DNA of 64,000 nt from Oceanispirochaeta sp. (GTDB lineage Bacteria; Spirochaetota; Spirochaetia; DSM-2461): NCBI GenBank assembly GCA_963663385.2, contig CAXXXD010000004.1, positions 1,088,001 to 1,152,000 on the forward strand, read 5' to 3'. This document shows positions 1 to 64,000 of the stretch, piece by piece. The translations under genes and the position numbers were made by a program. The notes below the pieces were generated by a model, which saw nothing but the letters and a program-made list of their open reading frames with translations, made no database searches and had not been told where the DNA came from. The stretch's first letter is position 1; each line of letters starts with the position of its first letter.

Positions 1-1494
1 ACCATCTTTAAAAATGGCGATTTCCCGTATCCCGCTTTTTTCGGCAGCCGTTTCTTCTCCGTTTATAACCCTCAGTATTTTATCCAGCAGGATTTCACCA
101 GCTTCTGCCATATTTGAAGAGCCGTCTTCAATAATTCCTGCATTAAAGTCGATCCACTTCTTCTTATGTTCCGCCAGAGCCGTATTGCTGGCTATCTTAA
201 GAGTGGGAATAAACCCACCCAGAGGGGTCCCCCTTCCGGTTGAAAAAAGGACAAGCTGGCATCCTGCTGTTCCTAGGGCTGTGGTCGCAACAATATCGTT
301 CCCGGGAGCATACAGGAGGTTGAGTCCTTTCTTTTTGATCATTCCGTCCATTTTGACAACATCCACAATCTCTGATTTTCCGGATTTTCTGATGCATCCC
401 AGAGATTTATCTTCCAACGTGGTAATCCCTCCGGCTTTGTTGCCCGGAGAAGGATTCTCATATACAGGCTGATTATTGTCCCTGTAGTAACCCTTATAGG
501 TCTCTATCATATCTTTCGTCATTTCAAAGATCGACTCATCGGCGCACTGTTTCATCAGAACATTTTCCGCTCCGAACATTTCCGGGACTTCAGTCAGAAC
601 GGCCGATCCCCCGGATTTAATTATCCTGTCAGAAACAGATCCGATCAGAGGATTGGCGGTTATACCGGAAAAGGCATCCGAACCGCCGCATTCCAGGCCG
701 ATTATAAGATCGGCCCAGGATCCGTCTGTTCTTACATCTTTTGATGCCGCTTCCAGCAGCTCTTCCAGGAAGGCAATTCCGGCTTCTATTTCATCCGCCT
801 CTTCCTGGGCTTCCAGGTATCTGATCCTTGCGGGATCAGGCTCTTCCGGCATAGTCTCCCGAAAGGCTTTTATCTGGTTGTTTTCACAGCCCAGTCCAAG
901 AATCAGAACTCCTCCCGCATTGGGGTGAAGGGCTATATTCTGCAGTAGATTCCGGGTCCTTTCATGGTCTTCTCCAAGTTGAGAACAGCCGTAGGGATGT
1001 GTGAAACAGTAAACCCCGTCAACACCGGATAGTCCTTCTTCTCCCTTCTTCATCAGGAATCTCTGGAGAATCTGCTGCGCTGTTCCGTTGACACAGCCAA
1101 CAGTTGGAAGAATCCATAGTTCATTGCGAATCCCGGCTTTCCCGTTTTTCCGTTTAAATAATCGGGGAACTGTAGAAAGGGGAATGATATCAGAGCTGTT
1201 TTCCGACGGTTCGTATCTATATTCAGACTGCTCTGACAGACCGGTTTTTATATTATGAATATGGACATGATCTCCCACAGGGATATCTTTGAGAGCATAG
1301 CCGATTACTGCACCATATTTCAGGACAGCTTCGCCCTTACCAATCTTTTCTACGGCAACTTTATGCCCTTTGGGAATATCTTTCAAAACCTGGATTTCAC
1401 TCTGATGGGCATCTACGGTCATCCCGGGTTTCAGGTCGGAAAAGGTTATTCCCACATTATCTTTTTCATCAAGGAAAAACAGGGAGGGGTTCAA
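1..1494 (-). CDS. uxaA: Altronate dehydratase (UxaA family), last few codons run off the window edge
   Basis: Not in the ORF track; translated by hand. TTG start at 1494 overlaps the uxaB stop (TTGA). N-terminus has SAF-like EKDNVG...DIPKGHKVA...KYGAVIG...DHVHIHN. The frame ends GIREIAIFKDG at position 1, matching the UxaA C-terminus. Confidence 0.93.
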   Translation of the reverse strand, partial: MNPSLFFLDEKDNVGITFSDLKPGMTVDAHQSEIQVLKDIPKGHKVAVEKIGKGEAVLKYGAVIGYALKDIPVGDHVHIHNIKTGLSEQSEYRYEPSENSSDIIPLSTVPRLFKRKNGKAGIRNELWILPTVGCVNGTAQQILQRFLMKKGEEGLSGVDGVYCFTHPYGCSQLGEDHERTRNLLQNIALHPNAGGVLILGLGCENNQIKAFRETMPEEPDPARIRYLEAQEEADEIEAGIAFLEELLEAASKDVRTDGSWADLIIGLECGGSDAFSGITANPLIGSVSDRIIKSGGSAVLTEVPEMFGAENVLMKQCADESIFEMTKDMIETYKGYYRDNNQPVYENPSPGNKAGGITTLEDKSLGCIRKSGKSEIVDVVKMDGMIKKKGLNLLYAPGNDIVATTALGTAGCQLVLFSTGRGTPLGGFIPTLKIASNTALAEHKKKWIDFNAGIIEDGSSNMAEAGEILLDKILRVINGEETAAEKSGIREIAIFKDG

Positions 1495-2972
1495 AGGTAC
1501 TCCTCCAGTGTATTTTTCATGCCATTTGTCACAATCTTCATAATATATTCCGCCACTTTCTCATGGAGTCCATCAAGGCTTTTAAGAGAGACTCCCCAGT
1601 GATCATCCAGAGAGAGAATCCTGTCTGCAATGGCCATGGCATCGTCCAGGGATTCAGGGGCTTTCTTCCAGAGTTCTTTATAGAGCTCCAGAAATTCCTT
1701 ATCGTCCTTAACCGGATACTCTTTGCCGTCCAGAGTTCCTCTGTAGAAACAGATCAGGGCGGCCAGAGAGAGAGACATCAGCGGTGGAACCGTAGAATTT
1801 GTTTTATAATACCCCAGGAACTGAGGCAGTAGACGGGTTTTGAACTTGGTCATGGAATTCAGAGAGATGGAAAGCAATTGATGATTAATAAAGGGATTTC
1901 GGAAACGGTTTAAAACGGTTTCCGCATAATCTTTCAGATAGTCTTCAGGCATCCCCAGGTTGGGAATAATCTCATTGTCCAGCAGATTCTGGACAAATAG
2001 GGCGATATTATTATTTTCTACCGCATCTTTAACAAGCTCGATCCCGCACAGATAGGCTACCGGAACCAGAGCCGTATGACAGCCGTTCAGAATCCCGACT
2101 TTTCTCTGTTTGTAAGGTTTCAGATCTTCCACCAGTTTTATGTTCAGTCCGCTGTTTTCCAGATGAAGCTCTTCCGCTACAAATTGGGGCCCCTGGATGA
2201 CAAACAGATGAAAGTACTCTCCTGTTGTAATAAAGCTGTCCTTATATCCCAGTTCCTTTACCAGTTCTTCCACTTCATCTCCGGGATAACCCGTTACAAT
2301 TCGGTCCACAAGGGTTGAACAGAAAGTATTGTCCTTTTTGATCCAGGAGATGAAATCCTGTCCCAGGTTCCAGAGGTGCGCATATTTCAGGACAATTTCT
2401 TTAAGGGCCTCTCCGTTATAATCAATCAGCTCACAGGGAATCAGAATAAAACCGGAATCTGAGGCACCGTTGAATTCCTTATATCGTTCATGGAGGAAAC
2501 GGGTCAGTTTCCCGGGATAGGAAGAGGGGGGACGATCGTCATAATTATCTTCCGGATTATAGGCAATACCTGCTTCAGTCGTATTGGATACGATAAACCG
2601 CAATTGAGGATTTTCCGCCAGCGACAGGAACTGATCATATTCTTTATAGACGGGAATTTCCCGGTCGATGCAGGAAATCAGGCGTTTCTCGTTTTTCAGT
2701 TTTCCCTTATTATCATAGCCCCGTATGATGGAGGTATAAATACCATCCTGTGTATCCAGTAGAGGAGGGAAGTCTGTATCTATGGGGCGTACCACTACAA
2801 CACCGGCATCCAGGCCTTTTTGTTCATTAAGAATATCCACCTGCCAGTCAATGAAACAGCGCAGAAAATTCCCTTCTCCAAACTGAAGGATTTTTAGCGG
2901 TCGTTTCTGTTTTATGCAGCCGTTTCGGGCGGCTACAGATTTATTTAATGCTGTATCTTCTGTATTGCTCAT
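1491..2972 (-). CDS. uxaB: Tagaturonate (altronate) oxidoreductase
   Basis: Motifs ILQFGEGNFLR, SNTTEAGI, LVDRIVTGYP, RFRNPFINHQL; adjacent to uxaA. Confidence 0.95.
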   Translation of the reverse strand: MSNTEDTALNKSVAARNGCIKQKRPLKILQFGEGNFLRCFIDWQVDILNEQKGLDAGVVVVRPIDTDFPPLLDTQDGIYTSIIRGYDNKGKLKNEKRLISCIDREIPVYKEYDQFLSLAENPQLRFIVSNTTEAGIAYNPEDNYDDRPPSSYPGKLTRFLHERYKEFNGASDSGFILIPCELIDYNGEALKEIVLKYAHLWNLGQDFISWIKKDNTFCSTLVDRIVTGYPGDEVEELVKELGYKDSFITTGEYFHLFVIQGPQFVAEELHLENSGLNIKLVEDLKPYKQRKVGILNGCHTALVPVAYLCGIELVKDAVENNNIALFVQNLLDNEIIPNLGMPEDYLKDYAETVLNRFRNPFINHQLLSISLNSMTKFKTRLLPQFLGYYKTNSTVPPLMSLSLAALICFYRGTLDGKEYPVKDDKEFLELYKELWKKAPESLDDAMAIADRILSLDDHWGVSLKSLDGLHEKVAEYIMKIVTNGMKNTLEEYL

Positions 2973-3015
2973 TATTATCTCCTGATAATTGTTTTTGTAT
3001 CTGATAAAAGGAGTC

Positions 3016-3756
3016 TTACTCCCTCTGGTCTTCTGGGAAAACCCGTTTTAATGCCCAGTTTCTGTGCTGAACCATCGCTTCTTCAGCCAGATCGGGATCA
3101 CCCTGCCGGATAGCTTCCATGATTCTTATATGTTCCAGGGGAATTCTGGAGAAATCTTTATCCTTCTGTTTCAGATGAGGCTGATCCTGCATAACGATTC
3201 GCGGAGTCAACTGGCTGAACAGGGATACCAGGACATGGTTCCCTGTAGCATGAGCTATGGCCAGGTGAAAGAGGTAGTCTTCCTCCAGATAATCTTCTTT
3301 GCCGTAGAAGCGGGCCAGAAACTCCTCCTGCCTGGTTTCAATCAGATCCAGATCCGTTTCTGTGCGTCTCTCGGCGGCCAGTCTGGCACACTGAACATCC
3401 AGAATAAACCTGGCTTCCATCAAGTCTGCCATCTTCTGGTTTCGGCTGACAGGTATGGACTGCATCAGCTGCTCCACTGTACCGGCATGCATATTGGCAA
3501 TACGGGTGCCGCTTTGAGGGGAGATCTCAACAAGACCATAGAAGTCCAGTTTCTGCAGAGCTTTTCGGATCGTTCCCCTTGTGGTTTCCATTTTTTCCGC
3601 CAGGGCTCTTTCCGATGGGAGCCTGGCTCCGGGCTGTAGCTGTCCGGAGACCACTAATTCCCTGATTCTTGTGAGAATGAAATCTTCCGGTTCACGGTCA
3701 TTGCCGCTATTTTCAAAAAGTTCAATGGATATGACTGATTTATTATCCGGTTCCAT
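3016..3756 (-). CDS. GntR/FadR-family transcriptional regulator (ExuR/UxuR-like role)
   Basis: wHTH LPSERALAE...RGTIRKAL and FCD domain (EARFILD, DYLFHLAIAHATGN, EH). Confidence 0.9.
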   Translation of the reverse strand: MEPDNKSVISIELFENSGNDREPEDFILTRIRELVVSGQLQPGARLPSERALAEKMETTRGTIRKALQKLDFYGLVEISPQSGTRIANMHAGTVEQLMQSIPVSRNQKMADLMEARFILDVQCARLAAERRTETDLDLIETRQEEFLARFYGKEDYLEEDYLFHLAIAHATGNHVLVSLFSQLTPRIVMQDQPHLKQKDKDFSRIPLEHIRIMEAIRQGDPDLAEEAMVQHRNWALKRVFPEDQRE

Positions 3757-3787
3757 GTAAATCCCCTTGTCTTCTTATTTTAAATTT

Positions 3788-4314
3788 TTATTTACAGGAT
3801 TTGCATTGTCCTTCCATAGTCATTTGCTGTGCATAATTCCAGAAATCATCGGCCAGAGTGCTGTCCCCGAGCCCGTTTCCCGGGAGAATGAAGGCCCGGG
3901 ACCGGGTTATATAAAGGTAAAAATACTCCTTATACCTGAAAACCCGGTGGACGAAGCTCCATTCAAACTGTTGCTGTTCATTCCGGTTTGATACTTCGAT
4001 CTTTTCTTTCTCAAAGCGGGTAGTGTAAATCAGATGCCTTTCGGCGAGTTTATTTTTTTTATCTGATTCCGGAGGCTGATCCTGTAGGAGAGTATATACA
4101 ATCCGGGAGTCACCAGAGCCAGTACAAGGAATAAGCGGAACAGAAAAGGACTCCCCGTTACCAGATTCAAGACACCCAATCCTGACATAACCAGAGGAAA
4201 CAGCATGAGACTGATCCACCGGCCATGGAGCAGAAAACTGTTAAAGAAGGCGAAGTCTCTGAATGTTTTAACATCCACATATGTATCAAACTGATATATT
4301 CTGCTTTGCCCCAT
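3788..4314 (-). pseudogene. YcxB-like membrane protein split by a frameshift in an A8 run
   Basis: ATG at 4314 with AAAGGA RBS gives two TM helices up to QIKK. The YcxB-like C-terminus (FEWSFVHRVFRYKEYFYLY...AFILP) is in another frame. One extra A in the run at 4053-4060 joins them. Confidence 0.7.
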
Positions 4315-4337
4315 CTTATATCCTTTTTCTATCCTGG

Positions 4338-4388
4338 ATTGGTTGACCACATATTTAATTTATACAACTGGTTAACCAGTTGTGTCAA
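4338..4388 (-). promoter_or_regulatory. Sigma70-type promoter with FadR-type operator(s) for the ycxB-like/gntR/uxaB/uxaA operon
   Basis: Minus-strand TTGACA (4388-4383), N18, TATAAA (4364-4359). Perfect 20-bp palindrome ACAACTGGTTAACCAGTTGT (4364-4383) lies between them. A second TGGTTGACCA is at 4340-4349. Confidence 0.8.
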
Positions 4389-4477
4389 TGAATTCCCTGA
4401 TTATTTAACAGATTCCTTCAGGGGATATACGAAAAAAATACTCATACTGTAGCTTTTTATGGTACTATACAGCGGTT

Positions 4478-6388
4478 ATGCCCCTTTTTGAAATCTTCGG
4501 AAACATTATTATACCGGTTCTATCCGGGATTTTTCTCTTTACCTACTTTCTCTATTTTGCGCTTATTGAGGAATCAAAAACCAGTTCGATCCGATACTTT
4601 ACAGTATTTCTCATTTCTTTCTGTGTTTTTCTGTTCGGGCGGCCTGTTCAGATACTTTCAGGGGGGCATCCTTCGCCCCTGATTATCAATAATATCCGTT
4701 CTTTCGTTCTCAGTTCTGTTACCATCCCTATGGTGATCCTTGCAGATTTCTCCCGTCCGGAAAAAGACCGGAGAGACCGGTTTTGGCCTTTGATTATAAT
4801 GGGAGTTCTGGTTGGTGTTGTTTATACAGTATTCAATACTCTGACTACCACCGGAGCGGAAGTTATTTTTACCATAGGAAGCTTTAATGTATACGATTCG
4901 ATAACTCCCAGCCATACAGGACCCTTCTACGGAAGAGAGGTTACCATTGCAATTTATCTTGTTCTGGCCATTATCCTCTTTCTGGATTCCCTGAGTAAAA
5001 TACAACGGGCGAGACACTACAAGGGGATAGGAGAGTTATTCAGAAAGAGGATCTATCTTTATAACACTGGGAAAATGATCTTTGCGTTTACATTTTTCTG
5101 TGGTGCACTGATTCATATGTGGTGGATCTATTATGTAGGCTCCCTGATAGGAGTCTCCTTTCTGGGTTACGGAGTTGCCCTCGATATCAGGGAAAACCGG
5201 AAAAGGATGCAGAAAGTTATTGCCTATATCAGAGAAGATCTGATTCAGGATCTGTCACTGGATGTTCAGATGCATCAACAGGTATCGGATATGCTGAAAC
5301 TGTTGCATATTCCCGAAGACATCAACACCTTTGTTGTGCTTAAAGAAAATCTACATGGAAGGGGTAAAACCAGCAGCAATAATCTGAATGACTCTCTGTT
5401 CAGGGAAGCTGGAAATATTCTGGATAAAATCCTCGGCAGGAATCATTACATACTGATGCCAATGGGCACAGATATGTTCGGGCTCTGTCTTCCTGTTGCT
5501 TCGGAGACAGAGATCTGCCGCAGTACTACAATCAGGGTATGTGAAACACTGAAAAATTCACTGGCTGCCCTTCAGAATTATGATTTTGGCATCGGCCGAT
5601 CCTATAAAGGACTGGAAGACCTTAAAAGCTCCTACCATGAAGCCGTAACGGCTGTGGAATATGCCAACCGGATAGAGGGGGGGCAGGTTATTCATATCAC
5701 GGATATTCAGGATGAAGAACCCCGGAGAGAGTATCCCCTGAAAGAGAAGAGTGCTTTTCTTGCGGCTATCCGTATGGGAGAAAGTGCGAAAGCGCAGGAA
5801 CAGCTTCAGCGTTTAACGGGGCTGCTTTTCAGCTATGGCAGTGAAACTGACAATCTACAGAAAGTCCGTACATATGAGCTTCTGGGCACCATGGTTGAAT
5901 CCGCAATTGCCGGGGGAGGAGATGTGGATGAGCTGCTTGAGATCAGTGAAAAACTGTTTTCTGAATCAGCTATAATCCGTAGTCAGGGGCAGCTGCTGGA
6001 GTGGCTTAAATCCCGTACCGATGAGATCATCCTGATTGTATCCCGTTCTCATTCAAATCGGTATAAAAATCTGGTGATCAGGGCAAAAGAGTATATAAAT
6101 GAGCATTATGCGGAAGCTATCACCGTGCGGGATGTCGCGGATGCCGTCTGTATCAGCGAATCCTATTTTAAAACAATTTTCAAAAAAAGCAGCGGATACT
6201 CCTATTCGGAATATTTAACCATAGTCAGAATGAATCAGGCAAAGAATCTTCTAAATAAAACTGAAAAATCCGTAACCGAGATAGCCCTTGATGTGGGGTA
6301 TCAGACCCCGAACTCCTTCAGTTCCCTTTTTAAAAGAGAAACCGGATTGACTCCCACGCAGTTCAAGAACAGCAGTAAAAAAAACTGA
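4478..6388 (+). CDS. Membrane-anchored AraC-family regulator (multi-TM N-terminus, C-terminal AraC HTH)
   Basis: About 7 hydrophobic segments in the first 235 aa. GIGRSY...LKSSYHEA central domain. C-terminal YINEHY...ISESYF...AKNLL...IALDVGY...FKRETGLTP. Confidence 0.85.
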   Translation: MPLFEIFGNIIIPVLSGIFLFTYFLYFALIEESKTSSIRYFTVFLISFCVFLFGRPVQILSGGHPSPLIINNIRSFVLSSVTIPMVILADFSRPEKDRRDRFWPLIIMGVLVGVVYTVFNTLTTTGAEVIFTIGSFNVYDSITPSHTGPFYGREVTIAIYLVLAIILFLDSLSKIQRARHYKGIGELFRKRIYLYNTGKMIFAFTFFCGALIHMWWIYYVGSLIGVSFLGYGVALDIRENRKRMQKVIAYIREDLIQDLSLDVQMHQQVSDMLKLLHIPEDINTFVVLKENLHGRGKTSSNNLNDSLFREAGNILDKILGRNHYILMPMGTDMFGLCLPVASETEICRSTTIRVCETLKNSLAALQNYDFGIGRSYKGLEDLKSSYHEAVTAVEYANRIEGGQVIHITDIQDEEPRREYPLKEKSAFLAAIRMGESAKAQEQLQRLTGLLFSYGSETDNLQKVRTYELLGTMVESAIAGGGDVDELLEISEKLFSESAIIRSQGQLLEWLKSRTDEIILIVSRSHSNRYKNLVIRAKEYINEHYAEAITVRDVADAVCISESYFKTIFKKSSGYSYSEYLTIVRMNQAKNLLNKTEKSVTEIALDVGYQTPNSFSSLFKRETGLTPTQFKNSSKKN

Positions 6389-6404
6389 TTTTTTCCCTGT
6401 TTTA

Positions 6405-6463
6405 TACAATTTAATAGTTAGAAAGTACAATCGAATAGTCATAAAGTACAAATTCAGAGAAAG
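6405..6463 (+). promoter_or_regulatory. 21-bp-period direct repeats, candidate AraC binding sites upstream of dctP
   Basis: TACAATTTAATAGTTAGAAAG (6405), TACAATCGAATAGTCATAAAG (6426) and a partial third copy TACAAA (6447). Confidence 0.55.
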
Positions 6464-6565
6464 TCAAAATCTTCCATAGAGCGGTATTACGATTCCCGTC
6501 ATAGCATTTAACAGTCATTTGATAATTACTTATCGAGTGATGTAAATACCAAATGGAGGATTCTT

Positions 6566-7591
6566 GTGAAAAAAAGAATTGTTTTACTTTCTGCTGTATT
6601 AATGATGGTCTCTGCCATGGCATGGTCTAATGGTCAGAGTGAAGGTGATGCTGCCGGGGATGGTGAAAAAAAAAGCTACACTTTCAAATTTGCTGAACTC
6701 AACCCCAAAGGCCATATTATGGAACAGGTGGATTCCAGGTTCGCAGAGCTGGTTTATGAAAAATCAGATGGTCGTATTAAAATTGAGGTTTTCCCTGCTG
6801 GTCAGTTAGGTGATGAAAAAACCATGTATCAGTCCCTTCAAATGGGTGGTGGCGCTATCGATATGTGCCGTGGCAACACCAACTCGCTGGGTGATTTCGG
6901 TGTAAAAAAACTAACCCTTTTCGGTCTTCCCTTTATTTTCAGGGACAGAGAACATTTATGGAATGTTCTGAACAGTGAAATCGGAAAAGAGTTCCTGAGA
7001 GAACCTCAGGAAACCGGTACCGGTATGGTTGGTTTGTTCTACCTGGATGAAGGTGCCCGTCATATTTTTACCAAACCCGGTATTGAGATACATAATGTAA
7101 ATGATCTGAAAGGACTGAAACTCAGAGTCCCCACGACCCAGTTGATGTCTGAAACTTTCCAGGCCCTAGGCGTACAGCCTACCCCCATCAGTTTCGGTGA
7201 ACTGTATTCCGCTCTTCAGGCCGGTACCGTTGATGGTGCTGAACAGCCTTACTCCGGTTATTTTTCCAACAACTTCTTTGAAGTGGCTCCCAACTACACC
7301 CTCTCGGGACATACATACAGTCCCTCTATCGTTCTTATGAGTGAAGCGGTATTCAACAAACTGGATGCCGAGGATCAGGCTATTATCATGGAAGCCGGAA
7401 AAGAGGCTGAACAGTATAACCTTTCTTCTATCGAAAAGCTTGACGGCGAATTGATTGAAAAGATCAAAGCCGCCGGTGCCGGTGTCAGTGAAGTTTCTGA
7501 TAAGGTAGCTTATGTTGATCTGGCCAAGCCTGTTGTTATGAAATACATCGAAGGCCTGGAAAGCTATTACGAAGCAATCCTCTCCAAGTAA
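6566..7591 (+). CDS. dctP: TRAP transporter substrate-binding protein
   Basis: Signal peptide; motifs IEVFPAGQLG, LPFIFRD, DLKGLKLRVP, ELYSALQAGTVDGAE. GGAGG RBS before the GTG start. Confidence 0.93.
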   Translation: MKKRIVLLSAVLMMVSAMAWSNGQSEGDAAGDGEKKSYTFKFAELNPKGHIMEQVDSRFAELVYEKSDGRIKIEVFPAGQLGDEKTMYQSLQMGGGAIDMCRGNTNSLGDFGVKKLTLFGLPFIFRDREHLWNVLNSEIGKEFLREPQETGTGMVGLFYLDEGARHIFTKPGIEIHNVNDLKGLKLRVPTTQLMSETFQALGVQPTPISFGELYSALQAGTVDGAEQPYSGYFSNNFFEVAPNYTLSGHTYSPSIVLMSEAVFNKLDAEDQAIIMEAGKEAEQYNLSSIEKLDGELIEKIKAAGAGVSEVSDKVAYVDLAKPVVMKYIEGLESYYEAILSK

Positions 7592-7594
7592 TTG

Positions 7595-7625
7595 AAAAAG
7601 CATACCTCCCATAGGGGAGGTATGC
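7595..7625. terminator. Stem-loop after dctP (terminator or mRNA-stabilising hairpin)
   Basis: GCATACCTCCC-ATAG-GGGAGGTATGC, an 11-bp perfect stem with an A-run on the left side only. Confidence 0.65.
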
Positions 7626-7687
7626 CGTTCCCTGATTGACTATCCCCTGACTCCTCTCGGTCTCCCCGAGGGGGAGAGGTTAATTCT

Positions 7688-7713
7688 CCCCTCCTTCGGA
7701 GGGCGGGGGGAGG
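7688..7713. repeat. Intergenic palindromic repeat family B (CCCCTCC-N3-GGAGGG), copy 1
   Basis: CCCCTCCTTCGGAGGGCGGGGGGAGG; related copies at about 37970 and 52891. Confidence 0.55.
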
Positions 7714-7800
7714 CCAGCCTGAAAAGGTTCGATTATGGAAAGGCCTTAAGGGAATCTATATCTATTCTGAGAGAGGATTCAGTGGGAGAGAGGAGTTCAA

Positions 7801-8376
7801 ATGAAAGCAGTTAAAAAATTTTTTGATATGGTTTACTGGGTATTTCTGACAATCTGTAAAATCGGTTTTATTGGAATGATTGTTATTACAACCTGGGTTA
7901 TTATCAACCGCTATTTCATCAAATCACCCATGACATGGGGTGAACCGGTTGTTCTTATGTTTATGGTTTACATGTCACTTATAAGCGCTGCTCTGGCAAT
8001 CCGGAAAGACACTCATATCCGAATGCAGATTATCGACTTCCTGGTTCCGGAAAAAGTTATGCCGGTTATAAGAGCTTTCGGGCAGGTTCTCATGTTCGGT
8101 TTCGGACTTTTTTTATTTATATACGGCAGCAAATTCTTAAACATTGCCAAACGGAATATCATCACTGGAATGTCTATCAAGTCAAGCTGGCTTTTTTTGG
8201 CCGGGCCCGTTTCAGGGGCCGCCATTATGCTGATGGAAATAGAACGTTTTATTAACTTCTGGCACCGTGTAGTTACTGGGCAAAAGCTTGAAATAACCCG
8301 ATGCCAGGAAGAAGAAGCGGAAGCCCTTGTGGAAGATGCAGCAGAAATCATCCAACACTGCGAGGATAATAAATAA
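7801..8376 (+). CDS. dctQ: TRAP transporter small permease
   Basis: Four TM segments; RYF...WGE...HIRM motif; lies between dctP and dctM. Confidence 0.9.
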   Translation: MKAVKKFFDMVYWVFLTICKIGFIGMIVITTWVIINRYFIKSPMTWGEPVVLMFMVYMSLISAALAIRKDTHIRMQIIDFLVPEKVMPVIRAFGQVLMFGFGLFLFIYGSKFLNIAKRNIITGMSIKSSWLFLAGPVSGAAIMLMEIERFINFWHRVVTGQKLEITRCQEEEAEALVEDAAEIIQHCEDNK

Positions 8377-9686
8377 TGGATCATAATACTATAGCCACCC
8401 TCATTCTGGTGGGATCATTTTTTGTCTTTCTGGTTCTGAGAGTCCCTATCGCATTTGCTATTGGTGTCTCCAGTATTGTGACAACTATCTATCTGGGACT
8501 TCCTATCATGCAGATAGCCCAGCTCATGGTAAAAGGTGTGAATGTCTACACCCTTATGGCTGTTCCGTTTTTTATTATTGCAGGAGAGCTTATGGGGGCC
8601 GGGGGAATCTCAAACCGCCTTATTAAACTCTCCAATGCCATCATAGGATGGATGCGCGGAGGTCTTGCCACGGTAAATGTTATGGCTTCCATGTTTTTCG
8701 GAGGAATCTCCGGATCTTCCACTGCAGACACCGCGTCCCTGGGAACAATTTTGATTCCCATGATGGCCAAAGAAGGGTACGACAAGGAATTCGCCACTAA
8801 TATTACTATGGCCAGTTCCGTTCAGGGGCTGCTTATTCCTCCCAGCCATAATATGGTCATGTATGCCATGGTTGCAGGAGGTGTTTCTGTAGGCCGTCTG
8901 TTCCTGGGGGGGATTATTCCCGGAGTTTTCCTTGGTATTGCCTTGATGGTGTTCAGCTATATCGAAGCTGTCCGTCATAAATACCCCAAAGGTGATCCTT
9001 TCAATTTCAGGACACTGGTCAAAACTCTGGGAGACTCCATATGGGGACTGATCACTGTTCTGATCGTTGTTGTCGGTGTTGTCAGCGGTGTCTTTACCGC
9101 TACCGAGTCTGCGGCGATTGCCGTTGTCTGGGCGATCCTTGTGGGAATCATCGTCTACAAGGAACTCACGCCGGTTAAAATCTGGCATTTGATGGAACGG
9201 TCCCTTAATACTCTGGCTATTGTTATGATCCTGATTTCCACCTCCCAGGTATTCGGATGGCTGCTGACCTATCTCCACATGCCGGAGCTGGTCGCCAACG
9301 GGATTCTCAGTTTTACACAGAACAGGATTGTTATAATGATCATTCTAAATATTGTTATGCTCGTTTTGGGAACCATTATGGATATGTCTGCCATTATTCT
9401 TGTTGCCACTCCGATTCTCCTGCCGATTGCCTGTACAATAGGGATGGACCCGGTACATTTCGGCGTGGTTATGATTCTGAACCTTGGTATCGGACTGATT
9501 ACCCCTCCGGTGGGTGGGACTCTCTTTGTGGGATCTGCTGTTTCGGGTGTGCCCATTGAGAAGCTCGTAAAAAAGCTGCTGCCTTTCTTTATGATTATGA
9601 TTGCAGTACTTCTGATCATATCCTATGCGCCGGATATTGTGATGTTCCTTCCGGATAAACTGATGCCCCTTGCTGCAGGAAACTGA
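8376..9686 (+). CDS. dctM: TRAP transporter large permease
   Basis: Motifs LMAVPFFIIAGELM, FGGISGSSTAD, LIPPS, FTATE, GLITPPVG. Confidence 0.95.
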   Translation: MDHNTIATLILVGSFFVFLVLRVPIAFAIGVSSIVTTIYLGLPIMQIAQLMVKGVNVYTLMAVPFFIIAGELMGAGGISNRLIKLSNAIIGWMRGGLATVNVMASMFFGGISGSSTADTASLGTILIPMMAKEGYDKEFATNITMASSVQGLLIPPSHNMVMYAMVAGGVSVGRLFLGGIIPGVFLGIALMVFSYIEAVRHKYPKGDPFNFRTLVKTLGDSIWGLITVLIVVVGVVSGVFTATESAAIAVVWAILVGIIVYKELTPVKIWHLMERSLNTLAIVMILISTSQVFGWLLTYLHMPELVANGILSFTQNRIVIMIILNIVMLVLGTIMDMSAIILVATPILLPIACTIGMDPVHFGVVMILNLGIGLITPPVGGTLFVGSAVSGVPIEKLVKKLLPFFMIMIAVLLIISYAPDIVMFLPDKLMPLAAGN

Positions 9687-9714
9687 TTGTGAACATTTTT
9701 TATGGGGATTGCCT

Positions 9715-10482
9715 ATGACTCCTGCAGAAACTCTCATGGACGCCTTATCCTCTTTTCCTGTTGTGCAGAATCCCCGGGGAGCTGTCATTATCTGTCCTGG
9801 CGGAGGATACGAGATGCTGGCAGACAGAGAGGCCGAACCGGTCGCAGCGGCATTTGCCGACAGCGGCTGGCAGCCCTTTGTGCTCCGGTATCCCATAAAA
9901 GAAGAATCCGGATCTGCTCCGCTTTTATCAGGGCCTCTAAAGTCGCTGGGCCGGGCTGTTTCCATAGTGAGGAGAAAAGATTTTTCCTCTGTGGTTCTCT
10001 GTGGTTTTTCTGCGGGGGGACATCTGGCTGCTTCCCTGGGGGTGCATTGGCCGGACCTGGTCGATCAGTTCGGTGACTGTCGTCCGGATGCTCTCATCCT
10101 CAGTTATCCTGTGATCTCCATGAAAAGCCACTTTCATGAGGGCTCTATGCTGAATCTGACAGGGGCTGACCCGGAATGGCGGGATTACTTCTCTCTGGAA
10201 AATCAGGCTGGTCCGGACTCGGTTCCCGCTTTTCTCTGGCATACCTGTGATGACAGGGATGTCCCGGTGGAAAACTCCCTGATGTTCTTTTCCGCTCTCA
10301 GATCAGCAGGCGTTACCAGTGAACTGCATATTTTCCCCAGGGGCGAGCATGGCCTGTCTCTGGCTACGCCAGAGGTGGACCAACCGGAAAAGAACCGCTA
10401 TGCGGATTCTCATGTGGCGAAGTGGTTTTCTCTCTCTATCGGATGGCTTGAGGAAATTCTGGGAACTCCTGCAGGTCAGTGA
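9715..10482 (+). CDS. Alpha/beta hydrolase (carbohydrate acetylesterase-like)
   Basis: PGGGY oxyanion motif, GFSAGG nucleophile, DRDVP, HG. ATG at 9715 preferred because it follows GGGGA and does not overlap dctM. Confidence 0.85.
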   Translation: MTPAETLMDALSSFPVVQNPRGAVIICPGGGYEMLADREAEPVAAAFADSGWQPFVLRYPIKEESGSAPLLSGPLKSLGRAVSIVRRKDFSSVVLCGFSAGGHLAASLGVHWPDLVDQFGDCRPDALILSYPVISMKSHFHEGSMLNLTGADPEWRDYFSLENQAGPDSVPAFLWHTCDDRDVPVENSLMFFSALRSAGVTSELHIFPRGEHGLSLATPEVDQPEKNRYADSHVAKWFSLSIGWLEEILGTPAGQ

Positions 10483-10511
10483 TTAAATACAAGAAACTTA
10501 TGGATTAAAAA

Positions 10512-11639
10512 ATGAAAGATGAATTCAATACAACATTAGCGGACTCTCAGGGTACATCTGTTACTCCTCTTGCTGCAGAAGATTTTAACCTGGAAGCATT
10601 TGCCGATTACGAAGCGTCGCTTCTGGATGGGTGTGGAAAATTCTGGCAGGCAGAAGACGGCGTAGCCGTTTACCGGAGGGTCAGAGTTCCCGAAGTATTT
10701 TCATGGGCATGCCGGGATAGAAAAACTTCTCTGGAACTTCAGCTGGCGGGGTTGAAGAAAAGTATGGCATACAAAGCGGATATTCCCAATTTTCTGGAAC
10801 CCTGGTACGGGATCGGAGTTGTCTCCAGTGCCTTCGGGGTCCCCTATATCTGGAAAGACGGGCAGGCTCCGGCTGTGGAAGGGCCTTATAAAACCGCTAG
10901 AGAAGCCATTAATTGCTGCAGGACCTCTGTGAAAGAGAGTCCCGAGGGGAAACGGGTTCTGGAGATGATTGAGTACTTTCTGGATCAGACCGGAGGGAAA
11001 ATCCCTCTCAGCCCGGGAGATACTCAATCTCCTCTCAATATTGTTTCCTCCTATCTGATGGACTCCTCAGCCTTTATGTTTGAGATTTTTGATCATCCCG
11101 ATGATCTGAAAGAACTGATTGATACTGTTGCGGAACTGGAAAAGGATTTTCTGGATGAACAGATCAAACTGATTGGTGATGCGCTGGTTAAACCGGGGCA
11201 TGGATTTGCCTCCTGCCGGTCTTTTGAAGGGATCGGGTTCAGTGATGACAATATTCTTATGTTCAGTGATGATGACTACAGCCATCTTGGTATTCCATCC
11301 ATGACGGCGGCCTCCGGATCTTTCGAAGGATCTGTATTTCATTCCTGCGGAGACTGGTCTCCGAGAGCTGATCTGGTTAAATCCATTCCTTCTCTGCTTA
11401 TGGCTGACGGGGCTGTGGGAAATCAGACCGATCCCTCGCCCAATGATCCGGAAACTCTGGGAAAAGCCTTTGCCCGTTCCGGTAAGGTTCTGCATGTGAG
11501 AATTGTCGGCTCTGCCGAAACGGTGCTCGAATATTACGGAAGATTGAAACGGGAAGGGCTGAAATGTATTGTTACAACCTATTGCGAGACTCCGCCAGAT
11601 CAGGAAAAAGTGTACAGAGGGATTCATGAGTCTGCCTGA
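10512..11639 (+). CDS. Uroporphyrinogen decarboxylase / MtaA-CmuA superfamily protein
   Basis: DTQSPLN motif, SDD and FHSCG; TIM-barrel size. Confidence 0.75.
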   Translation: MKDEFNTTLADSQGTSVTPLAAEDFNLEAFADYEASLLDGCGKFWQAEDGVAVYRRVRVPEVFSWACRDRKTSLELQLAGLKKSMAYKADIPNFLEPWYGIGVVSSAFGVPYIWKDGQAPAVEGPYKTAREAINCCRTSVKESPEGKRVLEMIEYFLDQTGGKIPLSPGDTQSPLNIVSSYLMDSSAFMFEIFDHPDDLKELIDTVAELEKDFLDEQIKLIGDALVKPGHGFASCRSFEGIGFSDDNILMFSDDDYSHLGIPSMTAASGSFEGSVFHSCGDWSPRADLVKSIPSLLMADGAVGNQTDPSPNDPETLGKAFARSGKVLHVRIVGSAETVLEYYGRLKREGLKCIVTTYCETPPDQEKVYRGIHESA

Positions 11640-11700
11640 CAGGACCCTCTGTTTCATTGATCAGGAAGTATAATTTGAAACTGAAATAAGGAACAGGTCT

Positions 11701-12741
11701 ATGAAATATGATATAACATTCCATCCCTCCTGGTGGAATCAGAAGCTGGGAATCAGGTTTACAGAAAAATTCTTTGATGATCCGGAATATAGAATCGCTT
11801 CGGATGTGAAAATGCGCCGGTTTCTTTTTGAGAAATTCGGAGAATGGGGAATCGGGGAGGAACATCCCGAACCCAGACCCCTCCTGGGGAGTGATCTCAT
11901 TGCCAGCGGTTATCTCTATTCCGGAATCCTGGGTTGTGACATTCGTTTCAGTGAGGAGGCTCCCCCGGAAGTGATCTGCGCTGCCCTGTCAGAAAAGGAT
12001 GCTTTGGATTTTGCTGCCCCCTCCCTGGAAAGCAGTCCCGACTGGCAGATTGTGGAAAAGCAGATCGCATGGCTTCAGAAAGAGTACGGATACGTCCATT
12101 CTGCGATTAATCTGCAGGGTATACTGAATCTTGCCCTGGATATCAGGGGAGATTCCATCTTTATTGATATGTATCAGAATGAAAAGGGCGCCAGAAATCT
12201 TTTTGACCAGTGTTTTAACCTTTCTGTACAGGTGGGAAGAAGGCTGTCCGAGGTCTCAGACTACTTGTCCGGAGGCGTTACGGCCATTACCAATTTTCTG
12301 GATATTTCAAAACTCTATGTTCATTCAAACTGCTCCGTGGAAATGATCTCTCTGGACAGCTACCGGGAATTCCTTCTGGAATATGACAAAAAGCTTTCCG
12401 GAATTTTTCAGCCATACGGGATTCACCACTGCGGTCAGTCCATGGAACATGTGGCAGAAGGTTATGCGGAAATTCCAGATCTGGTTTTTGCCGAAGTGGG
12501 TGCCGGATCGGATATTGCCAAGGTTAGAAATGTACTGTCCGGCTGCCGGCTGAATTTGCGCTATTCTCCAGTGAAATTGGCAGATGTGAATGAAGAGGTG
12601 TTGAGGGAAGACCTTTGCAGGATGGTTAAGGACGCCGGAGGAGGGGATCCCTCTGTATCTGTTTCCTGTGTGGGAATTGACAAATCTGTTCCGGATTCTC
12701 ATATTGTAAAATTTCTGGAGATACTCAAGGATCAAGTGTAG
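11701..12741 (+). CDS. URO-D / methylcobamide methyltransferase-like protein
   Basis: NLQGILNLALDIRG, SNCSVEMIS, IHHCG and a distal Cys (VSCVG). Confidence 0.65.
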   Translation: MKYDITFHPSWWNQKLGIRFTEKFFDDPEYRIASDVKMRRFLFEKFGEWGIGEEHPEPRPLLGSDLIASGYLYSGILGCDIRFSEEAPPEVICAALSEKDALDFAAPSLESSPDWQIVEKQIAWLQKEYGYVHSAINLQGILNLALDIRGDSIFIDMYQNEKGARNLFDQCFNLSVQVGRRLSEVSDYLSGGVTAITNFLDISKLYVHSNCSVEMISLDSYREFLLEYDKKLSGIFQPYGIHHCGQSMEHVAEGYAEIPDLVFAEVGAGSDIAKVRNVLSGCRLNLRYSPVKLADVNEEVLREDLCRMVKDAGGGDPSVSVSCVGIDKSVPDSHIVKFLEILKDQV

Positions 12742-12793
12742 TCAGCTCAACCATTTTATTCTAAAGAATGGTTTGCATCTCTGCTGTCAATTG

Positions 12794-13912
12794 TCATTGA
12801 ACCAGGCGGTTCAACACCATCAGGCTGTTTCCGGAATAACCGGGGAATGGCCGGGGATGGAGTATTCGGATTTTATCCATAATATAGTCCCTTTTTTCCC
12901 TGTTGAGGATCACTTTCCGAAGGGATGTTCCCGGAATCTCATCATAGTGATAACCGATCGGTGCTGTTGAGGGAGAGAGTCTTTGCCTGTCGTACCAGTA
13001 AACCAGCTGTATTTCCTCTTCATGTATCTCTATAGCGGTAATTCCCCGTTTTCCTATGGCGCAGCCGGAATTGAAAAGACAGGGCAGCAGTTCGTCCGAG
13101 CTGTACAGCTCGCTGATATGAAACTCGCTTTTATGCTTCATTTCCCGCAGCTCTTCCTGGTATTGAAAAATCTCCTTTCTTATCCTGAGCTGTTCCGGAG
13201 AGCCGGCTTCCCTATAGCGGCGGACCAGATCCTCTATTCTGTATTTCAGGCTGTCCCGTTTTGAATGGGACTCAAACAGGGGCCTGTGGGTATGACCGAT
13301 TATGGAGATCAGTCCCAGCTCACGGGAAGCTTCATAGGCTTTTACTTCCGTTTTGATTTTCTTTCTGCTGTCAGGCGACTTGGAAAAATTCATAATGCCC
13401 AGGGGGTAGGCAATAAACTGCAATGTAAGCTTGCAGAGGGTTTCAAATCGCTGCAGGAGCTCTGAAAACTGATGGCCGTGATAAACAAGAATCGAGTCCT
13501 GATCCTTATGCAGTTCCAGGCTTTCATATATGGGAAAGGGATAATCGAAATTGGGATTTGAAAGAATCAGATCGTGATTTCCGACAGTTTTATGAAGCCT
13601 TCCTGAATTCTGAAACTGTTCAAAGACGGAATAGAGGTCTTTCCACTGTTTCCATATCTGTTCCCAGCGAAATTTATGAAGTTCTTCAATATCTCCATTA
13701 AGGATAAGGTCATAGTTCCGGGGCAGGTAGTAATCTGTCAGAATCTTCTGAAACCAGATGCCGTTTTCGGCAAAATCATCCCTGGATCCCCCGTTGCCCA
13801 TATGCAGATCACTGAAGATCACAAATCTTTTATCAGAAAGGGGGATTCTTAAGGCTTTCTCTCTGGTTTCCTGTAACAGAGATACACTGTGTATCCGGGG
13901 ATTATATTCCAT
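12794..13912 (-). CDS. Calcineurin-like metallophosphoesterase
   Basis: All five motifs present: SDLH, NGD, GNHD, HGH, GHTH; also NSG. Confidence 0.88.
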   Translation of the reverse strand: MEYNPRIHSVSLLQETREKALRIPLSDKRFVIFSDLHMGNGGSRDDFAENGIWFQKILTDYYLPRNYDLILNGDIEELHKFRWEQIWKQWKDLYSVFEQFQNSGRLHKTVGNHDLILSNPNFDYPFPIYESLELHKDQDSILVYHGHQFSELLQRFETLCKLTLQFIAYPLGIMNFSKSPDSRKKIKTEVKAYEASRELGLISIIGHTHRPLFESHSKRDSLKYRIEDLVRRYREAGSPEQLRIRKEIFQYQEELREMKHKSEFHISELYSSDELLPCLFNSGCAIGKRGITAIEIHEEEIQLVYWYDRQRLSPSTAPIGYHYDEIPGTSLRKVILNREKRDYIMDKIRILHPRPFPGYSGNSLMVLNRLVQ

Positions 13913-14006
13913 ATATCATTCAGTCTAGGGGCTGCTTCATTGGCTAGTCATGAAAAAAGTGTTAGGAATCGGCTAAAATACCGATTCCCTTATTACCCGG
14001 CCTCAA

Positions 14007-15089
14007 TCAGGCCGTCAATTCTCTGATCTTCCTGATCCGTTCAGGAATATAGTTGAAAAAACTGCAGCTGACGCGGGGCGATAATTTTTTCCCGGATGTT
14101 TCGGTTGTAAAAAAATACCGAATGATTGACGCGGTTTTTTCCGTGTCGTCACCGGTTCGGAATGTATGAAAAGGATCGGCTTTAAAGGGGAACCGGGGGA
14201 GATCCTCCAGAAAGGCGGTCAGGTCCTCTCGCAGCCTTTTCATTTCTGTCTGGCGCCCCCAGCCGCTGGCTTTCAGCATCCGGGCATTGAGCCTCTGTTC
14301 ATACTGCCCCTGCTGGGGAATGGCCAGAACCGGTTTTTTGAGAAACAGGGCTTCCGACAGGAGCTGGTGTCCCGCCGGGGCAAGAACTCCGGCGCATCCG
14401 GCTAAAGATGTCACAAAGTCTTTATCGGGACCGGGAAAGATATGAAACTCCCTGTCCGGATAATCTCCCAGTATTTCCCTTATCTCATCGGCGGAGGATT
14501 TTTTAACATAAACCAGAATATAGTCTCCCTTTTCGGGGACAGCCTGTCGAACCTCTTTTCTTAGAATAGGGCCGACATCTCCATCATAAAAAGAACAGAT
14601 CAGGTTTTTCTGCGCCGGAGGAGTCATGAAGGACGCTACAGCTTTTGCGCTGACAGCGTCGGGAAGAATCGAGAATGAACGGCGGACAACCGCCGGATGG
14701 TTCAGATTGATCAGGGGAATTTCAGCCTTGGCAGAGGCGACTGCCGTAAAGGGCTCAAAATCGCTGATCACTCCCTGAATATCATTATCTTTCATTTCCC
14801 GGGCCATTTGATCGGTAATTTTATTGAATCGGCCGATGAGGGGCATATTCATGACTATAGTTCCCCAGTAATCCACTCTATGCTTTTGAAGAGAGAAGTG
14901 GAGTCCCGGAATGGTACTGATTCGGATATCCTGACACTTCTCATACAGAAATGATTGTATGGATTCAGGGCTCCAAACGGTTATATCCAGATCTTGCCTC
15001 AGTTCCGGCCAGAGAGCGGCCGTTCGGGCGGCATGCCCCCGTCCTTCCCCATTGCATCCATAGATAATTTTCATCTTTTTATTCACCAT
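14007..15089 (-). CDS. GT-B glycosyltransferase (MJ1255/VC2487-like)
   Basis: KIIYGCNGEGRGHAAR, ISDFEP, AGHQLLSEAL, GQYEQRLNA. Start placed near 15089/15074 rather than 15182. Confidence 0.85.
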   Translation of the reverse strand: MVNKKMKIIYGCNGEGRGHAARTAALWPELRQDLDITVWSPESIQSFLYEKCQDIRISTIPGLHFSLQKHRVDYWGTIVMNMPLIGRFNKITDQMAREMKDNDIQGVISDFEPFTAVASAKAEIPLINLNHPAVVRRSFSILPDAVSAKAVASFMTPPAQKNLICSFYDGDVGPILRKEVRQAVPEKGDYILVYVKKSSADEIREILGDYPDREFHIFPGPDKDFVTSLAGCAGVLAPAGHQLLSEALFLKKPVLAIPQQGQYEQRLNARMLKASGWGRQTEMKRLREDLTAFLEDLPRFPFKADPFHTFRTGDDTEKTASIIRYFFTTETSGKKLSPRVSCSFFNYIPERIRKIRELTA

Positions 15090-15141
15090 ACCCCTTTCTA
15101 CATGGGAGATGTGAAATTTCAATATGAATCGGGTTATATTT

Positions 15142-17181
15142 TTATTTGTTTTCTTCCCTTTCATAAAGTGACTTGAGGGCATTCCATCCCTTTTTGGGGA
15201 TTCTGTAGGCGGAGCAGACTCCTTTCAGGTTGTAATTGGGGATCGGGTTGTCGGGAAACCAGACATTGTAAAAATCACAGAGGACCCAGGGGGATACACC
15301 GCAGATCCAGTTGAAATCCCGGGCCTGGTTCCAGTACTCTTTCAGGATCTGTTCCTGATACTCCTCTGAGTAGGTTCGCTTAAAGTATACTCTTTCGGCT
15401 TTCCAGTATCCGTCAGTCTCCTCTCGGTCGGGAGCCGCTCCGGCTCCGTATTCCGAGAGAATCAGAGGTCTCCCCGGCCAGCGGAGACGGATTTTTTCCA
15501 GATAACGTTTCAAATCCTCCGGTTTTCCATAGTACCAGCCGTAATAACTGTTTACCGAGAGAATATCTGCTCCTTCCCAACCTCTCTTTCTTTTATCCAG
15601 CATATCCATCCGGTAGGTCACTTCTACGACGGAAACCGGCCTGGAGGGGTCGTATTCACGGGCCACCTCTTTCAGCCAGCGGAAAATCCGGCCGCTCCGG
15701 CGCCCCAGGGTGTAGTTTTCATTTCCCAGACTCCAGAAAAGCAGAGAGGGCCTGTGCCGGTCCCTTTCTATCATTTCGATCAGCTGTCTGCGTGCATTGA
15801 GCAGGAGTTTCCTTCGGCTCAGATGCCGGATTCCTGCCAGGGTTAAGGGAAACTCACAGAGGGGCCTTCTTTCCTGTAACCATGTAAGAAATCCCATCCC
15901 GCACTGATAAAGGGGCAGTTCCTGGCTGCAGAAAAGCCCTCTCTTCTCTGCGGCAGCCAGGAACTTCCTGTCATGAGGGTAGTGGGCCAGACGGATGTAA
16001 TTGGCATGCATCCCCTGGATCAGATCAAGGTCCTCCCGGATCAGGGACGGGCTCTCCGTCGCTCCCAGCCGGGGATGATCTTCATGGCGGCTGATCCCTT
16101 TCAGGAACAGCTTCTGATCGTTCAGTTTCAGCGATTCCGGAGACACTTCCAATGTTCGGATTCCCAGATCAAGGTTCACCCTGTCTCCATGAAAACAGGT
16201 TTCCAGGGTATAATACCGGAGATTCTCCGGACTCCAGAGGCAGGGATTTTTCAACCGGAAGGTGAAGGTATGGCTTTGCATCTTTGTTTCCGGCCATTTC
16301 CGATCCTTCTGCTTTTCCAACAGCCGGCCCCGGACAGGATGATTATCCGGGTTTTTCAGGGTTAGCTGAACTGCAGATTTCTCGCCGCCTCCGCAGGTGA
16401 GGACCGAGATTTTCAACTGCATCTGATTTTTTGTGAGATACTCGTTTTCCGAGAGGATTTTTACAATATAGCTGCGGGATATCTTCTCTATCCGTACGTC
16501 CCTGTATATTCCGCCGTAGGTATGCCATCCCGGGTTATGAGCCTGCATCAATTTCGGAGGAAGAGAGTCCTTTTTCAGTTTGTTGGAGCACCGCACAGCC
16601 AGAAGGTTCTCTGTTTTCAGGTTACCTGACAGGTCAAAAAAGATTCCCGTATACCCTCCGTCAAAGTGACCGAGACTCCTTCCGTTCAGCCATACCTGTC
16701 CCCGGAGAAGAATGCCTTCAAAACAGAGGCGGTAAAAGAATCTGTCTCTATCGGTCAGCTCTTTTTCGGTCAGCTGAAATTCCTTCCAGTACCAGATTGT
16801 GCCGGTGTAATCGGTGAGTCCGCTTTCGGCGGAATTGAAACAGGAGGGAACCTCCTGAACCGTTTTCCTGTTGTCTTTTCTGTACCATTTTTTTCTCATC
16901 CCCTTTTTTCGGGGATCCAGGCGGAACCCCCAGGGACCGTTAAGGTTATAGGCAGACCGATTTGACCGGTCAAATCGGCCGGGATAGGGAAGGGCGCCGA
17001 CCATCAGCCAAGGGACGGAGCCTGTTTTCTGCAGGCTGTGGGGAACCTTGCCCGAGCGGATTTCCCGTGGCAGCCGCTGGAGGGAAAGGATGCGGAGCGG
17101 GATCAGCAGGAGTAGGAGGATTGTCAGCAGGAGTCCCGACAGGGCTATCGGGAACAATATCAATTTTATCAGGATAATCAT
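15142..17181 (-). CDS. GH2 beta-glucuronidase-like enzyme with N-terminal membrane anchor
   Basis: LNGPWGF, YGGIYRDV, LKGISRHED, IRLAHYP, WSLGNE (acid/base), SEYGA (nucleophile) and NLKG (NxKG motif of glucuronidases). Confidence 0.85.
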   Translation of the reverse strand: MIILIKLILFPIALSGLLLTILLLLLIPLRILSLQRLPREIRSGKVPHSLQKTGSVPWLMVGALPYPGRFDRSNRSAYNLNGPWGFRLDPRKKGMRKKWYRKDNRKTVQEVPSCFNSAESGLTDYTGTIWYWKEFQLTEKELTDRDRFFYRLCFEGILLRGQVWLNGRSLGHFDGGYTGIFFDLSGNLKTENLLAVRCSNKLKKDSLPPKLMQAHNPGWHTYGGIYRDVRIEKISRSYIVKILSENEYLTKNQMQLKISVLTCGGGEKSAVQLTLKNPDNHPVRGRLLEKQKDRKWPETKMQSHTFTFRLKNPCLWSPENLRYYTLETCFHGDRVNLDLGIRTLEVSPESLKLNDQKLFLKGISRHEDHPRLGATESPSLIREDLDLIQGMHANYIRLAHYPHDRKFLAAAEKRGLFCSQELPLYQCGMGFLTWLQERRPLCEFPLTLAGIRHLSRRKLLLNARRQLIEMIERDRHRPSLLFWSLGNENYTLGRRSGRIFRWLKEVAREYDPSRPVSVVEVTYRMDMLDKRKRGWEGADILSVNSYYGWYYGKPEDLKRYLEKIRLRWPGRPLILSEYGAGAAPDREETDGYWKAERVYFKRTYSEEYQEQILKEYWNQARDFNWICGVSPWVLCDFYNVWFPDNPIPNYNLKGVCSAYRIPKKGWNALKSLYEREENK

Positions 17182-17199
17182 GATAATCCACAGGAAACT

Positions 17200-18387
17200 T
17201 TAATCCCGAAGGTAGAGATCCCGTGTATAGACTTTCTCTTCCACATCAATCAGATCATTATGGAACCTGTTGGCAACAATCAGATCCGCCTTTTTTTTGA
17301 ATTTCTCCAGATTACGGTAGACCCTGGAGTTAAAAAAACGGTCCTTCTTAAAGACCGGTTCATAAACTATAACCTTAATACCCCTGGCCTTTATCCGTTT
17401 CATGATCCCCTGTACAGAGGAATCTCTGAAATTGTCTGACCCCGATTTCATGGTAAGGCGATAGATCCCAACAGTTTCAGGTTTCATTTTTATAATGGAC
17501 GCGGCAATATGGTCCTTTCTGGTCGTGTTCGCATCCACGATAGCCTGAATAATATTGTTGGGAACATCATTGTAATTGGCCAGCAGCTGTTTTGTATCCT
17601 TGGGAAGACAGTAGCCTCCGTAACCAAAGGAGGGGTTGTTGTAGAAGTCTCCGATACGCGGATCCAGGGCTACTCCCTGAATAATGGATTTGGTATTCAG
17701 TTTATGAACTTCCGCATAGGTATCCAGTTCGTTGAAGTAAGCAACCCTCAATGCCAGATAGGTATTGGAAAAGAGCTTGATAGCCTCCGCTTCGGTGGGA
17801 TCCGTATAAAGGATTTCTATATCCCTCTTCAGTGCTCCGTCTCTTAACAGGGCGGCTATCGTACCGGCCCGTTCCGATTGCTCTCCGATAATTATACGGC
17901 TGGGATAGAGGTTGTCATAGAGAGCCTTTCCCTCTCTCAGGAACTCCGGGGAGAATAAAATTTTTTTAGTTTTAAAACGATTTCGGACTTCTTTGACAAA
18001 CCCTACAGGGATTGTGGATTTGATGATGATAACCGCCTCCGGGTTAATTCTCCTAATATCTTCTATGGCACTTTCCACTGTGCCGGTGTCAAAGGAGTTC
18101 TTTTCCGGATCGTAGTTTGTCGGTGTGCAGACAAATACATACTCCGCTTCCTTATAGGCTTTTTTCTTTTTCTGCGTAACAAACAGATCAAGGTTTTTAT
18201 TGGCCAGGTAATCCTGGATGTCCCTGTCTTCCAGGGGGGATATCCCGTTATTTACAAGGGCGCCTTTCTTCTCATCCGGTTCGTAGGCGATAACCTTGTT
18301 TTTCTGTGACAGGAGGACAGACAGGGACAGTCCGACGTAGCCGATTCCGGCAATAGCGATTTGTGGCATACCCCCATATTTCTTCAC
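17200..18387 (-). CDS. ugd: UDP-glucose 6-dehydrogenase
   Basis: [41 protein letters not shown]. Start could alternatively be 18369. Confidence 0.95.
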
Positions 18388-18532
18388 AAATACGAGGATT
18401 TGGTTTCTGTTTGATTAGAATCCGATTTAAGAGTGTTATATTTGCTTTTTCCAGTTAAATCAATAAAAAATTAATAATAAACAATCCTCTGATCAGGCCG
18501 TTTTTTGAAACTTGACAGGTTTGTAATAATAA

Positions 18533-20746
<2,214 letters not shown>

Positions 20747-20781
20747 TTCTCTGAACGGGAAAAGGAGTGCGGGATGGTTAA

Positions 20782-21183
20782 ATGAAAAAGATACTACTTG
20801 TTACAGCCGGAAATCTCTCATTATCTCTTGGGATTGCAGGGATATTTCTTCCTGTTTTGCCAACCACTCCTTTCCTGCTCCTATCAGCCGCATGTTATGT
20901 GAGAAGCTCAAAGAAGCTTTATTTATGGTTGATTCACCATAGGGTCTTTGGACTCTATATCCGTTCTTATATTCTGTATAAAGCTATCTCTCTCAGGGCT
21001 AAAATAATCTCTATTTCGGCTTTGTGGATTGTCATGGTTTCGACGATTTTTTTCTTCATCAGTTTGTCCTGGCTGAGAATTCTGCTGTTCTGTATCGGTA
21101 TCGGTGTTACGGTTTATCTGGTGTATTTAAAAACTCTGACGAAAGAGATGATTGAAATGGAGAAAAAAGAGATAAGAGAGTAG
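20782..21183 (+). CDS. YbaN/DUF454 family membrane protein
   Basis: LGIAGIFLPVLPTTPFLLLSAACY.RSS motif. Confidence 0.88.
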   Translation: MKKILLVTAGNLSLSLGIAGIFLPVLPTTPFLLLSAACYVRSSKKLYLWLIHHRVFGLYIRSYILYKAISLRAKIISISALWIVMVSTIFFFISLSWLRILLFCIGIGVTVYLVYLKTLTKEMIEMEKKEIRE

Positions 21184-21390
21184 ATCTTTAGGGCGTACTG
21201 TTTTTATCGTTTTGTAATTTTTTTTCAGGGAGGATTTTATGGGAATTAAAGGTAAGGAAATAGTCAGAATGAATCAATGTCCAAACTAAATGCTTCTATA
21301 GTATTCTTCATTTACTGTACATATAGGACAGATTTAAACTTCACGTCATACATTAAATATAGACTAGAATTAAGGATAGTATAGAGGTTT

Positions 21391-22176
21391 ATGGAAGGAA
21401 TGAAAGAACAGCAGGAAATCTTCGGTAAAAAAATAGTATTTGTTCATCCTCCTGAACTGGTAAAACAGCACATTATGGAAATCCTTTCTGAGAATGAGTA
21501 TGAAGCATACATTCTGAAAAACCATGAAAAAGTAAGTTTTATAGCAAACTCCTACCCGGAAACTCTATTCTTTATCAACCTGGATGCCGGGTTAAGCGAG
21601 TCTGAGTGGGAAGTGTTCATATTGAAAGTAAAAAAGGATATATCAGCTCTCCAATTGGGCCTTCTCTCTTTTAATATTTCCAGCCCGGATCAGATCCAGC
21701 ATTATATTCTGGATGTCGGGGTTAGCTGCGGCTTTATTCAATTGAAACAAGGGGCTAAGGTTGCAGAGGAAATGATGCTGAAGATACTGCATGCCAACGA
21801 AGCTAAAGGGCGGAGAAAATATATCCGGTATATCTGCAGAGAGTCGGATCATGTCTCTCTGAATATGAAAATTGGGGATGCTGCGATACAGGGTTCCATT
21901 CAGGATATCAGTTCCATTGGAATGGCCTGCCAGTTGTTATCATCCGAGGTTTCTCTTGTTAAAAACCAGATGGTGAAAGATATTCAGATGCGTCTCCGGG
22001 GCGCCATCATCAGTACCGGCGGTGTGGTTCTGGGTCTGCGGGATATGCCGGACGGTTCGGTAAAATATGTTATCCTCTTTACAGGCGATAAAACGGATAA
22101 AACGAAGCAGAAAATTCGTTCCTTTATACACCATTCCTATCAGAAGCGGTTTGATGAGGAATTTCAGTTAAATTAG
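21391..22176 (+). CDS. PilZ-domain protein (spirochaete type)
   Basis: RRKYIR (RxxxR) and DISSIG (DxSxxG) c-di-GMP motifs in the C-terminal domain. Confidence 0.8.
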   Translation: MEGMKEQQEIFGKKIVFVHPPELVKQHIMEILSENEYEAYILKNHEKVSFIANSYPETLFFINLDAGLSESEWEVFILKVKKDISALQLGLLSFNISSPDQIQHYILDVGVSCGFIQLKQGAKVAEEMMLKILHANEAKGRRKYIRYICRESDHVSLNMKIGDAAIQGSIQDISSIGMACQLLSSEVSLVKNQMVKDIQMRLRGAIISTGGVVLGLRDMPDGSVKYVILFTGDKTDKTKQKIRSFIHHSYQKRFDEEFQLN

Positions 22177-22261
22177 AATTCACCAAATATAAATTAGCAT
22201 ATACTCATAATATAAATTAAAATTACTTTATTGAACCATAATAAAGGAGCCTCATGGATTT

Positions 22262-22930
22262 ATGAAAAAGTATATCTGTTCAATCTGCGGTTATATCTAT
22301 GATGAAGCATCCGGTTATCCGGAGGGAAATATTCCTCCGGGAACAGCCTGGGCGGATGTTCCATCTTCATTTGTCTGCCCCCTGTGCGGCGCTTCAAAAG
22401 CTGAATTCCATGAAAAGGAAGGGGAGCCTCCCAGGACTGCAGCTTCAGCATCAGATACTCCCTCTCTGCCGGATGATATCAGCTATTCGGCAGCAGAACT
22501 GTCAGCCGTCTTTTCAAATCTGGCAAAGGGCTGTGAAAAACAGTACGATCCTGAAATGTCCGAACTCTATAATGAATTGGCATTTTATTACAATCTGAAG
22601 TCGGAAAAAGTCCGAAAGCCGGATTTCAAGAGCCTGAAAGCCCTTCTTCAAACAGATCTCTCATCCCATTTTGCCGTGGCTAATGAAGTTGCCGGTAAGA
22701 ACCATGACCGCGGGGCTCTTCGTGCTTTGAAATGGGCGGAGCAGGTTTCCCGGATGATTAATTCCCATCTGAATAAGGCTGAATCCGGTTCTGCCGATTT
22801 TCTGAAAGATACGAATATCTACGTCTGTGATATCTGCGGATTCATCTATGTGGGAGATGAAAAGCCGGAAATCTGTCCGGTCTGCAAGGTTCCGAGCATG
22901 AAAATGACACAGGTCAGAAGGAGCGCCTGA
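22262..22930 (+). CDS. Rubredoxin-domain protein (two rubredoxin-like sites flanking a helical domain)
   Basis: CSICGYIY...CPLC at the N-terminus and CDICGFIY...CPVC at the C-terminus. Confidence 0.85.
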
Positions 22931-22931
22931 T

Positions 22932-24107
22932 ATGCATGCAGTAAGAAATATCCGGTTATGTACGAAAGACTGTCTCTGCCTTTATGTCTGTCCCACCGGG
23001 GCTACTGATACGGAAACAGGTCAAATTGATGCGGAAAAGTGTCTGAGCGGGTGCCGGTTGTGTGTCGATGCCTGCCCCTCCCATGCCATCTCTCTGGTTC
23101 CCGGGGAATTCCCTGTTCAGCAGAAGACGTCTGATGATGTCAAAAAGGCTCTTGGTATTCTTTCGAAAAGCAAGACAGAACAGGAAATTATCGCCTGCGG
23201 AATTGAGACGCAATCCGAAAACCCTCTTGCGAAACAACTGGCAAAAGCTGTTGGTATGTCAAACCGTATCATGGCGGAAGACCTTTTAAGAGAAGCAGGT
23301 TTTATGCTTCCCCAGAGCGGGGAAGTTCTGAATCTTTTAAAAACTCTGGCAGAATCTGAAAAGTCTGATGATTTTCCGAAAGAAACTGCCAAAAAACTTA
23401 TACAGAAACTTAAGAAAATTAATTCAACTGCGGAGGAAAAGAAAATGAAAAGATATCGTTGTACCGTTTGCGGATATATCCATGAAGGAGAACTGACTCC
23501 GGATTTTAAATGTCCAAGATGTAAACAGCCCGCTTCGGCATTCGAACTGATTGTAGAGAATGAACCCCCGGTCAACAAATATGAAGGAACAAGAACAGAA
23601 AAGAATCTGATGGAAGCTTTTTCCGGAGAAAGCCAGGCTCGCAATAAATATACCTATTTTGCCAATATTGCTCAGAGAGAAGGCTACGACCAACTGTCGG
23701 AACTCTTTCTGAAAACAGCCCGTAATGAGCAGGAACATGCCCGTATCTGGTACGAAGAACTGGGGAATCTGGGATCTACTGCCGAGAATCTGCTTCATGC
23801 CGCAGAAGGGGAAAACTACGAGTGGACCGATATGTACGCCCGCTTTGCCAAAGATGCCGAAGAGGAAGGCTTTGCGGATCTGGCTGCACGGTTCCGCCGT
23901 ATCGGTGCCATAGAAAAAGCTCATGAGGAACGGTACAGGGCTCTTCTGAATAATCTTGAGATGCAGAAGGTTTTTGAAAAAGGGGAAGAAACCATGTGGG
24001 AATGCCGTGTCTGCGGTCATCTGGTAATGGGGAAAAAAGCTCCTGAAGTCTGTCCGGTCTGTAAATATTCTCAAAGTTATTTTGAGGTGAGAAAAGAAAA
24101 CTACTAA
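22932..24107 (+). CDS. Ferredoxin-rubredoxin-rubrerythrin fusion
   Basis: N-terminal 4Fe-4S motifs ([25 protein letters not shown]), CTVC..CPRC, the rubrerythrin core ([23 protein letters not shown]) and C-terminal CRVC..CPVC. Confidence 0.88.
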
Positions 24108-24132
24108 ATCTTTTCCAGCTTTGTTATAAAAT

Positions 24133-24159
24133 AATATCCCGGTTTGACCGGGATATTTT
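24133..24159 (+). terminator. Intrinsic terminator after rubrerythrin
   Basis: AATATCCCGGT-TTG-ACCGGGATATT followed by TT. Confidence 0.75.
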
Positions 24160-24293
24160 GAATTTGAGGATATACTCTTTTTTTTTATGCCCCTAGGGTG
24201 TATTCAATGGCAGCAAGAGCCTAACGTTGATTTAAAAGCATATATGATCTTTTTAACCTTGTAAAAAAAGGAGAATAATCCAAAAATTACAAT

Positions 24294-24407
24294 ATGAGAA
24301 GGGCTTTATATGTAGATTTGGTACAATGGAAAAACTCCTGTCAAAGAAAACCTTTGCTTCTCAAAGGGGCCAGGCAGGTTGGAAAAACCTGGCTGATTAA
24401 AGAATAA
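24294..24407 (+). pseudogene. N-terminal remnant of an AAA_14/DUF4143 (COG1373-type) ATPase
   Basis: Hand translation MRRALYVDLVQWKNSCQRKPLLLKGARQVGKTWLIKE*. The Walker A GARQVGKT is typical of this family, and the frame stops after 37 aa. Confidence 0.75.
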
Positions 24408-24469
24408 GGGCATAACAATTTCTCCTGCTATGATCAGAATAACAGGATATAATAGAGTATAAGACAATA

Positions 24470-24847
24470 TCAGAACTTTCTGAAAAATACCCACTCAATA
24501 TCCTCCGGTCTGTCCTTCTTGGTATGTAATTTCCTCATCCTGAGCTCATTATCACCGTTCATTCTGAAGATATAAATTATGTCACCCTGTGGTTCTGAAA
24601 CAATCTCCCCTGATCTGAATGTACATACCAATTTAAGTGTTTGTCCGTCGTATTTAATCTCTATTAAATATTGTTTAGCCAGATAGAGTATCTTTACTGA
24701 TTCATAATCTTTCGAATTCGACCAATATTGAAACTCACCTTCAAAGGGGATACCAGGAGTCCCCGGATCAATCAAGGCAATATCTTCTGCGTAGAGATAA
24801 AGAGAACCCGTTAGAGTTACTATCAGTAAAAGGATAAATCTCTTCAT
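24470..24847 (-). CDS. Hypothetical secreted protein
   Basis: Signal peptide MKRFILLLIVTLTGSLYLYA; AT-rich context; no recognisable family. Confidence 0.6.
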   Translation of the reverse strand: MKRFILLLIVTLTGSLYLYAEDIALIDPGTPGIPFEGEFQYWSNSKDYESVKILYLAKQYLIEIKYDGQTLKLVCTFRSGEIVSEPQGDIIYIFRMNGDNELRMRKLHTKKDRPEDIEWVFFRKF

Positions 24848-24971
24848 AGGGATCAGTATAAAAAAAATCTACAATTGTATATAGATGAGCGGCTGTTAGA
24901 TTTACTTTATGCCAATGAGAATGATACAGCCCTATACTGGTATAAGGGTACTGTACAAGTAGTGGTCCCAC

Positions 24972-25000
24972 AAAAAATCCCGGCCAAAAGCCGGGATTTT
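24972..25000 (-). terminator. Intrinsic terminator after asd (potentially bidirectional)
   Basis: AAAATCCCGGC-CAAAA-GCCGGGATTTT with a T6 tract on the minus strand. Confidence 0.8.
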
Positions 25001-25024
25001 CGAATTCACTTATTCAGCTTAAAC

Positions 25025-26146
25025 TCAGCTATTCAAATACTCCAGCGTAATCTGCAGCATCCGTCTGACCGGCTCGGCCGCACCCCACAGGAGCTGATCT
25101 CCCACGGTAAACGCCGTAATATAATCTTCGCCCATATTAAGTTTCCGGACCCGTCCCACAGGAACATCCAGGGTTCCCGAAACAGCTGCCGGAGTCAGTC
25201 CTTTCAGGGACGCTTCCTTGTTGTTGGGTATGAACTTCGCCCAGTCCGTACTGGAAGCGATAATATCTTCCACCTCATCCAGGGGAACGTTTTTATTCAT
25301 CTTGATGGTCAGCGCCTGGCTGTGGCAGCGCATGGAACCGATCCTGACACAGAGTCCGTCGATGGGAACAGCGGGATCATTCTGCAGAATCTTGTTGGTT
25401 TCCGCAAATCCCTTCCATTCCTCTTTGGTCATACCGTTGTCCATGGCCTTGTCGATCCAGGGGATCAGGCTGCCGCCCAGGGGAGCGCCGAACTGCTCCG
25501 TGGGGAACGCATCGGAACGGATGGTGTCCGTAATCTTGCGGTCCAGATCCAGGATGGCGGAAGAAGGATCCAGCAGGCCCTCTCCGGCTTTGCCGAGAAC
25601 ATCCATCTGGGCAATCAGTTCCCTCATATTCCGGGCACCCGCACCGGACGCCGCCTGGTAGGTCATGGAGGTCATCCATTCCACCAGGTTCTCCCGGAAC
25701 AGACCGCCCAGGCCCATCAGCATAAGGCTGACGGTGCAGTTTCCGCCGGCATAGGTTTTGATTCCCCTTGCCAGGCCGTTATCAAGTACATCCCTGTTTA
25801 CAGGGTCCAGGACAATCAGGCTGTCCTCTTTCATGCGGAGGGTGGAAGCGGCATCTATCCAGTAACCCTTCCATCCGCTTTTACGGAGTTCCGTGTAGTA
25901 TTTTTCTGTATAGGAACCGCCCTGGCATGTAAGGATAATATCCTGTTTTTTCAGTTGTTCCAGATCATGTGCATCTGCCAGCGGTGGCAGATCTCTGCCG
26001 ATTTCCGGAGCTTTCTGTCCGGCCTGGGAGGTAGAGAAGAATAGGGGCTCCATATCTTTGGTCGCGAAATCATTTTCCGCCTGCATACGCTCCAGCAGAA
26101 CTGATCCGACCATACCTCTCCAACCGATAATCCCGACTTTTTTCAC
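25025..26146 (-). CDS. asd: Aspartate-semialdehyde dehydrogenase (gammaproteobacterial/E. coli-type)
   Basis: [59 protein letters not shown] at 26146 follows AGGAG. Confidence 0.95.
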
Positions 26147-26483
26147 GGTTCTCTCCTGTTTGATAGTTTGCAAAAATATAGACAAAAATCCTGTTTCTGT
26201 AAATAAGATCGTATCCCTGAAAAAGGGAGTTAAAAGAGCGGGAAACGGGCTGAAAACGGCGACTAGTGTAAAAATAGTCTCATCTTCACCAGGAATTCAC
26301 AGGGAATTCAGAGAAAATCTTTGACGGTTGGGTGTTTTATAGGGCATTATGGGGACACGCTGAGTGTGATACCCGGTGTGATTACAAGATAGGAAACAGA
26401 TCCCGGGGGGCAGCCCCTGATTCATATTAAAGGGGACGTTACCTGTTCTGATGTTTCTCTTATTATTAAAGGAGAATGAATAT

Positions 26484-28187
26484 ATGGCAGATCTATTAAA
26501 CAAATTGACATTAAGCGAAGCCTGGAAACGCAGCCGGGCAAAATATACATCTCTGGACTTTCTGGGATACGCCGGTGAGAAAGCCGTCACATATGGACAG
26601 GCCGACCGGATCGTTTTCGGCATTCAGGCCTATCTGAAAGATCAGGGCATAAAACCCGGTGACAAGGTTGCCCTGATCAGCGAAAGCCGTCCCGAGTGGG
26701 GGCTGGCCTATCTGGCTGTTACGACCATGGGCGCCGTTGTCGTTCCTGTTATGGTCGATTTCTCGGCAGAACAGATCGGGAATATCATGGACCACTCCGA
26801 ATCCTGTTTCATGTTTGCTTCCGAGAAAGCCCTGAATAAACTGGCTGATACTCCCTTTGTCCGCGACAGCAGGCTTATCCTGCTGCAGGAAGGTCTGAAA
26901 ACAGGGACCTGCTCCATCGACGGGGACGCAGTTGTTTTTAAAACGGATGGCCGCAACTTCTTTCTGGAAGGGGCGGAGGCCCGTCCGGATGAACTCTCTC
27001 CTGAAAATCTGATAGTCGATGTGGCGGAGGATGAGCCGGCTGCCATACTGTATACCTCGGGAACAACAGGATCTTCCAAAGGGGTTATGCTCTCCCATAA
27101 AAACATAACCCATAATGCCATGGTGGGGCTTCCCATACCCGGTACAGAAGCGGGACACCGTTTTTTATCGGTACTGCCTCTGGCTCACTCCTATGAGTGT
27201 ACCCTCGGGTTTGTCCTGCCCCTTATAGCTGGCGCTCAGGTCTGCTATATCAAAGGCGCTCCCACCGCCCGTATCATGCTAAAAGCCCTTGGTCTCGTAA
27301 AACCACAGCATATGCTGACCGTTCCCATTCTGATGGAAAAAATCTACAGAACCAGTATCCTTCCCAAGTTAACAGGTTCTCCTTTGTTAAAAGTATTGTA
27401 TAAAAACCGTGTTCTTCGGTTTCTGCTGAACCGCTATGTGGCCGGGAAAAAGCTGAAAGCTCTTTTCGGAGGGAATATTCAGTTTTTCGGCATCGGCGGA
27501 GCTCCCCTTGCTCCGGATGTAGAGAGTTTCCTCCGGGATGCGAAATTCCCCTATTCCGTTGGGTACGGATTGACGGAAACCGCTCCCTGTCTGGCGGGAT
27601 CAAAACCGGCTGATACAATTTTCCGCTCTATCGGACCGGCCTTCCGGGATGTGGAGCTGCGGATTTGTGATGTTAATCCCGAGACGGGGCATGGCGAAAT
27701 CCAGGCCAAAGGACCGAATATTATGCTGGGGTACTATAAGGATGAGTTAAAAACAGCAGAAGTATTTACACAGGACGGCTGGTTTAAAACGGGAGATCTG
27801 GGATTCCTGGACAAGAAAAATAATCTGTTTATCAAGGGCCGTCTGAAAAATATGATTCTTGGTCCCAATGGAGAGAATATCTATCCTGAAGAGATAGAAG
27901 CTGTTTTGAACAGAGATCCTTTTGTGGCGGAGTCACTGGTTACAAGAATGGGAAACAGCCTGGTTGCCCGTATTCAGTTCAATACGGAAAAACTGGATGA
28001 GTTTATTCAGAATCTCAAAGCCTCACCGGAGGAGCTGGGCAGGATTAAAACGGAGATGCTGGAGACTATACGTAAAACGGCCAATGACAGACTGAGTGTC
28101 TTATCCCGATTAAGCGAGATGATTGAGCAGGTTGAACCTTTCGAAAAGACCCCATCTCTTAAAATAAAGCGTTTTCTCTATACCTGA
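26484..28187 (+). CDS. Long-chain fatty acid--CoA ligase (AMP-binding)
   Basis: YTSGTTGSSKG, GYGLTET, GWFKTGDLG, GRLKN...GENIYPEEIE. ATG at 26484 follows AAGGAG. Confidence 0.9.
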   Translation: MADLLNKLTLSEAWKRSRAKYTSLDFLGYAGEKAVTYGQADRIVFGIQAYLKDQGIKPGDKVALISESRPEWGLAYLAVTTMGAVVVPVMVDFSAEQIGNIMDHSESCFMFASEKALNKLADTPFVRDSRLILLQEGLKTGTCSIDGDAVVFKTDGRNFFLEGAEARPDELSPENLIVDVAEDEPAAILYTSGTTGSSKGVMLSHKNITHNAMVGLPIPGTEAGHRFLSVLPLAHSYECTLGFVLPLIAGAQVCYIKGAPTARIMLKALGLVKPQHMLTVPILMEKIYRTSILPKLTGSPLLKVLYKNRVLRFLLNRYVAGKKLKALFGGNIQFFGIGGAPLAPDVESFLRDAKFPYSVGYGLTETAPCLAGSKPADTIFRSIGPAFRDVELRICDVNPETGHGEIQAKGPNIMLGYYKDELKTAEVFTQDGWFKTGDLGFLDKKNNLFIKGRLKNMILGPNGENIYPEEIEAVLNRDPFVAESLVTRMGNSLVARIQFNTEKLDEFIQNLKASPEELGRIKTEMLETIRKTANDRLSVLSRLSEMIEQVEPFEKTPSLKIKRFLYT

Positions 28188-28207
28188 TCCATGATAAAAT
28201 AGCCCTG

Positions 28208-28600
28208 ATGATTGATTTTGATGTATTAAACAGAGCAAATGATCTCATAGATGACCTTAAGATTGAAGCGGTTCTGGATACGACAGGTAATCAGGATCGT
28301 ATCCTCATTCGCCTGCAGGGTGTTCTGGGTCATCTGAATACAGTCGAATTTGCCGACCGGATTATTGAGTTTTTTCAGGGGGACTGGAAAGGAATTCCGA
28401 TTATTATTGACCTGAAAGATCTTCAATATATATCCTCAAGCGGTATCGGCACTTTTACCACAATCAGAATGCAGGCGGACCATAAAAATTCTGACTTATA
28501 TCTGTTAAAGATGAATCAGAAGGTAAGGCAGGTTTTTGATCAGCTGGGTTTCTCTTCCTTTTTCAGACTGATTGATTCTTTAGAGGAACTTCAGGAATGA
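28208..28600 (+). CDS. STAS-domain anti-sigma factor antagonist
   Basis: IIDLKDLQYISSSGIG with the phosphorylatable Ser, and VFDQLGF. Confidence 0.88.
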   Translation: MIDFDVLNRANDLIDDLKIEAVLDTTGNQDRILIRLQGVLGHLNTVEFADRIIEFFQGDWKGIPIIIDLKDLQYISSSGIGTFTTIRMQADHKNSDLYLLKMNQKVRQVFDQLGFSSFFRLIDSLEELQE

Positions 28601-29214
28601 ATCAGCATAATTCCGGAAAATGGTACCATGATATTCGGTCTTCATTAAACGGAGTTATCTGTATGGGAAGTCTGCTGGAAGAGACTGAACTGACAAACGA
28701 ACAGAGGGAACTCCTTTCCTATATGATTCATTCAGCGAATAAAACTGTCGAAATGCTGGAGGCAGGGAGAACTGATATAAAACACGAAAAGGGAACAGAA
28801 GGTCCGGCCGGTGAAAAAGCCGCTGCCGAGAACGGCGTCTCGTCCAGAATCCTTGTGGCAGAAGACGATGATATCAATCGGCTCTATCTTTCCACCCTAC
28901 TGAAACGCAGAAACTGGGAGATTCATGAGGCCGTTGACGGACTGCAGGCCGTAGAGCTTTGCAGGCAGAACAGTTACAGGATTATTCTGATGGATGTAAG
29001 CATGCCCGGGCTGGATGGTTTTCAGGCGGCCAGACAGATACGTGATTCCGGAAATAATACCCCTATAATTGCCATTACGGCTCACAGCCTGCTGGATCTG
29101 CAGAAGAATCTGGCAGGCACAGGTGTGGATAATATCCTCAGAAAACCTTTTAATGAGGAAAATTTACTGAAGGCCATACATAAACTTGCCGGTGATATTT
29201 CCAGCGCTTCATAA
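28597..29214 (+). CDS. HisKA-receiver protein lacking an HATPase domain
   Basis: H-box-like HDIRSSLNGVI...ELTNEQRE, a short linker, then REC (VAEDD, LMDVSMP, ITA, KPF). Confidence 0.8.
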   Translation: MNQHNSGKWYHDIRSSLNGVICMGSLLEETELTNEQRELLSYMIHSANKTVEMLEAGRTDIKHEKGTEGPAGEKAAAENGVSSRILVAEDDDINRLYLSTLLKRRNWEIHEAVDGLQAVELCRQNSYRIILMDVSMPGLDGFQAARQIRDSGNNTPIIAITAHSLLDLQKNLAGTGVDNILRKPFNEENLLKAIHKLAGDISSAS

Positions 29215-29249
29215 AAAAAGAGGACTGTCACAACGTAACAGCCCCCTCT
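29213..29249 (-). terminator. Minus-strand intrinsic terminator
   Basis: Minus strand GGGCTGTTAC-GTT-GTGACAGTCC, whose G-U pairs favour the minus strand, followed by a T7 tract. Confidence 0.7.
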
Positions 29250-29445
29250 AATGGAGAAAGTAAAATGAAAAAATCTTCAACCAGCTTTAATCTGTGTCTT
29301 TGCTCTTGAAGTAATATCTAATTAACAATATAAACCGGTTACTGTTACAGAATATAGTGTTATATTGTGTGAATCCTGTGATTTCAGGATGATCTTTCGT
29401 TGTGCTATTGCAGTATAACTTATTAATCAACGGCAACTTAACGCT

Positions 29446-30432
29446 CTAGGCCGCCGCTCGGAGAATCTTTTTCCTGTTAAAGAACGCTGGTGAAATTTTA
29501 ACATACCAGGTTGACAGCTGTATTTGAATAATATAACCCAATGCGATAATCAGGGCAATCCCGGAGCCTTCCGGACCGAAAGATGTCATGGCAATGGCCA
29601 GGGCTATGGACAGGTTTCTGAGTACTGTCCCGTAAACCAGAGCCAATCCGTCTTCCCTGTTAAAATGCTTTCTGGCAATAACAGTACTTAAGATAATATT
29701 GATTCCATACAGCAGCAGCAGAGGGGGGATCAGTTTAAAGAACGAGACAGGGTCGGCCATTATGGACCTGGACTTCAGAGCCATGGCAATAAAGACAATG
29801 GACAGGACTCCGATGGTTGAGATCGGCGGAAAGCGCTTTTTTATATCTTTCCGGTACTTTTCCCTGCCGTATTTTCTTATAAGCAGGTTCTGGGTAACTC
29901 CCCCGAGAAGCATGGGGAGCAGTACGATTACAAGTATCTGCAGGAAGATCTTGGCCATGGGGATGGAGATGACTGCGCCCATCAGCATCTTGATATAGAC
30001 GGGGGTCAGAAAGGATCCGAAGAGCAGTCCGAATATGGTCATTTTTACAGCTGCTTCCATATTTCCCCCGGACATCCCGGTCCAGGATATGGTCATTCCG
30101 GAAGTGGGAAGGAGGGATACCAGAAGGATGCCCAGCTGCAGATAGGGGTTAGCAGCAAAAAAGATCTTCCCCAGCAGCAGGGCTATAAAGGGAATAATGC
30201 CGAAATTGATAATCTGCGTGGCTATCTGTACTTTTGTATCTCCCTTCTCCAGAATTTTCCTGAACTGCATGGTCACCATCATGGGGTAGACCATAAGAAA
30301 GGTAAAAGGAAGTATAAGGTTCTTCAGGACGGAAATATTATTTACAGTCAGCCCTGTAAGGAAACCGGCTATCATAAAGACCGGTACGGCTAATATCAGT
30401 TTCTTTTGTATTAGTGCAAGAAAATTCCACAT
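29446..30432 (-). CDS. Acr3/bile acid:sodium symporter (BART) family transporter
   Basis: MVYPMM, INFGIIPF, PTSGMTISWT...GGN, RNLSIALAIA; about 10 TM segments. Confidence 0.8.
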   Translation of the reverse strand: MWNFLALIQKKLILAVPVFMIAGFLTGLTVNNISVLKNLILPFTFLMVYPMMVTMQFRKILEKGDTKVQIATQIINFGIIPFIALLLGKIFFAANPYLQLGILLVSLLPTSGMTISWTGMSGGNMEAAVKMTIFGLLFGSFLTPVYIKMLMGAVISIPMAKIFLQILVIVLLPMLLGGVTQNLLIRKYGREKYRKDIKKRFPPISTIGVLSIVFIAMALKSRSIMADPVSFFKLIPPLLLLYGINIILSTVIARKHFNREDGLALVYGTVLRNLSIALAIAMTSFGPEGSGIALIIALGYIIQIQLSTWYVKISPAFFNRKKILRAAA

Positions 30433-30557
30433 AAAGTCCTCCTGTTATGGGAATATGTTAAATATTTAAATTAATATATATAGATAATCATATTATGTAA
30501 AGGGGATATTGCTGGAAAATCCGACACTCTCTGCCCGGGGGCCGCTATCCGTATATC

Positions 30558-31817
30558 CTATGGCATGGCCAGCGCTGTCGGTAAATCCTGCCAGCGGGTG
30601 GTGTAGCAGGGGGAGAGGTTTTCTCTTTTCATCTGCCAGCTGCTGTTCTGCCGTTTGGGCTGGCAGTGGATGGTTTGACGGCCGTAGCGGCTGTTTATTT
30701 TGTCGACCGCCTCCATAACCGCCGTATACCTGGTGTCGGTTTGATAGAACAGGTCCAGCTGCTGCCGTCCTGCTGCCTCTATCTCTGTCAGAAATACGGT
30801 GATTTTCTTGTAGCGGAACCCCGGACGGAAAAGCTGTTCCAGTTGGCGGCGTACAATCCCCACTATCCGGGGAGGGTAATCTACCGGATGGGAGAGCTCT
30901 TCTGTTACGCCCCGGGCGTACTGACGGTCTCCCTGCCGGAAGGGGTTGGTGGTAATCGAGGTATGGATGACCCGGCAGGCGGACTTCTGGTTTCTCATCT
31001 TCTCTGCCGCCTGTGAGGCGTAATCCGCTCCGGCTTCCAGAATATCCTCCAGCTCGGTGACTGGTTTGCCGAAACTGCGGGATGAGATGATTCCCTTTTT
31101 GGGCGGCGGTACGTCTTCCATAGAGAAGGACGGCTTTCCGTTAAGCTCCCAGAGGGTCTTCAGTCCCACCAGGGTCATATGTTTTTTTACCCAGCTTTCC
31201 GGGCAGCCCTGCAGATCCGCCGCTGTGTGAATCCCATTGCTGTGAAGCATTCTGCCGTACTGGCGTCCCACGCCCCATATGTCGAAGACATCCGTCTCCG
31301 ACAGCAGCCGGTCCCACTCCTTACGGGTGGGCAGACAGACTCCGTCCTGTCTTTTTTTTCCGCAGGACCCGGCTATTTTGGCCAGGGTTTTCGTTGCCCC
31401 GATTCCTACGGAAACCGGTACCCCGACCCATTTCTCCACAGTCCTTGTAATCTCGCCTGCCTGGATTTGAAGCTCCTCCCGACTGCCTTTCAGGTGTAGA
31501 AAGGCCTCATCTATGGAGTAGACTTCCAGCCGGGGGGTAAAAGTCTGCAGGATATCCATAATTCTCCGGGAAAGGTCATCGTAAAGGGCGTAGTTGGAGG
31601 AGAAGATTTCCGCCCCCGCCTCCTCCAGGCGGTTTCTGACCTTGAACAGGGGGGCGCCACGGGGGATATCCAGTTCTTTTGCCTCCCTGCTCATGGCAAC
31701 AATACAGCCGTCGTTATTGGACAGAACAACAACAGGCCTGTTCCTCAGATCCGGGCGGAACACCTTTTCGCAGGAGGCGTAGAAACTGTTGCAGTCTACC
31801 AGCGCTGTTGCCGTCAC
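30558..31817 (-). CDS. umuC: Y-family DNA polymerase V subunit
   Basis: ALVDCNSFYASCE, VVVLSNNDGC, YSIDEAF and C-terminal WQMKRENLSPCYTT. GTG at 31817 overlaps the umuD stop. Confidence 0.92.
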   Translation of the reverse strand: MTATALVDCNSFYASCEKVFRPDLRNRPVVVLSNNDGCIVAMSREAKELDIPRGAPLFKVRNRLEEAGAEIFSSNYALYDDLSRRIMDILQTFTPRLEVYSIDEAFLHLKGSREELQIQAGEITRTVEKWVGVPVSVGIGATKTLAKIAGSCGKKRQDGVCLPTRKEWDRLLSETDVFDIWGVGRQYGRMLHSNGIHTAADLQGCPESWVKKHMTLVGLKTLWELNGKPSFSMEDVPPPKKGIISSRSFGKPVTELEDILEAGADYASQAAEKMRNQKSACRVIHTSITTNPFRQGDRQYARGVTEELSHPVDYPPRIVGIVRRQLEQLFRPGFRYKKITVFLTEIEAAGRQQLDLFYQTDTRYTAVMEAVDKINSRYGRQTIHCQPKRQNSSWQMKRENLSPCYTTRWQDLPTALAMP

Positions 31818-32263
31818 GGCAGGCAGTGGTGGATGACATGGGTCACCACGCCCCATACCTGAAAATCCATATCCAGTTCTATCCGTATCGGTTCGTAGGC
31901 GGGGTTGCCGGGATAGAGCCAGTATCGGCCTTCCTTAAAGACAAGCTTTTTGACGGTAAACTCCCCGTACAGGATGGCGACCACGATGCTTCCTTTGCCC
32001 GGCGTCCGGGAGCGGTCCACAATCAGAAGGTCTCTGCTGCGGATCCCTTCATCCTCCATGGAGTCACCGTCCACCCTGACGGTGAAGGTAGCCGCCTGGT
32101 TGCTGACGAGGTAGCTGTTGAAGTCCAGGATTTCCTCGCGGTAGTCTGCGGCAGGGGAGGGAAAGCCCGCCTTGATAAAATCGCCGTAGCAGGGTATGCC
32201 TGGAAGGCACCCTTCGCTGCCGGAAGGAGGGCGGAAAGCCCGGGGAATGACACCTTTTGCCAT
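31814..32263 (-). CDS. umuD: UmuD-like S24 autopeptidase subunit
   Basis: AGFPSPAADY cleavage region, GDSM (Ser), TVKKL (Lys), VWGVV; no HTH. ATG at 32263 follows GAAGGA. Confidence 0.92.
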   Translation of the reverse strand: MAKGVIPRAFRPPSGSEGCLPGIPCYGDFIKAGFPSPAADYREEILDFNSYLVSNQAATFTVRVDGDSMEDEGIRSRDLLIVDRSRTPGKGSIVVAILYGEFTVKKLVFKEGRYWLYPGNPAYEPIRIELDMDFQVWGVVTHVIHHCLP

Positions 32264-32332
32264 TTGTATTCCTTCAGAGTGCCCTGAAGAGCTTATGCAG
32301 TCAGAAACAGGGATATGCATCTGTACAATATT

Positions 32333-32380
32333 TATACTATTCATATGTATAGTATATTGCTATAAAGAGGAAATTGTCAA
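32333..32380 (-). promoter_or_regulatory. umuDC promoter with overlapping palindromic operator (SOS-box-like)
   Basis: Minus-strand TTGACA (32380-32375), N18, TATACT (32356-32351). Palindrome TATACTAT-N8-ATAGTATA (32333-32356) overlaps the -10. Confidence 0.7.
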
Positions 32381-32404
32381 TTTGAATGAGCCCCTAAACC
32401 GCTA

Positions 32405-33004
32405 CTATTTGAAGCTGCTGAAGAGATCCTCCAGATCGACAGTGAATCCATCGAGAACCCGGGAACTGAGAATCCCTTTTTTATCCAGAATTTCTTCATC
32501 ATCATAGCGGTTGTTCGTTCCCCGGCGGAAAGCCAGTATGGCCCGGGCATTCGGATCGACCACCCAGTACTCCCGTACGCCGGAGCGTTCGTAGAGGCGG
32601 AATTTTTCATTCATATCTTTTTTTGATGTATAGGGGGAAAGAATCTCCACAATGAAATCGGGAGGCCCCATGCAGCCCTTGTCAATCAGTTTTTCCGGAT
32701 CGCAGATAACCGAAAGATCAGGCTGTACAACCGTATCGATTTCATCTTCTTTCTGATCCGGTTCCGCAGGGATAAAAACATCGAAAGGAGCAATGTAGGC
32801 TTCACAATCCCTTCCTTTCAGAAATGTTTTGAGTCGGGATCCGATTTCCAGTGCAATCCATTGATGAAAGCGCGAAGGAGCCGGGCTCATATTCCAGGCC
32901 ACTCCGTCTATCAGCTCCCAGCGTTCATTTTCGTGCCAGGTCCGGTAGTCGGCGTATGTATAAATCCGGTCCTGTTTCCGCAAAGCTTCCCCCATCGTCT
33001 TCAT
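32405..33004 (-). CDS. Uma2 (DUF820) PD-(D/E)xK family protein
   Basis: WELIDG...SPAPSRFHQ, VQPDL, PDFIVEILSP, YERSGVREYWVVDP. Confidence 0.9.
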   Translation of the reverse strand: MKTMGEALRKQDRIYTYADYRTWHENERWELIDGVAWNMSPAPSRFHQWIALEIGSRLKTFLKGRDCEAYIAPFDVFIPAEPDQKEDEIDTVVQPDLSVICDPEKLIDKGCMGPPDFIVEILSPYTSKKDMNEKFRLYERSGVREYWVVDPNARAILAFRRGTNNRYDDEEILDKKGILSSRVLDGFTVDLEDLFSSFK

Positions 33005-33109
33005 ACCTCCAGTATATTGCTCTACACCGGATTAATACAGAAAAGTTTCATCTACTGCTTCAATTAATATTATTTCTCACGCCATACTCCGAGCATAGCC
33101 GTATTGATT

Positions 33110-33127
33110 CCAAGCGGAGCCGAGGGG
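33110..33127 (-). repeat. Intergenic repeat family A (CCCCTCGRCYNCGCTYG), copy 1
   Basis: Minus strand CCCCTCGGCTCCGCTTGG immediately after the ppk2 stop codon. Confidence 0.6.
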
Positions 33128-33931
33128 TCAGTACCTGTCCGGCACAAATCTCTGATGTTCGATCGGGGGGCGGTCGTAGGTCCCTTCTGTCCGGGGAGGC
33201 AGAACGATATTCTCGGAAGGAACATCTCCGTAGGGGATCCGGGACAGAAGGTGGCTGATACAGTTAAGGCGGGCTTTTTTCTTGCTGTCCGCCGGAACTA
33301 CGTACCAGGGGGAATCATCTATATCGCAGTGTTTGAACATTTCATCCTTGGCCCTGGAGTAGTCCTCCCAGCGTTCCCGGGATTTCAAATCCATAGGGCT
33401 CAGCTTCCAGCGTTTGGTCGGGTCGTCTATACGGCTCCGGAAACGTTTCTCCTGCTCTTCATCGGAGACGGAAAACCAGTACTTTACCAGGATAATCCCG
33501 GAGCGGATCAGCATCTTTTCGAATTCGGGGCAGGAGCGGTAGAACTCTTCCCACTGATCAGGGGAGGTAAAACCCATAACCCTGTCGACGCCCACGCAGT
33601 TGTACCAGCTCCGGTCAAAAAGGACCATCTCTCCCGCAGCGGGGAGGTAGGGGACATAGCGCTGAAAGTACCACTGACTCTCCTCCCTCTCGGAGGGCTT
33701 TCCCAAAGCGGCTACATGGCAGACACGCGGATTCATGGATCCGGTGATCCTTTTAATGGCGCCGCCCTTACCGGCGGCATCCCTGCCTTCGAAAAGGACA
33801 ACGACTTTCAGCCTCCTGAATTTGATCCACTCCTGAAGCTTTACCAGTTCTATCTGCAGCCTGGCCAGTTCTTTTTCGTATTTCTTCCGGGATAGTTTCT
33901 TTGTTTCGCCTGAGGCATTGTTCCGGTCCAT
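33128..33931 (-). CDS. ppk2: Polyphosphate kinase 2
   Basis: FEGRDAAGKGG, WYFQRY, FDRSWYN, WKLSPMD. ATG at 33931 follows AAAGGAG. Confidence 0.95.
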   Translation of the reverse strand: MDRNNASGETKKLSRKKYEKELARLQIELVKLQEWIKFRRLKVVVLFEGRDAAGKGGAIKRITGSMNPRVCHVAALGKPSEREESQWYFQRYVPYLPAAGEMVLFDRSWYNCVGVDRVMGFTSPDQWEEFYRSCPEFEKMLIRSGIILVKYWFSVSDEEQEKRFRSRIDDPTKRWKLSPMDLKSRERWEDYSRAKDEMFKHCDIDDSPWYVVPADSKKKARLNCISHLLSRIPYGDVPSENIVLPPRTEGTYDRPPIEHQRFVPDRY

Positions 33932-34054
33932 TTGCGGGGCTCCTTTAATACCATCATATACCATATTCTGCCTGGCCGCAGAGTTTTTAACTGCCTGTCT
34001 GCATTTCTCCGGGATTTCAGAAGCGGCCGGACTGTTCATTTTATTCAGTCGTTA

Positions 34055-34585
34055 TCAGGGGGGCGTAACCATATCCTCTTCCAGATAACGGTTCACCTCC
34101 TGTGAAGAGGCGGCGATGGGGCCGCTGACGAGGACAGGGGGCTCCTGTATCTTCTCGGCGTTCATCATGGTTGCCAGACGCTGAAGAGAGGCAAGGAGCA
34201 TATTTTTTTCCCAGTTTTCCAGCTTGTCGAATTCATCGACAAACTCCTCCTGCAGAAGGGAGGGATTGGTCTCAAGGATGGTTTCCGCCTTTTCTGTCAG
34301 GTAGATATTTACCTTCCGTTTATCCTTGTCGCTGCGGTGCCGGCGGGCAAAACCCTGCTGCTCCAGGCGGTCCAGTATGCTGGTTACAGTTGCCTGTGAA
34401 AGGCTTACCTGACGGGATATTTCGGATATGGGTTTATCCGCTGATTTCCGGATCTCTTTCAGAACAATAAGCTGGGGACCGGTCAGACCGTATCGCTTGG
34501 TCAGTTTTTTGGACTGCAGATCAATGGCTCGTATTATCTGTCTTAAGGTGGAGACTACCTCTTCCGCCGTTTCATGCTGATCCAT
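34055..34585 (-). CDS. MarR-family regulator (EctR/CosR-like)
   Basis: LRQIIRAIDLQSKKL...GLTGPQL, SLSQATVTSILDRLE, DKR. Divergent from an osmolyte transporter. Confidence 0.85.
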   Translation of the reverse strand: MDQHETAEEVVSTLRQIIRAIDLQSKKLTKRYGLTGPQLIVLKEIRKSADKPISEISRQVSLSQATVTSILDRLEQQGFARRHRSDKDKRKVNIYLTEKAETILETNPSLLQEEFVDEFDKLENWEKNMLLASLQRLATMMNAEKIQEPPVLVSGPIAASSQEVNRYLEEDMVTPP

Positions 34586-34790
34586 TAAGACCTCTTTCTA
34601 TAGGAATTAGGAGTACAATATCACCTTTATCAATAAATTGTAAAGAATGCTAATGGTTATAATACTAAATATTTGTACTGGAACTTCTGTGAAGGCTTTA
34701 AGTGCTTTGAATGCCTCTTGGAATAGATTCTTTTGGCAATAATTCTTTGCTTTTAATGTTTTGATACAGTGATTTGATCCTGACAGGGGT

Positions 34791-34828
34791 TTGACATTAT
34801 TCGATATTGTCTTTAGAGTGCTAAATAA
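34791..34828 (+). promoter_or_regulatory. proXVW promoter with candidate MarR/EctR operator
   Basis: TTGACA (34791), N17, TAGAGT (34814). Palindrome TTTAG-AGTG-CTAAA (34812-34825) covers the -10. Confidence 0.6.
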
Positions 34829-34853
34829 ATATACTATTTTAAATGAGGTTAAT

Positions 34854-35804
34854 ATGCGGAAAATAACTCTATTTCTTATGATTGCAACAATATTTATTCC
34901 CCTCTCTCTGACTGCAGAAGGTCAGCAGGATAGCGGAGTCAAAACAATTGTGTTCGGGGATGTCTCCTGGGACAGTGTTCAGGTGCATAACCGGATAATG
35001 GGTTTTATTATTGAAAACGGTCTGGATGGGTATAAAGCGGATTATATAGCAGGCGATACTGTTCCTGTTATCAATGGGGTCATCCAGGGAGATATTGATG
35101 TGGATATGGAATCCTGGCATCAGAATGTTCCTGAAATCTACAAAAAAGGAATCGATTCCGGTAATATGGTCAATCTGGGAAAGAACCTTCCCGACGGTCC
35201 CCAGGGCTGGTGGGTTCCCCGCTATCTGGTGGAAGGCCCCGGTGCCCAGGCGCCTGATCTGAAATCTGTTGATGACCTTCATCAGTATGCTCACCTTTTT
35301 AAAGATCCTGAAGATCCCTCCAAAGGTGTTATCTATGCTGGTGTGGCCGGTTGGGGTCAGCTGACCACATCAGAAGAGTATTTTGATAAATACAATCTGC
35401 ATGATGATTTTAATATGGGTGTCGCCGGATCCGGAGCAGCTCTTGCGGGTACTATGGTGGGTGCTTATAAAAAGGGTGAGCCCTGGGTCGGTTACTACTG
35501 GGCTCCCACAGCGGTTATGGGAAAACTGGATATGGTCCGCCTGAAAGGAAGTGAGTATCCTGCGGCGGATATTGATATCCTTGTTAACAGCTCCATGCTG
35601 GAAGAAGCTCCCGAAGTTGTGGAGATTCTGAAGAGATATTCAACAACCGTAGAAGACAACAATGAGTTCCTGTCCGAGATGGATACAAATGGCTGGGATG
35701 CGGTACAGACTGCCGAATGGTTTCTGAAAAACAAGGAATCCGTCTGGACGCAGTGGGTTTCCTCCGATGTAGCCGCCAAAGTTAAATCTGCAGTCAAAGG
35801 ATAA
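34854..35804 (+). CDS. proX: Glycine betaine/proline ABC transporter substrate-binding protein
   Basis: Signal peptide from MRKITL; WDS, GDIDVDMESW, GYYWAP; first gene before proV and proW. Confidence 0.85.
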   Translation: MRKITLFLMIATIFIPLSLTAEGQQDSGVKTIVFGDVSWDSVQVHNRIMGFIIENGLDGYKADYIAGDTVPVINGVIQGDIDVDMESWHQNVPEIYKKGIDSGNMVNLGKNLPDGPQGWWVPRYLVEGPGAQAPDLKSVDDLHQYAHLFKDPEDPSKGVIYAGVAGWGQLTTSEEYFDKYNLHDDFNMGVAGSGAALAGTMVGAYKKGEPWVGYYWAPTAVMGKLDMVRLKGSEYPAADIDILVNSSMLEEAPEVVEILKRYSTTVEDNNEFLSEMDTNGWDAVQTAEWFLKNKESVWTQWVSSDVAAKVKSAVKG

Positions 35805-35807
35805 TTC

Positions 35808-37070
35808 ATGCCAGAAAAGATCTTGGAAAATAGTCCCTCCGGGGACCTTCCCGAGGCTGAAGACAAGCCTCAGATTGTCATAAAGGATCTCTGGAAAATC
35901 TTTGGACGGGATCCGAAACGGATTCTGAAAAAGGAATTCAGGAATCTGGGAAAAGAGGAGATCCAGGAGAAAACCGGCTGTATTGTGGGTATGCGCAATA
36001 TCAATCTTAGCATCGAGAAGGGTCAGTTCTATATTCTTATGGGGCTGTCCGGCAGCGGCAAATCCACTCTGGTGAGGAATCTGATCCGTCTGGTGAATCC
36101 CACCAGCGGAACCATTACCGTAAACGGTGAAAATATCACGAAAATGAGCCATGAACAGCTCCTCCAGTTCCGCCGGAAGACCTTCGGCATGGTTTTTCAG
36201 CACTACGGCCTGTTGCCCCATCTTACTGTTCTGGATAATGCCGCCTATGGTTTGAAGGTCCGGGGTGTTCCCAGGGGCGAGCGTTATGCCAAAGCCATGC
36301 GAACCCTGGAGACAGTGGGGCTGAAGGGCTGGGAGGACTATTATCCAGGTTCGCTCTCCGGCGGTATGCAGCAGCGGGTCGGACTGGCCCGTGCTCTGGC
36401 AAATGAACCGGAAATCCTGCTGATGGATGAACCCTTCAGCGGTCTGGATCCTCTTATCCGCAGACAGATGCAGGACGAGCTGGTGGAACTGCAGGAGACC
36501 CTGCGGAAAACCATCATCTTTGTTACCCACGATCTGCATGAAGCCCTGAAACTGGGCGACCGAATCGCTATCATGCGGAACGGTGAGGTTGTTCAGGAAG
36601 GGACTCCCGAAGAGATTGTCACCCGGCCGGCGGATGATTATGTTCAGGAATTTGTCAGGGACGCATCTCCTGCCAAGGTTCTTACAGCAGGAACCATTAT
36701 GGAGGAACCTCAGGTGCTGCTGTATGAATGGGAAGGTCCAAAGACAGCCCTTACCCTTCTGCACTCCAACAAGAGAAAATCGGCTTTTGTTATAAATAAA
36801 AGCAGAAAACTGCTGGGAGTGGCTACAGATAAAAACCTTGAAAAACTGCTGAATACGGATAACCGCCCCAGGGGAATCCCCCTCGAGTATATCAAACAGG
36901 TTTCAACTGTAACAGAAGATACCATCCTGGAAGATCTGTTTCCTATTGTTTCCGAAAACCCCTATCCCATTCCAGTAGTGGATAAAGAGGGCCGTTTTAA
37001 AGGAAAGGTTACGACCGACCAGATTTTTGAATCCATTTCACCAGTTGAGGAAGGAGAGGATGATGATTGA
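35808..37070 (+). CDS. proV: Glycine betaine ABC transporter ATPase with CBS domains
   Basis: MGLSGSGKST, LSGGMQQRVGLARALA, LMDEPFSGLDPLIR and a C-terminal CBS pair. Confidence 0.93.
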   Translation: MPEKILENSPSGDLPEAEDKPQIVIKDLWKIFGRDPKRILKKEFRNLGKEEIQEKTGCIVGMRNINLSIEKGQFYILMGLSGSGKSTLVRNLIRLVNPTSGTITVNGENITKMSHEQLLQFRRKTFGMVFQHYGLLPHLTVLDNAAYGLKVRGVPRGERYAKAMRTLETVGLKGWEDYYPGSLSGGMQQRVGLARALANEPEILLMDEPFSGLDPLIRRQMQDELVELQETLRKTIIFVTHDLHEALKLGDRIAIMRNGEVVQEGTPEEIVTRPADDYVQEFVRDASPAKVLTAGTIMEEPQVLLYEWEGPKTALTLLHSNKRKSAFVINKSRKLLGVATDKNLEKLLNTDNRPRGIPLEYIKQVSTVTEDTILEDLFPIVSENPYPIPVVDKEGRFKGKVTTDQIFESISPVEEGEDDD

Positions 37071-37908
37071 TTTTCCTGATATTGTAGGTATTCCTCTGGC
37101 AAAATGGGTTGATACCATTATGGATTGGCTGCTGACTCACCTGGATGGTTTTTTTGATGCCATCGGTTTTGTTATTCTGCAGGTTGTCAACGGATTTGAG
37201 GCGCTGTTTCTCCTTGTTCCCTGGTTTGTTATGATTCCTCTGGTCGGTCTGGCCGGCTGGAAGCTGATCGGGAGGTGGAAAACCGGTGCGGTTTTTATGA
37301 TTCTCATGTTTATGATAGGTACATTCGGATACTGGGAACTGGCGATGAGGACATTGAGTCTTGTTATTGCTTCGGTTTTCTTTTCTCTTCTGATCGGTAT
37401 CCCCACAGGGATTAATATGGCCAGAAACGACAGGACTGAAACAATTCTGAAGCCTATGCTGGATATGATGCAGACCATGCCCAGTTTTGTTTATCTGATC
37501 CCCGCCCTGATGTTCTTCGGAATGGGAAAAGTTCCGGCCATGTTCGCTACCATCATATATGCTGTCCCGCCGGTTATAAGACTGACCAATGTGGGGATAC
37601 GTACGGTTGATGTAGAGGCTGTCGAAGCTTCCAAGGCTTTCGGGGCCACACCCCGGCAGGTTCTGTTCGATGTACAGCTTCCCCTGGCGAAACCTTCCAT
37701 TATGGTGGGAATCAACCAGACAACCATGATGGCTCTGGCCATGGTGGTAATCGGTTCCATGATCGGCGCCAAAGGACTCGGTATGGAAGTGCTTCTGGCT
37801 ATCAGCCGGATTGAGGTGGGCCGCGGATTTGAGGCGGGGCTGTCCATTGTATTCCTGGCTATCATAATCGACCGGATTACCTTCTCTTTTTCAGAGCACA
37901 GCAAATAA
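37060..37908 (+). CDS. proW: Glycine betaine ABC transporter permease
   Basis: LDMMQTMPSFVYLIP, PPVIRLT, VQLPLAKPSIMVGINQT. Confidence 0.93.
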   Translation: MMIDFPDIVGIPLAKWVDTIMDWLLTHLDGFFDAIGFVILQVVNGFEALFLLVPWFVMIPLVGLAGWKLIGRWKTGAVFMILMFMIGTFGYWELAMRTLSLVIASVFFSLLIGIPTGINMARNDRTETILKPMLDMMQTMPSFVYLIPALMFFGMGKVPAMFATIIYAVPPVIRLTNVGIRTVDVEAVEASKAFGATPRQVLFDVQLPLAKPSIMVGINQTTMMALAMVVIGSMIGAKGLGMEVLLAISRIEVGRGFEAGLSIVFLAIIIDRITFSFSEHSK

Positions 37909-37917
37909 TATAAGACT

Positions 37918-37986
37918 CCCTCTCCCCCCCCTCGGCTTCGCTTGCCGCGGGAGAGGGCGGCATATTTCTCCCCTCCGGGGGAGGGA
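37918..37986. repeat. Composite intergenic element: family A copy inside a hairpin plus a family B copy
   Basis: CCCTCTCCC...CCCCTCGGCTTCGCTTG (37928-37944)...GGGAGAGGG, followed by CCCCTCC-GGG-GGAGGG (37970-37985). Confidence 0.6.
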
Positions 37987-38021
37987 ATGACAAAATCCGT
38001 CTTACTCACTACAATAGCCTG

Positions 38022-39383
38022 ATGCGCCTTTTATCACCCCGGCAGAATGACACGCTCAAACCTCTGGTTGTTATAGCCCTGCCGGTTATGATGACCAATA
38101 TGGTGGAAACCCTCTATAATCTGACGGACACCTGGTTTCTGGGACGTCTGGGGCCTGAAGAGCTGGCGGCTCCCTCCATCTCTTTTAATCTGGTAATGCT
38201 GATTATCCTTCTGGGGAATGGTCTGGCTTCGGCGGGGACGACCCTGATCGCCCGTTCTGTGGGGCAGAATAACAGGGAGAAGGTTGATTTTTACCTGGGG
38301 CAGATGACCATGTTTCTTCTGTTGAGTTCCCTTATCATGGGAGCAGTCGGTTATTTCTTTTCCGGAACCTTTCTCTCCCTGATTCATACACCGGAAAATA
38401 TGATCGGAATGACCCGGAACTACATCGAAATCATAAGTCTGGGCGTTCCCTTTATGTATGGTTTTTTTATCCTTCAGGCTGCCATGCAGGGGACGGGGAA
38501 TACCATGGTGGCTCTGCGGATACAGCTGACGGCCACAGCCGTGAATATTCCTCTGGATGCACTTCTTATATTCGGTTCTGGTCCGCTGCCGGGAATGGGG
38601 GTGGAAGGCGCAGCCATTGCAACGGTTGTATCCCGGGGGATTGCCTGTTTTTCCGGAATCATTATACTGGTCCGCGGGAACAGGGGAATGAAGCTGAAAA
38701 AGAAGAACCTTCCTTTTCGAAGGGATGCTGTTTCTCTTTTTCTCAGGCTGGGACTGCCCGCCGCATTGAGTCATGCCGGTTCCACACTGGGATTTACCGT
38801 AATGCATGGTATCGTCAATACATTCGGTACGGCGGTAATTGCGGCATTCGGGATTGTAAACAGGGTGCACTCAATCTTCTATATGCCTATTCAGGGCCTG
38901 GCTAAGGGCGTTACAACCGTAGTGGGCCAGTCTCTGGGAGCAAAAGAAGAGAGTCAGGCGGGAAAGGCTATTTCCACAGGAACCCTGCTGGCTTTTCTTC
39001 TAATAACCCCCGGAATGATTCTGACCTTTTTCTTCGGCGGGAATTTTATCCGTTTCTTTCTGGATTCCCCCGAAGCCATAGCAGAAGGAACAAGGCTTTT
39101 CCGGATAATATCGCCATCGGTGGTCATTTTTGCTATCTTTATGATATACGTAGGGGCCTTTCAGGGAGCCGGGGATACCCGTTCCATTATGATCATGCAC
39201 CTCGGGCGGCTCTGGGGTATCCGCCTGCCTGTAGCCTGGCTTCTGGCGGTCCGCCTGGATCAGGGGGCTCCGGGTGTCTGGTATGCCATGTTTATTTCCA
39301 ATATGCTGATTACCCTGATCGGGTATCTGCGTTATAAAAGCAATAACTGGGTGAATGCCCTGAAAGATGTAAAGGACGAATAG
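38022..39383 (+). CDS. MATE family efflux transporter
   Basis: YNLTDTWFLGRLG, QGTGNT, NIPLDALLIFG...GVEGAAIAT, FQGAGDT; about 12 TM segments. Confidence 0.92.
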   Translation: MRLLSPRQNDTLKPLVVIALPVMMTNMVETLYNLTDTWFLGRLGPEELAAPSISFNLVMLIILLGNGLASAGTTLIARSVGQNNREKVDFYLGQMTMFLLLSSLIMGAVGYFFSGTFLSLIHTPENMIGMTRNYIEIISLGVPFMYGFFILQAAMQGTGNTMVALRIQLTATAVNIPLDALLIFGSGPLPGMGVEGAAIATVVSRGIACFSGIIILVRGNRGMKLKKKNLPFRRDAVSLFLRLGLPAALSHAGSTLGFTVMHGIVNTFGTAVIAAFGIVNRVHSIFYMPIQGLAKGVTTVVGQSLGAKEESQAGKAISTGTLLAFLLITPGMILTFFFGGNFIRFFLDSPEAIAEGTRLFRIISPSVVIFAIFMIYVGAFQGAGDTRSIMIMHLGRLWGIRLPVAWLLAVRLDQGAPGVWYAMFISNMLITLIGYLRYKSNNWVNALKDVKDE

Positions 39384-39394
39384 GAACTGTATTT

Positions 39395-42300
39395 GTGAGA
39401 ATCCTCCCGGATGAAATATCAGAGAATAGAATATTCCAGTCTCATCTTCCCGAAGCCAGGGCTTTTACGCGTGAGAACCGGGTTTATAATCTGAAACAGA
39501 CCGATACGGAACTGAAGGGTTTTGTACTGGGGGGGGAGCCCATGCCTCATGAGGTCCTGCTCCGTTACAGACCGGAACCGGAGGGAAAGGGACAGTATCT
39601 GTGGCGTTGTGAGTGCGGCAGTGAAGACCCCTGTGTGCATCTGGCTTCTCTTATCCTCCGTTCCGCGGATCTGGGACTGGATAAGGAGCACTGGCTTTCC
39701 CTGCTGGAAAACCGGATCAGCAGCGCCGTGCCCGCAGCTTTTCCTGTTGACGACGGGGAAGGGCTCTCTCTTTTCTCAGGCGACCTTTTTTCCGGGGGCT
39801 CACAGGATCGGAAACAGAATACAGTTTCGGCGGCTGTTCGGGAAGCTCCTGCGGATCATAGTGATATTCCGCTCTTTATGAACCTGGGAGAGGACGATTT
39901 CCTTCTTCAGCAGGAAGCGCCCCGTTACGATCTGGTCTTTACCCTGACTGAATCTCCGGGAGAAGGAATCCTTGTCCGTCCGGCGCTGATACGGCTTCGT
40001 GAAGGCGTACGCAGCGGGGGAATCGCACGGTACAAAGCCTCCCGTCCGGTTTCACCCCCTGCGGGAGCAGCTCTTAAACTGCTTAATCTTCTGACAGAAG
40101 AGGAGAACGACTCTCTTCCTCTGGAGAAGTGCCTCCCCCTGGTATTGGAGCAGGGAGAGCTGTTTACCACGGCTAAAGACGGAGTCTCTGTTTTTCATGC
40201 GGATTCTGTGGAGGTGGTATTCCGTTTTCAGGAACTGCTGGGAGATGACCGCCCCCTGTATGCCCCCGAGTTCCGTTTTACGGGAGGGGCTCCGGAGGAT
40301 GAGACCCGGGACGGGCTTAAGGATACTTTTGTTCTGCGGGATTACAGGAAGCTGATTATACGCAGCGGCCGGGTGTTCTGTCTGGATCAGCGGGAAGGGC
40401 GTCTTATTGTATTGAAAGAGGATTCGAATACCTCTTTTTTTCTGAACCTTCTTCTTTCAAAAAGTCAGGGATTTCTGGCGGCGGATATCAGGGGAGTGCT
40501 CCGTCTGGCAAAGGACCTGAACAATCACTGCCTTATTCTGAATGAAAACTACCCGCCCGTTTCAATCCGGAGGGCCGAACCGGCCTGTGTGTTGAAGCTG
40601 CGGAGCCGCCAGGATAAAACAGAGCTCTTTTTCTTTTTCCGTTATGGCAGTACGGATATCGCCTACCAGAATCAGACATTCTGGCTTCCTCCGGAAGCCC
40701 CCGACAGCGCCGGGGTTCTTCTGATACAGAAACGGAACAGGGAGAGGGAATCCGAACTGGTTCAGGAGGTAGTGGAGCGTTTTACCGATTACCTTTCATT
40801 TGAAAAGGGGTACTATGCCCGTCTGGTTAATGAGAACAGGGAAGGGGACCTTCGTCTGGATCTCTCTCTGGAGGAATTCCTGGCCTGTTACGCGAAATCC
40901 CTCCATGAGGCGGGAGTGGAGCTTCAGCTTGAGGACCGGAAAATCAGCGGCGCCGGGGCTGTCCGTTTCAATGTCAAGGGAAAAACCGACTGGCTGGAAG
41001 TGGATGCCATGGTGGAAGACCCCGATACGGAGGAACTGCGGTCTCTCTTTTTTGATGATCATTTTCAGACGCTCGGTCTGATCAGTACGGGAAACTCCTA
41101 TATTAAACTGAAGGATGCCCAGTTACGGCAGCTTGAATACCTGCGCCGTCAGGGGATGAGCGATGACGGTCAGCTGGAAACCTCTTCTGCCAATTTTTCA
41201 CTGGTGGACCATATTTACGAACAGGTTATGGACCGGGAGGACTCTCCGGTAGAGGATGTTGTCTCCCGGGCCCGGGATCTCAGGCTTACATTTGAACAGG
41301 ATCTGCTCCCTCAGCCTGAAACGGTACAGGCGACCCTCAGGCCCTATCAGCTGACAGGGTATAACTGGCTGAGGAAACTGCATGATATGAACTGTATGGG
41401 GTGTCTGGCAGACGATATGGGGCTGGGGAAGACCCTTCAGACCCTGAGCCTGCTTCAGTCTCTCAAAGAGAAAGGGGGACTGAAAACCTCTCTGCTGGTG
41501 GCGCCTGTTGTAACCCTGGCGAACTGGGAGAGTGAAATCGCCAGGTTTACACCGGATCTGGGATTCTACCGCCATGCCGGATCAAACCGCCATGATTCTG
41601 CCGAACTTTTCAGGCAGTACGACCTGGTAATCGTCAGTTATCATACACTCCGGAATGATGTGGATATCTTTCTGGATATGGCTTTTGACTATATTATTCT
41701 GGATGAAGCACACTATATAAAAAATGCTTCCTCTGTGATTTTCAAGGCCATCAGGTCTCTTAAGAGCAGCCATCGTCTCTCCCTGACGGGGACCCCTATC
41801 GAAAACAATACCCTGGAACTCTGGTCGCAGTTCAACTTTCTCAGTCCCGGCCTGCTGGGATCTCAGAAGGAGTTTATAGAACGTTTTGCCCAGCCCATTG
41901 AAAAGAAAAATGATAAAGAAGCCCTCAGTATCCTGCGGGATACGGTTTCTCCCTTTATCCTGAGGCGGAAAAAAGAGGATGTGCTGGATGATCTGCCTCC
42001 CAAGGAAATTATTGTCCACTACAGTGAGATGACCGGTTCGCAGGCTGAACTCTACCATAAGTACCGGGATTACTACCGGGCCCGGGTTAAGGGGCTGCTG
42101 GATGAAAAGGGGCTGGCCGGTTCCTCCATGCAGATCTTTCAGTTTCTGCTGAAGCTGCGGCAGCTGGCCATCTATCCTCCCATGACCGGTCCGGAAGGGG
42201 CCGATGCCGGTTCCTGCAAGATGGATGCCCTTAAAGCTCTGCTGGAGGAAGTTCTGGAAGAGGATCATAAAATCCTGATATTCTCCCAGTTTCTGGGTTC

Positions 42301-42718
42301 TCTCACCGCCATGGGGGATTACTGCCGGGATCAGCATTGGGATTACTCCTTTATTACCGGGCAGACCGCAGACCGGGCGGAGGAAATCCGCCGCTTTCAG
42401 GAAGAAGAGGATATAAGGATATTCCTGTTAAGCCTTAAAGCCGGAGGAGTCGGTATCAATCTTACAGCGGCAGACTATGTTGTCCTTTTTGATCCATGGT
42501 GGAATCCTGCGGCAGAACGGCAGGCCATCGACCGGGCCCACCGGATGGGGCAGACTCGAAAAGTCATCTCCTACAAGATGATTGTCCGCGATACCATTGA
42601 AGAGAAAATACTGATGATGCAGGAAGAGAAAACGGCCCTTATGGAAGGGATCATCTCTGATGAACAGGGATTCTTCGGTACTTTGAAAGAGGATGAAATT
42701 GTCAATCTTTTTGAGTAG
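39395..42718 (+). CDS. SWIM zinc finger / SNF2-family helicase
   Basis: CECG...CVH (SWIM), LRPYQ, LADDMGLGKT, LDEAH, LTGTPIEN, SLKAGGVGINLT, QAIDRAHRMGQ. Confidence 0.93.
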   Translation: MRILPDEISENRIFQSHLPEARAFTRENRVYNLKQTDTELKGFVLGGEPMPHEVLLRYRPEPEGKGQYLWRCECGSEDPCVHLASLILRSADLGLDKEHWLSLLENRISSAVPAAFPVDDGEGLSLFSGDLFSGGSQDRKQNTVSAAVREAPADHSDIPLFMNLGEDDFLLQQEAPRYDLVFTLTESPGEGILVRPALIRLREGVRSGGIARYKASRPVSPPAGAALKLLNLLTEEENDSLPLEKCLPLVLEQGELFTTAKDGVSVFHADSVEVVFRFQELLGDDRPLYAPEFRFTGGAPEDETRDGLKDTFVLRDYRKLIIRSGRVFCLDQREGRLIVLKEDSNTSFFLNLLLSKSQGFLAADIRGVLRLAKDLNNHCLILNENYPPVSIRRAEPACVLKLRSRQDKTELFFFFRYGSTDIAYQNQTFWLPPEAPDSAGVLLIQKRNRERESELVQEVVERFTDYLSFEKGYYARLVNENREGDLRLDLSLEEFLACYAKSLHEAGVELQLEDRKISGAGAVRFNVKGKTDWLEVDAMVEDPDTEELRSLFFDDHFQTLGLISTGNSYIKLKDAQLRQLEYLRRQGMSDDGQLETSSANFSLVDHIYEQVMDREDSPVEDVVSRARDLRLTFEQDLLPQPETVQATLRPYQLTGYNWLRKLHDMNCMGCLADDMGLGKTLQTLSLLQSLKEKGGLKTSLLVAPVVTLANWESEIARFTPDLGFYRHAGSNRHDSAELFRQYDLVIVSYHTLRNDVDIFLDMAFDYIILDEAHYIKNASSVIFKAIRSLKSSHRLSLTGTPIENNTLELWSQFNFLSPGLLGSQKEFIERFAQPIEKKNDKEALSILRDTVSPFILRRKKEDVLDDLPPKEIIVHYSEMTGSQAELYHKYRDYYRARVKGLLDEKGLAGSSMQIFQFLLKLRQLAIYPPMTGPEGADAGSCKMDALKALLEEVLEEDHKILIFSQFLGSLTAMGDYCRDQHWDYSFITGQTADRAEEIRRFQEEEDIRIFLLSLKAGGVGINLTAADYVVLFDPWWNPAAERQAIDRAHRMGQTRKVISYKMIVRDTIEEKILMMQEEKTALMEGIISDEQGFFGTLKEDEIVNLFE

Positions 42719-43111
42719 ATGATTTTACTCAGCTTTTAAAAAGGGGAACCGGGAGGGATTCGTCGTTGGGACTGCAGCAAAGGCAGCCGGATCAGACTTC
42801 TCTATTAATTATACATAGGAGAAATTCAAAGTAAAAAGGAATGGTGGGGGCATGAATACTGCGCAGCTACTGCCAGAACTCGTCATCCGCTTTATATCCG
42901 ATCGGAAAGGAAGAACTCATTTTTCTGCTTGATCCGGAATCAGTATTAAGGGCTTTTTGAATCGGATCTATCTCCTGAAGCCGGGCAGTCAGGCATAAAC
43001 TCTTCAATAAAACTTTCAAAAATTGCTCTGATGTCTTTATTTGTCTTTTATAGTCCATTATTGTCCATTTGCTATTGATGGTTTATTCGAAAAATGGTAA
43101 GTTCATCCTGT

Positions 43112-43468
43112 ATGAAGAGGTTCTGTCTGTTTTTTACAGTGCTATTATTCTCTCTCTCGCTGATTGGTGAAGATCTGTTCTTCTCCGGTCCGGTTTTTTT
43201 TGCCGGATCAACGGACGTTTTCCTTTCCACAGACAACTCTGAGCTTCCCTCCGGAAATACCGATGCGGTTGAGCTTCTGCTGGAAGAGGAGGAGGAAGAG
43301 AGCGAGGAAGAGGCGGAACTCCACCGCGCTGCGGGTCCGCAGGCTTTTCCCCCTGTAGAATATCAACCACTTCAAAGATACGGCTGCAGCCGACTCCGGT
43401 ACCTGCAGACTCTGTTTACTCCCTTTGAACAGAACCCCATTCTTTCTTTAAGAGGACCCCCCTGCTGA
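43112..43468 (+). CDS. Signal-peptide-bearing leader ORF with poly-Glu tract and C-terminal RGPP motif (candidate translation-arrest peptide)
   Basis: MKRFCLFFTVLLFSLSLIG signal-like N-terminus, EEEEEESEEE tract, ends SLRGPPC*. The ORF track start at 43094 is also possible. Confidence 0.6.
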   Translation: MKRFCLFFTVLLFSLSLIGEDLFFSGPVFFAGSTDVFLSTDNSELPSGNTDAVELLLEEEEEESEEEAELHRAAGPQAFPPVEYQPLQRYGCSRLRYLQTLFTPFEQNPILSLRGPPC

Positions 43469-43509
43469 TTCCTTTCCTGACAGACTGATAAAAATAACGA
43501 AAAGGAATC
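43467..43509 (+). promoter_or_regulatory. Hairpin sequestering the SD of the downstream CBS gene
   Basis: GATTCCTTT (43467-43475, overlapping the uORF stop) is the exact reverse complement of AAAGGAATC (43501-43509), which contains the SD for ATG 43514. Confidence 0.6.
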
Positions 43510-43513
43510 TTAA

Positions 43514-43972
43514 ATGAAAAATATATCTCTCGCCGAATTGCTGGATCAACGGGATATCCCTGTGTTCAATGAACAGGCCAGCCTGGAAGACCTTATTATG
43601 TATGACAGGGAACAGAGCTGCTGTTCTCACTACTATTTCACAAATAGGGAAGGGGTTCTGACCGGTATTCTCAGTAAACAGAAAATACTGGAGTTTTTAA
43701 GCTCCCTGTTCTTTCTGGTGGACAAAAACCAGGAAGACCGGCTGGCTGAGACCCTTGCCACAGTAAAAGTCCGTCCTCTTATGGATACTCATGTCCCTTC
43801 CCTGCGTTTAAATCAGAGCCTGCCCCAGGGAGTGGAAACCCTGCTCCTTTCCGGTTACAGCGCCCTGCCGGTTCTGGATGACAAACGGAGGCTGATAGGG
43901 GAGGTCTCCCGGGATTCCCTGCTGGGTATCATTCCCCTGAGACAGCGGGAGGTTCGTTATGCAGTTTCGTAA
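43514..43972 (+). CDS. CBS-domain pair protein
   Basis: EGVLTGILS, VKVRPLM, LPVLDDKRRLIGEVSR. Confidence 0.75.
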   Translation: MKNISLAELLDQRDIPVFNEQASLEDLIMYDREQSCCSHYYFTNREGVLTGILSKQKILEFLSSLFFLVDKNQEDRLAETLATVKVRPLMDTHVPSLRLNQSLPQGVETLLLSGYSALPVLDDKRRLIGEVSRDSLLGIIPLRQREVRYAVS

Positions 43973-44855
43973 ATATCTGACCGAGGACTCTGTGTTCCTG
44001 GATCAGGATTTTTCCTCGGTAACGGAAGCACTGGATTTCCTCTCGCGGGAGTTTGCCCGCCGAACCGGTCTGGGGGAATCATTTGTGCGGAATCTGCTTC
44101 AGGAACGTGAGGATCTCAGTCCTACCTGGATTGGTTCAGGGACTATGCTGCCCCATAATCATCACCCTGAGGTTAAGGACCTGGTGATGATATTTATCCG
44201 CTGCCGGAAACCTTTTGCCCTGGATGACGGTAATGAGGTCCGTTATATATTTTCCATTCTTACGCCCGGTTCACAGGAGCAGCTCTATCTGGGCATTCTG
44301 CAGGGCATCGGTCAGCTTGTTCAGAACAGGTCCGACAGGATTGACAGCTGCCGTATCCCGGCCGACCTCTTTGACCTGCTGCAGGGGGAATCCTTTCTGA
44401 TGGGTGCTCCCATTACGGCATCGGATCTGGCCAAGGACTGGCCCCGCATCTACCGGGATGATCCGCTTTCCAAAGCGCTGGACCTTATGAAGAAGCATGA
44501 TGTATACCTTCTGCCGGTTTTTACCGGCGAAGGCGGAGTGCTGTGCGGCGTACTGGATCTGGTGGATCTTCTGAAAGCCGGATTCCCTGACTATGTTTTC
44601 AGTCTCTATGACTTTTCCATGATTAATGATTTTCAGCCCCTGAAATACTTCTGGAGAAATGAAGGAGCCCTGAAGGCCGGAGCTTATGCACGGGATCACA
44701 GACCCTATCTGATCCGGGAAGATGCTTCCTACCCGGAGGTCTTCTTCCTGATGATTAAAGGAGGCCGGAGGCATCTGCTGGTCATCAACAGCCTGGATGA
44801 GCTGGTCGGAATCATCCATCCCAAAGAAATAATTCATACGATGCTGAGGCCGTAA
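43959..44855 (+). CDS. PTS EIIA (Ntr/Fru-type) domain fused to a CBS pair
   Basis: EREDLSPTWIGSGTMLPH matches the EIIA_2 phospho-His motif. The C-terminus has LSKALDLM...LPV...GVLD and LVGII CBS repeats. Confidence 0.78.
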   Translation: MQFRKYLTEDSVFLDQDFSSVTEALDFLSREFARRTGLGESFVRNLLQEREDLSPTWIGSGTMLPHNHHPEVKDLVMIFIRCRKPFALDDGNEVRYIFSILTPGSQEQLYLGILQGIGQLVQNRSDRIDSCRIPADLFDLLQGESFLMGAPITASDLAKDWPRIYRDDPLSKALDLMKKHDVYLLPVFTGEGGVLCGVLDLVDLLKAGFPDYVFSLYDFSMINDFQPLKYFWRNEGALKAGAYARDHRPYLIREDASYPEVFFLMIKGGRRHLLVINSLDELVGIIHPKEIIHTMLRP

Positions 44856-46130
44856 ATGACAATACATATGATAATTGCCCTTTTGATTTTTATAGTGGTG
44901 TATGCCCTTTTTATTCTGGAAAAAGTGAATAAGGCTGTAGCGGTGCTTTTCGGTGCTTCCCTCTATCTGGCTTTTCACTTTATCCCCTTTCATGAAGCGG
45001 TGGAACATATAGATGTGAATGTCATCTTCCTTCTGATAGGAATGATGCTGATTGTGCGGATAAGCGAGCAGAGCGGTATTTTCGAATACGCCGCCATTCG
45101 CAGCGCCAAGCTTGTAAATGCGGATCCCATTCGGTTTCTTGCGGTGCTGTTTCTGATGACAGCTTTTTTCTCTGCCGTACTGGATAATGTAACAACAGTA
45201 CTGCTGATATCACCTGTGACTCTTCTGCTGACGACTCAGATGGAAATCCCCGCCCTGCCATTCGTTATTACCGAGATTATAGCTTCCAATGTGGGAGGGA
45301 CCGCGACCCTGATAGGTGATCCTCCCAATATAATGATCGGTTCGGCGGCAAAACTCAGTTTTATGGATTTTCTTCTCAATCTGGCTCCTGTGGTACTCGG
45401 TATTTCCTTTGTTATTCTCGGTTTTATGATTCTGATTTTCCGGAAGGATCTGCAGATAAGCGAACTGAACAGGCACCGGATCCTTGCGATGGATGAGAAA
45501 AAGATGATTCATAACCCTGCTCTGATGAAAAAATCCCTTATTGTGCTCTCATCGGTGGTTATAGGGTTTCTGGTTCACGGCTTTATAGAACTGGAACCCA
45601 GTATTATAGCCCTGGCGGGGGCCTGTGTACTGATTGTCTGGTCCGATGAAGATCTGGAGGACCTTCTCAAGAAGATCGAATGGGACACAATCCTGTTTTT
45701 TGTGGGCCTTTTCATTATGGTGGGTGTACTGGAATATGCCGGTATTATTGGAACCCTGGCAGACAGGATGATCGCCCTGACAGGAGGGAATCTTCAAAAG
45801 ACGAGCCTTGTTCTGCTCTTCTCTTCGGGGATCTTCTCGGGGATTCTGGACAATATTCCTCTTGTAGCGACTTTCATCCCCATCGTGAAGATTATCGGTC
45901 ATTCCGCCGGCAGGGGAGAGCTTGGTCCTGTCTGGTGGAGCCTGGCTCTGGGCTCCTGTCTGGGCGGAAACGGAACCCTGGTAGGAGCTTCGGCCAATGT
46001 GATCATGTTCGGTTTTGCCAAAAAGAATAATGTGGATCTCTCCTTTGGAGGGTATCTGAAATTCGGCATACCTATGACTATCCTGTCTCTGGGGCTCTCC
46101 TGGCTTTATATTCATTACAGGTATTACTGA
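44856..46130 (+). CDS. ArsB/NhaD (ion transporter superfamily) permease
   Basis: LLIGMM, SAVLDNVTTVL, SNVGGTATLIGDPPNIMI, SGILDNIP, LGGNGTLVGASAN. Confidence 0.9.
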   Translation: MTIHMIIALLIFIVVYALFILEKVNKAVAVLFGASLYLAFHFIPFHEAVEHIDVNVIFLLIGMMLIVRISEQSGIFEYAAIRSAKLVNADPIRFLAVLFLMTAFFSAVLDNVTTVLLISPVTLLLTTQMEIPALPFVITEIIASNVGGTATLIGDPPNIMIGSAAKLSFMDFLLNLAPVVLGISFVILGFMILIFRKDLQISELNRHRILAMDEKKMIHNPALMKKSLIVLSSVVIGFLVHGFIELEPSIIALAGACVLIVWSDEDLEDLLKKIEWDTILFFVGLFIMVGVLEYAGIIGTLADRMIALTGGNLQKTSLVLLFSSGIFSGILDNIPLVATFIPIVKIIGHSAGRGELGPVWWSLALGSCLGGNGTLVGASANVIMFGFAKKNNVDLSFGGYLKFGIPMTILSLGLSWLYIHYRYY

Positions 46131-46162
46131 TCCTTCTCTTTTTTTCTCCCCATCCCACCGTT

Positions 46163-46184
46163 CCCCCTCGACTACGCTCGGGGG
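46163..46184 (+). repeat. Intergenic repeat family A, copy 3
   Basis: CCCCCTCGACTACGCTCGGGGG within a longer hairpin after the transporter stop. Confidence 0.65.
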
Positions 46185-46275
46185 ACGCTGGGAAAATAAA
46201 AATCTGCCGTTTGCTTTTTGCCGCCTTATCTCTTACCATTAATTAGATACATAATGATAAGCGAGGGGTATTTAA

Positions 46276-48111
46276 ATGATGAAACAGCGTTCTGTTCTGT
46301 TCAAAATAGCTGTCCCCAGTGTATCTTTCATTGTTGTTCTTATTGCGGCAGTCTGTTTTATAGCCTACCAGTCCACATTTGACAGTTTGTTTGTTGTCTA
46401 TAAAACCCAGCTGGACAGTACCAGCCGGGATATAAACAGGCAGCTGGATGATTTCTATACAGCCCAGCTGGATACGGCTGCTTCCATAGCCGGCAACACA
46501 CTTCTGGGAAAGGTGCTGGAGCAGAATGATCAGGATGCTCTTGATGAGTATCTGGGTTCTGTAACGGAGAGTCTTTCCGTATTTGAAACCATCCTGATCC
46601 TGGATACCTCCACAGGGCGTATTGCGGGGGATAATCAAAAGGGTTCTTTCCGTAATCTCAAGCTGGAGGAGGCGTTTCCCGAACTGACAGACACAGAGTA
46701 TAAAAGGGGAGAACAGTCTTTCAGCGCTCCCTTTGTCTCCACATCAACAGGTTGTCCGGTTGTGCTTGTCAAGCAGAGTCTGGGAGTAACAGGCGGTTAT
46801 GAGCTTTTCACAACATTCAATCTGGGAAGATTTACGGCAGGGACACTGGTTCATGCGGTTATCGGCATTACAGGATATCCCTTTGTCTGCAATCTGGAGG
46901 GGATTACAGTGGCACACCCCAATCCTGCCAATATTATGACCCTGAATCTAATGGATTTCGAGTTCGGCCGGACCATGATGAGTTCTCCCGACGGCACCCT
47001 TATCGAGTATCTGTGGGAAGGAAAGGACAAAATCCTCTCTATCGCCCGGAATGACAGTCTGGGACTGGTTACGGGAACCACAATGTATGTGGATGATATC
47101 AAACAGGCCGCATCGGCGGTAAGCCGAAATCTTGGCCTGACCGGTATCGGAGCTGTTCTGCTGCTGGCGGGCCTATTGATTTCTCTGTTTATGAAAGTCG
47201 TTACCCGGCCTTTAAAGCATGCTGTGGAAATATCCGAGTCTGTGGCGAAAGGGGATCTGACCGTGGAGTTTACGGTGACACAGAATGATGAGATCGGGCG
47301 GCTCCAGCAGTCTCAGAAAGATATGGTAAGAGCTTTGAATTCCATTATTGCAGAAGTCACAAACGGATCGGAGACAGTGGCTGCCGGCAGCCAGCAGATG
47401 AGCGCGTCAGCCGTTCAGGTTTCTCATGGAGCGAATACCCAGGCTGCCGGAGTGGAAGAGGTGGCCGCCTCAATAGAGCAGATTACAACAAATATACAGC
47501 AGACCGCTGAAAATGCAGGGCAGACAGAGCTTATCGCCAGGAATGTGGCCAGCAGCGCTGGTGAGAGCTGTAAGGCTGTGAATGAGGCCCTGGAAGCCGT
47601 CAGCCGCATTAACCAGGAAATTGCGGTCATTGGAGAGATTTCCCGGTCTACCAATATGCTGGCCCTGAATGCCGCCATCGAAGCAGCCCGGGCAGGTGAA
47701 TCAGGTAAGGGTTTTGCGGTTGTGGCAGCCGAAGTCAGGAAGCTGGCGGAAAAAAGCTCCCGTTCGGCAGATCTGATAATGGATCTGTCCCGGCATACGG
47801 TGGATTCCGCCCGGAGAGCCTCGGAAATGCTGAATTCTCTGATGCCGGAAATCAACAGGACCGCTTCTCTGGTACAGGACATCAGTCTGGCCAGCAGGGA
47901 ACAGCATATGGGTGTTGTTCAGATCAATCAGGCGGTTCAGCAGCAGGACCATATTATCCAGCAGAATGCCAGCGTATCCGAGGAGCTGACAGCAACGGCT
48001 GAAAATCTGGCCGGACAGGCCTCGGGTCTGCTGGAAGCTGTCCGGTACTTTCAGGTGGAGGAAAACCGGTATCTTCGGGAACAGCCGAAATCGGCTTTGA
48101 TTGACGGCTGA
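46276..48111 (+). CDS. Methyl-accepting chemotaxis protein (Cache, HAMP, MA)
   Basis: Two TM segments, VAHP Cache motif, HAMP (DEIGRL) and [34 protein letters not shown]. Confidence 0.95.
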
Positions 48112-48179
48112 TTAATATTGTGCCTTCCTGCTCATTATAGTTTACAATAGGCAGTATGATGAATCTTGCGTAAAGGAGA

Positions 48180-48851
48180 ATGAGTATGAAGGCATCCATT
48201 CAGGGGAATCCGTCTTTCAGCCATGTGCATATCGATCTGGATCCAGGTGAGAGCATTACCGCAGAAAGCGGCGCCATGCAGTCCATGGCAGCCCGGCTGG
48301 ATATGAAAGCCGTATCAAACGGCGGGTTTTTTTCCGCTCTGGGAAAGAAAATCTTCGGAGGCGAATCCTATTTTGTCAATCAGTTCACCAATAGGGGCAG
48401 CGCCCCCATGCGCGTTACCATCTCCCAGGATGTTCCCGGAGAAATCCGGGCGCTGAAACTGGACGGTACTCGGGATATCTGCCTTCAGAAAGGCTCCTAC
48501 CTGGCCCATTCGGGGGATATAAAACTCAAAGCATCCTGGGCCGGTTTTATCTCCTGGTTCTCAGGGGAGGGCCTTGTCAAACTGAAGGCATCAGGGAACG
48601 GTACCCTCTGGTTCGGCGCCTACGGCGGAATTATTGAAAGAAGAGTGGAGGGGAGTCTTAAAGTGGACGACGGCCACCTGGTTGCCTATGATCCCTCTCT
48701 GAAACTGAAAGTCGCCCTGGCGGGGGGATTGTTCTCCAGTTTCTTCGGAGGCGAGGGATTCGTTACGAAAGTCAGGGGCAGCGGTACGGTTTATATACAG
48801 ACCCGCAGTCTGAGGGGCCTGGCATCCTGGCTGAATCCCAAATTCCGGTAG
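48180..48851 (+). CDS. TIGR00266/AIM24 family protein, copy 1
   Basis: AESGAM, GGESYFVN, FSGEGL, VDDGHLVA, GGEGFV, QTR. Confidence 0.88.
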   Translation: MSMKASIQGNPSFSHVHIDLDPGESITAESGAMQSMAARLDMKAVSNGGFFSALGKKIFGGESYFVNQFTNRGSAPMRVTISQDVPGEIRALKLDGTRDICLQKGSYLAHSGDIKLKASWAGFISWFSGEGLVKLKASGNGTLWFGAYGGIIERRVEGSLKVDDGHLVAYDPSLKLKVALAGGLFSSFFGGEGFVTKVRGSGTVYIQTRSLRGLASWLNPKFR

Positions 48852-48866
48852 AGAAAGGAGAGAATT

Positions 48867-49565
48867 ATGCAGATTGAAGTTATAAACCGCCCGGCCAATA
48901 CGGCAGCCAAAGTTCTTCTGGAACCTTCCGAAACCTTTACGGCCGAGGGGGGCGCCATGATTGCCATGTCCGGCGATATGAATCTGGTTACCAGCGTCAA
49001 CAAAAACGAAAAAAGCAAAGGCCGTAAGCTGCTGAAAGGCCTGGCCCGGACGCTGGGGGGAGAAGGGCTCTTTTTGAACCATTTTACAGCCGGCGTGAAC
49101 GGCGGGGATGTCTTTCTGGCCCCTTCCCTTCCCGGGGACCTTGCGGTTATCGAGCTGGACGGCAGCCGGGCCGTCAAAGTGCAGAACGGTTCATTCATGG
49201 CCTATGAAAACGGGGTGAATATGAATATCAGCTGGGAGGGATTCAAGAATGTTTTTTCCGGCGAAAACATGATCTGGCTGGAGATGTCCGGCAGGGGAAA
49301 GGTCCTGATAAATGCGTTCGGGATGATCTACCCGGTTAAAGTGGATGGTGAGTATATTGTGGATACCGGCAATATCGCCGCTTTTGATGAGACCCTGGAG
49401 TTTAAAATCTCCAAAGCGGGAAAGAGTCTTTTCTCCTCTATTATGGGAGGAGAAGGGCTGGTCTGCCGCTTTAAGGGTCGGGGAACCGTCTGGTGTCAGA
49501 CCCATGCAGACAGGGCTTTCGGTACAAAACTGACCCCTCTGCTCACCCCGAAACAGGATAACTAA
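48867..49565 (+). CDS. TIGR00266/AIM24 family protein, copy 2
   Basis: AEGGAM, GGEGLFLN, APSLPGD, VDTGNIAAF, GGEGLVCRF. Confidence 0.88.
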   Translation: MQIEVINRPANTAAKVLLEPSETFTAEGGAMIAMSGDMNLVTSVNKNEKSKGRKLLKGLARTLGGEGLFLNHFTAGVNGGDVFLAPSLPGDLAVIELDGSRAVKVQNGSFMAYENGVNMNISWEGFKNVFSGENMIWLEMSGRGKVLINAFGMIYPVKVDGEYIVDTGNIAAFDETLEFKISKAGKSLFSSIMGGEGLVCRFKGRGTVWCQTHADRAFGTKLTPLLTPKQDN

Positions 49566-49575
49566 GGAAGGAAAA

Positions 49576-50262
49576 ATGCAGGAAAATAGATCTGACTATA
49601 AATATGATATCGCCTCCGCACCGGATTTCGGGATGGTGAATATTACCGTGCCACAGGGAAAAACCCTCAAGGCCGAAGCTTCGGCCATGGCCTATATGGA
49701 TTCCACCCTTAAAATGAAAACAAAAATGAAGGGCGGCCTGAAAAGGGCCCTGACGGGGGAGAAGCTTTTTATTAATGAGTTTACAGCAGATGCCGGGGAT
49801 GCAGATATAGGTATAGCCCCGGGATGCCCCGGAGATATCGGCCACCTCTACCTGGAGAACGACACGGTTTTTCTGCAGAGTTCCTCCTACCTGGCTTCCT
49901 CTCCGGATCTGGAAACGGGAATCGATTTTCAGGGATTCAAGGGGTTCTTTTCGGGAGAGAAGATTTTTATGATCCGCTGCAGCGGGACGGGAGACCTCTG
50001 GTTCAATACATTCGGCGGGCTGATAGCCATAGATGTCCGGGATAACTATGTGGTGGACACCGGTTACATTGTGGGCTTTACGGAGGGCCTCAGCTACGAT
50101 GTTCGTCCCGTGGCCGGGATGAAGAGCCTGTTTTTTTCCGGAGAGGGGCTGGTCTGCCGCTTTTCGGGAGAAGGAACCGTCTGGATTCAGACCAGGCAGT
50201 CCCCCGCCTTTGTGAGCTGGGCGGACGCCTTCCGGCGGGTTGAGAAAAAGAAGAAGGATTAG
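49576..50262 (+). CDS. TIGR00266/AIM24 family protein, copy 3
   Basis: AEASAM, TGEKLFIN, APGCPGD, VDTGYIVGF, SGEGLVCRF, QTR. Confidence 0.88.
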   Translation: MQENRSDYKYDIASAPDFGMVNITVPQGKTLKAEASAMAYMDSTLKMKTKMKGGLKRALTGEKLFINEFTADAGDADIGIAPGCPGDIGHLYLENDTVFLQSSSYLASSPDLETGIDFQGFKGFFSGEKIFMIRCSGTGDLWFNTFGGLIAIDVRDNYVVDTGYIVGFTEGLSYDVRPVAGMKSLFFSGEGLVCRFSGEGTVWIQTRQSPAFVSWADAFRRVEKKKKD

Positions 50263-50354
50263 TCTGCCGTCAACCGCCGGTTACGACTCATAAAGTATTC
50301 CCATTGAACAGAACTCTGATGATACTGATGAAATTATAAGGAATTTCTGCTAGA

Positions 50355-50561
50355 ATGAAAGTTATGGATAAAACACAGTTACATCCCCAGTTTTTAATGA
50401 ATGAACAGGGTAAAAAAACTTCTGTCCTTCTTCCCGTTGAGGAGTTTTATGAACTTCTTGAAGATCTGGAAGATCTGGCTGTTTGTGCTGAGCGAAGAAA
50501 TGAGCCGACAATTCCCATGGAAGAGGTTATTAAAGAGTTAGGTCTTGAAGACCGTGTATAA
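50355..50561 (+). CDS. Putative antitoxin of a RelE-type TA pair
   Basis: Small acidic protein (GKKTSVLLPVEEFYELLEDLED...EEVIKELGL) overlapping the toxin gene. Confidence 0.8.
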   Translation: MKVMDKTQLHPQFLMNEQGKKTSVLLPVEEFYELLEDLEDLAVCAERRNEPTIPMEEVIKELGLEDRV

Positions 50562-50808
50562 AATTGAATTCAAAAAATCAGCCTTGAAAGAGTTGAAAAA
50601 GCTTCCCCGGAAGGAACAAATTTCAATTTTATCAGCGATTAAAAAACTGGCGGAGAATCCCATACCTGTGGGATACAAGAAAATGGTCGGGTCAGAATCC
50701 ACGTACAGAATCAGGGTTGGTAATTATAGAATCATTTACAATATCTACAAGAAAGAACTCTTTATAGAAATTATACGGGTCGGCCATAGAAAAGATATAT
50801 ATCGCTGA
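50545..50808 (+). CDS. relE: RelE/ParE family toxin
   Basis: YKIEFKKSALKELKKL, YRIRVGNYRIIY, VGHRKDIYR. Start is TTG 50545 or GTG 50554. Confidence 0.92.
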   Translation: MKTVYKIEFKKSALKELKKLPRKEQISILSAIKKLAENPIPVGYKKMVGSESTYRIRVGNYRIIYNIYKKELFIEIIRVGHRKDIYR

Positions 50809-50910
50809 GTTTAAAAGCCTTTTTCATGTTAAGCGTTGGTTCGGCCTGCGGTTACTGCCGGAAAAACTTCTTCAACGTGAAATGTCATTCCGGCGAAAAA
50901 TAAAATCATG

Positions 50911-50969
50911 TCATAACAAGTATGTTGCTGCCGTTTCCCTTCGGTCACAGCAGAACAATGGTGTTATGA
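50911..50969 (+). mobile_element. Solitary attC-like site (59-base element)
   Basis: TCATAAC-AAGTAT-GTTGCTGC-(18 nt)-GCAGAAC-AATGGT-GTTATGA: complementary AAC/GTT R boxes, 8/7-nt L boxes with an extra base at position 4, total length 59 bp. Confidence 0.65.
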
Positions 50970-50976
50970 TTTTATT

Positions 50977-51243
50977 CTATGCTAATATAACCTGCAGTAG
51001 AATAACCATTCCCATCACTAAAGCCATCATTATGAAAATAGCCCAAAATTGATTATTGAAACACTTTCTCTGAAAATAAGGATAAAGTGTCCAAATACAA
51101 AGAAAAAATAATGGTATTCCAAGTAAAGTAGTTGGAAGTAAGTTGTATCTTTCCCTCATGAAGCTAAAAAAAGGTTCTAAGTGAGAAATTAACTTATCAA
51201 TGTAGAATCTCTTTGTTAAAAATCTAGGTAAAAAATCACTCAT
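50977..51243 (-). CDS. Small membrane protein, candidate immunity partner of the RHS C-terminal ORF
   Basis: ATG at 51243 overlaps the stop of the RHS ORF; two TM segments; AT-rich. Confidence 0.55.
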   Translation of the reverse strand: MSDFLPRFLTKRFYIDKLISHLEPFFSFMRERYNLLPTTLLGIPLFFLCIWTLYPYFQRKCFNNQFWAIFIMMALVMGMVILLQVILA

Positions 51244-52030
51244 TATCTGTTTCTTCTTGCTCTTGATCTTCTTCTGGCTCTGGTTCGTTAACCTGGCTCT
51301 TGCCAACAAGTGATCCAACTATACTTGCTACTTTTAAAATAAAACTTGATCTAACAGTTGAAGAAGTTCCAGACTTTGTTGATACAAATTGACCTCTACC
51401 TGGATTTATCTGCTTGTGAAATCTCATTGATCCTGTATTAAAAGAGGGAAGAGTTTTTTTCGCTATAACATCGGCAGCAAATGAACCCATACTGGCAGTC
51501 GTATCTGCCGATAACTCGCCTTCGATGATATCAGCACCTGCATTCAATAAAAGACTTGCACCATCAGCCATTAATGCTGCTGTTGCTGCTGTTCCCGCAC
51601 CAGGAAGATTCCCCGTTATGGCTAAGCCTACAGTTGAGTAATTTGCAACATCTCCTGCTATTGAAGAGGCACTGGCAGTATCTCTCAAAAACTCTACAGA
51701 AGCTCCTTTCCCAGCTTGAGTAAGATCTTCTTTAGCCTTCTCGTTACCACTTGCAGCTTTAATAATCGTAGCAGATGCACTTCTTGAATGATTTGCGTAT
51801 AGACCAACTAAATCTTTTATTGAAGGCATTGTCCACATCCCAGTGGGATCGATGAATTTTTGAGGATTGTTTGAAACATAGATAAACCAGTTTTGGCCAT
51901 CCCGAGCCGGGTCTTCAGATATGAATCTCCCGGTTCCGGCATCATACCACCTGGCATTGTAGTAGTATAACCCGGTGTCTTCATCGAGATCCTTTCCGGT
52001 ATACTTCAAATCAGGATAGTTTCGTATCAC
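51236..52030 (-). CDS. Orphan RHS repeat-associated core plus variable C-terminal domain
   Basis: YTGKDLDEDTGLYYYNARWYD...GRFISEDP...NNP.KFIDPTG core with the DPxG cleavage motif, about 200-aa C-terminus, and no upstream YD repeats. Confidence 0.85.
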   Translation of the reverse strand: MIRNYPDLKYTGKDLDEDTGLYYYNARWYDAGTGRFISEDPARDGQNWFIYVSNNPQKFIDPTGMWTMPSIKDLVGLYANHSRSASATIIKAASGNEKAKEDLTQAGKGASVEFLRDTASASSIAGDVANYSTVGLAITGNLPGAGTAATAALMADGASLLLNAGADIIEGELSADTTASMGSFAADVIAKKTLPSFNTGSMRFHKQINPGRGQFVSTKSGTSSTVRSSFILKVASIVGSLVGKSQVNEPEPEEDQEQEETDNE

Positions 52031-52766
52031 CCTGCTGTATCTCTTCTTTAAGTTTTTCCAGCTTCTCCCGCTTTACCGTACTGATATGGGTAAACTTCTG
52101 TTCCAGTCCCTTTGCCAGGGCTGCCAGGGCTTCCTCTTTTTTACTCTGGTGGTTCAGCACCTGGGCGTAGTGGTACCAGGCCTCCGGAAAGGCTGGGTTC
52201 GTCTCCATCAGTTCGTCAAAGAGGGGAATCGCCTTTTCCCAGTTCCCCATCCTGATATAGGTCGCCCCCAGGTTATCCATTATCCCTTTGGAGCTGTCGT
52301 TGTACTCCCGGGCCTCCAGGTTCAGTTCCAGCGCCCCGGCCAGATCCCCCTGTTCCAGCAGATAGAACCCCAGGTTGGTATAAAGGATGGTGGTGGTATA
52401 CCCCTCTTCTTTAAGATTCTTCAGGGCTTCCACGGCCTGGTCGACTTCCCCTCTGCTCCACTGCAGAAGGGAGTAGTAGATAATCGCTTCCTCATGGGAA
52501 AACTTCTTTTCCCGTATACCCAGGAGGGGCTTCAGTACGGCCTCCGCATCCTCTTCAAACCCTCTTGTTAAAAGGACATACCCGCAGGTCAGTTTGTTTT
52601 TGGGCTTCATCCCCGAACGGGCAGCCCCTTTAATCAGTTTGACAGCTTTGTCATACTGCTCTTTTTTAAGAGCCTGCAGCCCCCTGACAAATAGAAAGAA
52701 ATTCCAGTATTTAATAAGAAGAAGAGCAATCAGGACTGCAATAATAAGAATAGCCTTGGTGTTCAT
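52011..52766 (-). CDS. TPR-repeat membrane protein
   Basis: N-terminal TM; YTNLGFY, DNLGATY, AWYHYAQ TPR-like helices. Confidence 0.8.
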   Translation of the reverse strand: MNTKAILIIAVLIALLLIKYWNFFLFVRGLQALKKEQYDKAVKLIKGAARSGMKPKNKLTCGYVLLTRGFEEDAEAVLKPLLGIREKKFSHEEAIIYYSLLQWSRGEVDQAVEALKNLKEEGYTTTILYTNLGFYLLEQGDLAGALELNLEAREYNDSSKGIMDNLGATYIRMGNWEKAIPLFDELMETNPAFPEAWYHYAQVLNHQSKKEEALAALAKGLEQKFTHISTVKREKLEKLKEEIQQGDTKLS

Positions 52767-52887
52767 GGGAGCCTCCCGTATGAATTACCCTTAAATTATC
52801 ACGGTTTTCCAATTCAATCCAGAAGGGAAAATATATGGATATTTAGTAAAGCAGCCTACTTCATAGTTAAGATCAGTAAAGAGTATT

Positions 52888-52932
52888 TCACCCCTCCTGA
52901 GGAGGGGCCGGGGGAGGTCCGGAGAGGGGTGA
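52888..52932. repeat. Intergenic palindromic repeat family B, copy 3
   Basis: TCACCCCTCC-TGA-GGAGGGGCCGGGGGAGG...GAGGGGTGA. Confidence 0.55.
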
Positions 52933-52935
52933 TCT

Positions 52936-53352
52936 CTATTCCTGTTTTTCCAGAGGGATAAAATCAAAACTCTGGCGATAGCTGATATTCTCCGAAAGGA
53001 TCCAGTCCCTCTCTTTTCCCCGTATAAGGGTCATGATCAGGGTTTTATCCCCTTTATTCCCGGTAGAAAGGTATACGGTTACAGACTTCAGGGACTGCTT
53101 GTTAACGGTCATCTCCCGGGTTCCCCTGCAGTAGGGATCCAGGATTTCTGCTATTGTATTCTGTTCTTCAGGGCTTAAATCACCTAGAAAAGGGGCCATC
53201 TGAATCAGTCCGGAAAAATCCCTGTCTGCTGCAAGGTCCAGAATCCCGTTGACCGTTTTTTCCGGCGGGCCGACGGGGGAACAGGACGGCAGAAGCAGAA
53301 TAAGGCAGAGGAGAAATGTTGTTCTGTAAATGCGATATAAAACTCCGTTCAA
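52936..53352 (-). CDS. Hypothetical lipoprotein
   Basis: Hydrophobic stretch ending in a lipobox-like LPSC; start uncertain. Confidence 0.6.
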   Translation of the reverse strand: MNGVLYRIYRTTFLLCLILLLPSCSPVGPPEKTVNGILDLAADRDFSGLIQMAPFLGDLSPEEQNTIAEILDPYCRGTREMTVNKQSLKSVTVYLSTGNKGDKTLIMTLIRGKERDWILSENISYRQSFDFIPLEKQE

Positions 53353-53363
53353 AGGATTGCCTC

Positions 53364-53398
53364 AAAAAAATCCTGCACCGGAACCCCGATGCAGGATT
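53364..53398 (-). terminator. Intrinsic terminator
   Basis: Minus strand TCCTGCATCGG-GGTT-CCGGTGCAGGA followed by T7. Confidence 0.78.
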
Positions 53399-53424
53399 GC
53401 TTAGTCAGTTGATCGTTACTTATA

Positions 53425-53814
53425 TCAGTTGTATTTTACAATAACACCGCTGATATGGGCTGTGGCGGGAGCGTACAGGCTGAATGTCAGGCCGTTCAGC
53501 AGAAGGTCGATAAAGGATGCTTCGTAGCGGATTTCCACATTTACAGCGGCATCGCCGGTGTATTTCTGAATCTCTCTCTGAATGGCGTCATAAATTTCCG
53601 TATCCATGGCGTCGGAGGTTGCGTTCAGAAAGTTGGAACCGCCGGAATTCCCCAGGAATTCGTTCACCTTAACGGCGATTTCAAACTCCCCGACCGTGTC
53701 GTATGAGGGAATTTCTCTTGTTACCTGAGCACCGGACAGCTGAAAGGTGGTACAGGATGTTAAGGCAACAGCTGCAATAACAAGCAGCATAATTACTTTT
53801 GTTACGTTTTTCAT
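53425..53814 (-). CDS. Small lipoprotein
   Basis: MKNVTK...ALTSC lipobox; GGAG RBS before ATG 53814. Confidence 0.75.
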   Translation of the reverse strand: MKNVTKVIMLLVIAAVALTSCTTFQLSGAQVTREIPSYDTVGEFEIAVKVNEFLGNSGGSNFLNATSDAMDTEIYDAIQREIQKYTGDAAVNVEIRYEASFIDLLLNGLTFSLYAPATAHISGVIVKYN

Positions 53815-53926
53815 TTTTCTCTCCATAAGAAATAGTTCTAATAATATACTCCAATTCTAAGATTTCTCCATTATAAATCAAGAGATTGAGTAAAAATAAA
53901 CAACTGATATATATTGTCTCGGCAGA

Positions 53927-54424
53927 TCAGGAGATAAAACGGCTGATTAATCTGACTATACCCGGCATAAACACAACTACCGTAATAAGACGGAGAGTGT
54001 GCATAAGGGCGACAATATGAGCCTGGGCGCCGTAAGCGTCAGAGATCAGCACAATATTGGCCAGGCCTCCGGGAGAAGCGCTGAACAGGGCTGTAATCAG
54101 ATCCATCCCCGTTACTCTGGAGATTATAAATCCCAGAATCAGGCTGAAAATCATAAGCCCGATGACCATCACAACGGCGGAAAAGAAGATGGACCCCAGT
54201 CCTTTTATGGTATTCATATTGAAATTCAGACCGATCGTGGCGCCGATAACAATCTGGAGAATCGTATTGGCCTGGGGAGGGACATAGCCGGCATCGCTGA
54301 TCAGATTATAGACAGCTGTAAATACCATGGCCCCGAAAAGGGCTCCCGCCGGTATCTTCAGTTTCATACCGATTATGCCGCCCAGTGTTCCAATCAGAAG
54401 GGTAGTGATGAATTTTCCTAACAT
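53927..54424 (-). CDS. AbrB (AidB-regulator/ammonia-monooxygenase-like) membrane protein, single repeat
   Basis: LKIPAGALFGAM, QIVIGATIG, TALFSASPGG, HTLRL. Confidence 0.82.
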   Translation of the reverse strand: MLGKFITTLLIGTLGGIIGMKLKIPAGALFGAMVFTAVYNLISDAGYVPPQANTILQIVIGATIGLNFNMNTIKGLGSIFFSAVVMVIGLMIFSLILGFIISRVTGMDLITALFSASPGGLANIVLISDAYGAQAHIVALMHTLRLITVVVFMPGIVRLISRFIS

Positions 54425-54486
54425 AAGAGCTCCTTATGGTATACAGTATACAATAAGATGGTCTGATACAATATGCTTCCCCGGGG

Positions 54487-54660
54487 TCAGGGCCGGAATC
54501 TCCGGTATTCCGCCGGTGTCATATGTAGGATTTTTTAAACAAATAATAAAATTGCACCGGACTCTCATATCCGCAGTTCCGGGTAATCTCTTTTATGGAG
54601 AGTTCGGTCATTTTCAGCTGGTACCAGGCGTGATCAATTCTGGCTTCGTTTATCATCTGT
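54487..54660 (-). pseudogene. C-terminal remnant of an AraC-family regulator
   Basis: Hand translation MINEARIDHAWYQLKMTELSIKEITRNCGYESPVQFYYLFKKSY, a frameshift, then MTPAEYRR*. Only the second AraC HTH remains. Confidence 0.78.
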
Positions 54661-55108
54661 ATGGCTGCCTTTGACGATCCGGAGTGGATCCATACCATGC
54701 TGGCCTGGCTGAGGGAGAGAAAACGGCACTATATCAACTCTCTGAAAGGCGCCCGATACGATATTTTGGAGCTGGGGGGCGGGGATGCATCCACAACTGT
54801 TATTTCTCCGGATATCTTCCGGAACTTTGTCGCCCCCTATGACAGCGTTCTGATTGCTGCCGCCAGAGATAAAACGCCGGGTCGGGGACAGGGTCTGCCT
54901 GATCGGCGGATTTGATCAGGGGACCTGTTTTTTACGGTCTACCCCGGCGGAAACGAGAACAGCCGTCCGGGATGCTTTTGACGCGGCCGGAGAGGGCGGC
55001 GGATTCATCCTCTCTCCGTCCGATCATTTTTTCGATGCCCAACCGGAACTGATTGCAGCTTTTGCCTATGAAGCCCGAAATTGCGTTTACCGGACAGCAG
55101 AGAAGTGA
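54661..55108 (+). pseudogene. Truncated, frameshifted URO-D family gene
   Basis: ELGGGDASTTVISPDIFRNFVAPYD switches frame near 54866 to EIKRRVGDRVCLIGGFDQ...GGGFILSPSDHF. The N-terminal half and the HxCG segment are missing. Confidence 0.78.
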
Positions 55109-55119
55109 GCTGAAAGCAA

Positions 55120-56358
55120 TCAGTTCGGGGGACAGGATGCCCGGAGCGTACGGTAGGCCGTCTGATACATATTGATCACCTTACCGGCAGGAATCTCTGC
55201 CAGGATATTGTGAATGGATGTGAATACGAACCCTCCGTCCTTCTTCAGGTAACGGCACACCTCTTCAACTTCCCGGCTGACCTCTTCCTCTGTACCAAAG
55301 GGGAGAGTCGACTGACTGTTAATCCCGCCGCCCCACAGGGCAATCCGGTTCCGGCACTTGTCTTTCCACTCTTTGTAGCTGTGTTCTCCGGCGCTCCACT
55401 GGACCGGATTCAGCACGTCAAACCCGCTGTCAATCAGATCGTCCAGGATATCATAAATGGCGCCGCAGGAATGGAGGAATGATTTCAGGCCGGGGGCGAG
55501 GCTGTGCACGGCATCATTCATCTTCCTGTAATAAGGAACATAAAGTTTTCTGAAATATTCGGGAGGCAGTATGGGGGCGTTCTGGGTTCCCTGATCATCA
55601 GAGTTGCTCATCATTATATCGATATAAGGGGCAATTTCAGGTAATAGGCGTTCCGCATTAATCAGAAAGTGCTTCATTTCCAGTTCATGGACCTCCTGAA
55701 CATACTCCGGCTCTGTCAGGCAGAGCATGGACCAGGATGCCATCCCGTTACGGTATTTCAGTCCCATGGACAATCCGTTGAACATCACGGCCCTGTCCGT
55801 TGATTCCCGCACTCTCCTGCAGTAGGCCGCAATGGACTTTACTCTTTCGTCTGTCAGCAGCTCCGCCTGCAGCTCCGCCCGTAGTTCTTTCAGGTCTTCT
55901 CTGGGAGGATCCTGAGTCATAAGGTCGAACGACTCATCCCCATCAGCATTATCAAATACATAGCTGGACGGAACCATTTTAAGATGCTGTTTTTCGCTGT
56001 CATACAAAATGGAGTCATCCTCCTGTATGCGAAAATCGTCAGGATTCTGCACAAGCGCGGGCAGTCTCCCGTTGAAATCGCAGGGAATCCATTTTTCCTT
56101 ATCCTGAAAAGCGTTGGTCCATTTGTCCTCGCATACGGAAACGACATCACAATTCAGGGCATCCAGAACATCCGTATCCGGCAGGGCCAGCATCTGGCAC
56201 ACATCATGGACTTTCGGACGCCGGGGGGGCAGTCCCAGTGATTCAACCAGTTCTGGGTAGGCAAAGCAGCTGATTCCTGTCGAAAGCATCCCTCCCATAT
56301 CTATGGCGTGTATTTCCTCAAAAGACAGCGCTTTCATTACCCGTTCTCTTCTTGTCAT
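55120..56358 (-). CDS. URO-D / MtaA-CmuA superfamily protein
   Basis: MTRRERV start, DDQGTQ, FLHSCG, GFDVLNPVQ, WGGGINSQ.TLPFGT, GGFVF..IHNI. Confidence 0.85.
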   Translation of the reverse strand: MTRRERVMKALSFEEIHAIDMGGMLSTGISCFAYPELVESLGLPPRRPKVHDVCQMLALPDTDVLDALNCDVVSVCEDKWTNAFQDKEKWIPCDFNGRLPALVQNPDDFRIQEDDSILYDSEKQHLKMVPSSYVFDNADGDESFDLMTQDPPREDLKELRAELQAELLTDERVKSIAAYCRRVRESTDRAVMFNGLSMGLKYRNGMASWSMLCLTEPEYVQEVHELEMKHFLINAERLLPEIAPYIDIMMSNSDDQGTQNAPILPPEYFRKLYVPYYRKMNDAVHSLAPGLKSFLHSCGAIYDILDDLIDSGFDVLNPVQWSAGEHSYKEWKDKCRNRIALWGGGINSQSTLPFGTEEEVSREVEEVCRYLKKDGGFVFTSIHNILAEIPAGKVINMYQTAYRTLRASCPPN

Positions 56359-56425
56359 ACTATAACACTCCGGTTATCTTTATATTATCCTGTTCTGTTA
56401 TACTGTTCTTATTACAGGATAGCGA

Positions 56426-57352
56426 GTGATAAATAGGACAAGAAATATGCAAAAACGGCCACTGGGTGAATGGTATGAATTGAAAAGACGGTATAACGGT
56501 ACGGTATGTATGGGGAAATGGACTTTGTGGTTCCGTTCCGGTAATTATCTGGATTTCAAGGGATCGCGGAATCTGCAGCACCGCCACTCGTATTACGAGG
56601 TATGTCTTGTCCTGGGAGGGACGGGGACTTTCACTCATGGTGATCAGATTCACTCCCTTGAGACGGGGGATCTGTTTATCGCTGATCCCGGAGTTATACA
56701 TGAAATCATATCTTCCCGGCAGGACAGTTTGAAAATCCAGTTTCTGTCTTTCAATTTTGAGAAGGATGAACAAAAACAGACAGATGAAGACGAAACCGTT
56801 CAGGATCGCTGTATAGGGGAATTCCTGAAAAATCATGACCAATTGATACATGACTGTTCCGATCTTGAGCATATCTTCCGGTCTCTGAAGGTGATCTCCC
56901 TGGAAGATAACCCTGTGAAACGGCATATCCGGAATGAAACTATGACCAAAACCCTGATTATGGAAATAATCCTCTACAGTATCAATGAAATAGAAGAGCG
57001 GCATAAGGATGCCTCCGCGGATTCAAGGCTTCAGGCCGCTTTGATATATATGGAAGATAACGCTTTCAGGAAACTGTCGGTCGGGGAAGTGTCAGCCCAT
57101 GCTGCAATCAGTGCCAGAACCCTCCGGCGCTTGATGCATGGGTATTGCGGAATGACCGTTATACAGAAGTGTTTCCGGATCAGGATGGAAGCCGCTGCAA
57201 GGCACCTGCTGGCCAATCCGGATCAGACGGTTTCCGAAGTGAGTTATCAGTTCGGCTTTGAGAATCCTTCTGATTTCTGCAGGGGCTTTAAAAAAACAAT
57301 GCTCCTGTCACCCGGTAAATTCCGTGAAAACGAAGGCACTCTGTTCAGCTGA
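56426..57352 (+). CDS. AraC-family regulator with cupin domain
   Basis: HRHSYYEVCLV...GDLF...GVIH cupin and C-terminal HTH (SARTLRR, VSYQFGF, SPGKFR). Confidence 0.9.
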   Translation: MINRTRNMQKRPLGEWYELKRRYNGTVCMGKWTLWFRSGNYLDFKGSRNLQHRHSYYEVCLVLGGTGTFTHGDQIHSLETGDLFIADPGVIHEIISSRQDSLKIQFLSFNFEKDEQKQTDEDETVQDRCIGEFLKNHDQLIHDCSDLEHIFRSLKVISLEDNPVKRHIRNETMTKTLIMEIILYSINEIEERHKDASADSRLQAALIYMEDNAFRKLSVGEVSAHAAISARTLRRLMHGYCGMTVIQKCFRIRMEAAARHLLANPDQTVSEVSYQFGFENPSDFCRGFKKTMLLSPGKFRENEGTLFS

Positions 57353-57419
57353 ATGAACCGGTGCCATTTGCACCGACAGGCTTTTAAAATATTGGGGGCG
57401 TAACAGGGATCTGATGAAA

Positions 57420-59684
57420 TTACAGCATCTCTTTTACTTTGCTGAGTATAACATCTCTTCCAAAGGGCTTGTGAATGAAACCTGTTGAGTCTGATTCATT
57501 CACCTCTTTCATATTCTGATCGTTAAAATAGCCGGAAATGAAAAGGATCTTTATTTCAGGATTGATCCGTTTTATCGCATCGGCGCAGTCGGCTCCCGTC
57601 ATTTCAGGCATTACCATATCCATGATAATCAGATCAAACAGGTTCGGATTCTTTTTAAACTGAAAAAGCCCGTTTTTCCCATTATCAGCGATAACAACGT
57701 GATACCCCTCTTTTTCAAGGATATTTGCCAGCATCTTCTGCAATACCGGCTCATCATCCACAATCAGAATATTAACAGTTTTATCTGCAGGGCCGGCGGT
57801 ATTTTCTGTTTCAGTATTATCTCCGGTTTCTGTATACGTCGGGATCAGAAGGGTAAATGAGGTAGCTTCATTCTGTATGCTTTTTATCTCTACCGCTCCG
57901 TTCAAATGTACGATTGTACTATACACTCCTGCCAGATCCAGACTGCTCCCTTTTTTTATGGATTCGCTCTTGTAGAATGGTTCGAAAATATGGGGCATGT
58001 CTTCCAATGGAATCCCGGCTCCTGTATCGGATATCTCCAGGGCAATGTATTGTCCCGGACACAGCTCATAAAGGCTTTTCCGGCAGTAACTATCATCCAG
58101 TATCCGGTTTTCGGTTGTCAGATTTATACTGCCCCCCCCGGGCATGGAATGAGCAGATCTCATAACCAGGCTCTCTATGGCCTGCTGAAGGTCAGCCTGT
58201 ATTCCCCTGATCCGGAAGTCTTCCGCATCCAGACTGAAACCTGCTTTAACCCTTTGACCTATCCTGTCCCGTAGGCCGGCCATACTTTCCCTGATGGCCG
58301 AATGTACATCCACCGGGGCATCGGAACGGCTGTTTCTCCTGGAAAATCCGGCAAGCTTCTGTATCAGTTTAATAGCCTGTCCGGATGATTCCCGGATCAT
58401 TCCGGAATATTCCATGGCCTTTACATTGCCTCCCACTTCATCCCTGAGGAGTTCTGCTGCAGCCTGTAATCCGCCCAGTATGTTGTTGAAATCATGAGCA
58501 ATGCCTCCGGCAAGATTTTCAAGGGCTTCCATTTTATCTCTATGCATAAAGCGTATCTGTCTGGTGTTTTCCTCTGTCATATCCCGGAAGACAATAACGA
58601 TCCCTTCTATGGAACCGTCCTCCCCATGGATGGGAGCACCGGACTGATTGATGAGATGCTCTGTCCCGTTACCGGAAATAAGGATGGAGTGACTGACAGA
58701 GCGGCAGATCTGCCCTGTCTCCAGCACTTTGAGGATTATATTATCCTCTCTCTCCCGGCTTTCGGGGTTGATAATCTGCAGGATGCTGTCCAGCTCCCGG
58801 TCTTTTACAGCTTCCGCCTTCCACCCGGTCATTTTTTCCGCAATGGGGTTCATCTCTTTTATTAAACCATCGGGATTGACAACAATGACTCCGTCTCCTA
58901 TGGACCGCAGAGTCATCAACAGATTTTCCTGACTTTTTCTGAGCTCTTCTTCTGTTTTTTTGAGTTTGGTAATATCTGTTGCAATACCGATAAGAGCCTC
59001 TTCCCCGAAGATCTCTTTAGGACAGGGGGTTCTTGTTGTCTGCAGCCAGTGTATATTCCCATAGGTATCACGGATCCGTTCATGGGCCAGGTGGATGGTT
59101 TTGCCGGTTTCAAATACCTCCCTGTCATCCTGAAGCATCCGCTTCACATCCTTTCTTTCGGGTTGTACATCAGCCTGAAGAGAGCCGACAACTTCGTCAA
59201 CAGTAAGGCCCATCTGATCTGCCACAGCCTTGTTGACTTCCAGAAAGCGGCCCTCCCTGTTTTTGACGAAGATGAGAGAAGGGACCAGATCAAAAATCAG
59301 ACGCATATGCCTTGAATCATTCTGTATCTGGTAGGATCCCGAAGCGTAGGAATTCACTCTGCGCCTTATAAGATCCGGGTGGAAGGGGACGGTTATGTAA
59401 TCCCAGATATGGGAAGGCAGAGAATTCCCTTTCTTAAGCTCATCTTCTGAGCATACCATAAGGAGGGGGATATTTTTCTCCAGAGTGGATATATCAATAT
59501 CGGGAGAATCCGTTATAATAAGGGACGGATTGTTCTCGTCAATCATCCTGTAAACCGTACGGACATCCGGAGCATTTGAAAGGTGATAATTTTCCAGTAT
59601 TTTCACCAGTTTCTCATTATAGTCCGGATTCAGGAAATAAAGCAGAACTTCTGTTTTTGAAGTGTACGATGTAGTCATTCCCAT
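57420..59684 (-). CDS. PAS-PAS hybrid histidine kinase with C-terminal receiver (degenerate ATP-binding boxes)
   Basis: Two PAS/PAC domains, LAGGIAHDFNN H-box, DTGAGI, IFEPF and REC (VDDE, MDMVMP, KPF). Confidence 0.9.
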   Translation of the reverse strand: MGMTTSYTSKTEVLLYFLNPDYNEKLVKILENYHLSNAPDVRTVYRMIDENNPSLIITDSPDIDISTLEKNIPLLMVCSEDELKKGNSLPSHIWDYITVPFHPDLIRRRVNSYASGSYQIQNDSRHMRLIFDLVPSLIFVKNREGRFLEVNKAVADQMGLTVDEVVGSLQADVQPERKDVKRMLQDDREVFETGKTIHLAHERIRDTYGNIHWLQTTRTPCPKEIFGEEALIGIATDITKLKKTEEELRKSQENLLMTLRSIGDGVIVVNPDGLIKEMNPIAEKMTGWKAEAVKDRELDSILQIINPESREREDNIILKVLETGQICRSVSHSILISGNGTEHLINQSGAPIHGEDGSIEGIVIVFRDMTEENTRQIRFMHRDKMEALENLAGGIAHDFNNILGGLQAAAELLRDEVGGNVKAMEYSGMIRESSGQAIKLIQKLAGFSRRNSRSDAPVDVHSAIRESMAGLRDRIGQRVKAGFSLDAEDFRIRGIQADLQQAIESLVMRSAHSMPGGGSINLTTENRILDDSYCRKSLYELCPGQYIALEISDTGAGIPLEDMPHIFEPFYKSESIKKGSSLDLAGVYSTIVHLNGAVEIKSIQNEATSFTLLIPTYTETGDNTETENTAGPADKTVNILIVDDEPVLQKMLANILEKEGYHVVIADNGKNGLFQFKKNPNLFDLIIMDMVMPEMTGADCADAIKRINPEIKILFISGYFNDQNMKEVNESDSTGFIHKPFGRDVILSKVKEML

Positions 59685-59727
59685 ACTTAAAGCATAATAT
59701 CCCGTAAAGAAATATTCTCTTTAAATT

Positions 59728-60594
59728 TTATTTTTCTACACAGATAAGGCTCATCGTTTCAACTCCGAGGCTTGAAGCTACAGGTTCGCATTTTGCCATG
59801 AAAAGCAGGTAGACATCCTGTCTGTCCACATCGTTCAGGGATTCGTAATTTCCCTGTCCCTTCGAAATAACTGTATCGGCTTCATAAAAAATCCTGCGGA
59901 ATTCTTCGCTGGTTTCGCTTAATATGGTGCCGGGGCAGTTATTTCCGTTGTCGATTATCTCAACAATTTTGTCCAGGCCGGTCTCTGCCGCATCAAAGCG
60001 GGTTACATCGTTAATAATCGGTCCGCCCCTGACCCCATAGCGGATTATCAGATCGGGGAACTCCTTCAAAAGGTATTCGATAAAGATTTTATCAAAAACA
60101 ATCTCTCCGCAGTTATCTCCCAGATAAAGCAGGTCCTTTGAGCTGGCCAGCCTTTTCCTCAGTTTCCTGCTGTCATCCACAACAAGGGGTTTGTGTTCTA
60201 TGGAATCTATATTCTGCAGGAGGGTCTCTTTGCTGAAACGATGGTTTGATCCGAAATCAATCAGGTTTCCCGATATGGCCAGTTTCAGGGCTGCCGTAAA
60301 GCTGTCCTGTGACTGGTTGATAATCTTTTCAAGATCATCTGTCAAAGCCATTATCTCTCTGTTATAAAGGGATTTTATCTCCTTATAGGGGTCAGGATTT
60401 TCAGCCTTGTCGTATATTCTCTGATAAATATCCCGTCCCATCTGGGGCGGTTTCTGGTCCCAGGGAGAGTCATAAAGGTATTTGAGGACCTCTCTGGAAA
60501 CCGCTTCCGTTTCTTCTACAGACATATTCAGGAGCTTTGATACCTTAAGAACCTGTTCCAGCATGCATGGTATGCAGTCATTTGTAATAATCAT
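59728..60594 (-). CDS. DUF89/ARMT1-like damage-control phosphatase
   Basis: CIPC, DPYKEIK, GNLID, DNCGEIVFD, PIINDVT, SKGQGNYESL, KC. Confidence 0.92.
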   Translation of the reverse strand: MIITNDCIPCMLEQVLKVSKLLNMSVEETEAVSREVLKYLYDSPWDQKPPQMGRDIYQRIYDKAENPDPYKEIKSLYNREIMALTDDLEKIINQSQDSFTAALKLAISGNLIDFGSNHRFSKETLLQNIDSIEHKPLVVDDSRKLRKRLASSKDLLYLGDNCGEIVFDKIFIEYLLKEFPDLIIRYGVRGGPIINDVTRFDAAETGLDKIVEIIDNGNNCPGTILSETSEEFRRIFYEADTVISKGQGNYESLNDVDRQDVYLLFMAKCEPVASSLGVETMSLICVEK

Positions 60595-60694
60595 ATGCCC
60601 ACTATATAGGATTTAATCCTGTTAATCAGCAGGTTCCTGAATAAAATTTATCCATCCATTTGATTAGATGGATAAAATCTTTTAAATTATAAAA

Positions 60695-61012
60695 ATGAAA
60701 CATACAAATCCCCTTGAAATAATAATAGAGAAAAACTTTACTGAATTGGAAATGGCCATCCATCCCAATGACGGGGAAGATCTGGATCTCTATACCCGAG
60801 AACAGTATATGATCTTCTATAGCGGTCAGTCTCTGGAAAAATTCAGGACGGGAGAGGGGCAGCTGGGTGAGGGTGAACTCCATCTGTTAAATGAATGCGC
60901 CATGGGGACGTTAAAGGTATCCGAATACCTCTGCGGAAGGCTGCAGTATTGCGAGAAAGCCATGCTGATCCGCGATGACAACAAACTCTTCCTAGCCTAC
61001 CGGGATGAATGA
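60695..61012 (+). CDS. Hypothetical protein
   Basis: 105-aa ORF filling the intergenic gap, followed by a repeat/hairpin; no family recognised. Confidence 0.55.
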   Translation: MKHTNPLEIIIEKNFTELEMAIHPNDGEDLDLYTREQYMIFYSGQSLEKFRTGEGQLGEGELHLLNECAMGTLKVSEYLCGRLQYCEKAMLIRDDNKLFLAYRDE

Positions 61013-61022
61013 AATAACTTGA

Positions 61023-61042
61023 CCCCTCGACCCCGCTCGGGG
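61023..61042 (+). repeat. Intergenic repeat family A, copy 4
   Basis: CCCCTCGACCCCGCTCGGGG between convergent genes. Confidence 0.6.
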
Positions 61043-61071
61043 ATCTCGGGGGGGGGTAACCTTTTATCTTG

Positions 61072-61935
61072 TCAGCCTTTTACGGCACCCAGAGTCAGTC
61101 CTTTAACAAGGGATTTCTGGGTAACCCATCCGAGTATGACCGCAGGCAGAATGGCCACTGTTGATGATGCGGAGAGCTGTGCCACAAACATCCCCTGCTG
61201 TTCCCTGAACCGGGACATATAGACCGGCAGTGTCGCCGTTGAATTCCCGGTCAGGTTGAATCCCAGAAAGAACTCATTCCATACAAAAATCGCAACAAGA
61301 AGCCCAGATGAAATCAAACCTGTTCTTACCAGGGGCAGCGCTATGGAGACAAGCTGTCTGAATCTGGAACAGCCGTCAATTTCCGATGCTTCTATAATGG
61401 ATTTGGGAACATCGGAAAAGAAAGAGTGAAGCATCCAGACAACTATCGGTACATGAAAGCCTATGTAGGCTATCAGCAGCCCCAGAGGGGATTTTATCAG
61501 ATTGAATTTCTGATACCAGGTATAAAGGGGGATAATAACGGCTACCGGCGGAAGAAGGATCGTTGTAATAAACCATACATAGAACTTTTCCCCAGTATTT
61601 TTCTTTTTAAATTTGCCAAAAACCAGAACAAAAGAAGCCGGGACCGCCAGAAGCAGACAGAAAAGGGTGGTAAAGAATACCTGAAAGCAGGAATTTTTAA
61701 GATAACCAAACATATTTCTGTCGCTCAACACCATTTTAATGGTTTCCAGAGTCGGTTTAAATATCAGACTGGGACGGACCGCCTGATGTTCCGTTTTGAA
61801 AGATGTCAGAAACATATAAAGAATGGGAGAAAAATAGATTATGGCTATGGCAAAAATAACCAGAGTCAGAATGGTTAGCTTAATCCTTTTTTTCGTCCGG
61901 TGTTTTTTTTCTATATTGATTGTTGAATTTTCCAT
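61072..61935 (-). CDS. Carbohydrate ABC transporter permease (MalG-like)
   Basis: TSFKTE, LPPVAVIIP, EAA-like motif IIEASEIDGC, WNEF. ATG at 61935 follows GGGGGAG. Confidence 0.92.
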   Translation of the reverse strand: MENSTINIEKKHRTKKRIKLTILTLVIFAIAIIYFSPILYMFLTSFKTEHQAVRPSLIFKPTLETIKMVLSDRNMFGYLKNSCFQVFFTTLFCLLLAVPASFVLVFGKFKKKNTGEKFYVWFITTILLPPVAVIIPLYTWYQKFNLIKSPLGLLIAYIGFHVPIVVWMLHSFFSDVPKSIIEASEIDGCSRFRQLVSIALPLVRTGLISSGLLVAIFVWNEFFLGFNLTGNSTATLPVYMSRFREQQGMFVAQLSASSTVAILPAVILGWVTQKSLVKGLTLGAVKG

Positions 61936-61952
61936 CAGTAATCTCCCCCCTG

Positions 61953-62840
61953 TCACTCGTAGGTTGCACTGCGTTTCTTGATGATTCTGTAAAGAACATT
62001 TACGGCAATCAGAGTGATAATAACAGTCATGGTCGCAAGGGCTCCGGCACGGCCAACCTGGGAACCATTAAAAATCTCCATATAAACCGCATAGGGTAGG
62101 TTGTAGGAGCGTGTACCCGGTCCGCCCGCTGTGGTTACCAGGATCAAACCGATTTCCTTTACGATAAAAATCAACCCCAGCATGATGGCTACCATCATAT
62201 GCTGAGAGATCATGGGCAGTTTTATTTCGAAGGTCGCCCGGAACCAGCTGGCGCCGTCTACTCTCATACTGTCTTCCACATCCTGCGGAATCCCCTGAAG
62301 ACCAGCCAGGATAATCAGCACGAAAAAGGGAATCCACTGCCATGAGAACAGGAATATAATAACTCCCATGGGGCGGTAGCTCAGAAGGTCTACCGGTGTC
62401 AGCCCCAGGGCCTTTGTTATAACACCGTACCAGCCGAAGGTAGTATTCAGTATGGTTGTTTTCCAGATAACACCGCTTGCCGTAGACATAACGAAGAAGG
62501 GGCCCATAATAAGAGTCCTGGCAATGTTGATACCAGGCACATGGTGGTCCAGCAATATTGAAAAAAGAAAACCGGCAACAGCACAAATGACAAGCGTTGA
62601 GAGGGTGAGCACAATGGTTTGCCAGAAAATAGTGTAGAATTCCGGTATTTCTGAAAAATCCGAAATCTTCAGAAAATAGGCGTAGTTTTTTAATCCGTTG
62701 AATTTGATGCCCAGATCAGGACGTGATAAATTCCATTTCAGAGTTGAAAAGATAATTGTCAGCAGAAATGGTATCTGAGTCATGACTGCTACAACAATTA
62801 CCGCGGGTAATAGAAATAACCAGTCTCTTTCCTTTTTCAT
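61953..62840 (-). CDS. Carbohydrate ABC transporter permease (MalF-like)
   Basis: GLKNY, WQWIPF..LIILAGLQ, RVDGAS, TAGGPG. Confidence 0.92.
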   Translation of the reverse strand: MKKERDWLFLLPAVIVVAVMTQIPFLLTIIFSTLKWNLSRPDLGIKFNGLKNYAYFLKISDFSEIPEFYTIFWQTIVLTLSTLVICAVAGFLFSILLDHHVPGINIARTLIMGPFFVMSTASGVIWKTTILNTTFGWYGVITKALGLTPVDLLSYRPMGVIIFLFSWQWIPFFVLIILAGLQGIPQDVEDSMRVDGASWFRATFEIKLPMISQHMMVAIMLGLIFIVKEIGLILVTTAGGPGTRSYNLPYAVYMEIFNGSQVGRAGALATMTVIITLIAVNVLYRIIKKRSATYE

Positions 62841-62938
62841 AAGGTATCCTTAAAAAAGTCGAAGTGTTTTAAAAAAGTATAATATATATTTATTTAATGT
62901 CCCGAATTATTTTGAAATCATTATGTTGTTATGAAATC

Positions 62939-62961
62939 CCGGGCAGCCTGAAGCTGCCCGG
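62939..62961 (-). terminator. Stem-loop after the solute-binding protein gene
   Basis: CCGGGCAGC-CTGAA-GCTGCCCGG. Confidence 0.6.
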
Positions 62962-62989
62962 AATAAAGATTTAAACTGAATTATGCCGA

Positions 62990-64000
62990 TTAACGGTAGT
63001 CACCATCAATGGCGACCTGGTTAAATACGTCTTCTGTTTTCTTAATGGCTTCGTCCAGTGTAATTTTGTCTACAACATAGTCAGCCAGGTACTGGGTCAT
63101 TTTGGTTCCCGCATCGGCGAATTCGGGAATGGCAATATACTGCAGGCCCACATAGGGAACAGGATCCATGGTGGGTTTGGTGAAATCGGTGGATTCCAGA
63201 GTCTTCAGTGTCATTTCTGCGTAAGGAGCCGATTTGTATGCATCCAGTTTATAGGTTGACGAACGGGAAGCGGGCGGTGTAAGAGATCCGGTTGCATCCA
63301 GCTCGGTTGTCAGCTTGATATATTCTTTGGACGTTGCCCACAGGATAAAATCAAATGCCGCTTTTTTCTTGTCATCGCTGCTGTTGGGGTTGATTCCCAT
63401 AGACCAGTTCCACAGCCATGCGGTGTTGGTTTTCATTTTCTGATGGGGAGGAAGAACGTATCCGACTTTACCGGCCACAGCAGAACCTTCCGATTCCAGA
63501 GGAGGTGCAATGGATGTGGCATCGTAGTAGATACCGCATTTCCCGGACTGCATCAGGGCGATACATTCGTTATAGGTATAGGAGAGGATATCTTCCTGGC
63601 CTGCTTCTCTCAGGATTTTCTTGTACATCTCCCAGGCTCCTCTCTGTTCGGGGGTATCAATTGTGGCATTCCAGTCCATATCGTAAAAACGTCCGCCGAA
63701 TGCATTAACCATTGTCACAAAAGGGGCGCCGCTCATGCCCCAACCGGGAGCGCCGCGCATTGTCATACCTACGATTCCGTTGGCAGGATCATGTATTTTC
63801 TTGGCCAGTTCGTAGATTTCGTCCCATGAGGGAGAATCAGGCATTGTGAGGCCTTTTGCAGCAAACAGTTCTTTGTTGTACATAATAAAGGAGCTTTCAC
63901 CGTAGAAGGGAAGAGCGTAGGAATCGCCGTCGAGAGACAGAGATCCAACCATCCCCTGGATCAGGTCAGCACGGTCATACCAGTTTGCTTTATCAGCGCT
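62990..64000 (-). CDS. Sugar ABC transporter substrate-binding protein (polyol SmoE/MtlE-like), 5' end outside the window
   Basis: ALPFYGESS, MRGAPGWG, WLWNW, WATSKEY, PVPYVGLQYIAIPEF resemble sorbitol/mannitol-binding proteins. Confidence 0.85.
   Translation of the reverse strand, partial: SADKANWYDRADLIQGMVGSLSLDGDSYALPFYGESSFIMYNKELFAAKGLTMPDSPSWDEIYELAKKIHDPANGIVGMTMRGAPGWGMSGAPFVTMVNAFGGRFYDMDWNATIDTPEQRGAWEMYKKILREAGQEDILSYTYNECIALMQSGKCGIYYDATSIAPPLESEGSAVAGKVGYVLPPHQKMKTNTAWLWNWSMGINPNSSDDKKKAAFDFILWATSKEYIKLTTELDATGSLTPPASRSSTYKLDAYKSAPYAEMTLKTLESTDFTKPTMDPVPYVGLQYIAIPEFADAGTKMTQYLADYVVDKITLDEAIKKTEDVFNQVAIDGDYR

What the first reader, a model, noticed from the sequence alone, without database searches (positions are those of the whole stretch)
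43112..46130. Candidate RGPP arrest-peptide attenuator controlling a CBS / EIIA-CBS / ArsB-NhaD ion-transport operon
Seen: a ~118-aa uORF with a signal-peptide-like N-terminus, a poly-Glu tract and the ending RGPPC*. A 9-bp stem forms between a 5' arm (43467-43475) overlapping the uORF stop and a 3' arm (43501-43509) that is the SD of the next gene. Established: SecM (RAGP), ApdA/ApdP (RAPP) and DUF2946/CruR-type leaders combine an export signal with an R-A/G-P-P-like stall motif, and in SecM-type systems the stalled ribosome melts an SD-masking hairpin. Inference: a ribosome stalled on the Pro codons (43457-43462) would cover the 5' arm and switch on the operon. The target here is not sec/yidC or a TonB receptor but an ion transporter with nucleotide-sensing and PTS modules. 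That suggests an export-, ion-motive-force- or cation-sensing circuit that I do not know to be described.
Basis: partly seen in the sequence, partly recalled or inferred. Interest (0 to 1): 0.85.

Follow-up and report, generated by a model that had tools for sequence, protein, structure and literature searches.

The report
Stalling leader peptide gates ion-transport operon
A small exported peptide ending in a known ribosome-stalling motif sits in front of an ion-transport operon and most likely switches it on when the peptide's export loses pulling force; the type of switch is known, but its conserved acidic patch raises the untested possibility that it reads membrane voltage.

Summary
The 118-aa leader holds the only R[AG]PP among 4,445 called proteins of this genome. 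Relatives give 21 such leaders: 17 RAPP, 1 RGPP, 3 KAPP. All 15 genes of this CBS subfamily have one. The anti-SD stem covaries: cognate -10.4 versus swapped -7.1 kcal/mol, 0 of 50,000 permutations. The class is published (Fujiwara 2025, PMC12992588): its source data list 'CBS domain-containing protein' as 11-fold enriched and contain one member of this family, untested. This scan also noted RAPP/RGPP leaders before CBS genes twice on other DNA. Best reading: a SecM/VemP-like force-gated attenuator (0.75). Stalling and the sensed signal are not shown. Against: a terminating ribosome opens this stem equally well in the model, a KAPP lineage exists, and one acidic leader precedes an unrelated ABC exporter. 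Boldest reading: a natural membrane-potential sensor (0.2). The permease is IT-superfamily, below the ArsB and NhaD cut-offs.

The parts
43075..43103 (+). sigma70-like promoter (-35 TTGATG 43075-80, 17-nt spacer, -10 TAAGTT 43098-103) ending 8 nt before the leader ATG; no SD, so probably a leaderless start
   Evidence: TTGA begins 34-38 nt before the start codon in 17 of 17 and 20 of 21 leaders against 150 of 3,831 control genes; transcription start not measured; missed by the consensus scan
43112..43468 (+). 118-aa leader ORF (candidate arrest peptide)
   Evidence: no Pfam or NCBIfam family
43112..43168 (+). signal-peptide-like N-terminus (basic start, hydrophobic core; cleavage site not predicted)
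   Evidence: KD 2.86 here, 2.28-3.55 in 21 of 21 leaders
43283..43318 (+). acidic tract, residues 58-69, 47-58 residues from the P-site Pro
   Evidence: net -9 in 10 residues; 0 of 372 secreted-like control proteins reach -9; net -4 or lower, starting 40-53 residues from the P site, in 18 of 21 leaders
43451..43462 (+). RGPP arrest motif
   Evidence: only R[AG]PP in 4,445 called proteins; Arg coded by AGA, AGG, CGC, CGG and CGA in relatives
43467..43475 (+). anti-SD 5' arm, overlapping the leader stop
43501..43509 (+). 3' arm = SD of the CBS gene
43514..43972 (+). stand-alone two-CBS protein, 152 aa
   Evidence: PF00571; subfamily alignment A1
43959..44855 (+). EIIA(Ntr)-like + CBS fusion, 298 aa; His66 invariant and aligned to the PtsN Pro-His
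44856..46130 (+). IT-superfamily permease, 424 aa (CitMHS 277 bits, ArsB 64 bits); substrate unknown

Best explanation
A SecM/VemP-like translational ON-switch. A probably leaderless mRNA starts at the leader ATG (inferred from promoter spacing). The ribosome pauses with Pro116 in the P site and Pro117 in the A site (inferred from the CruR toeprint in PMC12992588). The nascent chain is then about 116 residues long, long enough for the signal peptide to engage Sec and for the acidic tract to sit at the translocon. When export is energised the chain is pulled, the ribosome finishes, the anti-SD stem refolds and the operon is translated weakly. When pulling fails, the ribosome stays on the 5' arm, the SD stays open and the CBS, EIIA-CBS and permease genes (overlapping or abutting, so probably coupled) are made. 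The most likely input is the energy state of export (ion-motive force or salt), used here to tune ion transport instead of Sec. Shown: conservation, covariation, motif avoidance, geometry in a folding model. Inferred: arrest, release by force, direction of control, the signal.
For: 21 leaders from 18 genomes plus one metagenome contig keep size (99-126 aa), hydrophobic start and [RK][AG]PP near the C-terminus while the rest diverges to 20-35% identity. 15 of 15 genes of the CBS subfamily have the leader, including 3 of 3 not used in the profile; 0 of 5 weaker CBS hits do. 23 of 23 hits of a profile search of 1.84 billion proteins carry RAPP, RGPP or KAPP near the C-terminus (about half are the query sequences or close kin, and the motif is in the profile). 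Stem: cognate -11.4 vs swapped -7.7 in 16 loci, 0 of 100,000 permutations; 21 loci -10.4 vs -7.1 and a hand-thinned 14 -10.4 vs -7.2, 0 of 50,000 each; 174 control pairs average -5.5 with no cognate advantage. Masking the footprint lowers opening energy by 2 kcal/mol or more in 17 of 21; mean drop 5.4 in 17 loci vs 0.13 in controls. In 9 of 17 loci the stem starts 12-15 nt after the Arg codon although the stop lies 15-45 nt after it. RGPP gave the strongest arrest in several contexts, and 7 of 7 tested Streptomyces RAPP/RGPP leaders arrested (PMC12992588). VemP is precedent for export force reporting Na+ (PMC11470409 passages).
Against: No stalling or expression data. In the window a terminating ribosome opens the stem at least as well as a stalled one (1.5 vs 3.1 kcal/mol; family means 4.9 vs 3.8). 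Three loci or proteins carry KAPP (L003, L139, P0025) although Arg was irreplaceable in ApcA, ApdA and ApdP. The motif alone is insufficient for arrest. No stem effect in 4 of 21 loci (L038, L094, L156, L161). 16 of 32 assessable EIIA-CBS/permease operons have no leader in the fetched upstream DNA (3 more end at contig edges), so the operon works without it. Kin are not independent, so the permutation values overstate.
Confidence: 0.75

Rival explanations
1. Voltage handle (a sharper form of the best explanation): the acidic tract is placed so that the membrane potential electrophoreses it through SecY and releases the arrest; depolarisation holds the ribosome and induces ion transport.
For: The most acidic 10-residue window starts 48.4 +/- 2.8 residues from the P site in 17 leaders; 2,000 shuffles never gave an SD under 12. 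The translocon insertion site lies about 45 residues from the PTC (PMC12002286 passages). Membrane potential pulls acidic stretches and releases SecM arrest (review PMC6028853 passages on Ismail 2015; the 47-49 residue peak is recalled, that paper was not held). Hand count, not scripted: the first 12 CBS-class rows shown from the Fujiwara table all have a net -3 to -6 patch within 37-51 residues of the P site while its distance from the N-terminus varies. Eight or more leaders put basic residues just behind the patch; Arg85 of VemP is proposed to feel the potential.
Against: The patch is weak or displaced in 3 of 21 leaders (L139, L155, L161). The same patch precedes a Gld-like ABC operon, not an ion transporter, in L094. 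In the 17 leaders its distance from the N-terminus is as constant (SD 3.0) as from the P site. Most of the 29 proton-antiporter rows seen have no patch by eye. The review notes that basic and neutral stretches were also released.
Confidence: 0.2
2. Cytoplasmic ion or trans-factor sensing: the acidic tract is repelled from the ribosome surface (screened by K+ or Mg2+) or is bound by the CBS or EIIA proteins, and the signal peptide only tethers the complex.
For: Acidic nascent segments release arrest without any membrane (bioRxiv 10.1101/303784 passages). The leader travels with the stand-alone CBS gene in front of different transporters (SulP in L064 and L068).
Against: The tract lies 47-58 residues out, beyond the tunnel (tunnel length recalled); the export signal is kept in 21 of 21; leaders occur without the CBS gene (L038, L161, L094).
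Confidence: 0.12
3. Plain translational coupling: any ribosome that terminates on the leader melts the stem; the motif is irrelevant.
For: The stop overlaps the 5' arm here, and termination opens the stem in the model; the KAPP lineage.
Against: Does not explain a motif otherwise absent from the proteome, synonymous Arg codons from both boxes, a conserved export signal, or arms that end before distant stops (L047, L048, L068).
Confidence: 0.08
4. The leader product is a working periplasmic acidic protein and the motif and stem are incidental.
For: It has an export signal and a conserved acidic patch.
Against: Invariant columns are only Met1, one Glu and the two prolines; no family match; the stem covaries.
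Confidence: 0.03

Closest known systems
RAPP/RGPP-containing small secretory uORFs upstream of diverse genes (Fujiwara et al. 2025, PMC12992588), class 'CBS domain-containing protein' of Fig. 4B source data
   Same: Under 300 aa, export signal, C-terminal RAPP/RGPP, co-oriented downstream gene; one family member (leader of L041) is row 792 of the table.
   Different: The class is only listed: no mention of CBS, acidic patch or antiporter in the main text, none tested; no stem, promoter or operon analysis seen.
SecM, ApdA/ApdP and uDF_RQH_Enterobacterales (PMC10987492 passages)
   Same: Export signal, RAPP-like motif, stall-dependent opening of an SD-masking stem.
   Different: The target here is not secA, secDF or yidC; the genome's one secD over cut-off lies on another contig.
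VemP of Vibrio (PMC11470409 passages)
   Same: Export force used as a proxy for cation supply; charged residues proposed to feel the membrane potential.
   Different: VemP has no proline motif at the arrest site and controls SecDF2, not ion transporters.
CruR / DUF2946 (PMC12992588 sections 13-15)
   Same: RAPP leader that controls a non-Sec transport gene.
   Different: No DUF2946 match and no conserved Cys or His; an acidic patch instead.

Membership tests
RAPP/RGPP arrest-peptide uORFs (Fujiwara 2025) | small ORF (<300 aa) of unknown function with RAPP or RGPP near the C-terminus | tested here: met
   118 aa, motif at 114-117; criteria from section 24
RAPP/RGPP arrest-peptide uORFs (Fujiwara 2025) | localisation signal | tested here: met
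   hydropathy and basic N-terminus only, 21 of 21; DeepTMHMM and SignalP not available
RAPP/RGPP arrest-peptide uORFs (Fujiwara 2025) | co-oriented downstream gene, linkage conserved | tested here: met
   45-nt gap; 15 of 15 CBS-subfamily genes
RAPP/RGPP arrest-peptide uORFs (Fujiwara 2025) | Arg-dependent elongation arrest at the Pro-Pro codons | not testable with these tools
   needs in vitro translation or toeprinting; the KAPP lineage is a caution
SecM-type monitoring substrates | SD-masking stem within reach of the stalled ribosome | tested here: met
   (folding model and covariation)
SecM-type monitoring substrates | downstream gene is secA, secDF or yidC | tested here: not met
   CBS, EIIA-CBS and IT permease: works like, but is not filed as, a Sec monitoring substrate
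SecM-type monitoring substrates | arrest released by translocation force | not testable with these tools
   inferred only
CruR / DUF2946 | PF11162 match and conserved metal-binding Cys or His | tested here: not met
ArsB or NhaD (permease) | NCBIfam score over the curated cut-off | tested here: not met
   ArsB 108 of 457, NhaD 65 of 577, MamN 195 of 500 bits; Pfam CitMHS over cut-off
EIIA(Ntr)-like PTS domain | phosphorylatable His | tested here: met
   His66 aligns to the PtsN Pro-His and is invariant in 8 of 8; below the PtsN equivalog cut-off; role of that His recalled

The most novel reading that the evidence does not exclude
These leaders are natural membrane-potential sensors: a signal peptide threads the chain into SecY, a fixed acidic patch about 47-58 residues from an RAPP/RGPP arrest sits in the electric field, and loss of potential holds the ribosome on an anti-SD arm to induce ion transporters. 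It would be the genetic use of an effect so far shown with engineered SecM constructs, and may extend to the published but untested CBS class of 266 RAPP leaders.
Probability: 0.2. Interest if true: 0.85.

Novelty: new variant of a known kind. Interest (0 to 1): 0.5.

Why it matters
PMC12992588 closes by asking whether arrest regulates the non-Sec targets and where the pulling force comes from. This family makes that testable: a complete cis-element set with a covarying stem, natural variants (RGPP, RAPP, KAPP; with and without acidic patch; with and without leader) and one concrete candidate for the force. If the patch reads the membrane potential, bacteria would have a translation-level voltage sensor wired to ion homeostasis, also usable as a genetic reporter. 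If not, it is a well-supported further member of a known class.

Tried and rejected
Single-sequence fold z-score: uninformative. Consensus promoter/terminator scan missed the leader promoter and found no terminator at the stem. Rfam: 0 matches at E<=1. Back-translated scans with single CBS proteins found nothing; one search gave two loci already held and one unrelated. Long-range DNA pattern for other leaders in 38 family genomes: hit counts similar to the reversed control; 30 hits were fetched as loci and 6 more as regions, the rest were not; none was a new leader. MAFFT could not align the stems for pair counting, so duplex swapping was used instead. No RNA holder listed. Contigs of two runs span the region without differences and may be this DNA's source; a third, at depth 2, shows no change in the motif or stem but does not cover most of the leader. 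P0008 reads through the motif in another frame and also differs at its start; I took it as a probable indel artefact, unverified. Ismail 2015 could not be read. Structure and complex prediction were not run: no binding claim is made. The 28 SecD-class rows show no comparable acidic patch by eye, but they come largely from high-GC taxa (recalled from locus tags and composition), so I rejected them as a clean control. Not-in-print claims rest on searches and in-paper searches.
Full report
Observation. The leader, motif, arms and three genes are at the stated coordinates. Taken alone the stem is unremarkable (z -0.12). The motif is not: with my rough gene caller the genome has 4,445 proteins and one R[AG]PP, this one, against 9 AAPP, 5 AGPP, 20 PPGR and 11 APPR. 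Relatives carry Spirochaetia or Spirochaetales labels. The permease belongs to the IT superfamily (Pfam CitMHS 277 bits; best PDB hit ArsB, E 2.5e-11) but is under all 10 NCBIfam cut-offs it touches, best MamN; its substrate, cation or anion, is open. The EIIA domain keeps the PtsN histidine. By a recalled CBS motif, the EIIA-CBS protein keeps one canonical Asp and the stand-alone CBS protein does not clearly keep any, so 'nucleotide sensing' is untested.

Conservation. The EIIA-CBS protein matched full length at 27 places in 61 genomes, 7 more in a 401-genome phylum sample and 1 metagenome contig. Of these 35, 16 have a leader at the head of the operon, 16 have none in the DNA fetched, and 3 end at a contig edge. 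The stand-alone CBS subfamily (E<=1.5e-25) has 15 genes in a 401-genome class sample; all 15 follow a leader, including L063, L064 and L068, which were not in the profile; 0 of 5 weaker CBS hits do. One more leader came from the leader profile (L094). In all 21 leaders: 17 RAPP, 1 RGPP, 3 KAPP counting P0025, that is, among the 21 loci 18 RAPP, 1 RGPP and 2 KAPP; 99-126 aa; hydrophobic start in all. Downstream genes: EIIA-CBS plus IT permease, often with extra EIIA, HTH-EIIA and a Na/H-exchanger-CBS gene (16 loci); SulP (2); a truncated or orphan cassette (2); a Gld-like ABC operon (1). Arg codons come from both codon boxes. A profile search of 1.84 billion proteins gave 23 hits, all with the motif near the C-terminus; the 10 most distant have no informative name.

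Stem. In most loci the bases just after the motif pair with that locus's own SD region, with different letters in each. Own pairs average -11.4 against -7.7 kcal/mol for swapped pairs in 16 loci (0 of 100,000 permutations) and -10.4 against -7.1 in 21 loci, with the same result in 14 loci thinned by hand. 174 control gene pairs average -5.5 own and -6.0 swapped. Masking to 21 nt after the Arg codon (footprint size recalled) lowers the opening energy by 2 kcal/mol or more in 17 of 21. Here the arm starts 16 nt after the Arg codon, at the edge of the footprint: 7.5 falls to 3.8 or 3.1, while a terminating ribosome gives 1.5. The window alone therefore cannot separate stalling from termination coupling. 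The family leans to stalling: in 9 of 17 loci the stem starts at +12 to +15 whether the stop is at +15 or +45.

Two additions. First, TTGA lies 34-38 nt before the start codon, with a -10-like or A/T-rich hexamer 17 nt on and 6-8 nt to the start, in 17 of 17 and 20 of 21, against 150 of 3,831 control genes; 16 of 17 have no SD. The leader is probably translated from a leaderless mRNA, which independently fixes the start codon. Second, the most acidic 10 residues start 48.4 +/- 2.8 residues from the P-site Pro in 17 leaders (shuffle SD never under 12); mean net charge -5.8 against -3.5 in 372 secreted-like controls. Four later loci weakened this: one fits, three do not.

Mechanism. Arrest with the prolines in the P and A sites, release by export force, and opening of the SD while stalled follow SecM and uDF_RQH and CruR. 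What supplies the force is inferred. The patch sits just past the 45-residue translocon mark, where membrane potential pulls acidic residues and frees SecM arrest, hence the voltage reading (0.2). VemP shows that export force alone can report Na+ supply. Repulsion from the ribosome is a membrane-free alternative. Against ion specificity: L094, and antiporter rows without a patch.

Comparison with the literature. Fujiwara 2025 (PMC12992588; seen: abstract, one part of the results, sections 13, 14, 15 and 24, keyword passages, searches of nine supplementary files, and parts of file 8) defines this class and lists CBS proteins and cation:proton antiporters among the enriched targets; row 792 equals the L041 leader. 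File 8 is cut and holds no RGPP enrichment table, file 10 was not searched and four files, including one PDF, were too large, so the window's own RGPP leader, or remarks on the acidic patch, could be there unseen. PMC10987492, PMC6028853, PMC7886326, PMC12002286, PMC11470409, the LudP preprint and bioRxiv 303784 were seen as keyword passages only; Ismail 2015 not at all. Searches found no paper on an RAPP leader of a CBS or ion-transport operon or on a voltage-sensing leader. Two earlier notes of this scan describe RAPP/RGPP leaders before CBS genes in other genomes; none matched this sequence.

Verdict. Real, conserved and very probably a working arrest-peptide attenuator (about 0.85 for arrest-linked control, 0.75 with export force as the release). 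It is a member of a published class by every criterion testable here, with an undescribed anatomy (leaderless start, positioned acidic patch, EIIA/CBS ion-transport operon): a new variant of a known kind. Interest 0.5; 0.85 if the voltage reading holds.

Noticed in passing
window 48180-50262 (+): Three tandem AIM24-family genes.
   Followed up: no
window 50355-50808 (+): RelB-like antitoxin and ParE-family toxin pair.
   Followed up: no
window 51236-52030 (-): ORF whose N-terminus looks like an RHS repeat-associated core (recalled resemblance; no Pfam hit at E<=0.01).
   Followed up: partly
window 38022-42718 (+) and 46276-48111 (+): MATE transporter and SNF2 helicase upstream, methyl-accepting chemotaxis protein downstream; the neighbours differ in relatives.
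   Followed up: partly
L094 1501-1860 (L133 722-1081): Paralogous acidic RAPP leader with the same promoter spacing in front of a GldA/F/G-like ABC operon with DUF4340.
   Followed up: partly
L003 636-983, L139 up to 2044, protein P0025: A KAPP lineage keeps signal, promoter and stem: a natural test of whether Lys can replace Arg.
   Followed up: partly
L046 2067-2900; L063/L136; L155; L004/L045: Cassette turnover: a truncated EIIA-CBS after the CBS gene (L046), an orphan leader-CBS pair (L063), a 32-aa ORF between leader and EIIA-CBS (L155), and a close orthologous operon lacking both leader and CBS gene (L004).
   Followed up: partly
L031 6213-7394 (-): A further Na/H-exchanger gene lies directly upstream of the leader in this genome.
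   Followed up: no
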